A stretch of 64,000 nucleotides of DNA from Acidobacteriota bacterium (lineage in GTDB: Bacteria > Acidobacteriota > Vicinamibacteria > Vicinamibacterales > JACQTH01). The notes beneath the pieces are model-generated. The model saw only the letters and a list, made by a program, of their open reading frames with translations. It did no database searches and was not told the origin of the DNA. The stretch is taken from contig JACOUA010000329.1 in the NCBI GenBank assembly GCA_016178075.1, forward strand, positions 3,539-67,538, in the 5' to 3' direction. Below are positions 1-64,000 of the stretch, piece by piece; the stretch's first letter is position 1, and each line of letters opens with the position of its first letter. The position numbers and the translations under genes were made by a program.

Positions 1-1159
1 TCCGTCCCGGGCTTGCGGGCGGGTGCGCCGAGGTCACGGCCGTCACGAAGCGATTGAGCTCGGCCGTCGGCACGCGTTTCCGGCGACCGACCGCGACCTG
101 ATCGATAAGCTGCAGCAGCCGCTCCACGCGCTCACCTGTGCGGGCCGACAGGTGGACCACTGGCGCGTAGTCGAGAAACTTGAGCTGATATCGAATCCGC
201 TCGTCGAACGTCCTCACGAACTCCTGTCCGCTTCCCTTGACCAGATCCCATTTGTTGACGGCGATGATGATGCCGCGCCCCGCACGCTGAATCTCTCCCG
301 CAATGGCCGCGTCCTGGTCGGTCGCGCCCTCTCTCGCGTCCACGACCAGCACCGCCACATCGGCGCGCGCGATGGCGCGACGGGCGACCAGCACGCTCGT
401 GGCTTCGACCGCTCCCGATGCGGCCACCCGTCCGGGCCGACGGATGCCTGCGGTGTCGACGATGCGGAACGATCGACGGTGCCAGCGGAGAACGGCGTCG
501 ACGGCATCGCGCGTCGTGCCGGGCATGTCGCTGACCAGCACGCGCTCCTCGCGGAGCAAACGGTTCACCAGCGACGATTTGCCGACGTTCGGCCGACCGA
601 CGATCGCGACCCCGACCTCCGCTTGGACATGCTCCGGCGCCGTCGAGGTCCCGGGGAGGTGCCCGACGATCTGATCCAGCAGATCCGCCACGCCGAGACC
701 GTGTTCGGCCGAGATTTCGACCACGGGCTCGAATCCAAAGCGATAGAACTCGACAACGCTGCCGGCGGTCCGCCGATCGTCGGCTTTGTTGATCGCCACC
801 ACAACCGGGATGCCGAGCGGTCGAAGCTCGGTCGCGATCTCCTCGTCCCCAGGAACTTTGCCCTGAGGACCATCGACGAGGAACACGATCACGTCGGCGC
901 TGGCCAGGGCGTTGCGCCCGTGCTGAACGACCAGCGCGTGCAGCGGATCCCGGCTGGCGCCAAACATGCCGCCCGTGTCCGTCAGCTCGAACTCGACATC
1001 GCGCCACGACACCCGCTGCGCGATCACGTCCCTGGTTGTCCCAGGCATCGGCGCGACGATCGCGCGGCGTGAGCCGGCGACTCTGTTGAACAGCGTGGAT
1101 TTGCCGACGTTGGGCCGGCCAACGAGCACGACCCGCGCCAGACGGCGCTGATTCATCAT
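1..1159 (-). CDS. der: Ribosome-associated GTPase Der/EngA (N-terminal ~385 codons; 3' end runs off the left edge)
   Basis: Absent from the ORF track because the frame stays open to the window edge. Reverse translation from ATGATG at 1159/1156 reads MMNQRRLARVVLVGRPNVGKSTLFNR...DTGG...NKAD. A second GTPase domain follows: VAIVGRPNVGKSSLVNRLL...DTAG...NKWD. This tandem P-loop architecture is diagnostic of Der. Confidence 0.9.
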   Translation of the reverse strand, partial: MMNQRRLARVVLVGRPNVGKSTLFNRVAGSRRAIVAPMPGTTRDVIAQRVSWRDVEFELTDTGGMFGASRDPLHALVVQHGRNALASADVIVFLVDGPQGKVPGDEEIATELRPLGIPVVVAINKADDRRTAGSVVEFYRFGFEPVVEISAEHGLGVADLLDQIVGHLPGTSTAPEHVQAEVGVAIVGRPNVGKSSLVNRLLREERVLVSDMPGTTRDAVDAVLRWHRRSFRIVDTAGIRRPGRVAASGAVEATSVLVARRAIARADVAVLVVDAREGATDQDAAIAGEIQRAGRGIIIAVNKWDLVKGSGQEFVRTFDERIRYQLKFLDYAPVVHLSARTGERVERLLQLIDQVAVGRRKRVPTAELNRFVTAVTSAHPPASPGR

Positions 1160-1182
1160 TGCTGATGCATCATTAATAATGT

Positions 1183-1330
1183 GCGGTGGGGCCCCCACGC
1201 CCACCGCCTGCCGTCCGCCTTCGCCAAGGCTACGGCGGACAAGCGGCCTTGCCCGCCGAAGCTCGAAGAGCGCAGGCGGGTCGCTGCTCGCTCGCCCGGT
1301 TGACTCGAACCAACGATCCGCTGCGTGCAG
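1183..1330. repeat. ~140-nt GC-rich interspersed repeat, copy 1 (GGGGCCCCCAC..CCACCGCCTGCC..TCCGCCTTCGCCAAGGCTACGGCGGACAAGCGGCCTTGCCCGCCGA..)
   Basis: Near-identical to 14256-14441. Lies just upstream of the der start codon in the der/ihf divergent spacer. Generates spurious ORFs (..ALAKADGRRWAWGPH..). Confidence 0.85.
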
Positions 1331-1434
1331 CAACCACAGCCCCGACCCATCATGCCCGCCGCGGCGCGCTCAGTAGGTCACTATCGTATGTCCGGTGGCG
1401 CAGCGCTTTCAGCTCGCGCGGGCTGGGCGGCGGC

Positions 1435-1464
1435 TTGACAGCGTTAAGTGTATGTATCTATAGT
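1435..1464 (+). promoter_or_regulatory. Sigma70-like promoter for the HU/IHF gene (TTGACA-18 nt-TATAGT)
   Basis: Consensus -35 TTGACA and near-consensus -10 TATAGT about 35 nt upstream of ATG 1498. AGGAGG lies ~12 nt before the ATG and can pair with an upstream CCTCC (CCTCCatacaGGAGG). Confidence 0.55.
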
Positions 1465-1497
1465 ATTTAGCCTCCATACAGGAGGCAGTCGGACCTC

Positions 1498-1767
1498 ATG
1501 ATCAAGCTCGACATTGTCAACGAAGTCTCGAAAGCGGCCGAGATTACGAAGGTCAAGGCCGAGTTGGCGGTGGACGCGGTCTTCGACGCGATGCGGGTGT
1601 CGATGCAGCGTGGCGAGCGGATTGAGCTTCGAGGGTTTGGCGTGTTTCAGGTCAAGCCGCGCAAGCGCGGGATCGGACGCAATCCTCGAACAGGGAAAGA
1701 GGTCCGTATCCCCCCCGGTCGTACGATTCGCTTCAAGCCCGGTAAGGACCTGCAGAACATCAGCTAG
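1498..1767 (+). CDS. HU/IHF-family (DNABII) DNA-binding protein
   Basis: 89 aa. RGFGVFQVKPRKRGIGRNPRTGKEVRIPPGRTIRFKPG is the beta-arm signature of HU/IHF proteins. Strong RBS and promoter. Confidence 0.92.
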   Translation: MIKLDIVNEVSKAAEITKVKAELAVDAVFDAMRVSMQRGERIELRGFGVFQVKPRKRGIGRNPRTGKEVRIPPGRTIRFKPGKDLQNIS

Positions 1768-1784
1768 CCGTGCTGGCACGGCTA
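1765..1784 (+). terminator. Perfect 9-bp hairpin starting in the ihf stop codon (TAGCCGTGC-tg-GCACGGCTA), no U-tract
   Basis: Read directly from the sequence. No T-run follows, so terminator function is uncertain. Confidence 0.4.
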
Positions 1785-1825
1785 GAATGTGTGCGAGCGT
1801 GTCAATGTCGCCGCGCAAGCCCGGG

Positions 1826-1856
1826 GTCCCCAACGCGGCAGCCGCGTTGGGGTGGA
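1826..1856. repeat. CCCCAACGCG-loop-CGCGTTGGGGTGG hairpin module, copy 1
   Basis: The same module recurs at ~49170-49210 and ~58085-58125. Confidence 0.75.
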
Positions 1857-1896
1857 AGCCCGGCTTAGGCGCGGCCGCGAGCGCGGCCGCGCAACT

Positions 1897-1958
1897 AGTA
1901 ACGAAGCTTCGCCCACCGGAGCTTCAGTATCACTCGTTCTAGGCGAAGCTTCGTTACT
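1897..1958. repeat. Hairpin element with a 17-bp perfect inverted repeat (AGTAACGAAGCTTCGCC ... GGCGAAGCTTCGTTACT)
   Basis: Perfect complementarity read from the sequence. Flanked by CTA / TTG. The right arm overlaps the annotated TTG start of the M50 protease ORF. Confidence 0.8.
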
Positions 1959-3001
1959 TGCCACCTCAAGACCCCGAACCCTGGGATTCGTTGCCTCCTG
2001 AATCTTCGAGCCACCGGAGCGTCGAGTCCGGCTGGGCCGGCGAGAAGTCCCTGTCCGGTTGGTCGACCTCGCCGCCGCAGCCGGCGGTTCCGTCGCGTTC
2101 GAGGGATCGCGTCTGGTTGCACGTGCTGCTTTTCTGCCTGACCGCGATCACCACCACCTTTGTAGGCGGCCTCCACTACTCAGCCTTCCTGCAGGATTTT
2201 CGGAGTGTCGCGCCCCTCGTGCCGGCCACGCGCCAGCTGATGCTGAAGGGCCTTTGGTACTCGGCGACGATTCTGGGCATCCTCGGCACGCACGAGATGG
2301 GTCACTACCTCGCCTGCCGCTACTACGGCGTCAACGCGTCGCTCCCGTACTTTCTTCCCGCGCCGATCGCGCTGACGGGTACGCTGGGCGCGTTTATCCG
2401 GATCCGGCAGCCGATTCGCAGCAAGCGGACGTTGTTCGACATTGGCGTCGCCGGACCGATCGCGGGGTTTCTCGTCGCAGTGCCCGCGCTGTTCATCGGG
2501 CTGTCCTTGTCGCACGTCGCAAGGGTGCCGTCCGACTTCACGGGTCTCTCGCTGGGCGAGCCGCTGCTCTTTCAATGGGCAACGCGGCTGGTCTGGGGAA
2601 CGGTGCCCGAGGGGTATTCGGTGAATCTCCACCCGATGGCCTTCGCCGCGTGGTTCGGCCTGCTGGCGACGGCGCTCAACCTGTTTCCCCTCGGCCAGCT
2701 CGACGGCGGGCATGTCTCCTATGCGGTGCTGGGACGCCGCTCGACGATCGTCACGCTCGCGACGGTGATGGCGGCCATCCTGCTGACCGTCGTCTACTCA
2801 CTGAGCTGGCTGGTCTGGACGGTCCTGATGGTCGTGATGCTGTTTGCGTTCGGTCCGGCGCATCCACCGACGCCTGACGAGCACGTTCCGCTCGACCGCG
2901 TGCGGTTGTGGCTGGCCGTGTTCGCGCTCGTGATGTTCGTCGTCTGCTTCACGCCCGCGCCGGTCGAGCCGCTGGAGCTGCTCGAGCCGCCGAATCGATA
3001 A
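1958..3001 (+). CDS. Site-2 protease family (peptidase M50) membrane metalloprotease
   Basis: HEMGHY (HExxH) and NLFPLGQLDGGH motifs in a polytopic membrane protein. The true start is uncertain: TTG at 1958, with no internal ATG before the first TM segment. Confidence 0.85.
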   Translation: MPPQDPEPWDSLPPESSSHRSVESGWAGEKSLSGWSTSPPQPAVPSRSRDRVWLHVLLFCLTAITTTFVGGLHYSAFLQDFRSVAPLVPATRQLMLKGLWYSATILGILGTHEMGHYLACRYYGVNASLPYFLPAPIALTGTLGAFIRIRQPIRSKRTLFDIGVAGPIAGFLVAVPALFIGLSLSHVARVPSDFTGLSLGEPLLFQWATRLVWGTVPEGYSVNLHPMAFAAWFGLLATALNLFPLGQLDGGHVSYAVLGRRSTIVTLATVMAAILLTVVYSLSWLVWTVLMVVMLFAFGPAHPPTPDEHVPLDRVRLWLAVFALVMFVVCFTPAPVEPLELLEPPNR

Positions 3002-3050
3002 CCAAGTTCTCAGTTCACAGTTCTTGGTTTTCAGTGAAAACTGAAAACTT
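2999..3050. repeat. Heptamer-type hairpin (CAGTTYT family, short copy) between convergent M50 protease and priA
   Basis: AACCAAG..CTTGGTT and GTTTTCAG-tgaaaa-CTGAAAAC stems, followed by TTTT. Confidence 0.7.
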
Positions 3051-3051
3051 T

Positions 3052-5157
3052 TCAAAGCACCTGCATGGGATCGACGTCAACGATGACACGCCGCCGGAGC
3101 TCCGGACGACGGTCGAGCGCCGTCAGCACCGCGTCTCGCATCGAGGCCCGACTGGTTCCCTTCAAGAACATCTGAACGCGGTACTCTCCCCGGAGCTTCA
3201 CGAACGGCGCCGGGGCTGGACCGAGGACGGAAAAGGCGTCGCGAGCATGCGATCGCAGCTCTTCGGCCACATCGCATGCCTCGTCCATCGTGCCGCTGAG
3301 CGTCCGGCCGCGCACGACCGCGTTGACCATCGCGATGATCGGCGGATACCGCATCGCCCGCCGGTATCGCAGCTCGGCGGCGAAGAACGCCTCGTAGTCC
3401 TGCCGGCAGGCGTGGACGATGCTGTAGTGATCCGGATAGAGCGTCTGGATGATCGCCTCGCCGGACTTGTCACCGCGGCCCGCGCGACCCACGACCTGCG
3501 TCAAGAGCTGAAATGTGCGCTCGGCCGCTCGAAAGTCCGGCAGGCCGAGACCAACGTCCGCTGACACCACGCCGACGAGCGTGACCGATGGGAAGTCGTG
3601 GCCCTTGGCGATCATCTGGGTCCCGACCAGCACGTCGATCTCGCGGGCGGCGAACGACGCCAGAAGTCGAGGCAGCGCGCCGCGTCGTCTGATGACGTCG
3701 CGATCGAGACGCGCGATCCGCGCGAGCGGGAACCGCGCCCGGACCTCCTCTTCCACTCGCTCGGTCCCGATCCCCAGGTGTTCGAGGTACGGCGCCGCGC
3801 ACAATGGGCACGCCTTCGGCACGCGCATCGAGTAGTTGCAGTAGTGACACCGCGCGCGGGCGCCCTCGAGGGTCACGGCGCCTTCGCCTGCCTGCCGCGG
3901 CTGATGCACGGTCAGGGACACGCTGCAGTTTGGGCACTCGAGAGTTCCCGCGCACTGCCGGCAGAAGACGGCCCGGGCAAAGCCGCGGCGATTGAGCAGC
4001 AGCAGCACCTGTTCCTGCGCGGCCAGGCGCTCGTCGATGGCCTGCTCGAGCGCGCGACTGAGCGAGATCTCCGGTCCACGCTCCGCGTACTCGTCGCGCA
4101 TGTCCACGAGCCGGACCGCGGCCAGCGGCCGATCCAGCACTCGCCGCGAGATCGTCATCAGCTCGTACCGCCCCTGCCGCGCGTTGTGGTAACTCTCGAG
4201 CGACGGCGTCGCCGACCCGAGCACCACCAGCGCACCGGCCCGCCTCGCCCGGACGATCGCGACATCGCGAGCGTGGTACCGTGGTGTCTCTTCCTGTTTG
4301 TACGAGCCGTCGTGCTCCTCGTCGACGATGACGAGGCCGAGCGCCGGGAGCGGCCCGAAGACCGCCGACCGTGTCCCGACGACGACGTCGATGGAGCCTT
4401 CCCGGATCCGCTGCCACTGATCGCGGCGCGCCCCGTCGGAGAGCCCGCTGTGCTGGATCGCCACGCGGTCGCCGAAGGCGCCGCGGCACTGGGCGACCAT
4501 CGCCCCCGTCAGGCCAATCTCCGGCACGAGCATCAGGACGCGGCGTTGGCGCGCCCGCACCTCGGCCGAGAGCCGCAGGTAGATCTCCGTTTTGCCGCTG
4601 CCCGTGACGCCGTGGAGGAGCGCAACGTGGAACACCTCTCGCGACGCGGCCCCGGCGAGCTGAGCGAGCGTTGCCGCCTGCTCGACCGTCAGCGTCCGGC
4701 TGATTGCGGCGTCCGCGAGCGGCCACTCGAGGTCCGGCGATGTCGCAGGCTTGCGCCTGCGCGTCTTGATCGCCGATCCGTCGGCAAGACGTCGGGCCGC
4801 ATCGCCTTCCATCCACGATCGCGGCGGCATCGCCGCATCGATGGCGTCTCCCGGTCCGCAGCCATAGTAGTCAGCCACCCACAGCGCCAGGTCGACGACC
4901 TCCTGCGGCAGGAACGGTCCATCGTCCAGGACCCGGACGAGATCCTTGAAATCGTGCTCGCGTTCCGCCTCGGCCGAGTCCCCTCCTCGGTCATCAAGGG
5001 GATCGGCATGGGGACCGTCGATCACCACACCCGTCACCATGCGGCTGCCGAGCGGCACCAGCACCCTCGCGCCCCTGGTCGGCGGGTTCATGCCCTCGGG
5101 GATTCGGTACGTGAGCAGGTTGAGGAAGGGGACCGGGACAGCGACAGAGACAACCAT
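3052..5157 (-). CDS. priA: Primosomal protein N' (replication restart helicase PriA)
   Basis: 701 aa. Walker A GVTGSGKTEIY, DEEHD box, Cys-rich zinc insert CRQC..CPNC...CHYC..CPLC. Confidence 0.95.
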   Translation of the reverse strand: MVVSVAVPVPFLNLLTYRIPEGMNPPTRGARVLVPLGSRMVTGVVIDGPHADPLDDRGGDSAEAEREHDFKDLVRVLDDGPFLPQEVVDLALWVADYYGCGPGDAIDAAMPPRSWMEGDAARRLADGSAIKTRRRKPATSPDLEWPLADAAISRTLTVEQAATLAQLAGAASREVFHVALLHGVTGSGKTEIYLRLSAEVRARQRRVLMLVPEIGLTGAMVAQCRGAFGDRVAIQHSGLSDGARRDQWQRIREGSIDVVVGTRSAVFGPLPALGLVIVDEEHDGSYKQEETPRYHARDVAIVRARRAGALVVLGSATPSLESYHNARQGRYELMTISRRVLDRPLAAVRLVDMRDEYAERGPEISLSRALEQAIDERLAAQEQVLLLLNRRGFARAVFCRQCAGTLECPNCSVSLTVHQPRQAGEGAVTLEGARARCHYCNYSMRVPKACPLCAAPYLEHLGIGTERVEEEVRARFPLARIARLDRDVIRRRGALPRLLASFAAREIDVLVGTQMIAKGHDFPSVTLVGVVSADVGLGLPDFRAAERTFQLLTQVVGRAGRGDKSGEAIIQTLYPDHYSIVHACRQDYEAFFAAELRYRRAMRYPPIIAMVNAVVRGRTLSGTMDEACDVAEELRSHARDAFSVLGPAPAPFVKLRGEYRVQMFLKGTSRASMRDAVLTALDRRPELRRRVIVDVDPMQVL

Positions 5158-5190
5158 TTGAAAATCTAGTTACCAAATGCATTGATCGAT

Positions 5191-5964
5191 TTATTCCCTC
5201 AGGATCGACCTGACCTTCTTCATGTCTTCCCACACGTCGCGCTTGCGATCGGGACTGCGGAGAAGGAATGCCGGATGGAAGGTCGCGATGAGCTGGGCGT
5301 CGCCGTGCTTGTAGACGCGGCCTCGCAGCTTCGAGATCGGATCTTGTGTCTTCAAGAGTGTTTGGGCCGCGAACTTGCCGAGCGCCACAATCACCTTCGG
5401 CTGGATCGAGGCGATCTGGCGGAACAGGAAGGGCTCGCAGGTGGCGACTTCATCCGGATCCGGGTTGCGATTGCCCGGCGGCCGGCATTTGATCACGTTC
5501 GCGATGTAAACCTCGTCCCGCTTGAGGCCGATTGATTCGATGATCTTCGTCAGGAGCTGCCCCGCGCGGCCGACGAACGGGATGCCCTGGATGTCTTCGT
5601 CCTGCCCCGGTGCCTCGCCGACGAACATCAGGTCGGCGTTCGGGTGGCCGACGCCGAAGACGATGTGCGTGCGACCTGCCTTACAGAGCTTGCAGCGCGT
5701 GCAGTCGCCGATGTCGGCGCGAATATCGGCGAGCGCTTCCCCGCCCGCTCCAGTGGATACCGCGACGGCCGGCGACATGTCGGCGGCGCTCGCCGCGTTC
5801 CACGCATCGTCGGCGCGCTGCCGCCATTTCGGATCGCGGCTCAAGCCGGTCACGCCAAGCTCACTCAGAAACACCAGGTGTTCGGCAAGTTGATCGCGGA
5901 GATCCATGAGGGAAGACGTCCCGAGATTATAGGCCGCGAACGAGAAAGAGCTCGTGAGGCGCAC
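5191..5964 (-). CDS. Uracil-DNA glycosylase, family 4 (Fe-S type)
   Basis: [23 protein letters not shown] and a CTRCKLC cluster motif. The start may be the internal ATG (MDLRDQ..). Confidence 0.9.
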
Positions 5965-5976
5965 GGCTCATCAGAG

Positions 5977-7218
5977 CTAGGACCTCGTCCCCGCGGCGGC
6001 TTGCGGTTTCTGAAGCATCGCTTCGACGCGATCAAGGATCGTCGCCGCGATCTCGCGCTTCGTCCGAAGGGCCGGCAGCTCGGCGCCCGCCCCGCCGCCT
6101 TCATCATCGGCAGCGATGAGCGCCACGGCATTCGCGTCGCCCTCGAACCCCGTGCCCTCGCGCGACACGTCGTTGGCGACGATGAGATCGATTTTCTTCC
6201 GGCGCAGCTTCTCGCGCGCTTTGGCGTCGACGTTCGAGGTTTCAGCGGCAAAGCCGACGAGCAGCGGACGCTCCCGTCCGCCTACCGCCCTCCACTGACC
6301 GAGATCCGCGAGCACGTCGGGCGTCCGCTCGAGCGCGAGCACCATGCCATCCGCCTGTTTTGCAATCTTCTCCGCCTCGCTGTGCCGCGGCGCGTAGTCG
6401 GCGACCGCCGCCGCCATGATGACGACCTCGACCGCGGGCGCGCGCTGCATCACCGCCCCATGCATCTCGGTCGCGCGTCTCACGCGCACCAGCTCGGACA
6501 CCTGAGGGGGAGCCAACGGCGTCGGCCCCATCACCAGCACCACATCGGCGCCGCGCGCGGTGGCCTCCGCGGCAAGGGCGAACCCCATCTTGCCGCTCGA
6601 CCGATTGCCGATGAAGCGCACGGGATCGAGGTCTTCGTAGGTGGGACCCGCGGTCACGAGGACCTTGCGGCCCGCGAGCGGTCCGCTCGGCCGCAGCATC
6701 GCCTCCGCGGCTTCGACGACCGCGTCGGGCTCGGCGAGCCGGCCCTTCCCAATCCAGCCGCACGCGAGATAGCCGGATCCCGGCTCGACGAACCGCACGC
6801 CGCGCGCCGACAGCGTCGCGATGTTCCGCTTGACCGCCTCGTGCTCGAGCATATTCGTGTTCATGGCCGGGGCCATCAACACCGGCGCTCTGATGGCCAG
6901 ATACAGCGAGGACAGGAAATCGTCTGCAATGCCGTTCGCGAACTTGCCGATCACGTTCGCCGTCGCGGGCGCGACGACGAGCAGGCTCGCCGCCGTCGCC
7001 AGCGAGATGTGTTCGATGTCCGCGTTAGCTCCCTCGGCGAACTGGCTCGTAATGACGCGCCTCCGGGTGATCGCCTCGAAGGTAAGCGGCCCGACGAACT
7101 TCCGGGCCGATCGCGTCATGATCGCCACGACGTCGTGGCCACGACTCTGCAGGCCGCGCGCGATCTCGACCGCCTTGTAGGCGCCGATCCCGCCGCAGAC
7201 GCCAAGGGCTACCAGCAT
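5977..7218 (-). CDS. coaBC: Bifunctional phosphopantothenoylcysteine decarboxylase / phosphopantothenate-cysteine ligase
   Basis: N-terminal flavoprotein domain (GVCGGIGAYKAVEIAR, PAMNTNM) plus a C-terminal CoaB domain. The ORF track extends to 7269, but those extra codons lie in a heptamer repeat. ATG at 7218 (MLVALGV..) fits homologue N-termini. Confidence 0.92.
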   Translation of the reverse strand: MLVALGVCGGIGAYKAVEIARGLQSRGHDVVAIMTRSARKFVGPLTFEAITRRRVITSQFAEGANADIEHISLATAASLLVVAPATANVIGKFANGIADDFLSSLYLAIRAPVLMAPAMNTNMLEHEAVKRNIATLSARGVRFVEPGSGYLACGWIGKGRLAEPDAVVEAAEAMLRPSGPLAGRKVLVTAGPTYEDLDPVRFIGNRSSGKMGFALAAEATARGADVVLVMGPTPLAPPQVSELVRVRRATEMHGAVMQRAPAVEVVIMAAAVADYAPRHSEAEKIAKQADGMVLALERTPDVLADLGQWRAVGGRERPLLVGFAAETSNVDAKAREKLRRKKIDLIVANDVSREGTGFEGDANAVALIAADDEGGGAGAELPALRTKREIAATILDRVEAMLQKPQAAAGTRS

Positions 7219-7231
7219 GATCAGAACATCG

Positions 7232-7319
7232 TCATTGCGGATTGCGGACTGCGGATTGATTCCCACCAATCAATACTCGACAATCAATCCGCATTCGGCA
7301 ACCTCCAATCCGCGATTCT
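7232..7319. repeat. Heptamer-type hairpin, word GCGGATT / AATCCGC, between coaBC start and rpoZ stop
   Basis: Left arm cattGCGGATTGCGGACTGCGGATTGATTccc. Right arm caATCAATCCGCATTCGGCAACCTCCAATCCGCgattc. Confidence 0.75.
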
Positions 7320-7550
7320 TCACCTATTCTCCGCCGCGCGCTCCCCTCCCGGACTCGGCGGGGCGACCTCGGCGGCACCCTGCTCCGTTTCAGGAGCGAC
7401 CGCACCGCCCAGGACTTCACGCTGGGCGGTCGTCACGGGCTTGGTCGACGCGGTGACGCGCGGCTGCGCCCCCCGCATCAGCTGGCGCGCGCGCGCGCCC
7501 GCCACGACGACGAATTCGAAGGAATTAGTCAGTTTGGATCTATCTATCAT
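7320..7550 (-). CDS. rpoZ: DNA-directed RNA polymerase subunit omega
   Basis: 76 aa. NSFEFVVVAGARARQL matches the conserved RpoZ core. Conserved gmk-rpoZ-coaBC neighbourhood. Confidence 0.82.
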   Translation of the reverse strand: MIDRSKLTNSFEFVVVAGARARQLMRGAQPRVTASTKPVTTAQREVLGGAVAPETEQGAAEVAPPSPGGERAAENR

Positions 7551-7576
7551 GCCCCACCCCCACCGCCAGGCGTCGC

Positions 7577-8323
7577 TTACGCGCCGGATCTTGCTTGTTT
7601 CGTCCGGTCATCTGCGAACGTCTCGATGATGCGTTCGGCCTCGGATCCCGTCGCCCGCCGACTGGCCCGCTCGGCGATGACAATCGACCGCAGCCGCTCG
7701 ACCGCCGACTCGAGCTCGTCGTTGATCACCAGGTAATCGTACTCACGAAACGCCCCGACTTCCTCACGTGCGACTGCCAGCCGCCGCCGAATTTGCGCCT
7801 CGTCGTCCTGGCTCCTGCCCCTCAGTCGCCGCTCCAGGATGGCGAACGAGGGCGGCAGGACGAAGATCGACGTGGCCGGAATGCCGCGCTCGCGCACCTG
7901 GCGCGCGCCCTGCACGTCGATGACCAGGACCAGATCCTCGCCGCGTGCCAGGACCCGCTCGGTGTCGGCCAGCGCGGTCCCGTACAGGTTGCCGAAAACG
8001 TCGGCCGACTCCATGAACTCGTCGGCCCCAATCATCGCGTCGAAACGCGCCCGACTGATGAAATGGTAGTCGACCCCGTCGATTTCGCCGGCCCGCACCG
8101 GCCTCGACGTGTACGATCGCGACATCCGCAGGTTCGGCACTCCCTCGATCAGCCGCTCGACCAGCGTCGTCTTGCCGGTACCTGAAGGCGCGGAGACGAC
8201 GAACAACAATCCCCGCCTCTCGACAGGCTCGAGGCGCCCTGCGCCTGTCGTCCCTCGACCGGGCTCGGGACGACCCTGTGGCTCTCGAAAAGTCGGGCGG
8301 CGACCTGCTGGCTCACTCGACAT
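7577..8323 (-). CDS. gmk: Guanylate kinase with a repeat-derived N-terminal extension
   Basis: P-loop SAPSGTGKTTL and SRSYTSRPVRAGEIDGVDYHFI. There is no start codon between the repeat and the P-loop, so the ~35-codon extension (..REPQGRPEPGRGTT..) must be translated. Confidence 0.9.
   Translation of the reverse strand: MSSEPAGRRPTFREPQGRPEPGRGTTGAGRLEPVERRGLLFVVSAPSGTGKTTLVERLIEGVPNLRMSRSYTSRPVRAGEIDGVDYHFISRARFDAMIGADEFMESADVFGNLYGTALADTERVLARGEDLVLVIDVQGARQVRERGIPATSIFVLPPSFAILERRLRGRSQDDEAQIRRRLAVAREEVGAFREYDYLVINDELESAVERLRSIVIAERASRRATGSEAERIIETFADDRTKQARSGA
8225..8290. repeat. GC-rich palindromic repeat (GTCGTCCC-N12-GGGACGAC core) inside the gmk 5' coding region
   Basis: GTCGTCCCtcgaccgggctcGGGACGAC at ~8247-8274. 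Same family as 11775-11870 and 16340-16500. Confidence 0.85.
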
Positions 8324-9206
8324 TCTGGACCTGTTCCCTCATCTTCTCGAGCTCGGCTTTGGCCGCGACGATGAGCTCCGACACCTGAAGGCCGTCGGCC
8401 TTCGAGCCCATGGTGTTGACCTCGCGGTTCATCTCCTGCAGCAGGAAGTCGAGCTTGCGTCCGCAGGGCTCGGCACTTTCACTCAGGATACCCCATTGCC
8501 CGATGTGACCGCGAAACCGCACGACCTCCTCGCTGATGTCCGAGCGGGCGGCGGTTCTGACGATCTCCTGCGCCACGGCGGCCGGCTCCAACTGGAACTC
8601 GCTGGTCAATTCGCGCACGCGTTCGCCCAGCCGGGCGATCAAGGCGGCCTCGCCGTCCTTGGCCGCGCGCGCAATCCCATCGACCATCTCAGCCACGGCC
8701 GCGCGGCGTCGATTCAGGTCCTGGGCGAGGAACTCGCCTTCCCGCGTTCGCATCGCGTCCAGCGCCACCAGCGCCTCTTCGATCGCCTTCAACGCCATGC
8801 TGGCGACATGCGCCGCCAGAGCCGGATCCTGGTCGAGCGACTGCTCCTTGATCGTGAACGCTTGTGGAAACCGCAGCAGGTCGCCTGGAGTCAACGCGCC
8901 CTGAAGGAGCCCGCGGTCCCGAGCCTGGCCTAGCGCAGTCCCGATCGCCGACAAGAACGCCTCGTTGATCTCGACCTGCACGGGCGGCGGCTGGCGCAGC
9001 TGCACCTGGACGGACAGCTCCACCCGCCCGCGGCCCGCATGCCGCTGGACCAGCGCGCGAAGCTGTGGCTCGAGCTCGGCGAGCGCCGTCGGCGTCCGCA
9101 GCTGCAGGTCGAGATAGCGATGGTTCACCGACCGGAGGGTGACGCCGATCGTGACGCGTTCGTCCTCGCGGGTCAGCGACGCGAACCCCGTCATGCTCTT
9201 GATCAT
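8313..9206 (-). CDS. yicC: YicC-family stress-induced protein
   Basis: 297 aa. The MIKSMTGFA N-terminus and length are typical of the YicC/TIGR00255 family. Overlaps gmk by 11 nt. Confidence 0.88.
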   Translation of the reverse strand: MIKSMTGFASLTREDERVTIGVTLRSVNHRYLDLQLRTPTALAELEPQLRALVQRHAGRGRVELSVQVQLRQPPPVQVEINEAFLSAIGTALGQARDRGLLQGALTPGDLLRFPQAFTIKEQSLDQDPALAAHVASMALKAIEEALVALDAMRTREGEFLAQDLNRRRAAVAEMVDGIARAAKDGEAALIARLGERVRELTSEFQLEPAAVAQEIVRTAARSDISEEVVRFRGHIGQWGILSESAEPCGRKLDFLLQEMNREVNTMGSKADGLQVSELIVAAKAELEKMREQVQNVE

Positions 9207-10957
9207 CGCGCGGGCGTCACCTCGTCTCGCTTCATCCCGAGAAGCTGCAGGGCATGCAGCCGCGCGTAGGCGCCCTCCGGCCGGGCCAACAGCTCGTCGT
9301 GCCGGCCCATCTCGACGATTTCGCCGGCCTCCAGGACGATGATGAGATCCGCCCGCCTGACCGTCGAGAGCCGGTGCGCGATGACGAACGAGGTGCGGTT
9401 CAGCATCAGGTTGGCGAGCGCGTCCTGCACCAGCAGCTCCGACTCGGTGTCGAGCGACGAGGTGGCCTCGTCGAGGATCAGAATCGGCGCGTTTCTGAGC
9501 AGCGCGCGCGCAATGGCGAGCCGCTGCCGCTGCCCTCCGGACAAGCGCTGCCCCCGCTCGGCAATTTTCGAGGCGTACCCGTTCGGCATCGCGCTGATGA
9601 ACTCGTGCGCGTGGGCGGCGCGGGCCGCCGCCTCGATCTCCACGATGCTGGCGCCCGGCGCCGCATACGCGATGTTATTCGCGACCGTGTCGTCGAACAG
9701 CACGGTTTCCTGGGTGACGAGCCCGATCTGCGATCGCAGCGACTTCAGGGTCACGCGCCGGATGTCGACGCCGTCGATCAGGATCGCACCGTCCGTCACG
9801 TCGTAGAACCGGGGCAGGAGGTTCACCAGGGTAGTCTTGCCGGCGCCGCTCTGGCCGACAATCGCGATCATCTGGCCCGCCTGCACCGTCAGGGTCACAT
9901 CCTTCAGAATCGGCCGGTGTCGAGCGTCGTCGTACCCGAACCGGACATGGCGAAACTCGATGGCGTCGGGTGGCTTCCTCAGCTCGATGGCGTCAGGCGC
10001 TTCAATGACCTCGCTGTGGGTGTCGAGCAGCTCGAAGATCCGTTCGGACGAGGCCACGGCCTGCTGGATGCTGGCGTTGACGCGGCTGAGCTTCTTGGCC
10101 GGGCCGTACATCAGAAAGAGCGCCGCGACAAACGACGCGAAGTCGCCCGTCGTGAGCCGTCCCGAGACGATTTCCCTGCTGCCGTACCAGAGCGCCGCCA
10201 CGATCCCGACCCCGCCCAGAAGCTCCATCAGCGGCGGGAGAATCGACAGGACCCGGGTGACCCTCATGTTGGCGCGGTACAGGCGGAACGCGGCGCGGCC
10301 GAACCGCTCCGCCTCCCGCGTCTCCGCCCCGAACGCCTTGACGATCCGATGGCCGGTGAACGCCTCCGCGCTCACATGCGACATGTGCTCGAGCGCTTCC
10401 TGGCTCAGCCGGGTCGTTCGCCGCAGCCGCTGACCCAGCCGCACCAGCGGATAGAGCACGAGCGGCGCGCCGGTCATGCAGACGAGCGCCAGCCCGTAAT
10501 CGTAGTAGAAGAGCAGCGCCGCGTACCCGGCCAGGGCGACCGACTCGCGAATCAGATCCGCAATCGTCTCCGAGACCGCCCGCTGGACCTGACCCACGTC
10601 GTTCGTCAGCCGCGACATCAGCTGACCGGTCGTCCGCTGTTTGAAGAACGTCGCGGACTGATCGAGGACATGGTGGTAGAGGAGATTGCGCAGATCGGTC
10701 ACAACCCGCTGGCCGACATCGGCCATCAGGTACTCGGAGAAGTACGACCCCAGGCCTTTGCAGACGTACGCCGCGATGATCGCCACTGCCGTGATCTGCA
10801 GGTCTTCCCGGCTCGGCAACACCTTGTCGATGATCGGCTTGATCAGATAGGCAAGCGCCGCCGAGCCGGCGGCGTAGAACAGCATCGCCACGAACGCCGC
10901 GGCGAGCCGGCCCCGATAGGGCGCGGCGTAGCGGAACAGGCGGAAGAGGGGCTGCAC
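9203..10957 (-). CDS. ABC exporter, fused permease/ATPase (MsbA-like lipid exporter family)
   Basis: Six-TM domain plus an NBD with Walker A GQSGAGKTT, signature LSGGQRQRLAIARAL and Walker B ILILDEATS. Confidence 0.9.
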   Translation of the reverse strand: MQPLFRLFRYAAPYRGRLAAAFVAMLFYAAGSAALAYLIKPIIDKVLPSREDLQITAVAIIAAYVCKGLGSYFSEYLMADVGQRVVTDLRNLLYHHVLDQSATFFKQRTTGQLMSRLTNDVGQVQRAVSETIADLIRESVALAGYAALLFYYDYGLALVCMTGAPLVLYPLVRLGQRLRRTTRLSQEALEHMSHVSAEAFTGHRIVKAFGAETREAERFGRAAFRLYRANMRVTRVLSILPPLMELLGGVGIVAALWYGSREIVSGRLTTGDFASFVAALFLMYGPAKKLSRVNASIQQAVASSERIFELLDTHSEVIEAPDAIELRKPPDAIEFRHVRFGYDDARHRPILKDVTLTVQAGQMIAIVGQSGAGKTTLVNLLPRFYDVTDGAILIDGVDIRRVTLKSLRSQIGLVTQETVLFDDTVANNIAYAAPGASIVEIEAAARAAHAHEFISAMPNGYASKIAERGQRLSGGQRQRLAIARALLRNAPILILDEATSSLDTESELLVQDALANLMLNRTSFVIAHRLSTVRRADLIIVLEAGEIVEMGRHDELLARPEGAYARLHALQLLGMKRDEVTPAR

Positions 10958-11072
10958 TACTCAGTCTTCAGTTTTCAGTTTTCAGTTTTCAGTTCTAAAC
11001 CTGCGACCTGAAGCGAAGGACGGGTCACCTTGTCAACTGATAACTGATAACTGAAAACTGATCACTACTCAG
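10957..11072. repeat. Heptamer-periodic inverted repeat, word CAGTTYT / ARAACTG
   Basis: Left arm CAGTCTTCAGTTTTCAGTTTTCAGTTTTCAGTTCT, ~35-nt spacer, right arm AACTGATAACTGATAACTGAAAACTGATCAC. Lies between the GT2 stop and the ABC exporter start. Confidence 0.85.
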
Positions 11073-11868
11073 TAAAACGATACTTGATGAGCACCCAGAG
11101 CGCGACCAGTCCGTCGTGCCAGGTGATTTTCTTCCCTTCCTCGTACCCCCGGCCGTCGTACGTGATCGGGACTTCGTACACCCGGTAGCCCCGCTTGAAC
11201 ACCTTCGCCGTCAACTCCGGCTCGATGCCGAAGCGCTGCTGCTTCAACTCCATCGATCGCAGCACGCTCGTGCGCATCACCTTGTAGCAGGTCTCCATGT
11301 CGGTCAGCATCGTGTTGTAGAGCAGGTTGGTCACGAGCGTCAGGAAGCGGTTGCCGAGGTAGTGACTGAAGAGAAAGACCCGGTGGCGGCCGAGAAAGCG
11401 CGAGCCGTACACGACGTCCGCGCGCCCCTGGCAGATGAGCTCGATGAGTTTCGGATACTCCTCGGGCGAGTATTCCAGATCCGCGTCCTGTACGACGACG
11501 ATATCGCCGGTCACGTCCTCGAAACCGCGGCGCAGGCCGGCGCCCTTCCCGGCGTTCTGCGGCTGCAGGATCAGCTTGAACCCCAGCTCACGGTTCAATC
11601 GCTGCAGGATATCGGGGGTGAGGTCGGTCGACGCATCGTCGACGACGATGAGCTCGATCCTGAGCGGCACCGCGACCACCCGGCGGATGATTGCCTCGAT
11701 CGTCTCCTGCTCGTTGAAGACGGGCATCACCACCGACAGCAGCGGATTGGTGAGCGTGCCTCGAAGGCCTGCCCTGAGCTCCGTTGAGGGGCCCGACCTG
11801 GGCTTCGTCGTCCCTCGGCTGGGTTCGGGACGACCCCGAGGGTCTCGAGGGGTCGAAGGGCCCGGCAT
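11065..11868 (-). CDS. Glycosyltransferase family 2 (polyprenol-phosphate sugar transferase-like) with a repeat-derived N-terminus
   Basis: LSVVMPVFNEQETIE, VDDASTD, VVQDADLEYSPEE. The ORF track runs to 12039, but ATG at 11868 overlaps the galE stop (TGATG). The first ~35 codons (..PRDPRGRPEPSRGTTKPRSG..) are a palindromic repeat. Confidence 0.85.
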   Translation of the reverse strand: MPGPSTPRDPRGRPEPSRGTTKPRSGPSTELRAGLRGTLTNPLLSVVMPVFNEQETIEAIIRRVVAVPLRIELIVVDDASTDLTPDILQRLNRELGFKLILQPQNAGKGAGLRRGFEDVTGDIVVVQDADLEYSPEEYPKLIELICQGRADVVYGSRFLGRHRVFLFSHYLGNRFLTLVTNLLYNTMLTDMETCYKVMRTSVLRSMELKQQRFGIEPELTAKVFKRGYRVYEVPITYDGRGYEEGKKITWHDGLVALWVLIKYRFTE

Positions 11869-11870
11869 CA
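11775..11870. repeat. GC-rich palindromic repeat at the galE/GT2 junction
   Basis: GTCGTCCCtcggctgggttcGGGACGAC (~11807-11834), flanked by CCTCGAG/GTCGAAGGG-type outer repeats. Confidence 0.85.
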
Positions 11871-12860
11871 GCGATCTGGGGGATAGCCGTTCGGATGGGT
11901 TTCGCGCCAGCGCCATGCGTGCTCGACGATCGTCCGCAGATCGTCGTAACGGGGCTCCCAGCCCAACTCCTGCCGGGCCCGGCCGTTGGCCGCATAGAGG
12001 ACCGCGGGATCGCCAGGACGCCGCGGCGCGAGCCGGCACGGCACCGGACGGCCGACCACGTCGGAGACCGCGTCGACGACCTGCTCGACCGAGTACGGCC
12101 GACCGTAGCCGAGGTTGTAGACCGTCGACGATCCGCCGCCCTCCAGGCGGTCGAGCGCACGCACGTGCGCGTCGGCCAGGTCTGTCACGTGGATGTAGTC
12201 GCGGAGGCAGGTGCCGTCCGGGGTGCCGTAATCGTCGCCGAAAACGAGCAGCTCGGCTCCGCCACGGGCGGCGTCGATGGCCCGCGGGATGAGGTGAATC
12301 TCGGGGTCGTGCTCTTCGCCGAGCTCGCCCTCGGGATCCGCGCCGGCCGCGTTGAAGTAGCGCAACCGGATCGCCTTGAGACCGTACGCGCGCTCGAAGT
12401 GCGGGAGCGCGCGCTCGATCGCCAGCTTGGTCTCACCGTAGGGATTGATCGGGTTCGTCGGGTGGCTTTCCGTGATTGGCACCTCGATGGGCTCACCATA
12501 GACGGCGCACGTCGACGAGAACACGAGCCGCCCCACCGATTCGAGCGCCATGGCTTCGAGCACGCTGAGCGTGCCCCGAACGTTGTTGCGATAGTACCCG
12601 ATCGGATCGCCGACGGAGTCGGAGACGATGAGGAACGCGGCAAACTGCATGACCGCGTCGACCTCGTGTTGCCGCATCGTCCGCCGCAGCGCCGCGACGT
12701 CGCTGATATCGCCTTCGACGAAGGCCGCGCCGGTCACTGCCTGCTGATGCCCGCTCGACAGGTTGTCGTACACGACCACGCGGCGGCCCGCCCGCACCAG
12801 CGCCTTGACCGTGTGGCTGCCGATGTAGCCTGCGCCGCCCGCGACCAGGATCGCAGGCAC
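11868..12860 (-). CDS. galE: UDP-glucose 4-epimerase
   Basis: VAGGAGYIGSH Rossmann motif, YGETK catalytic YxxxK, 330 aa. Confidence 0.93.
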   Translation of the reverse strand: MPAILVAGGAGYIGSHTVKALVRAGRRVVVYDNLSSGHQQAVTGAAFVEGDISDVAALRRTMRQHEVDAVMQFAAFLIVSDSVGDPIGYYRNNVRGTLSVLEAMALESVGRLVFSSTCAVYGEPIEVPITESHPTNPINPYGETKLAIERALPHFERAYGLKAIRLRYFNAAGADPEGELGEEHDPEIHLIPRAIDAARGGAELLVFGDDYGTPDGTCLRDYIHVTDLADAHVRALDRLEGGGSSTVYNLGYGRPYSVEQVVDAVSDVVGRPVPCRLAPRRPGDPAVLYAANGRARQELGWEPRYDDLRTIVEHAWRWRETHPNGYPPDR

Positions 12861-12861
12861 G

Positions 12862-14157
12862 TCAGCGTCCGATCGAGTAGTAGGTGAAACCCTGCGACTT
12901 CATCAGGGCGGGATCGTAGATGTTGCGCCCGTCGAAGACGACCGGCGCGCGCAGGAGCTTCCGCATGCGCGCAAAGTCTGGCTCGCGAAACTCGTTCCAC
13001 TCCGTGATGATCGCCAGCGCGTCGGCATCCCGAAGCGCGTCGTAGCTCTTGCCCGGCATCGTGATGCGGGTGCCGAAGATCCGCTTCGCGACTTGCTCCG
13101 CTTCCGGATCGTACGCCTGCACACGCGCGCCCTGCGCGAGGAGCTTCTCGATGACCGTGATGGCCGGCGCCTCGCGCATGTCGTCGGTGCGCGGCTTGAA
13201 CGCCAGTCCCCAGATCGCGATCGTCTTCCCCTTCACGGAGCCGAAGTGCCGCTCGATCTTGGCGACCAACCGCTCCTTCTGCCGCTGGTTCACGCGCTCG
13301 ACGGACTTCAGCAGATCGAAGTCGTACCCCTTGTCGGACGCGAGCTTCACAAGAGCCTTGACATCCTTGGGAAAGCAGCTGCCGCCGTAGCCGACACCAG
13401 GAAAGAGGAAGGACCGGCCGATGCGTCGGTCGGCGCCGATCGCCTTGCGCACCTCGTCCACGTTGGCGCCGAACAGCTCGCAGACGTTGGCCACTTCGTT
13501 CATGAAGGAGATCCGCGACGCCAGTAGCGCGTTGGCAGCGTACTTCGTCATCTCGGCGCTCGCGCAGTCCATCACGAGGATCGGGGCGCCCGTGCGCGTG
13601 AACGGGCGGTACAGCTCCTCCATCAGCTCCCTCGCTCGCGGATCCTCCGCCCCGATCACCACGCGATCGGGCCGCATGAAGTCGTCGATGGCCGCGCCCT
13701 GCTTCAAGAACTCTGGGTTGCTCACCACGCTGAACGGGTGCGTCGTCTCGCGGCGGACGATCTCGCGGACCCTGGCCGCCGTGCCGACCGGAACCGTGCT
13801 CTTGTCGACGATCACCTTGTAGCCGTCCATGGCGCGCGCGACGTCGCGGACGACGTCCAACACCTGCGTGAGATCCGCGGAGCCGTCCTCGTCCTGCGGC
13901 GTTCCGACGGCCACGAACACGATGCTCGAGGATCGCACGGCTTTGGCGAGCGCGGTCGTGAAGCTCAGTCGCTGTTCCTGCCGGTTGCGCCGGACCATCT
14001 CCTCGAGGCCGGGCTCGTAAATCGGCATCTGCCCGCGCTTGAGGAGGCGGATCTTCGCCGCGTCATTGTCGACGCCGACGACCTCGTTGCCGTGCTCGGC
14101 CAGACACGCGCCGGCCACCAACCCGACATAGCCGGTGCCGATGACTGCGATCTTCAT
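12862..14157 (-). CDS. ugd: UDP-glucose 6-dehydrogenase
   Basis: MKIAVIGTGYVGLV, catalytic GGSCFPKD, 431 aa. Confidence 0.95.
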   Translation of the reverse strand: MKIAVIGTGYVGLVAGACLAEHGNEVVGVDNDAAKIRLLKRGQMPIYEPGLEEMVRRNRQEQRLSFTTALAKAVRSSSIVFVAVGTPQDEDGSADLTQVLDVVRDVARAMDGYKVIVDKSTVPVGTAARVREIVRRETTHPFSVVSNPEFLKQGAAIDDFMRPDRVVIGAEDPRARELMEELYRPFTRTGAPILVMDCASAEMTKYAANALLASRISFMNEVANVCELFGANVDEVRKAIGADRRIGRSFLFPGVGYGGSCFPKDVKALVKLASDKGYDFDLLKSVERVNQRQKERLVAKIERHFGSVKGKTIAIWGLAFKPRTDDMREAPAITVIEKLLAQGARVQAYDPEAEQVAKRIFGTRITMPGKSYDALRDADALAIITEWNEFREPDFARMRKLLRAPVVFDGRNIYDPALMKSQGFTYYSIGR

Positions 14158-14164
14158 TATTTAG

Positions 14165-14445
14165 TTTGCGGCGGGGCCCCACCCCCACCGCCTGCCACCG
14201 CTCGCTCACGCTCGCGGCGTTGATTACTTGCGACGATCCCTCTCCCAGGCATTCTCGGTGGGGGCCCCACCCCCACCGCCTGCCATCCGCCTTCGCCAAG
14301 GCTACGGCGGACAAGCGGCCTTGCCCGCCGACCAGCCTCCGTCAAGGCTTCGGCGGTCCGCCGTCGCTTCAGCGAAGGCGGAAGCTCGAAGAGCGGAGGC
14401 GGGTCGCTCACGCTCGCGGCGCTGACTGGTGGCGACGATCCGTTT
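14165..14445. repeat. Nested/tandem copies of the ~140-nt GC-rich interspersed repeat (copy 2, plus an internally deleted copy)
   Basis: GGGGCCCCACCCCCACCGCCTGCC occurs twice (~14172 and ~14262). CGCTCACGCTCGCGGCG..GCGACGATCC also occurs twice. 14256-14441 aligns to 1183-1330 with a ~50-nt insertion. Fills the ugd/GT4 divergent spacer. Confidence 0.85.
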
Positions 14446-14586
14446 TCAGAGACACGCTTCGGTCGAGGCCGAGCGGCCGATTCAAAATTCCCGACCTTAA
14501 CACACCAGGTAGTGGCAGTCAAGTTCCTCACCATCAAGAGGTTGCGGTTCCCTAAGCGGTTCGGGATACGATCGGGCGGGCTTCGC

Positions 14587-15708
14587 ATGCGGGTGCTCAT
14601 CGACTATCGTCCGGCGCTGCGGGAGCGCACCGGTGCCGGGGAATTCGTGCATCAGATCGCCGCGGCGCTCGCCCGCCACGCCGCGTTGAAGATCGACGTC
14701 ACGGTGTTCACGAGCTCCTGGAAGGACCGGCTGAGGCCGTCGGCGCGTCGGGAGCTGGGACCGGCCGAGGCAGTGGACGTGCGAATTCCGGTCCGGATGC
14801 TGAACCTCGGCTGGCACCGGTTGGGATGGCCGCCGATCGAGCTCGTGGCCCGCCGGAGGTTCGACGTCGTGCACGCCGCGCACCCGCTCGCCATCCCCAG
14901 CACCCGCGCCGCGCAAGTGATCACGATCCACGACCTGCACTTCCTCGATTTCCCGTCCCACACCGAGGCCGAAATCCGTCGCGATTACCCCGGCCTCGTT
15001 CGTCGTCACGCCGAACGAGCCGACATGATCATCGTGCCTTCCCACCACACCGGCCGTCTGATTCGGCAACGGCTCGGGATCTCGCACGACCGGATCGCGC
15101 TCTGCCGGCCAGGCGCGCCGGCGTGGGCGGATCGGATTGCGAGCGCCCGGGAACCTCGGGATATCGTGTTTCTGGGAACGCTCGAGCCGCGCAAGAACAT
15201 CGGCGTGCTCCTCGACGCCTACACGCGACTGCTCGACGCCGGCCGCCCGGTTCCGGATCTCGTGCTGGGCGGGAAGGCGACCGCCGCCGCGCGCGGCTGG
15301 CTCGATCGCCTGACGCGGCCGCCGCTCGCGGGTCACGTCCGTCATCTCGGGTACGTGGAGACGGACCAGCGCCTCGAGCTGTATCGGCGCGCGCGACTGC
15401 TGGTTCTGCCGTCGCTGGACGAAGGGTTCGGGCTGCCGGTGCTCGAAGCGATGGCCTGCGGCGTGCCGGTCGTGGTGTCGACACGAGGGTCGCTGCCGGA
15501 GGTGGCCGGCAGCGCGGGGCTGCTCGTCGACCCGGAGGATGTCGACGGCTGGGCGGGCGCGATTCAACGCATGCTCGAAGACGATCCGTTTGCCGCGGCC
15601 TCCGCGGCCAGCGGGCGCTTGCGCGTACGCGAGATGACCTGGGACCACGCGGCGGAAGCGCTCAAGCAGGCTTACGAGCACGCGCTCGTGGCACGACAAG
15701 CGCGTTGA
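14587..15708 (+). CDS. Glycosyltransferase family 4
   Basis: MRVLIDYRPALRERTGAGEF N-terminus and the EGFGLPVLEAMACGVPVVVS GT1/GT4 motif. The ORF-track start 14512 lies in non-coding sequence. Confidence 0.87.
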   Translation: MRVLIDYRPALRERTGAGEFVHQIAAALARHAALKIDVTVFTSSWKDRLRPSARRELGPAEAVDVRIPVRMLNLGWHRLGWPPIELVARRRFDVVHAAHPLAIPSTRAAQVITIHDLHFLDFPSHTEAEIRRDYPGLVRRHAERADMIIVPSHHTGRLIRQRLGISHDRIALCRPGAPAWADRIASAREPRDIVFLGTLEPRKNIGVLLDAYTRLLDAGRPVPDLVLGGKATAAARGWLDRLTRPPLAGHVRHLGYVETDQRLELYRRARLLVLPSLDEGFGLPVLEAMACGVPVVVSTRGSLPEVAGSAGLLVDPEDVDGWAGAIQRMLEDDPFAAASAASGRLRVREMTWDHAAEALKQAYEHALVARQAR

Positions 15709-15710
15709 AA

Positions 15711-15811
15711 CAGTTCTCAGTCATCAGTTCACAGTTCTCAGTTAAGGCGAGGACTGACAGACAACCGAGAACACCCTGAGAACTGATAACTGAAACCTGA
15801 TAACTACTGGT
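15711..15811. repeat. Heptamer-periodic inverted repeat, word CAGTTYT / ARAACTG
   Basis: CAGTTCTCAGTCATCAGTTCACAGTTCTCAGTT ... CTGAGAACTGATAACTGAAACCTGATAACTACTG, between two co-directional GT4 genes. Confidence 0.85.
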
Positions 15812-15814
15812 CTT

Positions 15815-17080
15815 GTGATGCACATCGCCATCGACGCCCGTGAGCTCTGTGGCCGGCCGACCGGCGTTGGGCGGTATCTGTCCCACCTGCTCACCGCGTG
15901 GGGAGATATGGCCGAAACACGGGGCCACCGCTTCACGTTGTACACGCCGGCGCCGATCGACATCCAGACCGTGGCCCCCCGGGCACGAGCGCTCGATCTC
16001 GTCGTGCAGGTCATCGGCGGCCACCCGGGAGCCATCTGGGAACAGATTCGTCTTGCTTCGGCGCTGCGTCGCGATCGTCCGGACGTCCTCTTCGCGCCGG
16101 CCTACACGTCACCGCTGCGGTGCGGCGTCCCGACGGTGTTGACGGTTCACGACATCTCGTTCGAGGCGCATCCGGAGTGGTATCGCTGGCGTGAAGGCAC
16201 GCGCCTGCGCTGGCTGACGCGCAGGGCCGCGCGGGCTGCTCGCCTGGTGCTGACGGATTCGGAGTTCTCGAAGCGCGAGCTCGTCGAGCGGATGGGCATC
16301 AGCGCCAACGCCATCCGCGTCATCCGTCTGGGGGTCAGCGAGCCACGCCCTTCGACCGTTCGACCCTTCGACAGGCTCGGCGTCGTCCCGAGCGCGGTCG
16401 AGGGAGGAGAGCCACAGGGTCGTCCCAAGCCCAGTCGGGGGACGACGGCGCCCGACGCAGGCCCGTCGACGACGCCCGGGGCACGCGCGTCGCAGGCGGA
16501 GCGCGAGCCGCTCGTGTTGTTCGTCGGATCGTTGTTCAACCGGCGGCGTCTCCCGGATCTGTTGAGCGCCTTTCGCGACCTGACTCGAACCCATCCGGGG
16601 GCCAGGCTCGAGATCGTCGGGGAAGACCGCACATACCCGCACCAGGATCTTGCGGCCCTCGCCGTGCGACTGGGGATCCCGGAGCGAGTGTCGCTGCGAT
16701 CGTATGTCAGCGACGAGGAGCTGGTGCGCCTCTACGAGCGAGCCAGCGTCTTTGGATTTCTGTCTGAGTACGAGGGCTTCGGTCTGACGCCGCTGGAAGC
16801 CCTCGCCGCGGGCGTGCCGATTGTGGTGCTCGACACGGCTGTCGCCCGAGAGCTGTATGGCGATGCGGCGGTCTACGTCGGGCGCGGCGACGTTGGCGGG
16901 ACCGCAGCGGCGCTCGCGCAACTGATATCGGACGCCGACGCGCGGCGGCGGCGGCTCGACCGCGCGGCGGTCGTGCTTCGCGGGTTCTCCTGGTCCGAGG
17001 CAGCGCGTCAGACGCTCGAGGCGCTCGAAGCGGCCCACAGTCCAAAGCCCCCGTCCGGACTGCCTCATCAAGCCTCATGA
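15815..17080 (+). CDS. Glycosyltransferase family 4 carrying an in-frame palindromic-repeat insertion in the interdomain linker
   Basis: N-domain MMHIAIDARELCGRPTGVGRY. C-domain LVLFVGSLFNRRRL, EGFGLTPLEALAAGVPIVV. Between them sits ~45 aa of repeat-encoded sequence (RPFDRLGVVPSAVEGGEPQGRPKPSRGTTAPDAGPSTTPGARAS). Confidence 0.87.
   Translation: MMHIAIDARELCGRPTGVGRYLSHLLTAWGDMAETRGHRFTLYTPAPIDIQTVAPRARALDLVVQVIGGHPGAIWEQIRLASALRRDRPDVLFAPAYTSPLRCGVPTVLTVHDISFEAHPEWYRWREGTRLRWLTRRAARAARLVLTDSEFSKRELVERMGISANAIRVIRLGVSEPRPSTVRPFDRLGVVPSAVEGGEPQGRPKPSRGTTAPDAGPSTTPGARASQAEREPLVLFVGSLFNRRRLPDLLSAFRDLTRTHPGARLEIVGEDRTYPHQDLAALAVRLGIPERVSLRSYVSDEELVRLYERASVFGFLSEYEGFGLTPLEALAAGVPIVVLDTAVARELYGDAAVYVGRGDVGGTAAALAQLISDADARRRRLDRAAVVLRGFSWSEAARQTLEALEAAHSPKPPSGLPHQAS
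16340..16500. repeat. GC-rich palindromic repeat (two modules) inside the GT4 coding sequence
   Basis: CCTTCGACaggCTCGGcgtcgtcCCGAGcgcgGTCGAGGG, followed by GTCGTCCCaagcccagtcggGGGACGAC (~16419-16446). Confidence 0.85.
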
Positions 17081-17928
17081 CCGACCTCGCCATCGTCATT
17101 GTCAGCTACCAGGCACGCGAGCACCTGGAACGCTGTCTCGCTTCGCTGGGGGCTGCTCCACCGCAGCGGTCGCACGAAATCGTGGTGGTGGACAACGCGT
17201 CGAGTGACGGAAGCGCCGACCGCGTCGCGGCCGAATGGCCGTCGGTGACGCTGATCCGGCTCCCGGACAACAGGGGGTTCGCCGCCGCGACCAACGTCGG
17301 CATTCGGCGGACGCGCAGTGAATTCGTGCTGCTCCTGAACAGCGACGCGATCGTGCCGTCAGGCGCACTCGATCGGCTCGTGGCCGCGCTCGAGCGACAC
17401 GCTGACGCCGCCGCGATCGGGCCGCGCCTCGTCGACGACACGGGGCAGGTTGAACTCTCGTTCGGCCGCATGTTCTCGCCGCTGAACGAGCTGCGGCAAA
17501 AGCTCCTCGTTCGGGCCTCTCGGTCGGGGATTCCGGGCGCACGGGCCTATGTGCAGCGACTCGTCTCGCGACCCCGGACGCCGGACTGGATCAGTGGGGC
17601 GTGCCTGCTCGTCCGCCGGGCCGACGCCGATCGAGCCGGCCTGCTCGACGAGCGCTTCTTTCTGTACGCGGAAGACGTGGACTTCTGCGCGCGGCTGCGC
17701 GCGCTCGGCCGCCTGATCCGCTTCGCGCCGGAGATCGACGTCGTGCACGCGCGCGGGCAGTCGGTCGCGTTCGACCCTCGCGCCGCCGAGGCGCACTATC
17801 GACGCAGCCAGCTCGCGTTCTACGCGAAGCACGCGCCGCGCTGGCTGCCATGGCTGCGGCTCTATCTCGCACTACGCGGAAGGCTCCCGCCGAGTCGGGA
17901 TTCGGGCGTCGGGATTCGGGATTCGTAG
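17077..17928 (+). CDS. Glycosyltransferase family 2
   Basis: LAIVIVSYQAREHLERCLASL, VVVDNASSDGS, LNSDA. ATGA overlap with the upstream GT4. The last ~12 codons and the stop lie in a heptamer repeat arm. Confidence 0.87.
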   Translation: MTDLAIVIVSYQAREHLERCLASLGAAPPQRSHEIVVVDNASSDGSADRVAAEWPSVTLIRLPDNRGFAAATNVGIRRTRSEFVLLLNSDAIVPSGALDRLVAALERHADAAAIGPRLVDDTGQVELSFGRMFSPLNELRQKLLVRASRSGIPGARAYVQRLVSRPRTPDWISGACLLVRRADADRAGLLDERFFLYAEDVDFCARLRALGRLIRFAPEIDVVHARGQSVAFDPRAAEAHYRRSQLAFYAKHAPRWLPWLRLYLALRGRLPPSRDSGVGIRDS

Positions 17929-17988
17929 GCGGCGTGTCCCGCTGCGTGGGGCCATCGAATCCCGAGCCCCGATCCCGAATCCCGAGCC
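17891..17988. repeat. Heptamer-periodic inverted repeat, word GGGATTC / GAATCCC
   Basis: GAGTCGGGATTCGGGCGTCGGGATTCGGGATTCG ... CGAATCCCGAGCCCCGATCCCGAATCCCGAGC. The left arm supplies the GT2 C-terminus (..DSGVGIRDS*). Confidence 0.85.
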
Positions 17989-18007
17989 CTTGTGATACGT
18001 TTCACCG

Positions 18008-19114
18008 GTGCGCGTGGCGATCGACATCCGAAAGCTCCACGACTTCGGCATCGGCACCTACATCCGCAATCTTCTGAAGTACCTGGCCCAAATCGATCGG
18101 ACGACCGAGTACATCCTGCTCTGTCGTCCGGAGGACACCGCACGGCTCCCCGATCTCGGCGCGAACTTCCGGCCGGTCGTCGAACCGTCGCCGCCGTATT
18201 CGTTGCGGGAGCAGGTGCGGGTGCCGCTCAGCCTGCGGCGCGAGCGGGTCGATCTCTTTCATGCGCCGCATTACGTGCTGCCGCCCCTCACGCTGTGCCG
18301 CTCGGTCGTGACGATTCACGACTGCATCCACTTGATGTTTCCCCAATACCTGCCGAACCGGCTCGCGTATGCGTACGCGCGGGCCTCGCTCTGGTCCGCG
18401 GCCAAGCGCTCGTCACGCATCCTCACCGTGTCGGAGGCGTCCAAGGCGGACATCCTGCGCTTCTTTCACGTGCCCCCCGCCAAGATCGCCGTGATCTACA
18501 ACGCGATTGACGAGCGCCTCGGCACGGAGCCCGACGAGGAGGAGATCGCGCGCGTCCGCGAGCGGTATCAGCTTCACGAGCGGTTCGTGCTCTATGTCGG
18601 GAACATCAAGCCGCACAAGAATCTCGAGCGGCTCATCGAAGCCTTCCATCGGCTGCGGCGGCACGAGTTCGAGCACCTCAAGCTGCTCATCATCGGCGAC
18701 GAGATCTCCAAGTACCCGGGCCTGCGCCACGCCGTGCACCGGCATCATCTGCACAAATACGTCCGCTTTCTCGGCTTCGTGCCGGTGGAAACGCTCGCGG
18801 TCCTGTATCGGCTCGCCGGTGTGTTCGCCTTTCCCTCCCTCTACGAGGGATTCGGTCTGCCACCGCTCGAGGCCATGGCGAGCGGCACGCCGGTCGTCAC
18901 CTCGAACGTGTCGTCGTTGCCGGAGGTCGTGGGCGACGCCGCGATCCTGGTCGACCCCCACGACCCGGAAGCGATCGCGGAGGGGATGCGGCGCGCGCTG
19001 ACCGATCAGGAGCTCAGGGCGGATCTGCGGGCCCGCGGACTGTCCCGCGTCAAACAGTACTCGTGGGCGCGGTCGGTCCAGCGGGTCTGGGAGATTTACC
19101 AGGAGGTGGCGTGA
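18008..19114 (+). CDS. Glycosyltransferase family 4
   Basis: GTG start. [38 protein letters not shown]. Confidence 0.9.
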
Positions 19115-20247
19115 ACGGCACGAGTCGAGTCTCGGGAGCGCGCATCGCGCTCGCGCACGACTGGCTCACGGGAATGCGAGGGGGCGAACGTGTTCTCGAG
19201 GTCCTGTGCCAGCTTTATCCGCGCGCCGAGCTCTTCACGCTGGTGCACGTCAACGGGTCGGTGGCTTCGTCGATCGAGGGCCGGACGGTCCATCGGTCGT
19301 TCGTCCAGCGTCTGCCGAACGTTCAACGCTGGTACCGGCACTACCTCCCCCTTTACCCGACTGCGGTCGAGCAGTTCGATCTGGACCAGGTCGATCTCGT
19401 CATCAGCACGAGCCACTGCGCGATCAAGTCGCTCGTGACCCCCGGTCGGGTGCGCCACCTGTGCTATTGCCTCACGCCGATGCGGTACGCGTGGGACCAG
19501 TTCGACGCGTACTTCGGGCCCGACCGGGTCGGCCGCTGGCCAAGCCGCCTCCTGAAGCCCGTCCTGAGCCACCTGGCGCGCTGGGACCGCGACACGGCCG
19601 CGCGCGCGGATCGTTATGTGGCGATCTCTCAACATGTTGCGCAGCGGATCGCCCGATACTATAATCGCCGCGCGAGTGTGGTACATCCACCGGTGGACAC
19701 TCGCTTCTATCACCCTGCCACGCTTGCCGACGATCACTTTCTGCTCATCGTTTCTGCCCTCGTGCCGTACAAGAGGATCGACGTGGCGATCCGCGCGTCC
19801 CGAATGGCCGGAGTCCCGCTGAAGATCGTCGGCGTGGGACCGGAGCGCGCGCGGCTGCAGGAACAGGCCGGACCGACGGTCGAGTTTCTGGGGAATCGTT
19901 CCGATGAAGAGGTGCGGGACTTGTATCGCCGGAGCGCCGCGCTCGTGATGCCCGGCGAGGAGGACTTCGGCATCGCGCCGCTCGAAGCCCAGGCGTGCGG
20001 TCGTCCGGTCGTGGCGCTGGCCAGGGGCGGCGCGCTCGAGACGGTCGTCGACGGCACGACCGGCCTCCTCGTGGGCGATCTGTCCGACGAGGCGCTGGCC
20101 ACCGCCATGCGCGACGCGGTTGCGACGCCGTTCGACCCGGCGGTCATCCGCCGGCACGCCGAGCGGTTCGGACGCGATCGATTCGAAGCCGAGATGGCCG
20201 CCTGTGTCGAGGAGACGCTGGCGGCGCCGGTGGGCACCCGATGGTAA
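19111..20247 (+). CDS. Glycosyltransferase family 4
   Basis: GTGA overlap with the previous gene. ARIALAHDWLTGMRGGERV N-terminus, EDFGIAPLEAQACGRPVVALARGGALETV. Confidence 0.87.
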   Translation: MNGTSRVSGARIALAHDWLTGMRGGERVLEVLCQLYPRAELFTLVHVNGSVASSIEGRTVHRSFVQRLPNVQRWYRHYLPLYPTAVEQFDLDQVDLVISTSHCAIKSLVTPGRVRHLCYCLTPMRYAWDQFDAYFGPDRVGRWPSRLLKPVLSHLARWDRDTAARADRYVAISQHVAQRIARYYNRRASVVHPPVDTRFYHPATLADDHFLLIVSALVPYKRIDVAIRASRMAGVPLKIVGVGPERARLQEQAGPTVEFLGNRSDEEVRDLYRRSAALVMPGEEDFGIAPLEAQACGRPVVALARGGALETVVDGTTGLLVGDLSDEALATAMRDAVATPFDPAVIRRHAERFGRDRFEAEMAACVEETLAAPVGTRW

Positions 20248-21677
20248 AACGCTACAACCGGCTCCTCACCGCGTTCTTCATCGTCACCGATGCGCTGGCG
20301 GGCATCGTGGCGCTCGTGATCGCGTATCTGCTCCGGTTCGAGACCGGCCTCCTTCCGGTCACGAAGGGGTATCCGCCCTTCCTGCAGTACGTCGCTATTT
20401 TTCCGTTCATTGCGATCGCCGTCCCGCTGGGCTTTCACCTTCAGGGCCTCTATCGGTTGCGCCGCGGCCGATCGCGCGTCGACGACTTCTTCGGCGTGCT
20501 CGTCGGCAGCATCGTCGCGGTGATGTTCGGCGTGGTGGGCACGCTGTATTTCCAGACCTACTACGTGCCGGACGAGCTGAAGGATCGCGGCGCGTTCGAG
20601 GTGTCGCAGCCCGTCTGGGCGCTCCTGCTGATCGTCAACGTCGGCCTCACCTATGCCTCGCGCGAGCTGGTGCGGCAGGCCCTCGAGCGTCGATGGCGCG
20701 CCGGCATCGGGCTGAAGCGCATCCTGATTGTCGGGGCCGGTGACCTCGGGCGGCTGGTCGCGGACAAGATCCTCGAGCACCGGGCGCTCGGTTTCAAGGT
20801 CGTCGGGTTCGTCGACGATCGAGCCGGCGGCGATCACCTCGGCTACCGCGGGCTGCCGCTGCTCGGGACCTTTGAAGAGGTGGGCGAGATCGCGGAACGC
20901 GAGCACGTGGACCACGCGTATGTCGCGTTACCCCTCGAGGAACATACCAAGCTGATGCAGGTGCTGGAAGATGTGAGCCGCGAGGGGATCGACGCCAAGG
21001 TCGTTCCGGATCTCCTGCAGTTCATCGCCCTCAGGGCGCGCCTCGAGGATCTGGACGGCATCCCGATCATCAACATCAACGACGCGCCGCTCCAGGGCCT
21101 GAACTCGCTCGTCAAGCGCGCGGTGGACTTCGCAATGTCGGCGGTCGCCCTCACCCTGCTGGCCATGCCGCTGGGGCTCATCGCTTTTGTCATCAAGCTG
21201 ACCTCGTCGGGGCCCATCTTCTACCGTCAGGAGCGCATGGGCCTGGACGGCCGCGCCTTCACCGTCTTCAAGTTCCGATCGATGTTTCACGAGGCGGAGC
21301 GGGACACCGGCCCGGTCTGGGCACGCGAAGACGACCCCCGCTGCACCCCGATCGGCCGGATCCTTCGCCGCTTCGATCTCGATGAGCTGCCGCAGCTCTG
21401 GAACGTCTTCAAGGGCGACATGTCGCTCGTCGGCCCCCGCCCGGAGCGCCCGTTCTTCGTGCAGCAGTTCAAACAGCGGTTCGCGCACTACATGCTACGC
21501 CACAAGGTGAAATCCGGCATCACCGGCGGGGCCCAGGTGAACGGCTGGCGCGGCAACACGTCGATTGAGAAGCGGATCGAGTACGACCTGTACTACATCG
21601 AGAATTGGTCGCTGGGGTTGGACTTCAAGATCCTCTGGCTCACCCTCATCCGCGGCTTCTTCCAGCGAGCCTACTGA
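20241..21677 (+). CDS. Polyprenyl-phosphate glycosylphosphotransferase (WbaP/WcaJ-type priming sugar transferase)
   Basis: MVKRYNRLL start overlaps the upstream stop. N-terminal TM bundle, central Rossmann-like domain, C-terminal FKFRSM...[22 protein letters not shown]. The ORF-track start 19995 is an out-of-gene extension. Confidence 0.92.
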
Positions 21678-21682
21678 GTGCA

Positions 21683-22630
21683 GTGAAGCCCCGCATCGTC
21701 ATCACCGGCGCGGCCGGGTTCATCGGATCGCACCTGGCCCAGCGGCTGCTCGATCTGGATTACGCCGTCATCGGGATCGACAATCTGCTGACCGGCGACA
21801 TCCAGAACATCGCGCACCTGGTGAACCGGGACTTCCTCTTCATGAAGCACGACGTCACGAACTACATCTACATCGACGGGCACGTCGACTTCGTGCTGCA
21901 CTGGGCGAGCCCTGCGAGCCCCATCGACTATCTCGAGCTGCCGATTCCGACGCTCAAGGTCGGTGCGCTCGGTACCCACAAGGTGCTGGGGCTGGCAAAG
22001 GCGAAGGGCGCGAAGTTCGTGCTCGCCTCCACCTCGGAAGTCTACGGCGACCCGCTCGAGCACCCGCAAAAGGAAACGTATTGGGGGAACGTGAACCCCA
22101 TCGGGCCGCGCGGTGTCTACGACGAAGCCAAGCGGTTCGCCGAGGCGATGACGGTCGCCTATCACCGCTATCACGGGCTCGACACCAAGATCGCCCGGAT
22201 CTTCAACACCTACGGGCCTCGCATGCGGGTCAACGACGGGCGGGCCGTCCCGACCTTCATCTCTCAGGCGCTTCGCGACGAGGACCTCACGATTTTCGGC
22301 GACGGCACCCAGACGCGCAGCTTCTGCTACATCAGCGACCTGGTCGACGGCATCGTCCGCCTGATGCACTCGAGCGCCAACGATCCGATCAACATCGGAA
22401 ACCCGCACGAGATGACGATCGAGCAGATCGCCCGATCGATCCTGACCATGACGGGATCGCGCAGCCGCCTCGTTTATCGTCCCCTCCCCATGGACGATCC
22501 CAAAGTGAGACAGCCGGACATCACGAAGGCCCGCAGCATCCTGGGCTGGGAGCCGACGGTCGGCCTGGAGGAGGGTCTCACGAAGACGATCGCGTACTTC
22601 AGAACGAAGGCATCGGCGATTGGCGACTGA
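21683..22630 (+). CDS. UDP-glucuronate decarboxylase (UDP-xylose synthase) family SDR
   Basis: [27 protein letters not shown] (YxxxK), [20 protein letters not shown] start just after the upstream stop. Confidence 0.9.
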
Positions 22631-22644
22631 CAGCCGCCAATCGA
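22615..22644. repeat. 9-bp hairpin CGATTGGCG-N10-CGCCAATCG spanning the UXS stop (convergent with the pgsA-like gene)
   Basis: Read directly. Uses the same GATTGGC word as the 31084-31257 element. Confidence 0.6.
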
Positions 22645-22659
22645 CATTCGACAATTCTT

Positions 22660-23211
22660 CTATTCGCTCGCCAAGCGCGCCACCCGAATTGTGTAATCAA
22701 TCCCGGACACGAGTGTGATGGCGAGCGATCCGTACACGCACAACGCGATCACCCAGGACGATTCGTCCAGATAGTTGAAATACAGCGTTACCAGACAGGT
22801 CACGACGTACATCGCGGTCGCCGTTTTCCCGTAGATCGACGGGCGGAACGTTCGCGGGCCGACAGCGAGGTTGACGATCGCCACCGTCAGCACAATCAGC
22901 ACATCACGGCTGATGATGAGGACGGTCAGCCAGACCGGCAGACGGTTTCGCAGGCCGAGGCCCGGCAGCGTGAGGACCACAAAGGTGGTCACGAGGAGGA
23001 GCTTGTCGGCCATCGGATCGAGCCACGCGCCCAGATTCGTTTTCTGCCCGGACCGGCGCGCGATCACCCCATCGAGCGCGTCGGTCGACCCGGCGGCAAT
23101 CAGCACGATCAGCGCCCACCCGAGGTGGCCGTACACCACGAGGATCACGAAGGCCGGAATCAGCAGCACGCGCAGCAGGGTCAACTGGTTGGCGGTCGTG
23201 AGCGTCGTCAT
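22660..23211 (-). CDS. pgsA: CDP-alcohol phosphatidyltransferase (PgsA-like)
   Basis: DALDGVIARRSGQKTNLGAWLDPMADK matches the D-G-x2-A-R-x8-G-x3-D-x3-D motif. 183 aa, multi-TM. Confidence 0.85.
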   Translation of the reverse strand: MTTLTTANQLTLLRVLLIPAFVILVVYGHLGWALIVLIAAGSTDALDGVIARRSGQKTNLGAWLDPMADKLLLVTTFVVLTLPGLGLRNRLPVWLTVLIISRDVLIVLTVAIVNLAVGPRTFRPSIYGKTATAMYVVTCLVTLYFNYLDESSWVIALCVYGSLAITLVSGIDYTIRVARLASE

Positions 23212-23223
23212 ACGGGATGCCTG

Positions 23224-23308
23224 TAGTTTACAGTTCTCAGTTTTCAGTTTTCAGTTTTCAAGGCGCTGTTTCAACTGACGACTGACAACTGACAACTGAA
23301 AACTGTTC
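23224..23308. repeat. Heptamer-periodic inverted repeat, word CAGTTYT / ARAACTG
   Basis: ACAGTTCTCAGTTTTCAGTTTTCAGTTTTCA-aggcgctgtt-TCAACTGACGACTGACAACTGACAACTGAAAACTGT. The TCAGTT core pairs, with one mismatch per heptad. Confidence 0.88.
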
Positions 23309-23309
23309 T

Positions 23310-24689
23310 TTAGCGCGCGAGCTGTCGCAGGCGTTGCATGGCGGCGACGGCTTCGGCTCCTGTGACTGGCCGCGTGGGTTGGAAGGTCTCGCCGTCGAGG
23401 AGCGGCATCACACCCGAGGAGACCGCCAGCGCCGCGGCGGGATACACGAGGTTGCCGGGATTCACGTCGGCGATGCGGGGGCGGGCCTTGCGCCAGTCCG
23501 CCGAGAGGCGCGGCCGCCGAAGGGCCACGAGATTGAGCAGGCGGCTCACCGCCTGCGCCATCTCTCCACGGCGTACCACCGCGCCGGGCTGGAACGTGTG
23601 ATTCGGGTAGACCTCCATCACGCCCGCCGACACGACCGGGAGGATCCAGGTGGCGGCCCAGTGATTGCGCGTATCGGTCGCGACGACGGAGCCGGGCCGA
23701 CGCGCACTCTGGACGATGTCGGCGAGGTTGACACCGACGAGCGCCGCCAGCGCCCCCCGCGTGAGCTGCGGTGCGCTCTCAATCGCGCGATACTCCGCGG
23801 GCAACCCCGCGAGCGCCGCCTTCTCCCTGAGGCCTTCCAGCCGCCGGCCGACGTCGGTCGACGACTCGATGGCCATCGCCTTGGTATAGGCCGCCGCGGC
23901 CGCGTCGAGATCGTCCTTGAGCTCGTAGATCTCCCCCATCTGAACGAGCGAGCGGGCATCGCTCGGGTCCAGTTCGCTCGCGCGCCGCAAATGCTCGAGC
24001 GCCTGGTCGAGATCGTCGTCCGCGCGATCCTCGAGGCCGAGTTCTCGATAGAGGAACGCGCTCTCGGGCGAGGCCTCGATGGCTATCTTGTAAATCTGCC
24101 GGGCCTGATCGTGCCGCCCGGCCGCGGCCGCCTGCCGGGCGCTCGTGACGAGCGACTGCGTGTTCTGAAACCGCAGCACCTCGACTCGCCGGCGGACGTC
24201 GGCGAGAGCCGTGGCGTCGCCGGATTTCGCCAACGCCGCTTCGAACGAGTCGAGTGCTTCCGCGGGACGTCCCAGCGCCAGCAGCGCCTGGCCGCGCCCG
24301 ACGAGCGCCGGCACGTAATCGCTCGACGTCTTCAGCGCCTTCTCGAAGGTGCCCAGCGCCGGCTGTGCGCGATCGCCCGCGAGCTCGACGTAGCCAAGTC
24401 CCGCGATCGACGGGTAGAAGGTGGGTTGACGGCGGAGCGCCGCGCCAAATTCCTGCTCGGCGGTGCGGAGATCGCCGGCCTGAAGAAACTGCCAGCCGCG
24501 CTCGTGGCGCGAGGTCACGACGGCCGGCGCGTTGGCCGGCATGGATGGAAACACGAAGTCCGGATACTTCGGCGACGCGACGGTCGGCACGGCCGACAAG
24601 CGCTCGCGCGAGGCGCAGCCGGCGAGGTCGATCGCCGCCAGCGCCGCCAGCGCGCACGCCGCGCCGCGATGCCATCGGCCGGCCGTCAC
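23310..24689 (-). CDS. TPR-repeat lipoprotein with C-terminal SLH-like repeats
   Basis: Lipobox LAGCAS, several TPR-like A/L/Y-rich repeats, and two C-terminal F.P...V.R.E.A SLH-like segments. Confidence 0.7.
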   Translation of the reverse strand: MTAGRWHRGAACALAALAAIDLAGCASRERLSAVPTVASPKYPDFVFPSMPANAPAVVTSRHERGWQFLQAGDLRTAEQEFGAALRRQPTFYPSIAGLGYVELAGDRAQPALGTFEKALKTSSDYVPALVGRGQALLALGRPAEALDSFEAALAKSGDATALADVRRRVEVLRFQNTQSLVTSARQAAAAGRHDQARQIYKIAIEASPESAFLYRELGLEDRADDDLDQALEHLRRASELDPSDARSLVQMGEIYELKDDLDAAAAAYTKAMAIESSTDVGRRLEGLREKAALAGLPAEYRAIESAPQLTRGALAALVGVNLADIVQSARRPGSVVATDTRNHWAATWILPVVSAGVMEVYPNHTFQPGAVVRRGEMAQAVSRLLNLVALRRPRLSADWRKARPRIADVNPGNLVYPAAALAVSSGVMPLLDGETFQPTRPVTGAEAVAAMQRLRQLAR

Positions 24690-25978
24690 CGCGGCACCTC
24701 CGCGTGCACCGGCGCCTCGACCAGGCGCTCGAGGAGCCGCCGCGGAACGTCCGCCTCGATTTGTACCCGATCCTCCGTCAGCACGTGTTGCAGCACGCGG
24801 GCATGACGATAGAGCCGCGCGATCCGCGCCTGATCGTCCGGATCATGGCTGTTGAAGACGAGCGTGACGCGCTTGGTATCGAGGGCCAGTCGAGACGCCA
24901 TCGTATCGATGAGCTCCTGATGGCTCTCGAAGCGGTCTGCCCGGATCGCGGAGATGAAGACCGCGTCGGGATGCGCACGCTCCAGCCGACCGAGCTCGTC
25001 GGCCGACACGAGATCACATTTGTTGAAGACCTCGAGCACCGGGACATCGGCCGCCTCCACCTCCACCAACACGCGCGTGACCGCCTTCATTTGCCGGCCG
25101 ACCTCCGGACTCGACGCGTCGACGACGTGCAGGAGCAGATCGGCGCCCTTCACCTCTTCGAGCGTGGCCCTGAAGGCGGCGACGAGCGTGTGCGGCAGGC
25201 GATCGATGAAGCCGACCGTGTCGGACACGAGCAGCTCCCGGTTGTCCGGGAGCCGCACCCGACGGACCAGCGGATCGAGCGTGACGAACATGGCGTTGGA
25301 CGCGTCCGCCTGCTGACCGGTCAGGGCGTTGAACAGCGTGGTCTTGCCGGCGTTGGTGTATCCGACGAGCGCGACCGTCGGGACCGCCGCTCGGTGCCGC
25401 CGGTCGCGGAGCTGGGAACGTCTCGAGCGGACCTGATCGATGGCGCGGGCCACTGCGCCGATGCGCTGCCGAATCCGCCGGCGGTCGGTTTCGAGCTTCG
25501 TCTCGCCGGGTCCCCGGGTCCCGATCCCGCCGCCCAGGCGTGACAACGCCGCGCCGGCGCCGACCAGGCGCGGCAGCAGGTACCGGAGCTGCGCCAGCTC
25601 CACCTGCCACTGGCCCTCGCGCGTCCGCGCGCGCCTGGCGAAGATGTCGAGGATGAGCTGCGTCCGATCCAGGGTTTTTCGATCCAGCGCCGCTTCGACG
25701 TGACGAAGCTGCGCCGGCGTCAGCTCGTTGTTGAAGATCACGAGGTCCGCGCCGACTTCGTCGCAGGACACCGCCAGCTGCGCGATCTTGCCGCTGCCCA
25801 CAAACGTCGCCGGATCCGGCTTCGCGCGTTCCTGCAGGACCCTGAGGACCACCGCCGCGCCGGCCGCGCCGGCCAGCCCCGCCAGCTCGTCGAGCGACCG
25901 CTCGGCTTCCCACCGGTCGGCACCGAACAGCCCGACGAGCGCGGCGCGCTCCCGGTGAGCGGCCGAGTTCCTGCGCAT
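24686..25978 (-). CDS. hflX: GTPase HflX
   Basis: HflX N-domain plus G-domain VALVGYTNAGKTTLFNALTG, DTVGF, NKCD. Confidence 0.93.
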   Translation of the reverse strand: MRRNSAAHRERAALVGLFGADRWEAERSLDELAGLAGAAGAAVVLRVLQERAKPDPATFVGSGKIAQLAVSCDEVGADLVIFNNELTPAQLRHVEAALDRKTLDRTQLILDIFARRARTREGQWQVELAQLRYLLPRLVGAGAALSRLGGGIGTRGPGETKLETDRRRIRQRIGAVARAIDQVRSRRSQLRDRRHRAAVPTVALVGYTNAGKTTLFNALTGQQADASNAMFVTLDPLVRRVRLPDNRELLVSDTVGFIDRLPHTLVAAFRATLEEVKGADLLLHVVDASSPEVGRQMKAVTRVLVEVEAADVPVLEVFNKCDLVSADELGRLERAHPDAVFISAIRADRFESHQELIDTMASRLALDTKRVTLVFNSHDPDDQARIARLYRHARVLQHVLTEDRVQIEADVPRRLLERLVEAPVHAEVPR

Positions 25979-25979
25979 T

Positions 25980-26603
25980 TCACAGAAATTCTAGCACGCG
26001 CTCCCACGGCACCGCGCCGGCGCGCACGAGTCGTACGTCATCGCCGACGACATCGATGATGGTCGACGGCGCGCCCCCGGGTGTCGGCCCGGCGTCAACC
26101 ACGAGCGACACGAGCGGCAGATGCGCCATCACCTCGTCCGCGGTGATGGCCGCGGCGTGGCCGTGCGGGTTCGCGCTGGTCGCCGTCAGAGGGACCGACG
26201 CCAGGCGCGCGAGCGCACGCGCGACCTCATGATTCGGAACCCGAACCGCCACTCGTCCTCGCCCCCGATGCACGGCTGCGGCGATCGACGGCCAGGCGTC
26301 GACGATGAGCGTGAGCGGCCCGGGCCAGAAGGCCTCGGCGAGCCGGCGCGCGCGTGGCGACAAGCGGCCGACCTGCGCCTCGACTTGTGACCGATCGGCG
26401 GCGATCAGGGGAAGCGCCGACTCATGAGCGCGGCCCTTCACGCTGAACACCACCTCGACGGCGCCGGGGTTGTGCGCATCGGCGGCCAGCCCGTAGAGCG
26501 TGTCGGTCGGGAACGCGATGACGGCGCCGGACTTCAGCAGCGTCACCGCCTGTTGCAGGACGATCGGATCGGGCGAGACGGGATCGACGCGAAGGCGTTG
26601 CAT
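25980..26603 (-). CDS. tsaC: L-threonylcarbamoyladenylate synthase (YrdC/TsaC family)
   Basis: AFPTDTLYGLAADA, VFSVKGR, TSAN. The ORF-track start 26681 would overlap the MFS gene by 53 nt. ATG at 26603 (MQRLRV..) is preferred. Confidence 0.85.
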   Translation of the reverse strand: MQRLRVDPVSPDPIVLQQAVTLLKSGAVIAFPTDTLYGLAADAHNPGAVEVVFSVKGRAHESALPLIAADRSQVEAQVGRLSPRARRLAEAFWPGPLTLIVDAWPSIAAAVHRGRGRVAVRVPNHEVARALARLASVPLTATSANPHGHAAAITADEVMAHLPLVSLVVDAGPTPGGAPSTIIDVVGDDVRLVRAGAVPWERVLEFL

Positions 26604-26628
26604 GAGAAGTGAGAAGTCAGCATCCCGT

Positions 26629-27855
26629 TCAGACCTCATCGATGATAGTCGATCGGGCGGCCTCGACCGGGCGCGAGCCATCGTCTTCCCCCCTCATCGA
26701 CTTCCAGGCGCCCAGCGCGACGATGCCCAGCGCCGCAGCGTTCGTGAGGAGCGCCAGCCGTAAATCGCGGGCACTCAGCAACCCCGCAATCACCGGGCTG
26801 ATGGCCAGCGCCGCGAGGTACGCGCTCGTCAGCAGCCCGAAGCCCGCACCCTGCGCGCCCTCAGGGATCACCCTCCCGGCGGCCGTGTAGGCCGCCGTCA
26901 GCGCGAGGCCGATGCCGAATCCGAAGATCGCCATGCCAATCGCGAGCAGCGCCGCGTGGCTGGCTCCGGTGAAGAGCAGGAGTCCCAGCAAGCCGAGCCC
27001 GGCGCCGAAGGTGATGAGGGCTCGAGCCGAAAAGCGCCGCAGCGCGCGGCCGCACAGGGTGTTCCCAACCGCGCCGAGACCGGCGGCGATGGAGAACAGC
27101 GCCCCCGACAAGAGCGGGACCCGTTCCGGGTCGACGCCGCGGTGCGCCACGTAGAGCGGGAGGATCGGACCCAGGCTGCGATCGGCGAACTGGACACCGA
27201 AGATCACCGCCATCACGAGAAAGAAGTTCTGGAACGCCAACGCGCTTCGAAACGTCACGTGGCCGCCGGCAGCCGTGTCTCGTCCGCCGCGCGGCCGGCT
27301 GGGCTCCTCGTAGAGCAGCAGCATCAGGAAGAACCCGATCGCGTAGAAACCCGCCGTGACGAAGAACGCACGCCGCAGGCCCGCCATTTGGGCGACGAGG
27401 CCGCCAAGGACGGGACCGAGCGCGGGCCCGAGCCGCTGGGCCATCTGGACCCGGCCGATGGCGGACGCCATCCGATCCCTGGGCGCGGACTCCGCCGCCA
27501 TGGCGACCGCGAGGCCTCCATAGCCCGCGAAGAATCCGAGCGCGATTCTGAGCGCCAGCACGTGCCAGGGGCGCGTCACGAACGCCATCGCCGCCATGAT
27601 CACGATGAAGCTCACGAGCGAGCGCTCCACCATGAGCTTCCGGCCGAACCGATCGGCGACGCGTCCCCAGAACGGCGACAGCACCGCCGTGATGGCCGGC
27701 GTCACACCGAGGCAGAGCCCCGTCCACGTCGCGACCTCGCCGACGTCGGTGACCCCGAGCGTGGTGATGTAGAGCGGAAGGAACGGCATCACCAGCGTGA
27801 AGCCGGTGAAGCCCATGAAGCTGACCGCGGTGACGACGAACAGGTTGCGACGCAC
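26629..27855 (-). CDS. MFS transporter
   Basis: 408 aa, ~12 TM segments, GRVADRFGRK loop motif between TM2 and TM3. Confidence 0.88.
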   Translation of the reverse strand: MRRNLFVVTAVSFMGFTGFTLVMPFLPLYITTLGVTDVGEVATWTGLCLGVTPAITAVLSPFWGRVADRFGRKLMVERSLVSFIVIMAAMAFVTRPWHVLALRIALGFFAGYGGLAVAMAAESAPRDRMASAIGRVQMAQRLGPALGPVLGGLVAQMAGLRRAFFVTAGFYAIGFFLMLLLYEEPSRPRGGRDTAAGGHVTFRSALAFQNFFLVMAVIFGVQFADRSLGPILPLYVAHRGVDPERVPLLSGALFSIAAGLGAVGNTLCGRALRRFSARALITFGAGLGLLGLLLFTGASHAALLAIGMAIFGFGIGLALTAAYTAAGRVIPEGAQGAGFGLLTSAYLAALAISPVIAGLLSARDLRLALLTNAAALGIVALGAWKSMRGEDDGSRPVEAARSTIIDEV

Positions 27856-27984
27856 AAAAAGTTATCAGTGCACAGTTCTCAGTTTTCAGGTTCGGACCTC
27901 GCCTGCTGCGCCTCGGCGAAATCGCTTCGGCAGAGGCCGTGAGCTCCAAACTGCGAACTGTGAACTGACAACTGAAAACTTTCT
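27856..27984. repeat. Heptamer-periodic inverted repeat, word CAGTTYT / ARAACTG; probable intrinsic terminator of glpX on the minus strand
   Basis: AAAAAGTTATCAGTGCACAGTTCTCAGTTTTCAG ... ACTGCGAACTGTGAACTGACAACTGAAAACTTT. On the minus strand the hairpin is followed by TTTTT. Confidence 0.85.
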
Positions 27985-28972
27985 AGAATCGGATCTTGAC
28001 GTCATCCCCGTCGCGGACGTGGATGCTGTCGATGAAACGGATGCGCCGCGGCTTGGTCTGCATCACGATCGAGCTCGTGCGGGTCCCCTCGCCAAAGAAG
28101 CGCACGCCGCGCATCAGCGTGCCGTCGGTGACGCCGGTGGCGGCAAACACGATCGATTCGCCCGAGGCCAGGTCTTTCGAGGTGTACACCCGCTTCAGGT
28201 CCCTGATCCCCATCTCGCGGCAGCGCTTCTCGTGCTCGGGCTTCGAGATGACGAGCCGGGCGAAGATCTCACCGTTCAGGCATCGCATCGCCGCGGCCGT
28301 CAACACGCCTTCGGGCGCGCCACCGGTCCCCATGACGGCGTGGACACCGCTGCCCACAACCGCGGCCGCAATGCCGGCCGACAGATCACCGTCGCTGATC
28401 AGGCGTATTCGGGCCCCGGTCTCGCGGATGTCCGCGATGAGCTTCTGGTGCCGGTCGCGGTCCAGCACGATGACGACCAGGTCCTCGACCCGCCGATCGA
28501 GGCAGCGCGCAATCGCCTGCAGGTTGTCCGAGACCGGGGCATCCAGGCTCACGGCGTGTCTCGAGCTCGGCCCGACCACCAGCTTCTCCATGTACAGGTC
28601 CGGGGCGTGGAGAAGCCCGCCTTTTTCGGACGCCGCCAGCACCGCCAGCGCGTTGGGCGAGCCGGTCGCGCACAGGTTCGTCCCCTCCAGGGGATCGACG
28701 GCGATGTCCACCTGGTCGTACTGCTCGCTGTCGGCGTGCCGCGTGTGCGCGAGGCCGACTTTCTCGCCGATGAAGAGCATCGGCGCCTCGTCGCGCTCGC
28801 CCTCGCCGATCACGATCGTGCCGTCGATCGGGACGGTATCCATGACGCGCCGCATCGCTTCGACGGCCACATCGTCGGAATGGTGCCGATCGCCCTGTCC
28901 CATGGTCTGGGCGCAGGCGATCGCCGCCTCTTCCACGACCCGCAGAAACTCCAACGACAGGTCTGCTTGCAT
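27983..28972 (-). CDS. glpX: Class II fructose-1,6-bisphosphatase
   Basis: 329 aa. [38 protein letters not shown]. Confidence 0.93.
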
Positions 28973-29014
28973 AGGACTCTGGCAGGCGGAAGTCGAAAGT
29001 CTCCGTGTACGCGT

Positions 29015-30226
29015 TCACGTTTGCTGCGCGCGTCGCCAGGGCGGCAGATCGCAGCGCGTGGGACGATCGGCGCGATAGCCGAGGACGTAGTCGGCCTGCA
29101 TCACCTTGTGGATCTCGCGGGTGCCCTCGTAGATCACCGCCCCCTTGCAGTTGCGGTAGAAGCGTCCGACCGGGTACTCATCGGAGTAGCCGTTCGCGCC
29201 GTGCACCTGCACCGCGTCCGAGGCGGCGCGCTCGGACGCGACAGTGGCGAACCACTTGGCCAGGCCGGTTTCCCGCGTGTTGCGCAGACCTTCGTTCTTC
29301 AGCCAGGCGGCGCGCAGCCAGAGCAGCCTCGCCGCCTGATAGTCGGACTCCATCTGCGCGATCATTTCCTTGACGAGCTGGTGCTGACCGATCGCGACGC
29401 CGAAGGTGCGGCGCTCCAGCGCGTACTTCACGCTCGCGTCGCGGCACGCGCGGATGAGCCCCGTCGCGCCGGCCGCCACCGTGAACCGGCCCTGGTCGAG
29501 GGCGAACATCGCGATCTTGAAGCCCTCGCCGGGACGGCCCACCAGGTTCGCATCCGGCACCTCGACCTCGTCCATGTTGAAGAAGCCGGTATTGCCCGCG
29601 AGAATCCCCCACTTCTCCTTGAGGGTCCCGCTCGAGAACCCCTTGAACCCGCGCTCGACGACGAAGGCGCTCAGCCCAGCGGGATCGCGCTGCTTCTTCT
29701 TTTCCTGATCGCTCCAGGCGAAGACGAGGAAGTGGTCGGCGACGTCCGCGAGCGAGATCCACATCTTCTCGCCCGTGAGGACATAGCGATCGCCGTTCTT
29801 GATCGCGACCGTCTGGATGCCGCGGACGTCGCTCCCGGCGCCCGGCTCGGTCAACCCGTAGGTGGCGATCTTCTTGCCCTGCGCCTGCGGCACCAGGTAG
29901 CGGCGCTTCTGCTCGTCGCTTCCCCACGTCAACAGCGTCAGGCAGTTGAGCGCCGCGTGGACCGACATGATCACGCGGAGCGAGGTGTCGATGTACTCGA
30001 GCTCTTCGCTCGCCAGCCCCAGGCTGATGTAGTCCATGCCGGCGCCGCCGTGCTCGGTCGGCACCGAGATGCCGAGCAGGCCGAGCGACGCCATCTGGGG
30101 AAAGATCCCGCGATCGAACCGATGCTCGCGATCGAGGTCGTGAATCCTGGGCGCGATCTCGCGGCCGCCCCACTCCCGCACCGATTGCTCGAGCAGCCGG
30201 TGCTCCTCCGTCAGATCGAAATCCAT
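29015..30226 (-). CDS. Acyl-CoA dehydrogenase family protein
   Basis: [12 protein letters not shown].., [18 protein letters not shown]. 403 aa. Confidence 0.92.
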
Positions 30227-30282
30227 GAGAGCGTCCTTGTATGAAATGCGCCTGAACCGGCGCGGATGAACGGGAAATCCTA

Positions 30283-31080
30283 CTACGTTCTCGATGATTC
30301 AGCCACCGCGCGAACGGTCGCGCCACGACCGAGACCGAGGCGTCTGGCCGCGCTGTCACGGTTGGCGGCGATCTCGACGAACCCGCTGCTGCCGATGAGC
30401 GCGCAGACCTCTCCTTCCGCCACCTCGGCGTAGGTCGAGACGAAGCGATCGACGCGCTGCTCGCCCGCGTGCAGGCGCACGCCGCGATCCAGCGACGCCG
30501 ACGCGAGCGCGGCCCGATCGATGTTGGTGATCAGATTCCCGAAGCGATCCACGCGAAGGATGCAGCCGGCGATCGCGTGGGGCGACACCTGCGGCGCCGG
30601 AATCTCGAGGCGCTGGACGTCGTCGACGCGAGGCCCCAGATCCTCCAGCGGCGTACCACGAGCCAGCCAGCCGGCGGCGGGCGCGAACCGATCGCGTCCC
30701 TCGAACGTGCGGGTGACGTCGGGCAGCGCATATCGGGCGTTGGTCAGCTCGACGACCGACGCCGGGCGATCCGCGAGCACGCCGGTCAGGACACCGTTGT
30801 CGGGCGCGACGAACCGATAGCCTCCAGCGCTCGCGGCAATGCCGCGTCGTGCGGTCCCGACGGCGGGGTCCACCACCACGACGAACACCGTGCCGGCCGG
30901 AAAGAAGCGGTAGCTCGATCGGAGCTCGAGGCTGGCCGACAACACGTCCTGGGGCGGGATGTCGTGGGTGATGTCGACCAGCGTCGCCTCGTCACAGATG
31001 CCCAGGATCACGCCCTTCATCGTCCCGACGTAGTGATCCTGCAGGCCGAAGTCGGTCAGCAGGGCGATGACGGGTTTCAT
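30283..31080 (-). CDS. SAM hydroxide adenosyltransferase (DUF62; chlorinase/fluorinase-related)
   Basis: MKPVIALLTDFGLQDHYVGTMKGVILGI, VVVDPAVGTARRGI. Confidence 0.88.
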   Translation of the reverse strand: MKPVIALLTDFGLQDHYVGTMKGVILGICDEATLVDITHDIPPQDVLSASLELRSSYRFFPAGTVFVVVVDPAVGTARRGIAASAGGYRFVAPDNGVLTGVLADRPASVVELTNARYALPDVTRTFEGRDRFAPAAGWLARGTPLEDLGPRVDDVQRLEIPAPQVSPHAIAGCILRVDRFGNLITNIDRAALASASLDRGVRLHAGEQRVDRFVSTYAEVAEGEVCALIGSSGFVEIAANRDSAARRLGLGRGATVRAVAESSRT

Positions 31081-31083
31081 GAG

Positions 31084-31257
31084 AATTGACGATTGGCGAT
31101 TGGAGATTGACGATTGATTGTTGATTGGCGAATGGGCGGAATTGCCAGGAACGAAGGACGATTGAGAGCAATTCCGATCAGGCGTCCTTGATTCGTCAAT
31201 TCCGCGCCATCGTCAATCGCCAATCAATCCTCAATCGTCACTCGCCAATCGTCAATG
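31084..31257. repeat. ~175-nt nested hairpin, heptamer word GATTGRC / GYCAATC
   Basis: Left arm ATTGACGATTGGCGATTGGAGATTGACGATTGATTGTTGATTGGCG. Right arm CGCCATCGTCAATCGCCAATCAATCCTCAATCGTCACTCGCCAATCGTCAAT. The centre holds CGGAATTG..CAATTCCG and AAGGACG..CGTCCTT sub-hairpins. Confidence 0.88.
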
Positions 31258-31261
31258 CAGA

Positions 31262-31960
31262 TTAGGCGAGATAGCCCGGTTTCCTGAACAGAATCTCGCG
31301 CAGGTTGGTCTTCAGCAGGAACGAGTCGCTCACGCGAAGGCCGCCGAACAGCTTGATGATGTCGCGATTCTGGAGGACGCGCACCCGGCCGCGCGCGGCG
31401 GGATAGGGACGGTACTTCAGATTCGCCTCGTCGACGATGGCGTACTTGACGTAGCGCGGGTCCCGGGACGCCGCCGTGCCGAAAAACCCGAGCAGCGCGC
31501 CGTCGATGCGCAGCGCGCGCGTCAGGATGCCCGCCAGCACCGTGGCGGCCGCGGGGTCGAGATAGTCGAACAGGTCCCAGCACAGCACGCCGTCAACGCT
31601 GCCGTCGGCGTGCGACAGGCGGGTCTTGAGAAACGCGGGGAACGCCTCGAGCGCGCTCTTGCGGGTGTGACGATCGAGATCCGCGTACAGATCCTCGACG
31701 TGGATCTTGCAGCCGCCCTGCTCCCCCAGAAAGGTGATGTTCGAGCCGACCACGGCGCCGACGTCGAGGATCACGGGGCCCTCGCGCTGGCGGAGCACCG
31801 CCAGGAATTTTTTCAGGGCCTTGCTGGGAAAGATGGGCTCAGCGGCCCGCGGCGCGGGGCGATCGATGACGCCCACCTCCTGTCCGGCCCCGGCGCGCGG
31901 GCGCTGGCCGAACAACGAACCCAGAGCAGGAAGGCCTCGTCCCTTGTCTGCGCCGCTCAC
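31262..31960 (-). CDS. Class I SAM-dependent methyltransferase (substrate unknown)
   Basis: ILDVGAVVGSNITFLG (motif I-like) and DGVLCWDLFDYL. 232 aa. Confidence 0.65.
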   Translation of the reverse strand: MSGADKGRGLPALGSLFGQRPRAGAGQEVGVIDRPAPRAAEPIFPSKALKKFLAVLRQREGPVILDVGAVVGSNITFLGEQGGCKIHVEDLYADLDRHTRKSALEAFPAFLKTRLSHADGSVDGVLCWDLFDYLDPAAATVLAGILTRALRIDGALLGFFGTAASRDPRYVKYAIVDEANLKYRPYPAARGRVRVLQNRDIIKLFGGLRVSDSFLLKTNLREILFRKPGYLA

Positions 31961-32011
31961 CTCGTCTCCTCGGCAGCCGGTCGGAGATCGGAAGAAGCCA
32001 CGCGTGGTCGA

Positions 32012-32569
32012 TCAGATGCCGGCGCGCTGCGGGGCCGCGGGCGTCGTGGGCGCGCCCGGCTTGGGCTCGACCTTCGGCTGCGCAGCCTGCACCGGCGGCG
32101 TCTTCCGCTGCATGTCGACGCTCCCGCGGAAGTGTGCGCCCTCCGCGATCGCGACCCGCGGGGCCACGACGTCACCGTCGACTGATCCGTTCTCGCGGAT
32201 GTCGACCTTCTCGCTCGCCGTGATGTTCCCCATCACCTCGCCCAGCACGACGACGGCCTTGGCGAAGACCTGAGCATTGATACGGCCGTGCGGACCGATC
32301 GTGAGCACGTGATCCTTGAGCTCGATCTTGCCCTCGACGTTGCCCTCGACCGTCAGGTCCTCGCTGCCGTTCAGCTCGCCCTTGATCACGACGCTCTTGC
32401 CGATGTTGACGACTTCTTCCTTCATGGATCGACTCGGTTCTCTCTCCAGCCCGAATCCGCCCGAGCCGCCCGCAGGCGGCGTCACCGGCGACGCGGCCGG
32501 AGTGCTGGGCGTCGTGCCCGGCCTCGGTGCATCTTCACGCTTCCACATGATCTGATCCTCGCTCGTCAA
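32012..32569 (-). CDS. Bactofilin-family polymer-forming cytoskeletal protein
   Basis: Beta-helical DUF583 core (VVIKGELNGSEDLTVEGNVEGKIEL...VVLGEVMGNITA..VDIRENGSVDGDVVAPRVAIAEGAHFRGSVDM) with Pro-rich disordered termini. Confidence 0.88.
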   Translation of the reverse strand: MTSEDQIMWKREDAPRPGTTPSTPAASPVTPPAGGSGGFGLEREPSRSMKEEVVNIGKSVVIKGELNGSEDLTVEGNVEGKIELKDHVLTIGPHGRINAQVFAKAVVVLGEVMGNITASEKVDIRENGSVDGDVVAPRVAIAEGAHFRGSVDMQRKTPPVQAAQPKVEPKPGAPTTPAAPQRAGI

Positions 32570-32662
32570 TCGTGACCGTCGTGTGATTCTAGAAGTCCCG
32601 CCCGAAGTTGTCTAGTGCCTTTTATTGCCGAGGGTTAGGGGCGATGCTATGATGCCGTCAGG

Positions 32663-33820
32663 GTGCGGATCTACCTCGATCACAATGCCACGACGCCCGT
32701 CGCGCCGGAGGTGCGCCAGGCGATCGCGCGGGCGCTCGACGAGCAGTTCGGGAACCCGTCGAGCGTGCATTATTTCGGACAGCAGGCCAAGGCCGCGCTC
32801 GATGAGGCGCGGTCGGCCGTCGCTGAGCTGGTGGGCGGCGACCCTGGCGAGGTGGTCTTCACGAGTGGCGGGACCGAGTCGGACAACGTCGCGATTCGCG
32901 GGGCGGCCGAGGCGCTCGAGGCGACAGGCCGGCGCCACCTCATCGCCAGCGCCATCGAGCACGAGGCGGTGCTCAACACGCTCAAGGCGCTCGCGCGCCG
33001 CGGCTGGCGCACGACACTGCTGAAAGTCGACGCGAGCGGAATCGTGTCGCCCGACCTGCTGCGCGACGCCCTCACCGACGACACGTTGCTCGTGTCGGTC
33101 ATGCATGCCAACAACGAGATCGGCACCGTCCAGCCGATCCGCGAATTGGCGGCCCTTGCGCACGAGCGCGGCGCGCTCTTCCACACCGACGCCGTGCAGT
33201 CGGCGGCCAAGATTCCGATCGACGTTCGGTCCCTGATGGTCGATCTGCTGTCCATCTCGGCCCACAAGTTCTACGGACCCAAGGGCGTCGGCGCGCTGTG
33301 GGTCAAGCGCGGCACGCGGCTTGCGTCCGTGATGACCGGCGGCAAGCAGGAGCGCAATCGCCGCGCCGGGACGGAGAACACGCCCGGGATCATCGGCATG
33401 GGCGTGGCGGCTCGCCTGGGTCTGTCGAAGATGGCCGCGGAAGGCGCTCGTCTTGGCGCGCTCAGGGATCGCCTCGAGGACGGCATCGTGAACCGCGTCC
33501 CGCGCACCACGACGAACGGCGCCCGATCGCCGCGCGTGCCCAACACGACGAACATCAGCTTCGATCACGTCGAAGCCGAGTCGCTCCTCATCGCGCTCGA
33601 CCTCGAGGGCGTCGCGGTGTCGACCGGATCGGCCTGCTCCTCGGGCACGCTCGAGCCGTCGCACGTCCTCAAGGCGATGGGGTTCCCGCCACACCGGACC
33701 CAGAACTCGCTCCGCTTCAGCCTCGGGGCCGCGAATACCGAAGCGGACGTCGACGCGGTCGTCACCCTGCTCCCGCCGATTGTGGACAAGCTGAGGGGAC
33801 TGACGAGGAAGGCGGGGTAA
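32663..33820 (+). CDS. Cysteine desulfurase (NifS/IscS class I)
   Basis: IYLDHNATTP, SAHKFYGPKG (PLP lysine), SSGSACSS (catalytic Cys loop). GTG start. Confidence 0.93.
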   Translation: MRIYLDHNATTPVAPEVRQAIARALDEQFGNPSSVHYFGQQAKAALDEARSAVAELVGGDPGEVVFTSGGTESDNVAIRGAAEALEATGRRHLIASAIEHEAVLNTLKALARRGWRTTLLKVDASGIVSPDLLRDALTDDTLLVSVMHANNEIGTVQPIRELAALAHERGALFHTDAVQSAAKIPIDVRSLMVDLLSISAHKFYGPKGVGALWVKRGTRLASVMTGGKQERNRRAGTENTPGIIGMGVAARLGLSKMAAEGARLGALRDRLEDGIVNRVPRTTTNGARSPRVPNTTNISFDHVEAESLLIALDLEGVAVSTGSACSSGTLEPSHVLKAMGFPPHRTQNSLRFSLGAANTEADVDAVVTLLPPIVDKLRGLTRKAG

Positions 33821-34881
33821 TGCGAGTTGTCGTAGCCATGTCGGGCGGCGTGGATTCCTCCGTCGCCGCGGCCCTGCTCGTCGAGCAGGGGCACGAGGTC
33901 ATCGGGCTGTCGATGCAGCTCTACGATCAGCAGCAGGGCGAGGTGCGCTTTGGAAGCTGCTGCACGCTGGACGATCTCCACGACGCGCGGCGCGTGGCCC
34001 AGCGGCTCGGCATTCCGCACTACATCCTGAACTTCGAGCGGCAGTTCGACGATCACGTCGTCTCGAACTTCGTCCGCGAGTACCTGACGGGGCGCACGCC
34101 GATCCCGTGCGCGCACTGCAACAGTGACCTGAAGTTCTCGGCGCTGCTCGAGCGGGCGCGCGCGCTGGGTGCCGACGGCGTGGCGACGGGCCATTACGCC
34201 CGCGTCGCGCGCGGCGCCGCCGGCAGGCTGACGCTCCGGCGCGGCGCCGACCGGGCCAAGGACCAGTCCTATTTCCTGTTCTCCCTCACGCAGGATCAGC
34301 TCGATCACGCGCGGTTCCCGGTCGGGGACCTCGCGAAGTCCGAGGTCCGCGATCATGCGCGACGCCTCGACCTGCCGGTCGCCAACAAGCCCGACAGCCA
34401 CGAAATCTGCTTCATCCCCGACGGTGAGTACGCCGGGTTCGTCGAGCGTCATGCCGCCTCAGGCGTCGGAAGCGGGTGGATAATGAATCACGAAGGGCGC
34501 CCGCTTGGTCGTCACGACGGCATTCACCGGTTCACCGTCGGCCAACGGAAGGGGCTCGGTCTTTCGGGCGCGCATCCCTTGTACGTGCTGGAGCTTCGTC
34601 CCGAGTCGCAGACCGTCGTCGTCGGGCCGCGCGCCGCGCTCGAGAAGGTGACGCTGACCGCGTCCGGCGTGAACTGGGTCGGGGGCGCGCCTCCAGAGGC
34701 GCGCGTGACGGTCACCGCGCAGATTCGCCATCGGCACCAGGCCGCGCCCGCTTCCTGGCGTTCGCTCGCCTGTGATCGTCTCGCCCTCGAATTCGAGACG
34801 CCCCAAACCGCGATCACGCCCGGGCAGGCGGTGGTCCTGTATGACGGGGATGAAGTGCTGGGCGGAGGTTGGATCGATTAG
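33820..34881 (+). CDS. mnmA: tRNA 2-thiouridine(34) synthase
   Basis: MRVVVAMSGGVDSSVAA PP-loop, CAHCNS. TAATG overlap with the desulfurase. The ORF-track start 33298 is an upstream out-of-gene extension. Confidence 0.93.
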   Translation: MRVVVAMSGGVDSSVAAALLVEQGHEVIGLSMQLYDQQQGEVRFGSCCTLDDLHDARRVAQRLGIPHYILNFERQFDDHVVSNFVREYLTGRTPIPCAHCNSDLKFSALLERARALGADGVATGHYARVARGAAGRLTLRRGADRAKDQSYFLFSLTQDQLDHARFPVGDLAKSEVRDHARRLDLPVANKPDSHEICFIPDGEYAGFVERHAASGVGSGWIMNHEGRPLGRHDGIHRFTVGQRKGLGLSGAHPLYVLELRPESQTVVVGPRAALEKVTLTASGVNWVGGAPPEARVTVTAQIRHRHQAAPASWRSLACDRLALEFETPQTAITPGQAVVLYDGDEVLGGGWID

Positions 34882-35037
34882 GACCCGTCCCGGAATAAGT
34901 GTGCCATTCTGGGCGTCGAGGCGCCCGCCCGGCAAGGCGCGAGGAGCGCGCATACCGGGCGTATGTAAGCGACGAGCAACGAAGCCCGGCGGGATGCATC
35001 GGCGTCCAGAATGGTGCACTTATTCCGGGACGGGTCC
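34881..35037. mobile_element. MITE-like hairpin element with ~35-bp terminal inverted repeats and TTA flanks, inserted between the mnmA and trxB stop codons
   Basis: GGACCCGTCCCGGAATAAGTGTGCCATTCTGG ... CCAGAATGGTGCACTTATTCCGGGACGGGTCC. TTA lies on both sides (34878-80 and 35038-40). The core is shared with 49051-49255. Confidence 0.6.
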
Positions 35038-36009
35038 TTAGGCGGTCACTTGCGCTTCGCCGAGGTGCTGCGGGAGCCCCTCGAGGTATTTCTCGGCGTC
35101 CATCGCCGCCATGCACCCCGATCCTGCGGCCGTGACGGCCTGCCGGTACACGTGATCCTGCACATCACCGCAGGCGAAGACGCCCGGGACGTTGGTCCGC
35201 GCGCCCGAGTGCGTCAGGATGTAGCCGTTCGGATCCATCTCGAGCTGTCCGGTGAACAGCCTGGTGTTCGGTGTGTGGCCGATCGCCACGAACACGCCGT
35301 CGACCGCAAGACCGCCGGCCTCGCCGGTTGCCGTATTCGTCCACGTGAGGCCGGTCACCTCGCCCTTGTCGCCGGCGACGATGTCGTCGACGACGGTGTT
35401 CCAAAGGAACGAGATCTTCGTGTTGGCAAAGGCTTTGTCCTGCATGATCTTCGACGCCCTCAGCCGGTTGCGCCTGTGGATGACCGTCACGTGGGAGGCG
35501 AATTTCGTCAGAAACAGGGCTTCTTCCATCGCGGAATCGCCGCCGCCGACCACGGCGATCGGACGCCCTCTAAAGAAGTAGCCGTCGCACGTCGCGCACG
35601 TCGAGACGCCGTGCCCCATGAGGGTTCGCTCGCTCGGGAGGCCGAGCAGACGCGCCGACGCGCCGGTCGCGACGATGACCGTTCGGGCGCGATGGTTCTC
35701 GCCATCCGAGGTCACGACGAACGGCCGAGCCCTCAGATCCGCCGCGTTGACATCGCGAGCGATGAGCTCGGCACCGAACCGCTCGGCCTGCGCGCGCATT
35801 TCCGCCATCAGGTCCGGTCCCAGGATGCCTTCCCGGTGCCCCGGATAGTTCTCGACGAGCGTCGTCAGCATGAGCTGCCCGCCGGCCTCGGCCCCCTCGA
35901 ACACGAGCGGGTTGAGATTGGCGCGGGCGGCATACAGCGCCGCCGTCAGGCCGGCGGGGCCCGAGCCGATGACGATCACGTTGCGAAGGTCTGACATGTT
36001 CACTTTCAC
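35038..36009 (-). CDS. trxB: Thioredoxin-disulfide reductase
   Basis: [17 protein letters not shown], redox-active [16 protein letters not shown]. Confidence 0.93.
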
Positions 36010-36012
36010 TTC

Positions 36013-36116
36013 TGGCTGTCAGCTCTCAGCTGTCGGCTTTCAGCCGTCGGCCTACACCTTCATTCGAACTGCAGGTCTTGTTCTAGCTGAGAGCTGACAG
36101 CTGAGAGCTGAGAGCT
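36013..36116. repeat. Heptamer-periodic inverted repeat, word CAGCTNT / ANAGCTG
   Basis: GGCTGTCAGCTCTCAGCTGTCGGCTTTCAGC ... GCTGAGAGCTGACAGCTGAGAGCTGAGAGC, between the trxA stop and the trxB start. Confidence 0.88.
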
Positions 36117-36119
36117 TCC

Positions 36120-36452
36120 TTACGCATGCTTCTCCACCATCCGTTTGAGCTCGTCCTTCGACACCAGGCCGACGATCGACTCCACGATCTGACCGCCCTT
36201 GAAGAGCAGCAGCGTGGGGATCCCGCGGATGCTGTAGCGAAAGGGCACTTCCGGGTTCTCGTCGACGTTCATCTTGCCGATGACGACGCGCCCTTCCATC
36301 TCGGCGGCTAGCGCGTCAACGGCGGGGGCCAAGCGGCGGCACGGCGCACACCATTCGGCCCAGAAATCCACGAGCACCGGCTTGGCTGATTGGATCACGG
36401 CCTGATCGAAGTTCGTATCCGTAAAAGTCTGGACGTTGTCGGATGCCATCAC
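36120..36452 (-). CDS. trxA: Thioredoxin
   Basis: 110 aa, WAEWCAPCR active site. Confidence 0.94.
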   Translation of the reverse strand: MMASDNVQTFTDTNFDQAVIQSAKPVLVDFWAEWCAPCRRLAPAVDALAAEMEGRVVIGKMNVDENPEVPFRYSIRGIPTLLLFKGGQIVESIVGLVSKDELKRMVEKHA

Positions 36453-36458
36453 GTCACC

Positions 36459-37973
36459 TCATTCCGGCCTGACCACCGCATCGGGGTTCCCCGGCGCGTG
36501 TCGTCGGGCGTTCCTGTACAGTTCGACGTACTTCTGGGCCGAGGCGTCCCAGGAATAATCGCCCCGCATGCCGGCTTCCTGAATCCGGCGCCAATGGGCC
36601 CGGTTTCGATACGTCGCAAGGGCGCGCTCCAGGGCGCTCAGCAGGGCTTCCGGCGTGGGCTCGGCGAACTTGAAGCCGTTTCCCCGTCCGCTGATCGGGT
36701 CGAAATCCTCGACCGTATCGTCCAGCCCGCCCGTGGCTCGAACGACCGGGACCGTTCCATAGCGCAAGCTGTACATCTGATTCAGCCCACATGGCTCGTA
36801 CCGCGACGGCATGAGAAAGATGTCGGCCCCGCCTTCGATGAGGTGGGCCCGCGCTTCATCGAATCCAATGTGGGCCGCAATCCGCTCGGGAGCATTTCCC
36901 GCGAGCGCACGCCACATGTCCTCGTACCGGGCCTCGCCGTTCCCCAGCACGACGATGGAGGCATCGAGCCCAGTCAGCCGGCCCGCCAGCGCCTCGACGA
37001 GGTCGAACCCCTTCTGATCCACGAGCCGAGAGATCATCCCGACGAGGGGTCGAGCCATCGCGGCCTTGGAGCTGGGAAGCCCGAACCTGCGCAGGACCTC
37101 TCGCTTGGCGGCCTCTTTCCCCGTGAAATCGCATGCGTCGTACGGCTCGGGGAGAAACCGGTCGCGCCGCGGATCCCATTCATCGTAATCAATTCCGTTC
37201 AGAATGCCGACAAGGTCGGCCGCGCGCGCCCGGAGGATGCCTTCGAAGCCACATCCGTACTCCGGCGACTGAATCTCGATCGCGTATCGCGGACTCACGG
37301 TCGAGAGCGCGTCGCTGAACCCGACGCCGCCTTTGAGAAAACTGACCTGTCCGAAGTACTCCAGGCTGTCGAGAGCACCTGGCAAGAACACGTCGGGACC
37401 GAGATCCAGCGCCGGCAGCCATCCCTCGTCGGCCAACCCTTGGTACGCGAGATTGTGAATCGTGAAGACGACCGGCACGGCGTCCAGCCGCGCATGGCGG
37501 TGATAGAGCCGGCGGAGGTAGACGGGCAGGAGCCCCGCCTGCCAGTCGTGGGTGTGCAGCACGGATGTCGGCTCGTCGCGCTGCGCGAGGAGCTCGAGCG
37601 CGGCGCGCGACAAAAAGCCGAAACGCGCGGGATTGTCGGGATAATCGGCGCCGTCGACGGTGTACAGCCCGTCACGATCGAAGAACTCGGGACAGTCGAC
37701 GAAGATCATCTCGACGCGTTCGTGGAGGCGCTCGACGTAGTAGACCGCGGTGACGAGCCGCCCGCCCATCGGAATACTCGCGTCGGCGAGCCGCTCACCC
37801 GCCGAGATCCCGCGATACCGGGGCAGCAACACGGTAACGCGGTGCCCCAGCCGGCCGAGTGCGCGTGGAAGCGCGCCGAGCACGTCGCCGAGGCCGCCCG
37901 TTTTCGCGTACGGCGCGGCCTCGGATCCGACCATCACGATCGAGAGCGGCTCAGGCGGTTGCAACGCCAGCAT
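36459..37973 (-). CDS. glgA: Glycogen synthase (ADP-glucose type)
   Basis: SIVMVGSEAAPYAKTGGLGDV, PSRYEPCGL. ATG at 37973 (MLALQPPEPLSIVMV..) is preferred over the ORF-track start 38063. Confidence 0.92.
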   Translation of the reverse strand: MLALQPPEPLSIVMVGSEAAPYAKTGGLGDVLGALPRALGRLGHRVTVLLPRYRGISAGERLADASIPMGGRLVTAVYYVERLHERVEMIFVDCPEFFDRDGLYTVDGADYPDNPARFGFLSRAALELLAQRDEPTSVLHTHDWQAGLLPVYLRRLYHRHARLDAVPVVFTIHNLAYQGLADEGWLPALDLGPDVFLPGALDSLEYFGQVSFLKGGVGFSDALSTVSPRYAIEIQSPEYGCGFEGILRARAADLVGILNGIDYDEWDPRRDRFLPEPYDACDFTGKEAAKREVLRRFGLPSSKAAMARPLVGMISRLVDQKGFDLVEALAGRLTGLDASIVVLGNGEARYEDMWRALAGNAPERIAAHIGFDEARAHLIEGGADIFLMPSRYEPCGLNQMYSLRYGTVPVVRATGGLDDTVEDFDPISGRGNGFKFAEPTPEALLSALERALATYRNRAHWRRIQEAGMRGDYSWDASAQKYVELYRNARRHAPGNPDAVVRPE

Positions 37974-37998
37974 CAGTGATCGAGAATGATAACTGCTT

Positions 37999-38880
37999 GT
38001 GCCTCCCCCCGAGCAGCCCCGCCGACCCGTCCGCAGCCAGTCGCGGGAAGTTGTCGAGCTCAATCAGATTAAAGCCGCACACCCTGAGCTCGCGACGGCC
38101 GTCGACTTGCAGATCGAGCTCGTCGGCGTGCAGCGTCGCCTGCAGGCGCGGCTGCCGCTCCCCTGGATCGAAGTCGACGCCCGATGGCTGGCCGAAGAGC
38201 AGCGTCACGGGCGTCCGCTCGTTCGCTTCAAGGATCTGCGGCTCGAGTGGTCCGACGTGCGCTTCATGGTCCGGCAGGCCGCGGACGTGCTGCGGCGGTT
38301 CGACATGATCGAGTCCGACGATCACGCCAGGGTGCAGCACCTGATTCGTGAGGGGCATCAACTCGAGCCGCTCGTCGCGCGTTGGTATTCCACGCAGGCG
38401 TTCCCGGACGATCCGACGCCCGAGACGCCGCCGGTCGATCCGCCGATCTCGCCGGAAGCTCTCGAGTTGGTGCTGCTGTTCGCGATGCGGCCGTTCCTCG
38501 CGCGATGTGCCGAGATGCTGCTGCCACAGGTCGATCTGACCGCCTGGACGCATCCGCGATGTCCGCTGTGCGGCGGGGATCCGGAAATGGGCGCGCTCAA
38601 CGCGGCGGGCGACCGGATGCTGGTCTGCGGCCGGTGCACCGGCGCGTGGACGTTCGATTCGGGGGTGTGTCCGTTCTGTCGGAACGACGACCGAAGCCTC
38701 CTGAGCACCTTCACCGGCAGTGACCCCTGCTACCTCATCGAGGCGTGCAACGTGTGCCGTCGCTACATCAAGACGTTCGACAGCCGTCGGGGCACCAGAC
38801 CTTTCATGCTGGCGGTCGACTCGGTCGCCACGCTCCCGCTCGACGCGGCCGCGATGCAGAAGGGGTACACCGGTGGGTAA
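37999..38880 (+). CDS. FdhE-like protein (four CxxC motifs), no formate dehydrogenase nearby
   Basis: CPLCGG..CGRC..CPFC..CNVCRRYIKTFD matches the rubredoxin-like Cys pattern of FdhE. The start is uncertain. Confidence 0.7.
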   Translation: MPPPEQPRRPVRSQSREVVELNQIKAAHPELATAVDLQIELVGVQRRLQARLPLPWIEVDARWLAEEQRHGRPLVRFKDLRLEWSDVRFMVRQAADVLRRFDMIESDDHARVQHLIREGHQLEPLVARWYSTQAFPDDPTPETPPVDPPISPEALELVLLFAMRPFLARCAEMLLPQVDLTAWTHPRCPLCGGDPEMGALNAAGDRMLVCGRCTGAWTFDSGVCPFCRNDDRSLLSTFTGSDPCYLIEACNVCRRYIKTFDSRRGTRPFMLAVDSVATLPLDAAAMQKGYTGG

Positions 38881-38897
38881 CGAACAGAAAGCGCGCT

Positions 38898-39009
38898 GTA
38901 GTTTTCAGTTCTCAGTGCTCAGTTGTCAGTTCAAAGACTCCAGCCTGCGGCCGGTGTCCTTGAAAAACCACGGCGTCGGAAAACTGACAACTGAGAACTG
39001 AAAACTATT
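38898..39009. repeat. Heptamer-periodic inverted repeat, word CAGTTYT / ARAACTG, between convergent genes
   Basis: GTAGTTTTCAGTTCTCAGTGCTCAGTTGTCAGTT ... AAAACTGACAACTGAGAACTGAAAACTATTTT. Confidence 0.88.
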
Positions 39010-40045
39010 TTGTCGCGGGTTTCAGCCGTTCGGTGAGCCAGTTGAAGAGGTGCCGCGTTTCCCAGAATCGGCCCGCGTTCGACCGGGCGCCGAGGATCAC
39101 GACGGCGACTTGCTGGTTGAGGTCGGGAACCTGAAGGAGTGTCGCGAGACAGTACCCCGCCTTGCCGATGAAGCCGGTCTTGCTGGCGCGGACGTCCAGA
39201 TCGCCGCCGACCAGCTTGTTGGTGTTGTGGATCGTCACCGTGCGGCGGTTCGTGCTGACCTCGAACTCCGGCGTCCGCATGATGACGGCCATCCGCTGGT
39301 CGGTCCCGGCGTACGCGATCAACCGCGCCATGTCGTACGCAGACGAGACGTTGTCCGCACTGAGCCCGGACGGGTCGTGATACTCGGTGCTTCGCAGCCC
39401 GAGCTCGGCCGCCTTCTCGTTCATGCGGACGACGAACCCGGCGGGGCCGCGCGAAGAATAGCGCGCCAGCGTCCTCGCGGCCGCGTTGTCCGACGCGATG
39501 AGCGTCAGGTGCAGCACGTCGTCGAGCGACACCTGCTCGTTGGCGCGAAGATACGTGATCGACGCCCCGCGGACGTCGTTTCGATCGATCGTCACAGCGC
39601 GGTTGAGGTCGGGGCTGTCCTCGAGAAAGACCAGCGTCGTCATCACCTTCGTGATGCTCGCGATGGACCGCTGGTTCTGTGCGTTCTCTTCCCAGAGAAT
39701 CTCGCCGGTGTCCGGGTTGTAGATGATGGCCGCCTCGGCCCGAATGTCGGGCACGAGGTTGCCGTGCTGATCCATGCGGAAGCGCGGCGTCTGCGCTTCC
39801 TGCAGTTGTCGCGCACGCGCCGCCGCTTGCGCCCGAGCCAGACGTGCGCGCCTCGCCTGCGCCGCCGTCGAGGAGTAGGTCGGGCGCCTGGCCGCTGGCT
39901 TCTTGGCGGTCGTTCCCTGCCCGCACACCTGGGGGGCGTGGGCGAGGGAGATCCCAACCAGCGCGACAAAGACCCCGGCAGCCCGGAGAAGCCGAGCTTT
40001 CAACATGCCCGGATGTGTGATGGAAACTGACACCAAACGTGTCAT
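39005..40045 (-). CDS. D-alanyl-D-alanine carboxypeptidase (peptidase S11, PBP5/6-like)
   Basis: Signal peptide, SITK (SxxK), SDN, KTGF motifs in the canonical order. Confidence 0.88.
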   Translation of the reverse strand: MTRLVSVSITHPGMLKARLLRAAGVFVALVGISLAHAPQVCGQGTTAKKPAARRPTYSSTAAQARRARLARAQAAARARQLQEAQTPRFRMDQHGNLVPDIRAEAAIIYNPDTGEILWEENAQNQRSIASITKVMTTLVFLEDSPDLNRAVTIDRNDVRGASITYLRANEQVSLDDVLHLTLIASDNAAARTLARYSSRGPAGFVVRMNEKAAELGLRSTEYHDPSGLSADNVSSAYDMARLIAYAGTDQRMAVIMRTPEFEVSTNRRTVTIHNTNKLVGGDLDVRASKTGFIGKAGYCLATLLQVPDLNQQVAVVILGARSNAGRFWETRHLFNWLTERLKPATK

Positions 40046-40167
40046 CGGTATCTTAGCAGAACATCTACAGCCTGCAACCCGTACGAGGTGATAATTCGCG
40101 AAATCCGGGCCTGACGCTGGGATACCGGGCGTGAGTTCGGCATCCTGGCTCAGCTAGACCAAGACTT

Positions 40168-40839
40168 ATGCCAGAGCCTCCGAGCGGTTCACCGGGCTCG
40201 ACCCAGACGACGGCGCAGGCCGAGTTCGAGGCGCTTCGCGCCACGATCCGGGAGCGAGGCTCGATGCGAGTGCTGGTCTTCGTCATCGGGCTCGCGTCCT
40301 GGGCGCTTGTCTGGGCCTGGCTCGCCTCGTCGCCGTTCCTCCCATTCATCTCGCTCGTTCCATTGGCTTTGCTGGCCGGCGTCTTCGAGGCCGTGAACGC
40401 CCTCCACGTCGGGGTCGAGCGGATCGGACGCTATCTCGAGGTCTTCTACGAAGGAGCCCCGTCCCACGCGCTCGACGATGCGGCGGAGCGTGCGCGCTGG
40501 GAAACCACGATGGCGGCGTACGGGCGCCGCTTTACGGGTGGCTCTCCCGATCCTCTCTTTTGTGGGGTCTTCGCGATCTCCGTGCTACTGAATCTGTTGC
40601 CGGTCGCGATGCTGAGGCCCAGGATGAGAGAGTGGGTGTTCTTCGGACTGCTGCATCTCGCCGTGCTCGGACGGTTGGCCCGTGCCCGCCGGCGGGCGGC
40701 CGATCAGCGCGCGACGGACCTCGACGCGTTCCGCGCGCTTTATCGCAGCTCGAGCTCGGCTTCGACCAGAGAGAGCACGGCCTCCGGCTCCACCACCGCT
40801 TCTTCATCGGAGCCCGCCGTCTCCGGCTCATCGTCCTGA
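40168..40839 (+). CDS. Hypothetical membrane protein (about 4 TM)
   Basis: Hydrophobic segments VLVFVIGLASWALVWAWL, FISLVPLALLAGVF, LFCGVFAISVLLNLL, VFFGLLHLAVL. No recognisable family. The Ser-rich tail overlaps the convergent gene by 100 nt. Confidence 0.45.
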   Translation: MPEPPSGSPGSTQTTAQAEFEALRATIRERGSMRVLVFVIGLASWALVWAWLASSPFLPFISLVPLALLAGVFEAVNALHVGVERIGRYLEVFYEGAPSHALDDAAERARWETTMAAYGRRFTGGSPDPLFCGVFAISVLLNLLPVAMLRPRMREWVFFGLLHLAVLGRLARARRRAADQRATDLDAFRALYRSSSSASTRESTASGSTTASSSEPAVSGSSS

Positions 40840-41138
40840 CAGAAATCCTCGAGCGGCGCGTACGGCGTGTTGAGTAGCTCCTCGAGCCGGCTGACGTCGC
40901 ATCCGACCGCGATCTCGTGACGAAAGATGACGGTCGGCACCCAGGCGCGGCCGGCCATCGTCAGGAGCAGGCGGAGCGCCCGGTTGTCGGCCTCGATGTC
41001 GAACTCGATGGCGGTCAGGCCGCGCGCGGCCAGATGCTCGCGCAGCGCGGCCGAGCGGGCGCAGCCCGGACGCGCGAACAGCACCGGCCGATACCGCGCC
41101 CCGTCCCATCGTCGGAGATCGCGCCGCTCGAGACGCAT
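40740..41138 (-). CDS. Glutaredoxin-fold protein with a CxxS motif and an acidic C-terminal tail
   Basis: VLFARPGCARSAALREHL..VPTVIF resembles a glutaredoxin/NrdH fold, with CARS in place of CxxC. Confidence 0.55.
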   Translation of the reverse strand: MRLERRDLRRWDGARYRPVLFARPGCARSAALREHLAARGLTAIEFDIEADNRALRLLLTMAGRAWVPTVIFRHEIAVGCDVSRLEELLNTPYAPLEDFCQDDEPETAGSDEEAVVEPEAVLSLVEAELELR

Positions 41139-41317
41139 GTCTACTTCTTTTGGTTCGCGTGGGGCGGCCGCTCCGCCCCATCCGAAAGCAACAACAGGAC
41201 TCCGCGACCGCTCATTGTTTGATCCGGGGCCCCCTGGATCCCCGTTGGCCCCACGCGCTGCCGTCGCTTACGCTCCGGATCTTGATTGCGAAGCCGGACT
41301 CAAAACTCGATGCGTCC

Positions 41318-42586
41318 TTACTTTTGCGTCAGCGCCACGACGAGGAGCAACGCGCGCTGCGCGCCTCTCCAGGCGTCGGTGGTATCGAAGGCTTCGTTGA
41401 GCGAGTGGGAGCCGCTTCCGCGGCCGCCGCCGTCGATCGTCAGCGCCGGAATCTTCAGGCTCATCGGCACGTTCGACTCGGTCGAGCCCTCGCCGAGATC
41501 CGACGCAATTGCGAGCGCTTTGTCGACGGAGATCGCGGCGCGCATGATCGGCGAGTCCTCGGGTGTGCTCCCGGCAGGACGATCGCCGACCAGGGCGTTC
41601 TCGACCGTCAGGCGGCCGCGGCCGCCCCACCGCGCGTTCTCTTCCGCGAGCGCCTCGTCAACCGCCTTGCGGTACTGCGCGTCGAGCGCCTGCAGTGAAG
41701 GTGGGTCTGCCGATCGCATGTCCATCTCCAGCCACGCCTCGAACGCGATCGAGTTCACCGACGTCCCGCCCCCCACGCGGCCGACATTGAAGGTGGTCTT
41801 GGGTCGGGCCGGCACCTGGATGCTGGAGATCTTCGCGATGGCGCGGCCCAACGCATGAATCGGGTTGGCGAGGCCGAACGCGCCGTAGCTGTGCCCGCCC
41901 GGGCCCTTGAAGCTCGCGCGGTACCGGTGGCTCCCGACGGCGACGTTCGTGATCCCAAGGCCGGCGCCATCGAGCGCGACGAAGCGATCGATCCGTCCCT
42001 TCAGCGTCTCGTTGAACAGTCGCTTCACGCCGCGAAGATCGCCAAGCCCTTCCTCTCCAACGGTGCCCGCGAACGTGATCGTGCCCGGTGTTCTAATCTT
42101 CGCCTCGTTCAGGGCACGGACGACCGCCAGCAGCACCGCAAGTCCGCGGCAGTTGTCACCGATCCCGGGCCCGCGGAGCACCGATCCTTCGCGTGTGACC
42201 TTCACCTTGGTGTCTTCCGGGAAGACGGTATCGAGATGAGCGGTGAAGAGAAGGTGCGGTTGCTCGGACAGACCTGGACGGTCGCCGACGACGTTGCCCG
42301 CGGTATCGATTCGAACGTTTGCGAGGCCGAGAGCCTCGAACTTCTTCTTGTAGAGCTCAGCGCGGGCGGTTTCCTTGAACGGCGGCGCGGCCACTTCGCA
42401 GAGCTCGATCTGCTGCTCGACGGTCGAAGGCTCGCTTGTGCGGACCGCCTCGAGGGCGACCTTCACGGCGGCGTCCTCCCGGAGGCGCGCACCGAGATCG
42501 GCGGCACCTTCCTGACCGCGGGATACTGTGAAGAACGAAGCAGCTATCGCAATCGCGAGGGCCGTGCGTGCGTGTTGACGGATCAT
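41318..42586 (-). CDS. M20/M28-type metallopeptidase, secreted
   Basis: Signal peptide after ATG 42586 (MIRQHARTALAIAIAASFF). LLFTAHLDTVFPEDT, GPGIGDNCRG, GTVGEEGLGDLRG. Confidence 0.87.
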   Translation of the reverse strand: MIRQHARTALAIAIAASFFTVSRGQEGAADLGARLREDAAVKVALEAVRTSEPSTVEQQIELCEVAAPPFKETARAELYKKKFEALGLANVRIDTAGNVVGDRPGLSEQPHLLFTAHLDTVFPEDTKVKVTREGSVLRGPGIGDNCRGLAVLLAVVRALNEAKIRTPGTITFAGTVGEEGLGDLRGVKRLFNETLKGRIDRFVALDGAGLGITNVAVGSHRYRASFKGPGGHSYGAFGLANPIHALGRAIAKISSIQVPARPKTTFNVGRVGGGTSVNSIAFEAWLEMDMRSADPPSLQALDAQYRKAVDEALAEENARWGGRGRLTVENALVGDRPAGSTPEDSPIMRAAISVDKALAIASDLGEGSTESNVPMSLKIPALTIDGGGRGSGSHSLNEAFDTTDAWRGAQRALLLVVALTQK

Positions 42587-42896
42587 CGGTTTTTCGGCGC
42601 TCCGTGGTGGGGTGGCCACTATTTCCTCTCGCGCCGGCGCTGTCAAGCACGGTTGCACACTGCGCACGCGATCCAAAAACACGGATGCGAACAGAGGGAT
42701 TCATTGGATCGCGGCAGCCGAGCGACGCGACTTTCCAATCTAAGTCTTCAGACGGCAACTACTTGCGGACATTACTCAGGTGCCGATGTGTGGCACCCAG
42801 CTTGCTCGGACCGGAGTATTCCGAACTCGCGCGTTCTTGAGTACAGTCCATCGATCAAACCATTGCCGCTGAACGACCTTCCTTGGAGGGCATTTC

Positions 42897-45839
42897 ATGA
42901 GACGTTGGAGGATTGAGGTGTTGAGGCCAGTTCTGTACGTCGCTCTGCTGGCGCTCGCAATTGGGATCGCCAGCCCCGCGGCGGCGCAGGAGTTCCGCGG
43001 GCGCATCAGCGGAACCGTCACCGACAACAGCGGCGGCGTGCTCCCGGGCGTGACCGTCACCGCCACCAGCCCGGCGATGATTCAGCCGCAGGCGGTGGTG
43101 ACCGGCGCGGATGGCGTGTACCGCCTGATCGCGCTTCCGGCCGGCCTCTATACGGTGACGTTCGAGCTGTCTGGTTTCAACTCGCTCAAGCGCGAGGGGA
43201 TCCGCGTCGTCATCAACCAGACATTGACGCTGAACGCCGAGCTGCAGGTCGCCTCACTGCAAGAGACCGTGACGGTGAGCGGTGAGTCGCCCGTTGTCGA
43301 CACGTCGACGACCACGGTCGGCACGAACTTCACGAAGGAGCTGCTGACCGAGATTCCGAACGCACGTGACATCTGGGCAGCCATGGCGCAAGCCCCTGGC
43401 TTCCAGGTGACCGGCTACGATGTCGGTGGCTCGCACACCGGAACTCAGACCGGCTACGTTACCTACGGCGTCAGCCAGCAGAACACCACTCGGATCGACG
43501 GTGTCAACACGAGCGAGGGCACGAGCGCCAACGCCGGGTACTTCGACTTCGGGTCGTTCGAAGAGTTCCAGCTCGGCGGCGCCGGGAACGACGCCGCACA
43601 GGACGTGCCCGGCGCGTCGCTGAACATCACCGTCAAGTCCGGCGGCGACCGGTTCAGCGGCAACTGGTACAGCGACTGGGAGAACCACAGCACCATCAGC
43701 GACAACGTGCCCGACTACCTCAAGACGCCGTTCCAGAAGAGCAGCGACGGATTCTTCACCCGGACGGCCGTTCAACGTGGCAATCAGATCGATCGGCAGT
43801 ACGACATCAACCCGAACGTCGGCGGCCCGCTCTGGAGAGGCAAGGCGTGGTTCTTTACCTCGTGGCGTCTCAACGATCAATACAAGTACGTGCTCGGGTT
43901 CGACGAGCTCGCGCGGTCGAAGCTCAGCAACAAGTACACCCTGAAGGGTACGTTCCAGCTCTCGAAGAACAACCAGCTCATCGCCTTCCTCAACAAGCGC
44001 GAGAAGCTGCAGGCCCTGCGCGAGTTTGGCCCGACCGTCCCGCTGTCGGCCGCCTACTATCAATCGTCTCGGAACTATCCGTGGAAGTTCGAGTGGACGA
44101 GCGTGCTGTCGAGCCGCATGTTCCTCGATGTGCTGGCAGGCAACTGGTACAACTTCTTCCCGCTGCGACCGCAGACCGAGGTGGGCGTGTGGCCGATCGA
44201 CAAGTTCGTGCCCGGGCGAATCAACCTGAACGACAACACCTATTTCGCGGGCGGCGCGAACGATTCATATCAGGACCAGAAGCGGTTCAAGCCGCAGACG
44301 TTGACGACCCTTTCGTTCTTCCAGGACGGGTGGCACGGCGCACACGACTTCAAGTTTGGCTTCGAGGCGCGCCGCGACCGTCGCATCCTCGGAAACGACG
44401 AGCCGTTCAACATCTTCTACCGCGACAGAGACGGTGTCCCCTCCGAACTTGAAATCTACAACGGTCCCGTGGCGCCGACCAACGACGTCAACGTGCGCAG
44501 CGCGTTCGTGCAGGACAACTGGAAGTTCAACGAGAAGCTGACGCTCAACCTCGGCTTCAGGGTCGATCACTACACCGACGGCTGGCCCGAGCAGCAGTTC
44601 GCGCCGGCAGGCGTTCCCGCGCTGGCCAACGCGACCGATCCGCGGATCGTCAGCTTCTTCGCGGCGAAAACGATTTCGGCGCAGATTGTGGCGAGATCGA
44701 CAACGGCCGGACCCCGCGCCGGGTTCGCGTACGACCTGGCGGGCAATGGGAAGTCGGTCGTCAAGGGCTACTACGGCCGGTTCTATTTCAACTCCGCCGA
44801 CCTGATTGCCGACAACCAAAACCCGGTGGGGTTCGCCCGACTGCGGTATCAGTTCAGGGACGCCAACGGCAACAAGCTCCTCGACAGCCCGGCCGAATTG
44901 GGAAATTTCATCACGACGGCCGGCGGCGGCGGGTTCGTCACGGTCGATCCGAACCTGAAACGGCCCTACGGCGACGAGGTGTCGGCGCACTACGAGCAGG
45001 AGATTCGAGAAGGTCTCTCGGGTCGCTTCTCGTATGTCTACAAGAACCTCCGCAATGAGTGGGCGGAGGTCGACCTCGGCCGCGTCAACGCCCAGACCAT
45101 TCCCGTCAACGTCGTCGATCGAGGACCCGACGGGATTCTGGGTAATGCGGATGATGCGACCCGAACGCTGTACGACATCCCGGCCGGGACGCCGAGCCAG
45201 CGCACGTTCACGAATCCGACGAGCCCGCAGTACAACTCCGACTACAACACGGTGGAGTGGGCGGTCAACCGGCGGCTCAAGGGCGGCTGGATGGTGCTGA
45301 CATCGTTCGAGTACTCCTGGCTGAAGGAGTTCGTCGGCGCCACGTCTTCGACGAGCAGCACCGGCGCGGCGGGGAACACGAAGACGTACTCGTGGAACCG
45401 CAACCTCCGGCAGGCGGATCGCGAAACCACGACGATCTGGAACTACAAGCTGATCGGACGATACATGCTGCCGCTAGAGGTCGGGATCAGCGGGTCGTAC
45501 AAGCTCCAGAGCGGACGCCGGTGGGGCCGCGCCGTGAGCTTGAGCGTGCCGAACCTGGGCGCCCAGACCGTCCGCGTGGAACCCGTCACCTCGCATCGCG
45601 CCCCGAACGTCAGCATCGTCGATCTCCGGTTCGACAAGTCGATCAAGATTCCGGGGAACAACGGTGGCCGCTTGACCGCGATGGTGGACGTGTTCAACCT
45701 GTTGAACTCGGATGTCCCCATTACGTTTCGTACGCTGACCGGCAACGTGGCGGCCGGACAGCCGTACGGCAACTTCGGGGAAGTGACCGCGATCCTCGAC
45801 CCGCGCATCGTGCGGTTCGGCATCCGGTACGACTTCTAA
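42897..45839 (+). CDS. TonB-dependent receptor-like outer-membrane protein with an N-terminal carboxypeptidase-regulatory-like domain (paralogue 1)
   Basis: Signal peptide, GRISGTVTDNSGGVLPGVTVTATSP...DGVYRLIALPAGLYTVTFELSGF, large beta-barrel, C-terminal ..RIVRFGIRYDF. GGAGGG RBS 6 nt before the ATG. Confidence 0.88.
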   Translation: MRRWRIEVLRPVLYVALLALAIGIASPAAAQEFRGRISGTVTDNSGGVLPGVTVTATSPAMIQPQAVVTGADGVYRLIALPAGLYTVTFELSGFNSLKREGIRVVINQTLTLNAELQVASLQETVTVSGESPVVDTSTTTVGTNFTKELLTEIPNARDIWAAMAQAPGFQVTGYDVGGSHTGTQTGYVTYGVSQQNTTRIDGVNTSEGTSANAGYFDFGSFEEFQLGGAGNDAAQDVPGASLNITVKSGGDRFSGNWYSDWENHSTISDNVPDYLKTPFQKSSDGFFTRTAVQRGNQIDRQYDINPNVGGPLWRGKAWFFTSWRLNDQYKYVLGFDELARSKLSNKYTLKGTFQLSKNNQLIAFLNKREKLQALREFGPTVPLSAAYYQSSRNYPWKFEWTSVLSSRMFLDVLAGNWYNFFPLRPQTEVGVWPIDKFVPGRINLNDNTYFAGGANDSYQDQKRFKPQTLTTLSFFQDGWHGAHDFKFGFEARRDRRILGNDEPFNIFYRDRDGVPSELEIYNGPVAPTNDVNVRSAFVQDNWKFNEKLTLNLGFRVDHYTDGWPEQQFAPAGVPALANATDPRIVSFFAAKTISAQIVARSTTAGPRAGFAYDLAGNGKSVVKGYYGRFYFNSADLIADNQNPVGFARLRYQFRDANGNKLLDSPAELGNFITTAGGGGFVTVDPNLKRPYGDEVSAHYEQEIREGLSGRFSYVYKNLRNEWAEVDLGRVNAQTIPVNVVDRGPDGILGNADDATRTLYDIPAGTPSQRTFTNPTSPQYNSDYNTVEWAVNRRLKGGWMVLTSFEYSWLKEFVGATSSTSSTGAAGNTKTYSWNRNLRQADRETTTIWNYKLIGRYMLPLEVGISGSYKLQSGRRWGRAVSLSVPNLGAQTVRVEPVTSHRAPNVSIVDLRFDKSIKIPGNNGGRLTAMVDVFNLLNSDVPITFRTLTGNVAAGQPYGNFGEVTAILDPRIVRFGIRYDF

Positions 45840-45842
45840 GTA

Positions 45843-45899
45843 AAACCCAGGAGCCAGTTGGAGACCGGGCGAACTCGGCCTTCAACAAGTCCTGGGTTT
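45843..45899. repeat. Hairpin element with a 10-bp perfect stem (AAACCCAGGA ... TCCTGGGTTT) directly after the receptor stop
   Basis: Read directly. Flanked by TAAGTA / TACTAG. Confidence 0.7.
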
Positions 45900-45902
45900 A
45901 CT

Positions 45903-45932
45903 AGAGGCCGGGTTCACCCGGCCTCTTTTTTT
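45903..45932 (+). terminator. Rho-independent terminator (AGAGGCCGG-gttcac-CCGGCCTCT + T7)
   Basis: 9-bp GC-rich stem followed by TTTTTTT. Confidence 0.85.
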
Positions 45933-46038
45933 GTACGTCGCCCTCTCTTGCCGTTAGCGGCTCTACTCCGCTACAGTTCACGCTTATACTCCACGTATCG
46001 GGCGGCCGTCTCAGCGATCTACCGAGGAGGGCAGTTTC

Positions 46039-48939
46039 ATGAGACCTCGAAGCATCGGCCTTTGGGTCGCGCTGATCGCGCTGGCGATCGGCCTGGCCAC
46101 CCCCGCGGCGGCCCAAGAGCTCCGTGGGCGCATCACCGGCACGGTCACCGACAACACCGGTGCCGTGCTACCTGGCGTCTCGGTCACGGCCAGCGGACCC
46201 GCGCTCATCCAGCCGCAGAGCAGCGTCACTGGAGCCGATGGGAGCTACCGCTTCCCGGCGCTCCCGACCGGCGTCTTCACCTTGACGTATGAGCTTGCGG
46301 GATTCCAGACGCTCAAGCGCGAACAGATCCGCCTGGGGTTGAACATGACCCTGACGGTGAACGTCGAGCTGCAGCTCTCGTCGCTGCAGGAAACCGTGAC
46401 GATCACCGGTGAATCACCCACGGTCGACGTCAAGACCACCGCCATCGGGACCAACTTCACCAAGGAGCTGCTGCAGGACATTCCCAACGCACGGGACATT
46501 TGGGCGGCGATGGCGCAGGCCCCAGGGTTCCAGATGACCGGCTTCGACGTCGGCGGGTCGCACACCGGGACGCAGACGGGGTACATCACCTACGGTGTCG
46601 GCGACCAGAACAAGACGTTTCTCGAGGGCATCAACGTGACTGAAGGCACCGGCGGAAACGCCGGCTACTTCGACTTTGGATCCTTCGAGGAATTTCAGCT
46701 CGGTGGCGCCGGCAACATGGGAGAGCAAGCGGGCCCCGGCGCGTTCCTCAACCTGACCATCAAATCGGGGGGCGATCGATTCGCCGGGCAGTTCTACCTG
46801 GACTACGAAAACGATGCCACGATCTCGGACAACGTGCCGAGCGCTTTCAAAGCGCCGGGCGGTGTCGACTCACGCGGGTTCAAGGCCCCAACGATCCGCG
46901 ACCCGGCGACCGGACAGTTGTTGGGCCTGGCGCGCGGCAACCCGATCACCAAGCAGTACGACCTGAACGTGAATGGCGGCGGCCCGATCAAGCGCGGCAA
47001 GGCCTGGTTTTTCACGAGCTACCGCGACAACAATCAGTACACGACGATTTTGGGCCTTCCCGGGGTGACCGCGCAGAGTCAGCTCGTGAACTGGCCGACG
47101 CTCAAGGGCACGTATCAGATCAGCAAGAGCAATCAGTTCATCGCCTTCTACAACGAGCGATCCAAGCTGCAACCGCTGCGCGGCCTCTCGCTTGCCCGGC
47201 CTGCGGAATCGGCACAGTGGCAGGATTCGAAGAACCGGCCGCAAAAGTACGAGTGGACGAGCGTCCTTTCCCAGCGGGCGTTCCTCGACATTCAGTACTC
47301 GTACTGGGGTAACTACTTCCCGCTCTTCCCGACGCAGACGAAGTCCACGTCGACCGAGGGAGTCCCCGTCGGTCGCATCGACCTCACGACCAACCAGGAG
47401 TCCGGCGCCAACGTCCTGTACCACTTCCGCACGACGCTGAAGCCGCAGTTCTCGGGAAGCCTTGCCTACTTCCAGGACAACTGGGGCGGCACGCACAACT
47501 TCAAGTTCGGGTTCGAGGCGTATCGCGAGCGGAGGAAGTTCCTCCGCTTCCAACCGGGCAACATCTACTACCGGGATCGCGAGGGCCGGCCGTCGGAAGT
47601 CGACATCTACAACACCCCCAATGAAGCCGCCGACGATTCCAATAGCCTGAGCATTTACGTCCAGGATGGGTGGAGCGTCTCGCGGGCGCTGACCATCAAT
47701 GCCGGGGTTCGGCTGGATCACTACAGGCTCGGCTGGCCGGCTCAGAGCTTCACACCTGAGCAAACGCAGTACTTCCAGCCGGTCAACACGCCCGACACGA
47801 CCGTCGCGAAGTTCAATTCGGTGAGCCCGCGCGTGGGGCTCGCCTGGGATTTCGGCGGACAAGGAAAGAGCGTCGTCAAAGCCTTTTACGGACGCTTCTA
47901 CTACAACCCCAGCACCGACATCAGCTCGTTGGAGAATCCCGTGAGTCAGTCGGCCCGGCGCTACCAGTTCAACGACCTGAACGGAAACCGGGTGCTCGAC
48001 GGGCCGCAAGAGCTGGGACGCTTACTGTCGAGCGTGGGCGGTGGCGGCAACGTGAGGGTCGATCGCGATCTCGAGCACGCCTGGGGCCAGGAAGTCTCGA
48101 CGCATTTCGAGCGCGAGCTGGCCGAGGCGCTCTCGGCTCGAGTCTCCTACGTGTACAAGGGCACGCGAAACGGGTGGGCCGAGGTGGACCTCGCTCGAGT
48201 CAATGCTTATACAGCGCCGTTCCCATTTGTGGATGTCGGGCCCGACAACATTCGCGGCACATCAGACGACCAGACGCTCAATCTCTTCGATCGCCCGGCT
48301 GGCACTCCGAGTCAACGAACGTTCACGAATCCCGGACGCATTCAGGGAGTGCCGGCGTACGAGGGTGATTACCACACCATCGAGCTGGCGCTAAACCGCC
48401 GGTTCAAGGACAAGTGGCTCCTCCTCACGTCGTTCGAACAAACCTGGGCCGACGACTTCCGCGGCACGGGCGTGGGAACTGGGACACTCGCGACGGTGCA
48501 ACAGGGCACGGCGTTCCTCTGGCAGCCGAACCGGCGACGCCTGGGTCGAGAAGCGACCACGTTCTGGAACTACAAGGCGATCGGCCGCTATGTCTTCCCC
48601 TGGGACATCGGCGTCAGCGGGTCCTACAAGTTCCAGAGCGGCTTCAACTACGCGAGAACGATCAGCGTAAGCCTGCCCATCGCCGGAAGCGAAGAGATCC
48701 GGACCGGGCCACTAAAGGACACCCGCGCCCAAAACGTCCACATCGTTGATGTGCGGCTCGAGAAGATGATCAACTTCGGTGCTCGCCGCGGAAAGTTCAG
48801 CGCCATGGTCGACGTTTTCAACGCGCTGAACGCGAACCCGCTGACCAACTTCCGCGTCGTCACCGGGTCGCGCTACAACGAAGTGATCGCGCTGCTCGAT
48901 CCGCGCATCGTGCGGTTCGGCGTGCGGTACGAGTTCTAG
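46039..48939 (+). CDS. TonB-dependent receptor-like outer-membrane protein with a carboxypeptidase-regulatory-like domain (paralogue 2)
   Basis: Collinear with paralogue 1 (GRITGTVTDNTGAVLPGVSVTASGP...; ..RIVRFGVRYEF). Same GGAGGG-N6-ATGAGA translation start context. Confidence 0.88.
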   Translation: MRPRSIGLWVALIALAIGLATPAAAQELRGRITGTVTDNTGAVLPGVSVTASGPALIQPQSSVTGADGSYRFPALPTGVFTLTYELAGFQTLKREQIRLGLNMTLTVNVELQLSSLQETVTITGESPTVDVKTTAIGTNFTKELLQDIPNARDIWAAMAQAPGFQMTGFDVGGSHTGTQTGYITYGVGDQNKTFLEGINVTEGTGGNAGYFDFGSFEEFQLGGAGNMGEQAGPGAFLNLTIKSGGDRFAGQFYLDYENDATISDNVPSAFKAPGGVDSRGFKAPTIRDPATGQLLGLARGNPITKQYDLNVNGGGPIKRGKAWFFTSYRDNNQYTTILGLPGVTAQSQLVNWPTLKGTYQISKSNQFIAFYNERSKLQPLRGLSLARPAESAQWQDSKNRPQKYEWTSVLSQRAFLDIQYSYWGNYFPLFPTQTKSTSTEGVPVGRIDLTTNQESGANVLYHFRTTLKPQFSGSLAYFQDNWGGTHNFKFGFEAYRERRKFLRFQPGNIYYRDREGRPSEVDIYNTPNEAADDSNSLSIYVQDGWSVSRALTINAGVRLDHYRLGWPAQSFTPEQTQYFQPVNTPDTTVAKFNSVSPRVGLAWDFGGQGKSVVKAFYGRFYYNPSTDISSLENPVSQSARRYQFNDLNGNRVLDGPQELGRLLSSVGGGGNVRVDRDLEHAWGQEVSTHFERELAEALSARVSYVYKGTRNGWAEVDLARVNAYTAPFPFVDVGPDNIRGTSDDQTLNLFDRPAGTPSQRTFTNPGRIQGVPAYEGDYHTIELALNRRFKDKWLLLTSFEQTWADDFRGTGVGTGTLATVQQGTAFLWQPNRRRLGREATTFWNYKAIGRYVFPWDIGVSGSYKFQSGFNYARTISVSLPIAGSEEIRTGPLKDTRAQNVHIVDVRLEKMINFGARRGKFSAMVDVFNALNANPLTNFRVVTGSRYNEVIALLDPRIVRFGVRYEF

Positions 48940-49017
48940 GCACGAAGGCACGAGGGCTGGCCGCGCCCGGGCACGGTGAGGCGCGGCCGACCCCACAAGG
49001 ACACGAAGAAGACTGTG

Positions 49018-49044
49018 AGGCCGGGGTTACCCGGCCTTTTTTTT
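49018..49044 (+). terminator. Rho-independent terminator (GGCCGGG-gtta-CCCGGCC + T8)
   Basis: 7-bp GC stem followed by TTTTTTTT. Confidence 0.85.
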
Positions 49045-49050
49045 AGCTTA

Positions 49051-49255
49051 GTACCGCGTTTCATAATTACGGTGAGGCACCGAGGGCGCCGAGGCGCCCG
49101 CCCCGCAAGGCGCGAGGAGGGAGAATACCGGGAGTATTTGACCGACGAGCAACGCCGCGGAACCGGGGCCCCCAACGCGCGTTTTCCAGCGCGTTGGGGT
49201 GGTGGGGCGGGATGCATCGGCGGCCGAATGCCACCGTAATTATGAAACGCGGTAC
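49051..49255. mobile_element. Composite MITE-like hairpin element: 25-bp perfect terminal inverted repeats, TTA flanks, shared core and a nested CCCCAACGCG module
   Basis: GTACCGCGTTTCATAATTACGGTG ... CACCGTAATTATGAAACGCGGTAC, with TTA on both sides. The core GAGGCGCCCGCC..GCAAGGCGCGAGGAG..ATACCGGG.GTAT..GACGAGCAACG..GGCGGGATGCATCGGCG is shared with 34881-35037. CCCCCAACGCGCGTTTTCCAGCGCGTTGGGGTGG (~49170-49210) is nested inside. Confidence 0.6.
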
Positions 49256-49257
49256 TT

Positions 49258-49349
49258 AGGACTCACGACTCAAGGCTCATGGAGAAGGCATTCTATGAGC
49301 CATAAGACGTCAGCCGTGGGCCATGAGCCGTCAACCGTGAGCCGTGCCG
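49258..49349. repeat. Heptamer-type inverted repeat, word GAGCCNT / ANGGCTC
   Basis: GGACTCACGACTCAAGGCTCATGG ... CCATGAGCCGTCAACCGTGAGCCGTGCC, immediately upstream of the spermidine-synthase-like gene. Confidence 0.65.
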
Positions 49350-49366
49350 GATGTACACTGCTCGAC

Positions 49367-52300
49367 ATGTCCGGCCGCCGCGCGTTGCTCTCCATCTACG
49401 CCCTCTCCGGCGCAGCGGCGCTCATCTACGAGGTCTGCTGGACTCGGCTCCTCACGCTGCACATGGGTCACACCGTGGCGAGCGTCAGCACCGTGCTCGC
49501 CGCGTTCATGGGAGGCCTGGCGGCTGGCGCCTCGCTCGCGGGCCGGCTCTCGGCGCGAGTCGATCCTCAATCCGCCCTCCGCGCGTACGCCGGCCTCGAG
49601 ATCGGGATCGGGGGCTTCGCGCTGGTGCTCCCGTATCTCCTTGCCGCGTGCGATCCGATCCTGGCGGGCGCCTATGCGAACGGCGACGGTGGCGTGACGT
49701 TCGGCCTTGCGCGTGTGGTCTCGAGCCTGCTTCTCCTGCTCGCGCCGTGTGCGCTGATGGGCGCGACGTTCCCGATGGCGGCGCGCTGGTTCATGCGCGA
49801 CGTGGCCAGAGCCGGCGCTGACGCCGGCAGCCTGTACGCAGCCAACACCGTCGGGGCGACACTCGGCGCCGTCGCGGCCGGGTTCTGGCTGATTCCGGCC
49901 CTCGGGCTGCGCGGCACGACATGGATCGCCATCGCCTTGAACATCGTCGCGGCGGTCGCCGCCTGGCTCGTGGCGGGATCACTGGGTGCCGTTCGCCCTG
50001 GGCTTGTCGGTCCACCACGAACGACTGTCACGCGACATGCGGGAGACGAGACCAGCGATGCGAGAAGAAAGGCGCGGAACAAGGCGGCGGCTGTGCCTGC
50101 TCCAGTTGTCCCACACCCGTGGCTTGCGACGGTGGCGATCGCGACCTCCGGCTTCGTCGCGCTCGTCGACGAGGTGAGCTGGACGCGCGTGCTGGCGCTC
50201 GTCGTCGGCCCGACGACGTACGCGTTTTCGGCGATGCTGGCGGCCTTCATCGCGGGGATCGCGGTGGGATCCACGCTCGGATCGCGAATCGCCGCGCGCG
50301 CGAGGCAGCCGATCATCTGGCTCGCCGCGTGTCTGGCGTGCGCGGCGATCGGCAGCGTCGCCGCCGCGTCGGTGGTGGACGACGGACTGATCTTCGTCGG
50401 CGATCGGATTGCATCGCCCGACGTGCAGTTCGGCTCGGTAGTCCTGCTCCAATCGACCGTCGTGGCCGTGCTGCTCCTGCCCTTGACCCTCGCGCTGGGA
50501 GCCGCCTTCCCTTTCGCAGTCGCGACAACGGCTCGCCGGCCCGACGGCCTTGCCGGCGACGTCGCCGATGTCTACACCGCCAACACCCTCGGCGCGATCG
50601 CTGGATCGTTCGCGGGCGGTTTTGGCCTGATCCCGTTGCTGGGGCTGAGCACGACGTTGCGGATCGCGGGGGGCCTTGCGATCGTCGTCGCGGGCGGGTC
50701 GCTGCTGGCCGCAGGCATGAGTCGCCGAACCCGGCTCACCGCCGTCGCGGTCAGCGTCGCATGCCTGACCGCCGTGACGCTCATCCCGAGCTGGGACACC
50801 GAGCTCCTGTCGAGCGGCGCTTACAAATACGCGCCTTACCTCCGGGGCACGGATCTGAAGTCCGCCTTGAAGGTCGGCGCGCTCCTCTACTACGACGAGG
50901 GCGCGGTGGCCACCGTCACGGTGAAGGAAGCCGGCGGTGCGGTGTCGCTCGCCATCGACGGCAAGGTCGACGCGTCGAACGCGGGCGACATGCTGACGCA
51001 GAAGCTCCTCGCCCACGTTCCGCTGCTGCTGCACCCGCACCCCAAGGAGATCTGCATCATCGGCCTCGGAAGCGGCGTCACGGCCGCCGCCGCCCTCAGC
51101 CACGCGGTGAGCCGCCTGGACGTGCTGGAGATCTCGCCCGAAGTCGTCGAGGCCTCGAGCTACTTTTCACGCGAGAACCATGACGTCCTGAAGGATCCGC
51201 GCGTCCACCTGATCGTCGGCGACGGCCGAACCCATCTGCTGCTCGCCCCGCGGCAGTACGACGTCATCGTCTCGGAGCCGTCGAACCCGTGGATGGCGGG
51301 CGTGGCGTCGCTCTTCACCGCGGAGTTCTTTCGCGCGGCGCGCGCGCGTCTCGCCCCCGGCGGGATCCTCTGCCAATGGGCGCACACCTACGACATCAGT
51401 GAACAGGACCTGCGATCGATTGCCGCGACGTTTCGGACCGTGTTCCCGGACGGCACGATGTGGCTCATCGGCGCCGGGGATCTGCTGCTCGTGGGCTCGG
51501 ACCGGCCGCTGGAGGGAGCGCTGAATCAGATCGGGAGCCGTTGGGAAAGGCCGGGCGTTGCCGCGGATCTGCGGGAGGTTGGGGCGACCGAGCCGTTTGG
51601 CCTGTACGCGATGCACCTGGCCGGGCCCCAAGGACTGACAAGGTTCAGCCGTCCGTCGAACGCGACCATCCCGATCCAGACCGACGATCGGTTGAGCCTC
51701 GAGTTCTCGGCGCCCCGAAGCATCTACGGTCGATCGAGCAATCGCACGCTCGATCTGCTGCGCCAGATTGGAAAGGACACGCCCGTGCCGACCGTCATCG
51801 ATGAGGCGCGCCGCAGCCGGAATCCCCGGTCGTGGCGCGATCTCGGCACGATGCTGCTTCGCGCCGAAGCGTACGACTCGGCGGTCGATGCGCTCCGGAG
51901 ATCGGCGGGACTGGACCCGGGCGATCGCGACACGCTCGCCAGCCTCACACGCGCGGCTGCCGCGGTGAACCGCCTGGACGAGGTGCAACGGCTGCTCGAG
52001 CAGATGGCCACGGACCAGCCGGACAACACTCCGGTCCGCGTCGAGCTCTCGCGACTGCTGTCCTCGCGCGGGCAGTACGATCGGGGAGTGCAGTTCGCCG
52101 AAGAGGCGCGGCGCATTGCGCCGGCCGATCCCCTGGCGCGGGAACAGCTGGCGTCGATTTATGCGGACATATCCGACCTGGGCCGACTCCGGCCGCTGGT
52201 CGAGGAGATGAATCGGCTTGCTACCGACCGCGACGACACCGTCTACTACACTGGGGCGTTGGCGTTTCTCTCGGGCCAGCCGGCCGCGGCGGTCGACCCG

Positions 52301-52630
52301 GCGGCGCGGCTGGCGGCGCGCAATCCGCGACACGCCCGGGCGTACAACCTGCTGGGCGCCTGCTATGCCAGCCTCGGGCAGACCGATCAGGCCCGTCAGG
52401 CGTTTCAAGCCTCGATTCAGGCCGACCCGAGAGACCCCGCGGCCTACGCCAATCTCGGGGTCTTCGAGCTCCAAGCCGGCAACCCCACCTCCGCCGCGGA
52501 GTATTTCGCGGAAGCGCTCACGATCGATCCCCGGTCGCAGGTGGCGCGCGTTGGGCTGGCCGATGCGCTGGACCGCCAAGGCGCCCGCGACCGCGCGTCC
52601 CGGCTGCGGTCCCGGGAACCGTCGCCTTGA
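49367..52630 (+). CDS. Fused polytopic membrane domain / spermidine synthase-like domain / C-terminal TPR protein
   Basis: Start MSGRRALLSIYALSGAAALIYEVCWTRLL. Two MFS-like TM bundles. Spermidine-synthase fold (ICIIGLGSGVTAAA, VIVSEPSNPWMAGVASLFT). TPR repeats at the C-terminus. The ORF-track start 49199 lies within repeats. Confidence 0.85.
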   Translation: MSGRRALLSIYALSGAAALIYEVCWTRLLTLHMGHTVASVSTVLAAFMGGLAAGASLAGRLSARVDPQSALRAYAGLEIGIGGFALVLPYLLAACDPILAGAYANGDGGVTFGLARVVSSLLLLLAPCALMGATFPMAARWFMRDVARAGADAGSLYAANTVGATLGAVAAGFWLIPALGLRGTTWIAIALNIVAAVAAWLVAGSLGAVRPGLVGPPRTTVTRHAGDETSDARRKARNKAAAVPAPVVPHPWLATVAIATSGFVALVDEVSWTRVLALVVGPTTYAFSAMLAAFIAGIAVGSTLGSRIAARARQPIIWLAACLACAAIGSVAAASVVDDGLIFVGDRIASPDVQFGSVVLLQSTVVAVLLLPLTLALGAAFPFAVATTARRPDGLAGDVADVYTANTLGAIAGSFAGGFGLIPLLGLSTTLRIAGGLAIVVAGGSLLAAGMSRRTRLTAVAVSVACLTAVTLIPSWDTELLSSGAYKYAPYLRGTDLKSALKVGALLYYDEGAVATVTVKEAGGAVSLAIDGKVDASNAGDMLTQKLLAHVPLLLHPHPKEICIIGLGSGVTAAAALSHAVSRLDVLEISPEVVEASSYFSRENHDVLKDPRVHLIVGDGRTHLLLAPRQYDVIVSEPSNPWMAGVASLFTAEFFRAARARLAPGGILCQWAHTYDISEQDLRSIAATFRTVFPDGTMWLIGAGDLLLVGSDRPLEGALNQIGSRWERPGVAADLREVGATEPFGLYAMHLAGPQGLTRFSRPSNATIPIQTDDRLSLEFSAPRSIYGRSSNRTLDLLRQIGKDTPVPTVIDEARRSRNPRSWRDLGTMLLRAEAYDSAVDALRRSAGLDPGDRDTLASLTRAAAAVNRLDEVQRLLEQMATDQPDNTPVRVELSRLLSSRGQYDRGVQFAEEARRIAPADPLAREQLASIYADISDLGRLRPLVEEMNRLATDRDDTVYYTGALAFLSGQPAAAVDPAARLAARNPRHARAYNLLGACYASLGQTDQARQAFQASIQADPRDPAAYANLGVFELQAGNPTSAAEYFAEALTIDPRSQVARVGLADALDRQGARDRASRLRSREPSP

Positions 52631-52653
52631 TCTCCGGCGAATCCAACTTCTTG

Positions 52654-52690
52654 GTGTCAAAAATCCAACATCAACGGAAGTTTTTGACAC
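52654..52690. repeat. 10-bp perfect inverted repeat GTGTCAAAAA-N17-TTTTTGACAC
   Basis: Read directly. Lies 24 nt after the stop of the long fused gene, at the edge of a lower-GC spacer. Confidence 0.6.
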
Positions 52691-52868
52691 ACTGACGCCC
52701 ACGCGCGATTCGATTCCGCACGCGACCCCAGACCGATCGCACCCCGAAACACACCGAATTCCGCCCAGTTTTATGCTCGAGTGTCGATCCCGCCCATGCG
52801 ATCCGGGCTGGCGCAGGAAGCTCCGAGCACAGGCACAGCGATTGCTTAAGGCCGAGTTGGAGCACCCA

Positions 52869-53081
52869 ATGAGTCTTGTCAGACTGCTCGGATTCACCAC
52901 CCTCACCTGCGGCTGTGTGATCGGTCGCTACCGTGAAGTCGCCACCCACCGCGAGCTCGTTTACGTCGAGGAGAAGGGGGACGCCTGCCAGAGTCATGGG
53001 CATCGGCGGAACCACACGATTTCCTCCGGGACCGGCCTTCAGGGTGTGACGGCGATCTTCGCCGGCAGCAAAGCGTCGTAG
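52869..53081 (+). CDS. Small hypothetical Cys/His-containing protein (70 aa)
   Basis: GGAG 6 nt upstream of the ATG. MSLVRLLGFTTLTCGCVIGRYREVATHRELVYVEEKGDACQSHGHRRNH.. has a C-x-C ... C-x2-H-x-H pattern. No family recognised. It is embedded in a longer out-of-context track ORF (52218..53081). Confidence 0.4.
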   Translation: MSLVRLLGFTTLTCGCVIGRYREVATHRELVYVEEKGDACQSHGHRRNHTISSGTGLQGVTAIFAGSKAS

Positions 53082-53160
53082 CGGCGAGTTCAGATCGCGA
53101 TACAATCCCGGCGACGCGGGCTCGCGCCGGCCCTGAGCCTTCGAAGCGTCGACCAGGACT

Positions 53161-54063
53161 TTGACGTCCTTCCCCCAGCCAGACGCTCTCATCCGAACAG
53201 ATACGGCCACGCTTCGGTTTTGCGCCGGAGACTGTCTCGATCTGCTTGCCAGGCTCGAGCGCGCCAGCGTGGACGTGGTCGTCACGTCGCCTCCCTACAA
53301 CCTGGGTATTCGTTACAGCACCTACCGCGACTCGCTTCCGCGTGACCAGTACCTGGACTGGACGGCGCACTGGGTACAGGCGGTCGCGCGTGTGCTTGCG
53401 CGGGACGGGTCGCTCTTTCTGAACGTCGGGGCCAAGCCAAGCGATCCGTGGGCGGCGCTCGACGTTGCCCAGGCGGTCCGGCCGTTTCTCTACTTGCAGA
53501 ACACGATTCATTGGGTCAAGTCGATCGCGATCGATCAGGATGCGGCGGGGGCGGCCGCGGAGCTGACCCGGGGCCTCGCGCTCGGACACTACAAGCCGAT
53601 CAACAGCCGGCGATTTCTGAACGACTGTCACGAGTTCATCTTCCATTTCACCCCCACGGGCGAGACGCCGCTCGAGCGACAAGCGATCGGCGTGCCCTAT
53701 CAGGACACCTCGAACATCGGCCGTTGGCAGTCCGCCGCAGGCGGCCTGCGGTGTCGGGGCAACACCTGGTTCATGCCCTACGACACGATCCAGGATCGCG
53801 CCCGCGAGCGCCCTCACCCGGCGACCTTTCCGGCACGGCTACCCGAGTACTGCATCCGGCTCCATGGCCGGGAGCGCGTTCGACTCGTGGTCGATCCGTT
53901 CCTCGGCCTGGGCAACACCGCGGTCGCCTGCGCGCGGCTCGGCGTCGATTTCATCGGGTTCGAGGTCGATCGGGAGTATCTGATGGAGGCGGCGGCCCGA
54001 ACGCGAAAGGATGTCGAGTCCCGACGAACGCTGTTCGACAACGTGGAGCCGGTTGAACGGTGA
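53161..54063 (+). CDS. Site-specific DNA methyltransferase, beta class (N4-cytosine or N6-adenine), no cognate nuclease seen
   Basis: Motif IV VVTSPPYNLG near the N-terminus and motif I DPFLGLGNTAVACARLG near the C-terminus (N6_N4_Mtase order). TTG start. Confidence 0.88.
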   Translation: MTSFPQPDALIRTDTATLRFCAGDCLDLLARLERASVDVVVTSPPYNLGIRYSTYRDSLPRDQYLDWTAHWVQAVARVLARDGSLFLNVGAKPSDPWAALDVAQAVRPFLYLQNTIHWVKSIAIDQDAAGAAAELTRGLALGHYKPINSRRFLNDCHEFIFHFTPTGETPLERQAIGVPYQDTSNIGRWQSAAGGLRCRGNTWFMPYDTIQDRARERPHPATFPARLPEYCIRLHGRERVRLVVDPFLGLGNTAVACARLGVDFIGFEVDREYLMEAAARTRKDVESRRTLFDNVEPVER

Positions 54064-54080
54064 AGGCTGAGAATGCGCTT

Positions 54081-54181
54081 GCAGGCTCTAGGCTCCGGGC
54101 TTTAGGCTTGAGGCCTATTCCCGAGCCGGCTTCACCTGATCACGGTCAGGCCCAAAGCCACGAGCCTAAAGCCTAGAGCCA
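54081..54181. repeat. Heptamer-type inverted repeat, word AGGCTNN / NNAGCCT
   Basis: CAGGCTCTAGGCTCCGGGCTTTAGGCTTGAGGCC ... GGCCCAAAGCCACGAGCCTAAAGCCTAGAGCC. Confidence 0.8.
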
Positions 54182-54195
54182 GACAAGAGGCACCT

Positions 54196-54774
54196 ATGAA
54201 ACGACTTGCGATCGCGGGACTCCTCGGAGCCACCGTCGCGCTGACGGCCGGTGCGGCGGCCGGCGGCGGGCAGGCACCACCTCCGCCAACACCGACGGTG
54301 AAAGTCGGAGACGCCGCGCCCGACTTCACGCTGCCCTACCTCGAAGCCACGGCCGAGGGAAAAGTCGCCAGCAAGGAAATGAAGCTGAGCGACTTCAAGG
54401 GCAAGAGCGTCGTCGTGCTGGCGTTCTTCCCAGCGGCGTTTTCACCGGGTTGAACGAAAGAGATGTCTCAGTATCGAGACAATGCCAGCAAGTTCGGCAA
54501 CGAGGTGAAGGTGTTCGGAATCAGCGTCGACAGCACCTGGGCGAACAAAGCGTTCCGCGAGCAGGTCGGCGTGGAGTTCCCGATCCTCAGCGACTCGAAG
54601 AAAGAGGTCACGCGCAAGCTCGGGATTCTGAACGAGCAGAGCCAAATGGCGCGGCGGTCCACCTTCGTCGTCGACGCGAACGGGATCATTCAGCACATCG
54701 ATCTGGATGCGACCGCGATCGATCCGAACGGCGCGATCGGCGCCTGCAGTCTGCTCAAGAAGAAGGCGGGATAG
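54196..54774 (+). CDS. Secreted PrxQ/BCP-type peroxiredoxin with in-frame TGA (54451-54453) at the peroxidatic Cys position: candidate selenoprotein
   Basis: Track ORFs 54196..54453 and 54463..54774 are in the same frame, separated only by TGA ACG AAA GAG. The joined sequence reads ..[50 protein letters not shown], i.e. the canonical ..FYP..FTPGCT.E.. Prx active site with TGA in place of Cys. N-terminal signal peptide. Possible resolving Cys in ..GAIGACSLL. Confidence 0.75.
54464..54481 (+). promoter_or_regulatory. Candidate bacterial SECIS hairpin (TGTCTC-agtatc-GAGACA) starting 10 nt after the TGA
   Basis: 6-bp stem and 6-nt loop read from the sequence. The spacing from UGA fits bacterial SECIS geometry. 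The stem is short, so this is tentative. Confidence 0.45.
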
Positions 54775-54777
54775 ATC

Positions 54778-54856
54778 GTCAGAAGTGAGAAGTGGGAAGG
54801 TAGAAGTGAGAAGTGGCTTTCTTTCTTCTTCCTTCTTCCTTCTCACTTCTCACTTC
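54778..54856. repeat. Heptamer-type inverted repeat, word GAGAAGT / ACTTCTC, between convergent Prx and VWA genes
   Basis: CAGAAGTGAGAAGTGGGAAGGTAGAAGTGAGAAGTGG ... CTTCTTCCTTCTTCCTTCTCACTTCTCACTTC. Confidence 0.85.
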
Positions 54857-56112
54857 GTGGCGGGCCGCGGCGGCGGCTTGAGCGAATAGGAAGTGCGCGA
54901 CCAGACCTGCACGCCGAGCCGCCGCACCTTCACCTCGAGCTTCCGGGTCCGTCTGGTCGGGTCCGGGTTGCTCGTGTAGTAGCCGAGCACGTAGTAGTCG
55001 CTCGTTTCGTTGTCGATCTTCTTGAGCGCCCTGTCGAAATCGTTCTGGTTCACGACCGCGACCCCGCCGGTCAATTCGGCCAGCACCCGCAAGCTGTCCT
55101 GCGTCTTTCGGACGTAGTTGCCCCACTCGACCGGGTCGACCGGGTCGTCCAGGTCCGCTCCCGCGACCAGCCCGCGGGGATCGATGGTGTAGATCGTGGC
55201 GTTCGCGCGATTGGCGGCCCGCGTCAGATCGGCGAGCTCGCGCGCCAGGTCCGCGTCGGCGAACTGCTGGCCCTGACGCAGCTCCGGCTGATGCCTGTTT
55301 TCTTCCTTGTCCTCACCGTAGCGTCCACCGAAGAACGGATCCTCGCCGAGCCGGCCTTCAGGAAACGGATTGAAGTCGTAGCCGTTGCTCACGTAGATCA
55401 CGGCCTTGCGCCGGTTGTGGACGCGCTCGAGGTTCTGCATGATCTCGTACGTCGTCGAGAACGCCACGTGCGCGCGATAGCGGACCTCGCTCGGACCGTC
55501 CGCGCTCTCCGGACCTTCGATGATCTCCTGCGGCTTCAGGCCGTTGCCCGCAATCCGCTTGATCGCATCGTCCAGGCGCTTCCGATCGTAGGTGAGATCG
55601 ATCGCCAGCGACGAGGGCCCCGTCGAGACGATTCCGAACATGTCGCCTTCGTGGACGAGGTTCTTCGAAATCCGCTTGAATAGATCCCGAATGCGTCCCG
55701 TGTTCCTGAAATCCAGGTGCAGGTCGTCGACCACGAACAGGAAGATGCGGCCGGCTGCGTCGTTGGTCGGACGCGGCGGCGGCAGGATGATCCCTTCGGG
55801 AGGCGGCGGTGGCGTCGGGGTCAGGGCGCTGAACGTCCGGCCGCCGTGAATGAGCTCGAGCGACGCAATCTCCTGCTTGATGTCGTCCTCGTAGACCTCG
55901 AAATCTCCGGGTTTCAGATCCGCGACGAACTGGCCGTTCTGGTCCCGGACGATCGCATCGGTCGTGATGAGATCGATCGAGATCCGGAAGGTCGGCTGCT
56001 GATCCTTGGGGGGCGGTTGAGGCGGCGGCTGCGGCGTCTGAGCCAGGAGGGCCGTCGACAGGAGCAGCAGCGCCAGCGTGGACGTGCCGAGCCAGGAGCG
56101 TTTCAGCGGCAT
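54850..56112 (-). CDS. VWA domain protein (VWFA-related acidobacterial type)
   Basis: Signal peptide, Pro-rich linker, FRISIDLITTDAIVRDQNGQFVADLKPGDFEVYEDD, then a VWA fold (IFLFVVDDLHL..). Confidence 0.87.
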   Translation of the reverse strand: MPLKRSWLGTSTLALLLLSTALLAQTPQPPPQPPPKDQQPTFRISIDLITTDAIVRDQNGQFVADLKPGDFEVYEDDIKQEIASLELIHGGRTFSALTPTPPPPPEGIILPPPRPTNDAAGRIFLFVVDDLHLDFRNTGRIRDLFKRISKNLVHEGDMFGIVSTGPSSLAIDLTYDRKRLDDAIKRIAGNGLKPQEIIEGPESADGPSEVRYRAHVAFSTTYEIMQNLERVHNRRKAVIYVSNGYDFNPFPEGRLGEDPFFGGRYGEDKEENRHQPELRQGQQFADADLARELADLTRAANRANATIYTIDPRGLVAGADLDDPVDPVEWGNYVRKTQDSLRVLAELTGGVAVVNQNDFDRALKKIDNETSDYYVLGYYTSNPDPTRRTRKLEVKVRRLGVQVWSRTSYSLKPPPRPATK

Positions 56113-56147
56113 GTGCTGAGTATAGCCCGTCCCCTCTTGGACGAGAA

Positions 56148-57050
56148 CTAGCCGCCGCCCGGGGGTCCCTCGGTCCCCGGGGGGGCCGGCCGCCTGCGAC
56201 CTCGGCGGCGGCGCCGACGACGGCCGAGCACGCGGCGGACCTCGTCATAGACCTGCTCGTAGTGTTCAAGGCCCTGCCGGACCTCGTCCGCTGTGACCCA
56301 CGAGTCGGGATCCAGGCGATCGGCTTTCGCCCGAAGCTCCTCCTGACGAGCAGGGTCGGACGTTCGCTCCGCGACCCTGGCCAGGATCTCCGCGTAACGG
56401 GCACGCAATCGGGCATGAGACTCCGGATCGAGGGCGTGAGTGGGTCGTGGGACAGGCTCGGCCTCGAGGTCGGACTCTGGCTCAGACTCCCGGCTGACGC
56501 CGGGCTCCTCCTCTGCCGCCACAGTGTGCAAGAGCTGTTCTTCCACTGCTTCTTCAGCCGGCATCACGTCAACGGGCTCACTTGGCTCAAGCGGGGCGAC
56601 CGGAGGTGCCTCGGATCGGGCGGCCATCGGCTGAACCGGAGGCCTCTGCCCCCCTCGACGACGCTCGGGGCGCCCCGAGCCCGAGTCGAAGGGCGGCCGC
56701 GCGGGACCGCTGCCTCTCGGCCGTTGCTCGACGGGGTTCGGGGCGCGCTGAGCGCGAGTCGACGGGCGCTGCCGGCGGCGAGGACCCTCGGCGCGATGTC
56801 GGGATTCAACGGTCGACGGCTCTGGTCGCGCCTGCAGGATTCGCTTCCAGTCGAACTTCAGTTCCGGATTGCTTTCCTCGATCGTGCGGATCGCGTCCTC
56901 GTCCAGCGGCGACCGTCCCACACGGACTCCGGGCGGCGTGCGAAACCAATAAAGGACACGCGGCTGCGAGCGCCCGCGGATCCGGAACGCGTGCATCAGG
57001 TACGTGTTCTCGTACCCGCGGGTATCGCGTGTAAAACGCAAGAAGGGCAT
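56148..57050 (-). CDS. Hypothetical protein: conserved-looking N-domain, disordered repeat-containing middle, Arg-rich tail
   Basis: MPFLRFTRDTRGYENTYLMHAFRIRGRSQPRVLYWFRTPPGV.. followed by low-complexity P/E/R-rich sequence that includes a palindromic repeat. No family recognised. Confidence 0.6.
   Translation of the reverse strand: MPFLRFTRDTRGYENTYLMHAFRIRGRSQPRVLYWFRTPPGVRVGRSPLDEDAIRTIEESNPELKFDWKRILQARPEPSTVESRHRAEGPRRRQRPSTRAQRAPNPVEQRPRGSGPARPPFDSGSGRPERRRGGQRPPVQPMAARSEAPPVAPLEPSEPVDVMPAEEAVEEQLLHTVAAEEEPGVSRESEPESDLEAEPVPRPTHALDPESHARLRARYAEILARVAERTSDPARQEELRAKADRLDPDSWVTADEVRQGLEHYEQVYDEVRRVLGRRRRRRRGRRRPAPPGTEGPPGGG
56652..56693. repeat. GC-rich palindromic repeat variant (CCCTCGAC..CTCGGGGCGCCCCGAG..GTCGAAGGG) inside a coding sequence
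   Basis: 16-nt perfect palindrome CTCGGGGCGCCCCGAG, flanked by the CCYTCGAC / GTCGARGG outer repeat. Confidence 0.8.
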
Positions 57051-57053
57051 TCT

Positions 57054-57173
57054 TGGCTATCAGCTATCAGCTGTCAGCTATCAGCTCCGCCTATCAGCGT
57101 CGGGAAGGCCGCACATCGGTGCGGCCGAAATCAAACGAGGATGCTGAGAGCTGAAAGCTGAGAGCTGTTAGCT
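57054..57173. repeat. Heptamer-periodic inverted repeat, word CAGCTNT / ANAGCTG, with a central GGCCGCAC-atcg-GTGCGGCC hairpin
   Basis: GGCTATCAGCTATCAGCTGTCAGCTATCAGCTC ... GCTGAGAGCTGAAAGCTGAGAGCTGTTAGC. Confidence 0.88.
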
Positions 57174-57176
57174 CGT

Positions 57177-57974
57177 TCACCGCCGCCTCGGCGTGCCGCC
57201 AGCTTTCTTCGACTGGGTCGTCCGGGCGCGCGTGCCGGCGCCTGGGCGGGCTTTCTTCGGCGCAGCCTTCGACCCGGGCTGCGAGCGCCCCGAGCCCCGT
57301 CGAGGGGCGGCGCGCCTCTGCGAACCTCGTCCTGCCGCCGCGGAACGCCGCGCGCGTGCTTCGGCGCCCTTCGACCTGGGCTCAGGGCGCCCCGAGCCTT
57401 GTCGAGTGGCAGCCGCCGAAGGCTGGCGAGCGCCGCGGTGCACCAGCGCGAATCGTGTCTGGTCACCGAGCGAGTGGTAGCCCCAGATCTCGGTGACCTC
57501 AATCTGATTGTCCGAACAAAGTCGGCGCGCCGCTTCCACCGACCCGCTCGGCACGTACAAGTAGAAAGGCGCGCGGAACCGAGCCATCGGCCCCCACTGG
57601 GCGAGCGCTTCCATATTGTTGACCGATTCACCGGTTTCCACCTCGACGATGCCGTGGATCTTCCGCCCACCGTGAAGCGAGGTGAGGACCAAATCGGGAT
57701 AGAGCGTCGCGGTCCCGGTTCCCGCGCTGGCGGTCTGCTCCGCCCCAAGGTTCGCGGCAACGTTGTACCGCCGGCGCCACCTCGCCTGGAGCTGCCGGAT
57801 CACACGGTCGTGTTCGAGCTGCTCCCTGACGGGGCGCACGAGGATGGGGCTCACGATTCCTCCATCGCTAAGCCTGCGGAGCCTGATTGGGGGGTCAGTC
57901 AGTGGGTAACCGAGCCCCAGACTATAGCATGAACCTCGAACCGTACCTGGGGGCAACGTGAACGCACCTTGCAT
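57177..57974 (-). CDS. Hypothetical protein, possible PD-(D/E)xK-like core, with a repeat-derived basic C-terminal tail
   Basis: The core ..VREQLEHDRVIRQLQ...LYPDLVL...GIVEVETGESV...FYLYVPSG.. loosely resembles a restriction-endonuclease-like fold (weak). The last ~90 aa are encoded by two palindromic repeat copies. The start is uncertain. Confidence 0.5.
   Translation of the reverse strand: MQGAFTLPPGTVRGSCYSLGLGYPLTDPPIRLRRLSDGGIVSPILVRPVREQLEHDRVIRQLQARWRRRYNVAANLGAEQTASAGTGTATLYPDLVLTSLHGGRKIHGIVEVETGESVNNMEALAQWGPMARFRAPFYLYVPSGSVEAARRLCSDNQIEVTEIWGYHSLGDQTRFALVHRGARQPSAAATRQGSGRPEPRSKGAEARARRSAAAGRGSQRRAAPRRGSGRSQPGSKAAPKKARPGAGTRARTTQSKKAGGTPRRR
57266..57409. repeat. Two tandem copies of the GC-rich palindromic repeat variant within the 3' part of the hypothetical gene
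   Basis: CCTTCGACCCGGGCTGCGAGCGCCCCGAGCCCCGTCGAGGGG and CCCTTCGACCTGGGCTCAGGGCGCCCCGAGCCTTGTCGAGTGG, about 100 nt apart. Confidence 0.82.
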
Positions 57975-58005
57975 TCTTTGCGCCCTGCACCTTCGTGTAC
58001 GCTTA

Positions 58006-58058
58006 GACCGCTATACGGCGCCTTACGAGAATTTCGTTCTCGTTGCCGTAGAGCGGTC
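58006..58058. repeat. Small hairpin element (GACCGCTATACGGC ... GCCGTAGAGCGGTC) with an inner ACGAGAA/TTCTCGT stem, flanked by TTA / CTA
   Basis: Read directly. One mismatch in the 14-bp outer stem. The flanks resemble the TTA flanks of 34881-35037 and 49051-49255. Confidence 0.65.
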
Positions 58059-58084
58059 CTAGGCGCGCACAGCGCGCCTGCGAG

Positions 58085-58125
58085 CCGGGGTCCCCGACGC
58101 GCGTTTTTCAGCGCGTTGGGGTGGG
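58085..58125. repeat. CCCCGACGCG-loop-CGCGTTGGGGTGG hairpin module, copy 3
   Basis: CCGGGGTCCCCGACGCGCGTTTTTCAGCGCGTTGGGGTGGG, upstream of hemE. Confidence 0.75.
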
Positions 58126-58202
58126 AGGGAGCGGCGCGGGGCGTAGGGGCCCCCGCAAGCGACCGAGCCAGGGTCCGGGGCAGAGCCCCGGCCTAGTTTG
58201 TT

Positions 58203-59249
58203 GTGAACGACCGATTCACGCGCGCGTGCCGCCGCCAACTCGTCGATGCCACCCCGGTCTGGTTCATGCGTCAGGCCGGCCGCTACATGGCCGAGTACCG
58301 GACGCTCAGAGAGCGCCACTCGCTCATCGAGATCTGCCGCACGCCCGAGCTTGCGACTGAGGTGACCTTGCAGCCGGTCGCACGCCTCGAGGTGGACGCC
58401 GCGATTCTCTTCTCAGACTTGCTCGTGCCGCTCGCGCCGCTCGGCCTGCCGTTCGATTTCGTCAGCGGCGAAGGCCCAGCCATCGCGACGCCGATTCGCC
58501 AGGCGGCTGACGTTGACCGCTTGAGGCGCTTCGAGCCGCGCGAGGCGCTCGCGTTCGTGTTCGACGCGATCAAAGAGGTGAGGGCGGCGCTCGCCGGCAG
58601 GCTTCCGTTGATCGGCTTTGGAGGCGCCCCCTTCACGCTGGCGTCATACGCAATCGAGGGCGGCCACTCGTCGACGTTCGCGCTGACGAAGGCGTTCATG
58701 TATCGAGAGCCGAAGGCGTGGGCGAAACTGATGGAGCTCTTGTCGACGGTCGTGCTCGACTACCTCCGGGCTCAGGTCGAGGCTGGCGTGCAGGCGGTGC
58801 AGGTGTTCGATTCGTGGGTCGGGGTCCTGAGCCCCGACGATTACCGCGAGTTCGCCCTGCCGTACACACGAGCGATCTTCCGCGGCCTGAGGGACGCCGC
58901 CGTTCCCACCATTCACTTCGGAACCGGGACGTCAGCGTTGCTGGCCGACATGCGCGATGCCGGCGGCGAGGTGATCGGGATCGACTGGCGGATCCCGCTG
59001 GACGAGGCGTGGGCTCGGATTGGCGAGGGACACGCGATCCAGGGCAACCTCGACCCCGCGGTGCTCATCGGACCCCTGGATCGGCTGATTGCCGCCGCCG
59101 ACCTCGTCCTGGACCGCGCGGCCGCCCGGCCCGGTCACATCTTCAATCTCGGCCACGGAATCCTTCCCAGCACGCCGCTCGAGCACGTGCAGGAGCTCGC
59201 CCACCACGTTCATCAGAGAACGAAGAATCTTCGTCCTCCGTTGCGATGA
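58203..59249 (+). CDS. hemE: Uroporphyrinogen decarboxylase
   Basis: PVWFMRQAGRYMAEYR N-terminal signature. 348 aa. GTG start. Confidence 0.95.
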   Translation: MNDRFTRACRRQLVDATPVWFMRQAGRYMAEYRTLRERHSLIEICRTPELATEVTLQPVARLEVDAAILFSDLLVPLAPLGLPFDFVSGEGPAIATPIRQAADVDRLRRFEPREALAFVFDAIKEVRAALAGRLPLIGFGGAPFTLASYAIEGGHSSTFALTKAFMYREPKAWAKLMELLSTVVLDYLRAQVEAGVQAVQVFDSWVGVLSPDDYREFALPYTRAIFRGLRDAAVPTIHFGTGTSALLADMRDAGGEVIGIDWRIPLDEAWARIGEGHAIQGNLDPAVLIGPLDRLIAAADLVLDRAAARPGHIFNLGHGILPSTPLEHVQELAHHVHQRTKNLRPPLR

Positions 59250-60619
59250 TCGCCATTGTCGGTGGTGGGATCTCCGGCCTGGCCGCGGCCTTCGAGCTGC
59301 AGCGGCAGCGCGTCGACTTCCGGTTGTTCGAAAAGTCCCGGCGCCTCGGCGGGCTCATCCTGACCGAGGATGTCGATGGGCTCATCATCGAAGCCGGGCC
59401 GGATGCTCTGCTGGTTCAGAAGCCGGCAGCGATCGAGCTGTGTCGCGAGCTGGGGCTGAACGACCATCTGGTTCCCACCTCCCCTCCTCGTACGGCCTAC
59501 ATCGTGCGAAATCGAAAGCTGCACCCCATCCCGGACCGTTCGTTTCTCGGCATCCCGCTCACGATGACCGCGCTGGCCCGCTGCGGCTTTCTGTCTGCCG
59601 TCGGTAAGGCTCGCCTCGCCGCCGAGCGGTTCGTCACGCCGAGGACGAGCGCCGAGGATGAATCGATCGCGGACTTCATGCAGCGGCGATTCGGTCGCGA
59701 GGCCGTGGATTACCTGGCTGAGCCACTCCTTGCCGGCATCCATGCCGGTGACGTGAAACGACTCTCGATGCAGGCGCTCTTCCCCCGACTTCCGGAGGCT
59801 GAGAAGCAGTACGGCAGCGTCCTGCGCGCGCTCGGCAAAACCGAGCGACCACGCTCGGCGGAGGGGGCGTTCCTGTCGCTCGATCGCGGCCTCGGCGATC
59901 TCGTCACGGCGCTGGAGCGTGCGCTCCCCGGCTCGGCCGTGGAACGGGAGGCCGGCGTGACCAGGATCGCGTTCGACGCGACCAGCCGAGACTACCTGAT
60001 TCACACCGCGCGCCGCGAGCCGGTGCGCGCGCGCGGCGTCATCCTCACGACGCCGGCGTATGTCACCGGAACCTTGCTCCAGGACCTCGATCCGCATCTG
60101 GCCGAGCACTGTCGGGCGATCCCGTATGTCTCGACCGCGTCGGTTTCGCTGGCGTACCGCCGTGAGGCGATCGCAGACCCCATCGAAGGGGTGGGGTTCC
60201 TGGTGCCTTCTGCGGAGCGGCTGCACATCCTGGCCGCGTCCTGGGTTTCGTCGAAGTGGCCCGGGCGCGCCCCCCCACATCTCGCGCTCCTGCGCGTGTT
60301 CGTCGGGAGCGCGCGCGACACCGAGATCCTGCGGCGTTCCGACGAGGAGCTGGTGCGAGTCGCCCACGAGGAGCTCAGCCAGCTCATGCGAATTCGTGAA
60401 TGGCCAAGCGTCACTCGTGTGTATCGTTGGGAGCGCGCCAGCGCCCAGCACGACGTCGGGCACCTCGAGCATGTCCGCACGATTGAGCGAAAACTTGAAC
60501 GTTTTCAGGGCCTTACGGTGACAGGCAGCGGCTTTCGCGGTGTCGGGATCCCGGATTGCATTTCTGACGCTCGTCGCACCGCCGAGCTTACTGCAGCACG
60601 GATTTGCACGAGCCGATAA
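59246..60619 (+). CDS. hemY: Protoporphyrinogen/coproporphyrinogen III oxidase, FAD-dependent (HemY type)
   Basis: MIAIVGGGISGLAAAFEL dinucleotide-binding start. ATGA overlap with hemE. The ORF-track start 58718 is an out-of-gene extension. Confidence 0.9.
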   Translation: MIAIVGGGISGLAAAFELQRQRVDFRLFEKSRRLGGLILTEDVDGLIIEAGPDALLVQKPAAIELCRELGLNDHLVPTSPPRTAYIVRNRKLHPIPDRSFLGIPLTMTALARCGFLSAVGKARLAAERFVTPRTSAEDESIADFMQRRFGREAVDYLAEPLLAGIHAGDVKRLSMQALFPRLPEAEKQYGSVLRALGKTERPRSAEGAFLSLDRGLGDLVTALERALPGSAVEREAGVTRIAFDATSRDYLIHTARREPVRARGVILTTPAYVTGTLLQDLDPHLAEHCRAIPYVSTASVSLAYRREAIADPIEGVGFLVPSAERLHILAASWVSSKWPGRAPPHLALLRVFVGSARDTEILRRSDEELVRVAHEELSQLMRIREWPSVTRVYRWERASAQHDVGHLEHVRTIERKLERFQGLTVTGSGFRGVGIPDCISDARRTAELTAARICTSR

Positions 60620-60629
60620 GCCGAGTGGC

Positions 60630-61361
60630 ATGGATAGCATTGATCTGCCGGGGGCCATTTTCGGCCGGGCTACCGATGAGTTCGTGATGCCCACGCCGCC
60701 TCCCCGTCAACGCCAGCGCCTGTTGCTCGTCGAGGACGACGAAGAGAACGCCAATATCGTCACGGAGCTCCTTCAGATCAATGGATTCGAGGTGCACCGT
60801 GCGAACGATGGCCCGTCGACCCTGAAGCTCGTTCGGGATCACGAGTTCGACGCCGTCGTCCTCGACGTGTTACTGCCCGGGATGGATGGCTTCGAGGTCT
60901 GCCGTCAGCTTCGCGCCGATCCCTCGACCCAGAATCTGGTCATCGTGCTGCTCACCGGCCTCGACGACATCCCGTCGAAACTCGAAGGGTTGAACGGCGG
61001 CGCCGACGACTATCTGGTGAAGCCGGTGACGTCGCGCGAGCTCGTGGCGCGGATCCGCCGTCGGCTCGAGGCCCGCGATGCCGGTTCCGATGAAGTCCGT
61101 AAGCAGCGCCTGCTCGCGATCGGTCAGCTCGCCACGGCGATCTGCCACGAGATCAACAACCCGCTGACCGCGGCGCTCGGCACGCTCGATCTCGTGCTCT
61201 ACCGCAACGACATCACCCCCCCCGTGCGGCGCGAGCTGGAACAGTGTCAGACGGCGCTTCTCCGCATCAGCCAGATCATCTCGCGCCTCGACGAGGTCGA
61301 AGACCGCACCGTCATCTACGTCGGTGCCGACCAGATGATCGACCTCGCCAAAGAAGAATAG
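60630..61361 (+). CDS. Response-regulator receiver domain fused to a DHp (HisKA-like) domain, lacking an ATPase domain
   Basis: REC: LLLVEDDEENA..DAVVLDVLLPGMDGFEV..YLVKP. Then an H-box LATAICHEINNPLTAALG and two helices. The protein ends ~60 aa later, with no N/G1/G2 boxes. Confidence 0.8.
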   Translation: MDSIDLPGAIFGRATDEFVMPTPPPRQRQRLLLVEDDEENANIVTELLQINGFEVHRANDGPSTLKLVRDHEFDAVVLDVLLPGMDGFEVCRQLRADPSTQNLVIVLLTGLDDIPSKLEGLNGGADDYLVKPVTSRELVARIRRRLEARDAGSDEVRKQRLLAIGQLATAICHEINNPLTAALGTLDLVLYRNDITPPVRRELEQCQTALLRISQIISRLDEVEDRTVIYVGADQMIDLAKEE

Positions 61362-61366
61362 CCGCC

Positions 61367-61411
61367 CCCAATCCCGAATCCCGATTCCCGAATCCCGAAT
61401 CCCTGATCGGA
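61367..61411. repeat. Single-arm tandem heptamer tract (GAATCCC x5), no obvious partner arm
   Basis: CCAATCCCGAATCCCGATTCCCGAATCCCGAATCCCTGATCGG. Same word as the right arm of 17891-17988. Confidence 0.75.
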
Positions 61412-61424
61412 TAAACTCTGAGGC

Positions 61425-62132
61425 ATGGCTGCGTCTCGATCGGCATACCCGCTCGCCCTGGCGGTGCTCGCGCTCGGGTTGGGGATCTTCGGCTACGCTT
61501 TTTTGGAAAGACGCGGAGCCGCACCTGCGGAAGCGCGCATCTCCGCACCGCCGACCGCCGCGGCCGGCGCGGGAAAAGTCGACCTGACGAGCGAGATTCG
61601 CGGCGTCCTCGCGTCGATCAAAGCCGCCGACGCCGGTCAGCTGGCCGTCTCCCAGGAGGATGGCCGGTTTCTGCGCGCGCTCGTCGTGACGGCCCGGGCG
61701 CGGCGTGGTCTGGAGATCGGGTCGGCGAGCGGCTACAGTGCGATTTGGATGGGGCTCGGGTTTCGCGAAACCGGCGGCCGATTGACGACGATCGAGTACG
61801 ACCCGGAGCGGGCGCGAGAGGCCGCCCGCAACATCGAGCGCGCCGGATTGAACGACGTCGTCACAGTCGTGGCAGGCGATGCCTTCAGCGAGATTTCGCG
61901 TCTTCCCGGGTCGTTCGACTTCGTGTTCCTCGACGCCTGGAAGAAGGACTACAGGCGGTTCTTCGATCTCGTCTTCCCGCGCCTCGATCGCGGCGGCCTC
62001 TTCACGGCGCACAACGTCGTCAACAAGCGCGACGAGATGCGTGAGTTCCTGGAGGCCATCGAGGGGCCCGAGTTGCTGACATCGATCGTGTCGCCCGGCA
62101 GTGAAGGAATGTCCGTATCGGTTCGGCGCTGA
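61425..62132 (+). CDS. Class I SAM-dependent O-methyltransferase (family 3, caffeoyl-CoA OMT-like), with signal/anchor sequence
   Basis: LEIGSASGYSAIWMG, TTIEYDPERAREA, FDFVFLDAWKKDY. Confidence 0.85.
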   Translation: MAASRSAYPLALAVLALGLGIFGYAFLERRGAAPAEARISAPPTAAAGAGKVDLTSEIRGVLASIKAADAGQLAVSQEDGRFLRALVVTARARRGLEIGSASGYSAIWMGLGFRETGGRLTTIEYDPERAREAARNIERAGLNDVVTVVAGDAFSEISRLPGSFDFVFLDAWKKDYRRFFDLVFPRLDRGGLFTAHNVVNKRDEMREFLEAIEGPELLTSIVSPGSEGMSVSVRR

Positions 62133-63041
62133 ATGAGACCTGTTCACATCATCGGCATCCCGCTGGATCTTGGCGCCGGACGCCGCGGCGTGGACATGGG
62201 ACCGTCCGCGGTACGGATCGCCGGCATTGGCGAGCGCGTTGCGGCGCTCGGCCACGCGGTCATCGACAAGGGCGACATCTCCGCGCCCACGCCGGAAACG
62301 TCCGACCGCGGCGACGAGCGGCGGAAGTACCTCCCGGACATCGCGGAGGTGTGCCGCAAGCTGTACCAGTCGTCGCTTGAGAGCTTGGAGGCGGGGGCGC
62401 TGCCGCTCGTGCTCGGGGGCGATCACAGCCTCGCCACCGGATCGGTGGCGGCCGCCGCCGCGTGGGCGCGCGCGCGCGGCAAGCCGCTCGGGCTGCTGTG
62501 GGTCGACGCGCACGGCGACATGAACACGCCGGCCACGACGACGAGCGGCAACGTCCATGGGATGCCACTCGCAGCGCTGGTCGGAGACGAGCCGGCGGAG
62601 CTCTCGGGCATCGGCGGCTTTTCACCGAAGGTCCTGCCCGACCACACGGTCCTGGTGGGCGTCCGCAACCTCGATCCGATCGAGAAGGATCGCGTGCTGA
62701 CGTCGAAGGTCCACGTCTTCACGATGAAGGACATCGACCGCGCCGGCGTCGCGGCCGTGGCCGAGCGGGCCATCGCGCTCGCCGGCCAGGGCACGGCCGG
62801 GATTCACGTCTCGTTCGACATGGACGTCTGCGACCCGACCATCGCGCCGGGCGTCGGGACGCCGGTCAAAGGTGGGCTCAACTACCGGGAGGCCCACATG
62901 GTGATGGAGCTCGTCGCCGATTCCGGGCTCCTGACGTCGATCGATCTCGTCGAGATCAATCCGATTCTCGACACCGAGAACTCCACCGCGCGTCTCGGCA
63001 CGGAGCTGCTGCTCTCGGCGCTGGGGATGAAGATCCTCTAG
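62133..63041 (+). CDS. rocF: Arginase
   Basis: LVLGGDHSLA, VDAHGDMNTP, SFDMDVCDP Mn-binding motifs. 302 aa. Confidence 0.9.
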   Translation: MRPVHIIGIPLDLGAGRRGVDMGPSAVRIAGIGERVAALGHAVIDKGDISAPTPETSDRGDERRKYLPDIAEVCRKLYQSSLESLEAGALPLVLGGDHSLATGSVAAAAAWARARGKPLGLLWVDAHGDMNTPATTTSGNVHGMPLAALVGDEPAELSGIGGFSPKVLPDHTVLVGVRNLDPIEKDRVLTSKVHVFTMKDIDRAGVAAVAERAIALAGQGTAGIHVSFDMDVCDPTIAPGVGTPVKGGLNYREAHMVMELVADSGLLTSIDLVEINPILDTENSTARLGTELLLSALGMKIL

Positions 63042-63179
63042 GCTGAAATCGGCCTTTTGGGGTGCTGCTTACTTTACGCGTATCGAGTTGGTCAATATGG
63101 TGAATACCGATGACTCCAAAGACAGCGGAACCCAAAAGAATTGTTCCTATGAGTCTAATCGGGCCGCCTTCGATACGCC

Positions 63180-63545
63180 TCACACGTTCAAAAGTCCGAG
63201 ACTGATCATCATCGCCTGGTCAACGCGTCTCATCGATTCCCGGTGAAGAGCACCAAGCCGTCGACCGAGCCGGCGCTTGTCGATAGTCCGGATTTGGTTC
63301 AGCAAAATGACGGAATCGACCGTGAAGCCGCCCTCCGGAGCATCGACCACCACACTCGTCGGTCCGCGGCGCTCAAGATTCGACGTGACTGCCGCAACAA
63401 TGGTCAGCGGGCTGTGCTCGTTGCCGATGTCGTTCTGCACAACCAGCGCCGGGCGCGTCTTTTGGATTTCAGCACCCAGCGCCGGGTCAAATGAGACCAG
63501 GTAGACATCACCGCGTCGAGGAATCAACGGTTTCCGCGTTGCCAT
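63180..63545 (-). CDS. mazF: Type II toxin, PemK/MazF family endoribonuclease
   Basis: RRGDVYLVSFDPALGAEIQKTRPALVVQND..PLTIVAAVTS. ATG at 63545 (MATRKP..) is preferred over the track start 63569. Confidence 0.87.
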   Translation of the reverse strand: MATRKPLIPRRGDVYLVSFDPALGAEIQKTRPALVVQNDIGNEHSPLTIVAAVTSNLERRGPTSVVVDAPEGGFTVDSVILLNQIRTIDKRRLGRRLGALHRESMRRVDQAMMISLGLLNV

Positions 63546-63769
63546 ACTTCTTCTTCCAGCGGGAACCACTCCTCGGCCAGCTTTAAGTCGAATTCACCAT
63601 TCATCCGGTAGCTTTCAATAAGTTGCGCCCGGACGTTCGCCCTTGTTTCCGTTTCTAAATAGCGTCGCACAGCACGATCAATCAGCCGGCTGCGCCGCCC
63701 CTTGCCGGCAACCCGATCCATCAACGCGACTGTCCGCTCCGGCAGCGTGATGTTGAGCCGTTTTGTCAT
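63524..63769 (-). CDS. Ribbon-helix-helix (CopG/MetJ-type) antitoxin
   Basis: MTKRLNITLPERTVALMDRVAGKGRRSRLIDRAVRRYLE is a typical RHH N-terminus. Lies upstream of, and overlaps, mazF. Confidence 0.82.
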   Translation of the reverse strand: MTKRLNITLPERTVALMDRVAGKGRRSRLIDRAVRRYLETETRANVRAQLIESYRMNGEFDLKLAEEWFPLEEEVWQRGNR

Positions 63770-63787
63770 TGGTTCACCTGACTTCAT

Positions 63788-63822
63788 AGGATACACATGA
63801 ATGATGTGTATTCAGGATACAC
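63788..63822. promoter_or_regulatory. Candidate TA operator: ATACACAT-gaatg-ATGTGTAT palindrome within direct AGGATACAC repeats
   Basis: Read directly. Lies 20-50 nt upstream of the antitoxin start, where RHH antitoxins usually autoregulate. Confidence 0.5.
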
Positions 63823-63889
63823 CGTGGGGGATGCAACCGGCCAGACAATCTTCAGCGACCATTGCCAAAGGCAACGAGGCCCGACAGAA

Positions 63890-64000
63890 TCAACGTCCGG
63901 CGGCTCGTGGTGAAAACCCCTCCTTCATGCCGGACCTGATCCTAAAGAGGTACACAACATCTCGATCCGCCCGGACGGCTTGACCGGCGGGTTGGGTTGA
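63890..64000 (-). CDS. 3' end of a gene entering from the right edge; C-terminus weakly resembles a RelE/ParE-family toxin
   Basis: Not in the track (edge-truncated). Reverse frame reads ..GQAVRADRDVVYLFRIRSGMKEGFSPRAAGR*. The ..D..VVYL.RI..G.. ending resembles ParE/RelE C-termini. Only 36 codons are visible. Confidence 0.25.
   Translation of the reverse strand, partial: STQPAGQAVRADRDVVYLFRIRSGMKEGFSPRAAGR

Follow-up and report, generated by a model that had tools for sequence, protein, structure and literature searches.

Does an in-frame TGA at the catalytic position of a peroxiredoxin-like gene mark a dead gene or a selenocysteine codon? The question is raised by positions 54196-54774 of a 64,000-nt stretch of an Acidobacteriota genome (contig JACOUA010000329.1 of assembly GCA_016178075.1; this whole stretch is called the window below). 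From the comparisons set out here, we consider it highly probable that this interval encodes a single functional 192-residue AhpC/TSA peroxiredoxin whose peroxidatic residue would be selenocysteine (Sec).

One peroxiredoxin gene carried by two open reading frames

The interval appears as two ORFs, 54196..54453 (85 aa) and 54463..54774 (103 aa), that lie in one frame with TGA-ACG-AAA-GAG between them. The original prediction had taken the pair as one gene split by these codons, and its coordinates match the sequence. Read through, the product is 192 aa long with TKEMSQYRD directly after the TGA, and it matches the Pfam AhpC-TSA profile (PF00578) with 123.5 bits against a cut-off of 26 (E = 6.3e-36) over residues 37-168, a span that has the TGA inside it. 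An independent gene call in L161, an assembly of the same species, places the start at a position identical to 54196, and coding score and GC3 are high (0.85) on the 3' side of the TGA. The gene and its neighbourhood contain the following elements:

54185..54190, + strand: putative Shine-Dalgarno (SD)-like AAGAGG, 5 nt 5' of the ATG, from reading of the sequence
54196..54774, + strand: proposed Sec-peroxiredoxin CDS, 192 codons (the in-frame TGA counted) followed by the TAG stop at 54772-54774; AhpC-TSA profile match across both halves
54424..54456, + strand: active-site block fitting PxxxS/TxxU (motif as defined in PMC13188914 and PMC1794560), invariant in the alignment save the Sec/Cys column
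54451..54453, + strand: UGA in place of the peroxidatic Cys codon (U86), proposed to encode selenocysteine, from the alignment and TGA-bearing relatives
54655..54657, + strand: codon of the conserved active-site Arg R154 (..ARRSTFVVD..), invariant in 26 sequences
54745..54747, + strand: codon of C184, proposed resolving residue, in a C-terminal extension of about 22 residues specific to this family; invariant in 26 sequences
54778..54856, no strand assigned: purine/pyrimidine-rich inverted repeat separating the prx and VWA genes, which converge on it (arms of 32-35 nt, 80-88% complementary), possibly a bidirectional terminator, although a scan for T-tail terminators did not detect it

In an alignment with 25 homologues, the TGA column holds Cys in 23 and 'W' in the other two, and both 'W' homologues (P0003 and P0006, from JGI) turned out to be TGA translated as Trp by the gene caller. 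The TGA therefore sits exactly at the peroxidatic Cys, as had been proposed. The residues P79-A-A-F-S83-P-G-U86 and R154 are invariant in 26 sequences, with the Sec/Cys column excepted. The catalytic role of the conserved peroxiredoxin Arg, here R154, is established. The protein has a sole Cys, C184 in GAIGACSLL, which confirms the earlier remark on a single Cys near the C-terminus; it is invariant in the alignment and was found in every TGA form apart from the L020/L025 lineage. The extension that bears it lies outside the region aligning to the solved BCP/AhpE structures, and C184 may serve as the resolving residue. We conclude that 54196-54774 is one intact AhpC/TSA peroxiredoxin gene and not a pseudogene.

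Distribution of the TGA form and selection on its reading frame

Our search for the same TGA in other genomes revealed 38 loci in species-representative genomes, all of them Acidobacteriota (carriers include OY970174.1 and CAWEBU010000006.1, and two of the loci are from Solibacteraceae). The JGI metagenome contigs L001 and L002 have it as well, rendered by the gene caller as 'W'. The TGA is likewise kept in two independent assemblies of the source species, which are Logan contigs found with the C-terminal fragment as query and are 98.8-99.2% identical to the window. In the tree, the window falls within a 25-member clade with TGA in every member, and all 20 of its nearest relatives (64-71% identity) carry TGA; many sister clades use a Cys codon. 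The TGA peroxiredoxin clade is common in soil Acidobacteriota.

An open and conserved frame of about 105 codons follows the TGA in 35 of the 36 copies with enough sequence. Differences 3' of the TGA number 6783, 4350 and 12762 at first, second and third codon positions, respectively, so that they fall mainly in the third, and the upstream pattern is alike. Among the same-species assemblies the gene has eight distinct nucleotide differences, all eight at third positions and with no amino-acid change, and four of these synonymous strain-level differences lie 3' of the TGA. Purifying selection acts on both sides of the UGA. The finding that would have refuted the original prediction by its own account, close relatives with TGC and decay downstream in this genome, is not what we observe: the 20 nearest relatives all have TGA and their downstream frames are intact.

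A hairpin after the UGA that is kept in UGA forms

A hairpin (TGTCTC-agtatc-GAGACA) had been described at 54464-54481, beginning 10 nt past the TGA, and we find it there as the upper part of a larger element that resembles a bacterial SECIS (bSECIS):

54446..54502, + strand: whole predicted bSECIS-like element, in which a lower helix pairs 54451-55, including the UGA, with 54492-96 and a few further pairs flank it (MFE fold, RNAalifold)
54464..54481, + strand: predicted bSECIS upper stem-loop UGUCUC-AGUAUC-GAGACA with loop N1-G-U-N-N2 (pair probabilities 0.76-1.0)

Published bSECIS criteria (PMC13188914) are a loop of 3-9 nt, a stem of 4-16 bp, a G in the first two loop positions and a location 16-37 nt after the UGA. 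The window hairpin, with its 6-bp stem, 6-nt loop AGUAUC and spacing of 16, lies inside these limits. The MFE fold has -15.6 kcal/mol over 54446-54505 and -10.5 kcal/mol for nt 1-48 (the whole element). Its upper stem alone has -6.8 kcal/mol, the weakest of the clade (-7.6 for nt 10-36), and stays above the strict threshold of MFE <= -7.5, since the closing G-C pair is lost through an Arg-to-Gln change (CGG to CAG). The whole element lies below the threshold, so that in energy the window's own element is borderline. Compared with shuffled sequences the window hairpin has a z-score of -1.42 (-1.1 with synonymous shuffles), and a hairpin that fits the bSECIS criteria follows 12.6% of the window's TGA triplets. 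Given these weak z-scores and this background, the hairpin of a single sequence is not decisive and the comparative data are.

At the homologous position, relatives have UGUCCCG-GUAY-CGGGACA, a 7-bp stem at a spacing of 17 with -11.1 kcal/mol. Hairpins within all four criteria were found in 33 of 36 TGA forms (strict energy version), in 10 of 117 Cys forms (9%) and after 4 of 20 true TGA stops; the TGA forms L010 and L014 fall outside the criteria. The median hairpin MFE is -11.9 in TGA forms versus -4.2 in Cys forms (p = 8e-14, although the sequences are related and p-values overstate their independence), and the mean synonymous-shuffle z is -1.6 and +0.1, respectively. The two-helix structure is 89.6% paired, versus 23-48% for partners shifted by 1-3 columns, and in its lower helix pairing reaches 93.9% over 33 sequences. 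Pair 18-27 is C-G in 22 sequences, U-A in four and G-U in two, a C-G to U-A compensation, and pair 15-30 is G-C in 26 and C-G in two; this covariation reflects few independent events, and most main-clade hairpins are nearly identical. RNAalifold recovered the same two helices (-14.69) from 26 main-clade sequences and no structure from all 33 unique sequences, because some lineages have register-shifted hairpins. The divergent L020/L025, which encode different peptides here, have another hairpin at the same place.

Codon usage within the stem follows the pairing. For the Ser of the stem only UCC and UCU occur, although 74% of the Ser codons of this genome are UCG or AGC. The Arg of the stem is encoded by CGG or CGA alone and never by CGC (42%), and the two choices go together without exception, as UCC-CGG or as UCU-CGA. 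The choice among synonymous codons is constrained so that the stem stays paired. Together, the comparison shows a predicted RNA structure that is conserved, covarying and specific to the UGA forms, and the check that the original prediction had set, conservation of the hairpin among orthologues, comes out in its favor: the hairpin is kept in TGA orthologues with compensatory changes and is absent from Cys forms, which are unstructured there.

Sec machinery and other UGA codons

We searched the 64-kb window and about 290 kb of flanking sequence from related genomes for selA, selB, selC and selD and found none. When about 50 ORFs of the window were annotated with Pfam, no SelA, SelB or SelD came up, an Rfam scan of the 64-kb window at gathering thresholds gave 0 matches, and ARAGORN reported no tRNAs in the window and the 38 loci, hence no tRNA-Sec nearby. 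A search of the window and the ~290 kb of flanks for a second selenoprotein (an in-frame TGA with coding signal on both sides) returned only gene junctions and antisense frames. TGA terminates 20 of the 41 predicted window genes, and UGA is otherwise an ordinary stop. The Sec trait is documented in the phylum Acidobacteria, with Solibacter usitatus as precedent: SelA, SelB and Sec-FdhA entries for it stand in the supplements of PMC1794560.

Two candidate links to selenium were rejected. The ORF 40740-41138 on the minus strand gave a weak match to a 'Uxx-star' (seleno)protein, and it ends in TAA and has a plain PGCARS motif. A LysR regulator adjoins the gene in about 20 relatives and has 'selenium metabolism-associated LysR' as its best NCBIfam match, at a score of 167 versus a cut-off of 250 and in a tie with GltC; this gene is missing from the window. 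A scan for sigma-70 promoters and terminators gave as its sole 'terminator' the SECIS hairpin on the opposite strand, which is at chance level.

Alternative readings of the UGA

A nonsense pseudogene, in which a TGC/TGT-to-TGA change killed a Cys-peroxiredoxin so that translation stops after residue 85 and the 3' part decays, would take a single base change, and it agrees with the weakness of the window hairpin by itself and with the lack of visible Sec machinery in the 64-kb window. However, a TGA that 38 species-level genomes and metagenome contigs have at one and the same codon, with downstream frames intact in 35 of 36, is not the mark of a decaying gene; neither are downstream differences that are mainly third-position, with 8/8 strain-level differences synonymous and four of them past the TGA, the TGA in all 20 closest relatives at 64-71% identity, or the high GC3 and coding score (0.85) downstream. 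This reading is very improbable and effectively already refuted. The same comparisons leave practically no weight for a sequencing or assembly error, or for a genome that reads UGA as Trp or Gly (code 4/25), although JGI gene callers did write W in P0003 and P0006: the TGA is common to three independent assemblies of the species and 38 other genomes, TGA ends 20 of 41 window genes while no other gene has an in-frame TGA, and an enzyme with Trp or Gly as its peroxidatic residue would be inactive. Both versions of that reading are already refuted. It is also scarcely credible that translation stops at the UGA and re-initiates at the ATG at 54463 to give a split enzyme of two polypeptides. There is an ATG 9 nt past the TGA, and gene callers do give 85-aa and 103-aa products, but the split would remove the catalytic residue, and the conserved hairpin covers the would-be start and would occlude it. 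Moreover, uninterrupted Cys forms conserve the Met of C-T-x-E-M to the same degree, so this ATG is no special start, and the data are explained without an SD-like motif.

More relevant to the identity of the inserted residue is a SECIS-like recoding that places Cys or another residue at the UGA, either by a tRNA(Cys)UCA with a SelB paralogue (selC*/SelB*) or by an acidobacterial allo-tRNA suppressor. Both kinds of tRNA have been described: UGA can be read as Cys by selC* tRNA(Cys)UCA together with a SelB* of its own, and allo-tRNAs are frequent in Acidobacteria, some of them nonsense suppressors (PMC5389517). Further, the sequence data do not separate Sec from Cys insertion, and Sec machinery was not observed in the window or flanks. 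Against this, the reported occurrences of selC* are from anaerobic Firmicutes, Thermodesulfobacteria, Nitrospirae and Proteobacteria and do not include Acidobacteria, and the same study calls the function of acidobacterial allo-tRNAs unclear (PMC5389517). A costly UGA plus hairpin for Cys would also be hard to explain when TGC is one mutation off and is used by sister clades, and the canonical Sec trait is present in the phylum. We therefore regard this type of recoding as unlikely. Its more specific form, in which the UGA of the whole clade is read by a non-canonical tRNA-Sec-like tRNA with a UCA anticodon (an allo-tRNA or of selC* type) that inserts Cys or Ser, is a little less likely again; if true, it would be a natural, hairpin-dependent and selenium-independent recoding system in aerobic soil bacteria. 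Rather, we infer that Sec and not another residue is placed at the UGA.

Proposed export and catalytic cycle

The original prediction had also given the protein a signal peptide, and the N-terminus agrees with this:

54196..54261, + strand: predicted Sec-pathway signal peptide, about residues 1-22 with an approximate cleavage site, from leader composition and equivalent leaders in homologues
54271..54297, + strand: Pro-rich linker QAPPPPTPT between signal peptide and catalytic domain; P29-P33 (nearly) invariant in 26 sequences

The leader has an n-region MKR, a 12-aa h-region (Kyte-Doolittle mean 2.15) and a c-region of small residues, and neither a twin-Arg motif nor a lipobox Cys was found in it. 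An equivalent leader is present in all Cys and Sec homologues, many with an AxA-Q site. The solved cytoplasmic homologues have no N-terminal extension, and their alignment begins at V36. These features suggest that the protein is exported to the cell envelope via the general secretory pathway. No exported Sec-peroxiredoxin was found in our literature search.

We hypothesize the following route from gene to enzyme. The UGA at 54451-54453 would be recoded in translation by a SelB-type factor with Sec-tRNA(Sec), and SelB would be recruited by the stem-loop within the CDS just 3' of the UGA (the upper helix at 54464-54481 and the lower helix of the UGA with 54492-54496). The signal peptide would direct the product through the general secretory pathway to the envelope (periplasm), with the Pro-rich linker past the cleavage site. 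There, the U86 selenolate in the PxxxSxxU...R154 site would reduce H2O2 or organic hydroperoxides and itself become a selenenic acid, which would form a selenenylsulfide with the C-terminal C184. An unlinked envelope thioredoxin-fold reductase is the presumed reductant of the enzyme and would resolve this bond, fed from cytoplasmic thioredoxin via a membrane transporter of the DsbD/CcdA type. No linked reductase gene lies beside prx; scsB, dsbD and tlpA were all looked for there.

Relationship to known peroxiredoxins

Sec-peroxiredoxins are an established family, known since 2001 (PMC13188914, PMC1088965, PMC1794560). This selenoprotein family 'Prx' (PF00578/COG1225, T/SxxU) has as its prototype PrxU of Eubacterium acidaminophilum (Sohling et al. 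2001, cited in PMC13188914). The window protein shares with it the AhpC/TSA fold family, the proposed Sec in place of the peroxidatic Cys in PxxxT/SxxU and a bSECIS-like element directly past the UGA. Sec and Cys forms of Prx were reported to interleave phylogenetically, with five Cys-to-Sec events (PMC1794560), and they are interleaved in our tree too. Unlike PrxU, the window protein begins with a predicted signal peptide followed by a poly-Pro linker, and its C-terminal extension bears an invariant Cys; whereas PrxU-type Sec-peroxiredoxins are found in anaerobic Clostridia and Deltaproteobacteria, the window type is found in largely soil-derived Acidobacteriota MAGs. It scores 73 bits against the PrxU equivalog NF040737, for which the cut-off is 270. 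The window protein probably works like PrxU but is not its orthologue.

The closest solved structures are Sulfolobus Bcp4/Prx (Bcp4, 3hjp; S. tokodaii Prx, 2ywn), at E = 2e-24, and M. tuberculosis AhpE (1xxu). The label PrxQ/BCP used in the original prediction is right as to the nearest solved subfamily, but the protein is below both the PrxU and the BCP equivalog cut-offs (73.4 bits versus 140 for NCBIfam NF006960, thioredoxin-dependent thiol peroxidase). With BCP/PrxQ and AhpE it shares a near-identical active-site block, F(Y/F)PAAF(T/S)xxCTKEM. In contrast to BCP, it lacks a resolving Cys five residues past the peroxidatic Cys (CP) and Sec would replace CP, and BCP and AhpE are cytoplasmic proteins without its leader and Cys-bearing C-terminal tail. 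The place of the proposed resolving Cys, in a C-terminal arm and 98 residues away from CP, is reminiscent of typical 2-Cys AhpC/Prx1 enzymes, although sequence similarity to these (E ~1e-16) is lower than to BCP/AhpE. The position of C184 suggests an analogous bond between CP and the resolving Cys (Se-S here), possibly between subunits.

For an envelope peroxiredoxin reduced via a membrane electron transporter of the DsbD family, the precedent is the ScsB-dependent PprX of Caulobacter (PMC3322552), which is the most likely functional analogue. PprX differs in being a Cys enzyme, and the window gene has no linked scsB, dsbD or tlpA.

Consequences for annotation and selenium use

Gene callers either split the gene (85 + 103 aa) or put Trp at the catalytic site, and none of the curated NCBIfam models covers this clade. 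The clade is therefore mis-annotated in at least 38 acidobacterial species, and the selenium use of these largely soil MAG lineages would therefore be under-counted. The concept is unchanged: Sec-peroxiredoxins were well known before, as were Sec/Cys interconversion and bacterial SECIS elements; this clade member is new and unannotated. If the protein does contain Sec and is exported, it would be a selenoenzyme sent to the cell envelope by the general secretory pathway. The interleaved Sec and Cys forms within one bacterial order would then provide a natural system for what is gained by Sec over Cys in an extracytoplasmic, oxidising compartment, with resistance to over-oxidation and reactivity at low pH as possible gains.

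An in-frame TGA at the active site of a peroxiredoxin gene

The gene at 54196-54774 (+) is a genuine gene, and its product is very probably, judging from its sequence and that of its relatives, an exported selenocysteine-containing peroxiredoxin (Sec-Prx), which supports the overall reading of the original prediction and confirms the sequence observation behind it. The ORFs 54196..54453 and 54463..54774 share a frame and are divided only by TGA ACG AAA GAG, as had been described. The read-through product of 192 residues matches the Pfam AhpC-TSA (E 6.3e-36) and Redoxin profiles over residues 37-168, a span that includes the TGA, and both halves score as coding (GC3 0.75 in the 5' half and 0.85 in the 3' half). 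Alignment with 25 homologues shows the active-site block followed by x-T-x-E to be invariant, x being the TGA column; P79, S83 and R154 make up the rest of the Prx active site. The TGA column holds Cys in 23/25 homologues and 'W' in the other two (P0003 and P0006), whose DNA on two JGI metagenome contigs (L001:384-986 and L002:232-798) has TGA at the 'W' codon, so the gene caller took TGA as Trp. With Cys or a miscalled TGA in every homologue, the proposed placement of the TGA at the catalytic Cys codon (U86) holds. The only Cys of the product, C184, which is the single C-terminal Cys noted before, is likewise invariant in this alignment.

In the JGI calls, P0003 and P0006 are full-length peroxiredoxins whose catalytic residue is given as Trp; a code with UGA=Trp was apparently used to translate these short contigs, and database proteins of this 'W-for-C' kind can be a cheap flag for hidden selenoproteins.

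The nearest solved structures are the archaeal BCP-type peroxiredoxins 3hjp and 2ywn (E ~2e-24; active site FYPAAFTxxCTKEM), with M. tuberculosis AhpE next. PrxQ/BCP is thus the nearest solved subfamily by sequence, but the protein scores 73 against a cut-off of 140 for the NCBIfam BCP equivalog, and 73 against 270 for PrxU, and is an equivalog of neither. Sec-peroxiredoxins (PF00578/COG1225, T/SxxU) are an established prokaryotic selenoprotein family, with PrxU shown experimentally, 43 sequences from the Sargasso Sea data set and 91 from a survey covering >5,200 organisms, and Cys-to-Sec conversion has been repeated within the Prx family; this literature bears out the earlier claim that Prx-like proteins are known bacterial selenoproteins. 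The window gene carries the defining motif of this family and would work alike, but its leader, poly-Pro linker, Cys-bearing C-terminal tail and host lineage set it apart. Since the literature searched held no description of a signal-peptide-bearing Sec-Prx or of Sec use in Vicinamibacteria, and the best protein-database matches included no full-length U-containing relative, the clade appears to be unannotated. The finding is of modest value, chiefly for annotation and for comparing the biochemistry of Sec and Cys forms, the Sec-Prx kind being already known.

Conservation of the TGA codon

A scan for the active-site block with TGA in one genome per species (185,579 species) returned 38 loci, every one from an Acidobacteriota MAG (Vicinamibacterales, Solibacteraceae and Terriglobia), with Solibacteraceae supplying 2. 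Among the 36 TGA copies with enough sequence (the window, L001 and L002 included), 35 keep an open frame of ~105 codons past the TGA, ending in the intact copies in a common C-terminal ..G-x-C-x-x-L-K-K motif. The sole exception, L007, has an apparent frameshift ~69 codons past the TGA (reverse strand, about 5255); this copy is from the long-read MAG MFD04850.bin.2.120, so that a sequencing error in a homopolymer and a true frameshift are equally likely. Beyond the TGA, pairwise differences fall 6783/4350/12762 on codon positions 1/2/3, with the same pattern upstream. The orthologue comparison suggested with the original prediction places the window gene, in a neighbor-joining tree of 248 TGA and Cys forms, inside a 25-member clade that is all TGA; each of the 20 relatives nearest to it (64-71% identity) has the TGA and an intact downstream frame. 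Further, the exact C-terminal fragment was found in two independent Logan read-set assemblies (SRR12113387 and SRR12113416), both with the TGA retained and with 98.8-99.2% identity to the window. The gene differs from them at 8 distinct sites, 4 on each side of the TGA, all third codon positions and with 0 amino-acid changes.

Together, the conservation of the TGA, the intact frames, the third-position bias and the independent assemblies rule out both a sequencing error and the decaying nonsense pseudogene that had been put forward as the alternative. An error is contradicted by the two same-species assemblies and the 38 species-level loci, and decay by the frame open in 35/36 copies, the synonymous strain changes and the all-TGA clade. 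Nor is UGA reassigned, since TGA terminates 20/41 predicted genes in the window and a scan of the window found no other gene with an in-frame TGA. Recoding of UGA as Cys or another residue is a low-probability alternative. Sequence alone does not tell which residue UGA inserts, and Mukai et al. (PMC5389517) described a tRNA-Sec-like tRNA(Cys)UCA with a SelB paralogue as well as allo-tRNAs of unclear function in Acidobacteria; the tRNA(Cys)UCA and SelB paralogue, however, come from other phyla. As to selenocysteine itself, selA, selB, selD and tRNA-Sec were found neither in the 64-kb window nor in the flanks of related loci, which says little either way because 64 kb is ~1% of a genome. Zhang et al. 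2006 (PMC1794560) counted 3 selenoprotein families in Acidobacteria; entries for SelA, SelB and Sec-FdhA of Solibacter usitatus are among their supplementary data.

A conserved stem-loop after the UGA

A stem-loop follows the UGA at a constant spacing in nearly every TGA form. With the U of UGA as nt 1, the main clade has the upper stem-loop UGUCCCG-GUAY-CGGGACA at nt 14-31 and a lower helix that pairs UGAAC (nt 1-5) with GUUCA (nt 42-46). Across an ungapped alignment of 33 sequences, 89.6% of the cells of this two-helix structure are paired, against 23-48% with partners slid 1-3 columns; pair 18-27 occurs as CG:22, UA:4 and GU:2, and pair 15-30 as GC:26 and CG:2. RNAalifold returned no structure for all 33 sequences and exactly the two named helices (-14.69 kcal/mol) for the 26 main-clade sequences. 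The stem Ser codon is UCC or UCU only, UCG and AGC being 74% of this genome's Ser codons, and the stem Arg codon is CGG or CGA only, with CGC (42% of Arg codons) never used; the linkage is perfect, UCC-CGG (22) and UCU-CGA (4). The constraint in the stem thus works at the RNA level. Loci encoding different peptides have other hairpins at the same place, UUCACCG-AGGU-CGGUGAA in L020/L025 and GCGGUAU-CGUGAGA-AUGCCGC in L021/L033/L039.

As a control we used 120 metagenome homologues in which the block has TGY (Cys) in place of TGA; 0/120 encode the SRYRD peptide. The median MFE of nt 10-36 is -4.2 in Cys forms and -11.9 in TGA forms (Mann-Whitney p = 8e-14, the sequences being non-independent), and the mean z against synonymous-codon shuffles is +0.1 and -1.6, respectively. 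By four published criteria for bacterial SECIS elements (bSECIS; PMC13188914), with a contiguous upper stem required, 33/36 TGA forms pass, the rates being 10/117 for Cys forms, 4/20 for genuine TGA stops and 12.6% for the window's TGA triplets as a whole, so the anticipated conservation of the hairpin in TGA orthologues is borne out.

The window's own hairpin, UGUCUC-AGUAUC-GAGACA at 54464-54481, starts 10 nt past the TGA, where it had been predicted. A SECIS check of the window gave a mixed result: loop, stem, G-position and spacing agree with bSECIS (the 6-nt loop AGUAUC matches N1-G-U-N-N2; spacing 16 nt), but the upper stem alone reaches just -6.8 kcal/mol, its closing G-C pair having been lost through an Arg-to-Gln change (CGG to CAG). 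The MFE fold is the whole two-helix element (-10.5 kcal/mol for nt 1-48, -15.6 with 5 upstream nt), with stem pair probabilities of 0.76-1.0. By homology the predicted SECIS is real, yet it is the weakest in the clade.

On the minus strand the same hairpin looks terminator-like in a scan (7 pairs and a T-rich tail); we regard this as a chance match (1 site vs 0.8 expected), as no gene on that strand terminates at this point.

Leader, C-terminal tail and proposed mechanism

Residues 1-35 form an N-terminal extension absent from the solved cytoplasmic homologues, in which MKR is followed by a hydrophobic core (KD 2.15), then a c-region of small residues and a linker rich in Pro. An equivalent leader is present in every homologue, Sec or Cys, in many with an AxA-Q site and then PPPPPPP, in line with the signal peptide originally proposed. 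The leader has neither a twin-Arg motif nor a lipobox and points to Sec-pathway export to the envelope. Nearly every Sec or Cys family member has 4-8 consecutive Pro right after the predicted cleavage site (window 54271-54297); this run could be a spacer or tether, and its translation may be EF-P-dependent.

The last ~22 residues, including C184, lie beyond the region aligning to the BCP/AhpE structures. On the model of typical 2-Cys Prx, where the resolving Cys is C-terminal, we propose that the U86 selenenic acid condenses with C184 to a selenenylsulfide, which an envelope thioredoxin-fold protein would then reduce. Reduction of an envelope Prx via a DsbD-family transporter has a precedent in PprX/ScsB (PMC3322552).

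Genomic neighborhood

Features of the window near the Sec-Prx gene or related to redox and sulfur metabolism
32663-36452: cluster of NifS/IscS-like cysteine desulfurase, tRNA thiolase MnmA, thioredoxin reductase and thioredoxin, about 18-22 kb upstream
35038-36452: cytoplasmic trxB-trxA pair
40740-41138 (-): glutaredoxin-like small ORF, motif PGCARS
53161-54063 (+): N6_N4 DNA methylase, immediately upstream of the Prx gene, without adjacent restriction enzyme
54083-54180: upstream palindrome, GGCTnTAGGC-type repeat, 29-33 nt arms
54778-54856: downstream palindrome, GAAGTGAGAAG.../...CTTCTCACTTC, 32-35 nt arms, 80-88% complementary, convergent genes either side

Neither the window nor the related loci showed a reductase gene linked to Sec-Prx. 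About 20 genomes share the order spermidine-synthase/TPR membrane protein, N6_N4 DNA methylase, Sec-Prx, LysR regulator and acidobacterial VWA protein, and the window has the same synteny without the LysR gene, which was lost or never there. In most related genomes (L013 and ~20 other loci) this LysR-family regulator is the next gene after Sec-Prx, about 390-1360 nt downstream of the TGA; its best NCBIfam match, NF040786 ('selenium metabolism-associated LysR'), reaches 167 bits against a cut-off of 250 and is tied with GltC. The methylase-Prx pairing is conserved in about 20 acidobacterial genomes, which points to an orphan methyltransferase, possibly with a housekeeping role.

The cysteine desulfurase falls just under the NifS cut-off and scores 97 bits against 525 for SclA; the cluster is ordinary sulfur/redox housekeeping, without a selenium-specific signature. 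The glutaredoxin-like ORF matches the Uxx-star (seleno)protein family weakly (37.6 bits, cut-off 66) and was rejected as a selenoprotein, being Cys-type and ending in TAA rather than TGA-x-x-stop. The long low-complexity imperfect palindromes in both intergenic flanks of the Prx gene could be terminators or REP-like elements; a T-tail terminator scan called neither. Between the window and L161, a separately assembled same-species strain (98.8% identical), the Prx gene differs 0/0/7 by codon position, and the spermidine-synthase/TPR gene (49199-52630, +) has 57 differences, 18/20/19, an evenness that could reflect relaxed or diversifying selection, recombination of the segment, or an incorrectly assumed frame or start.
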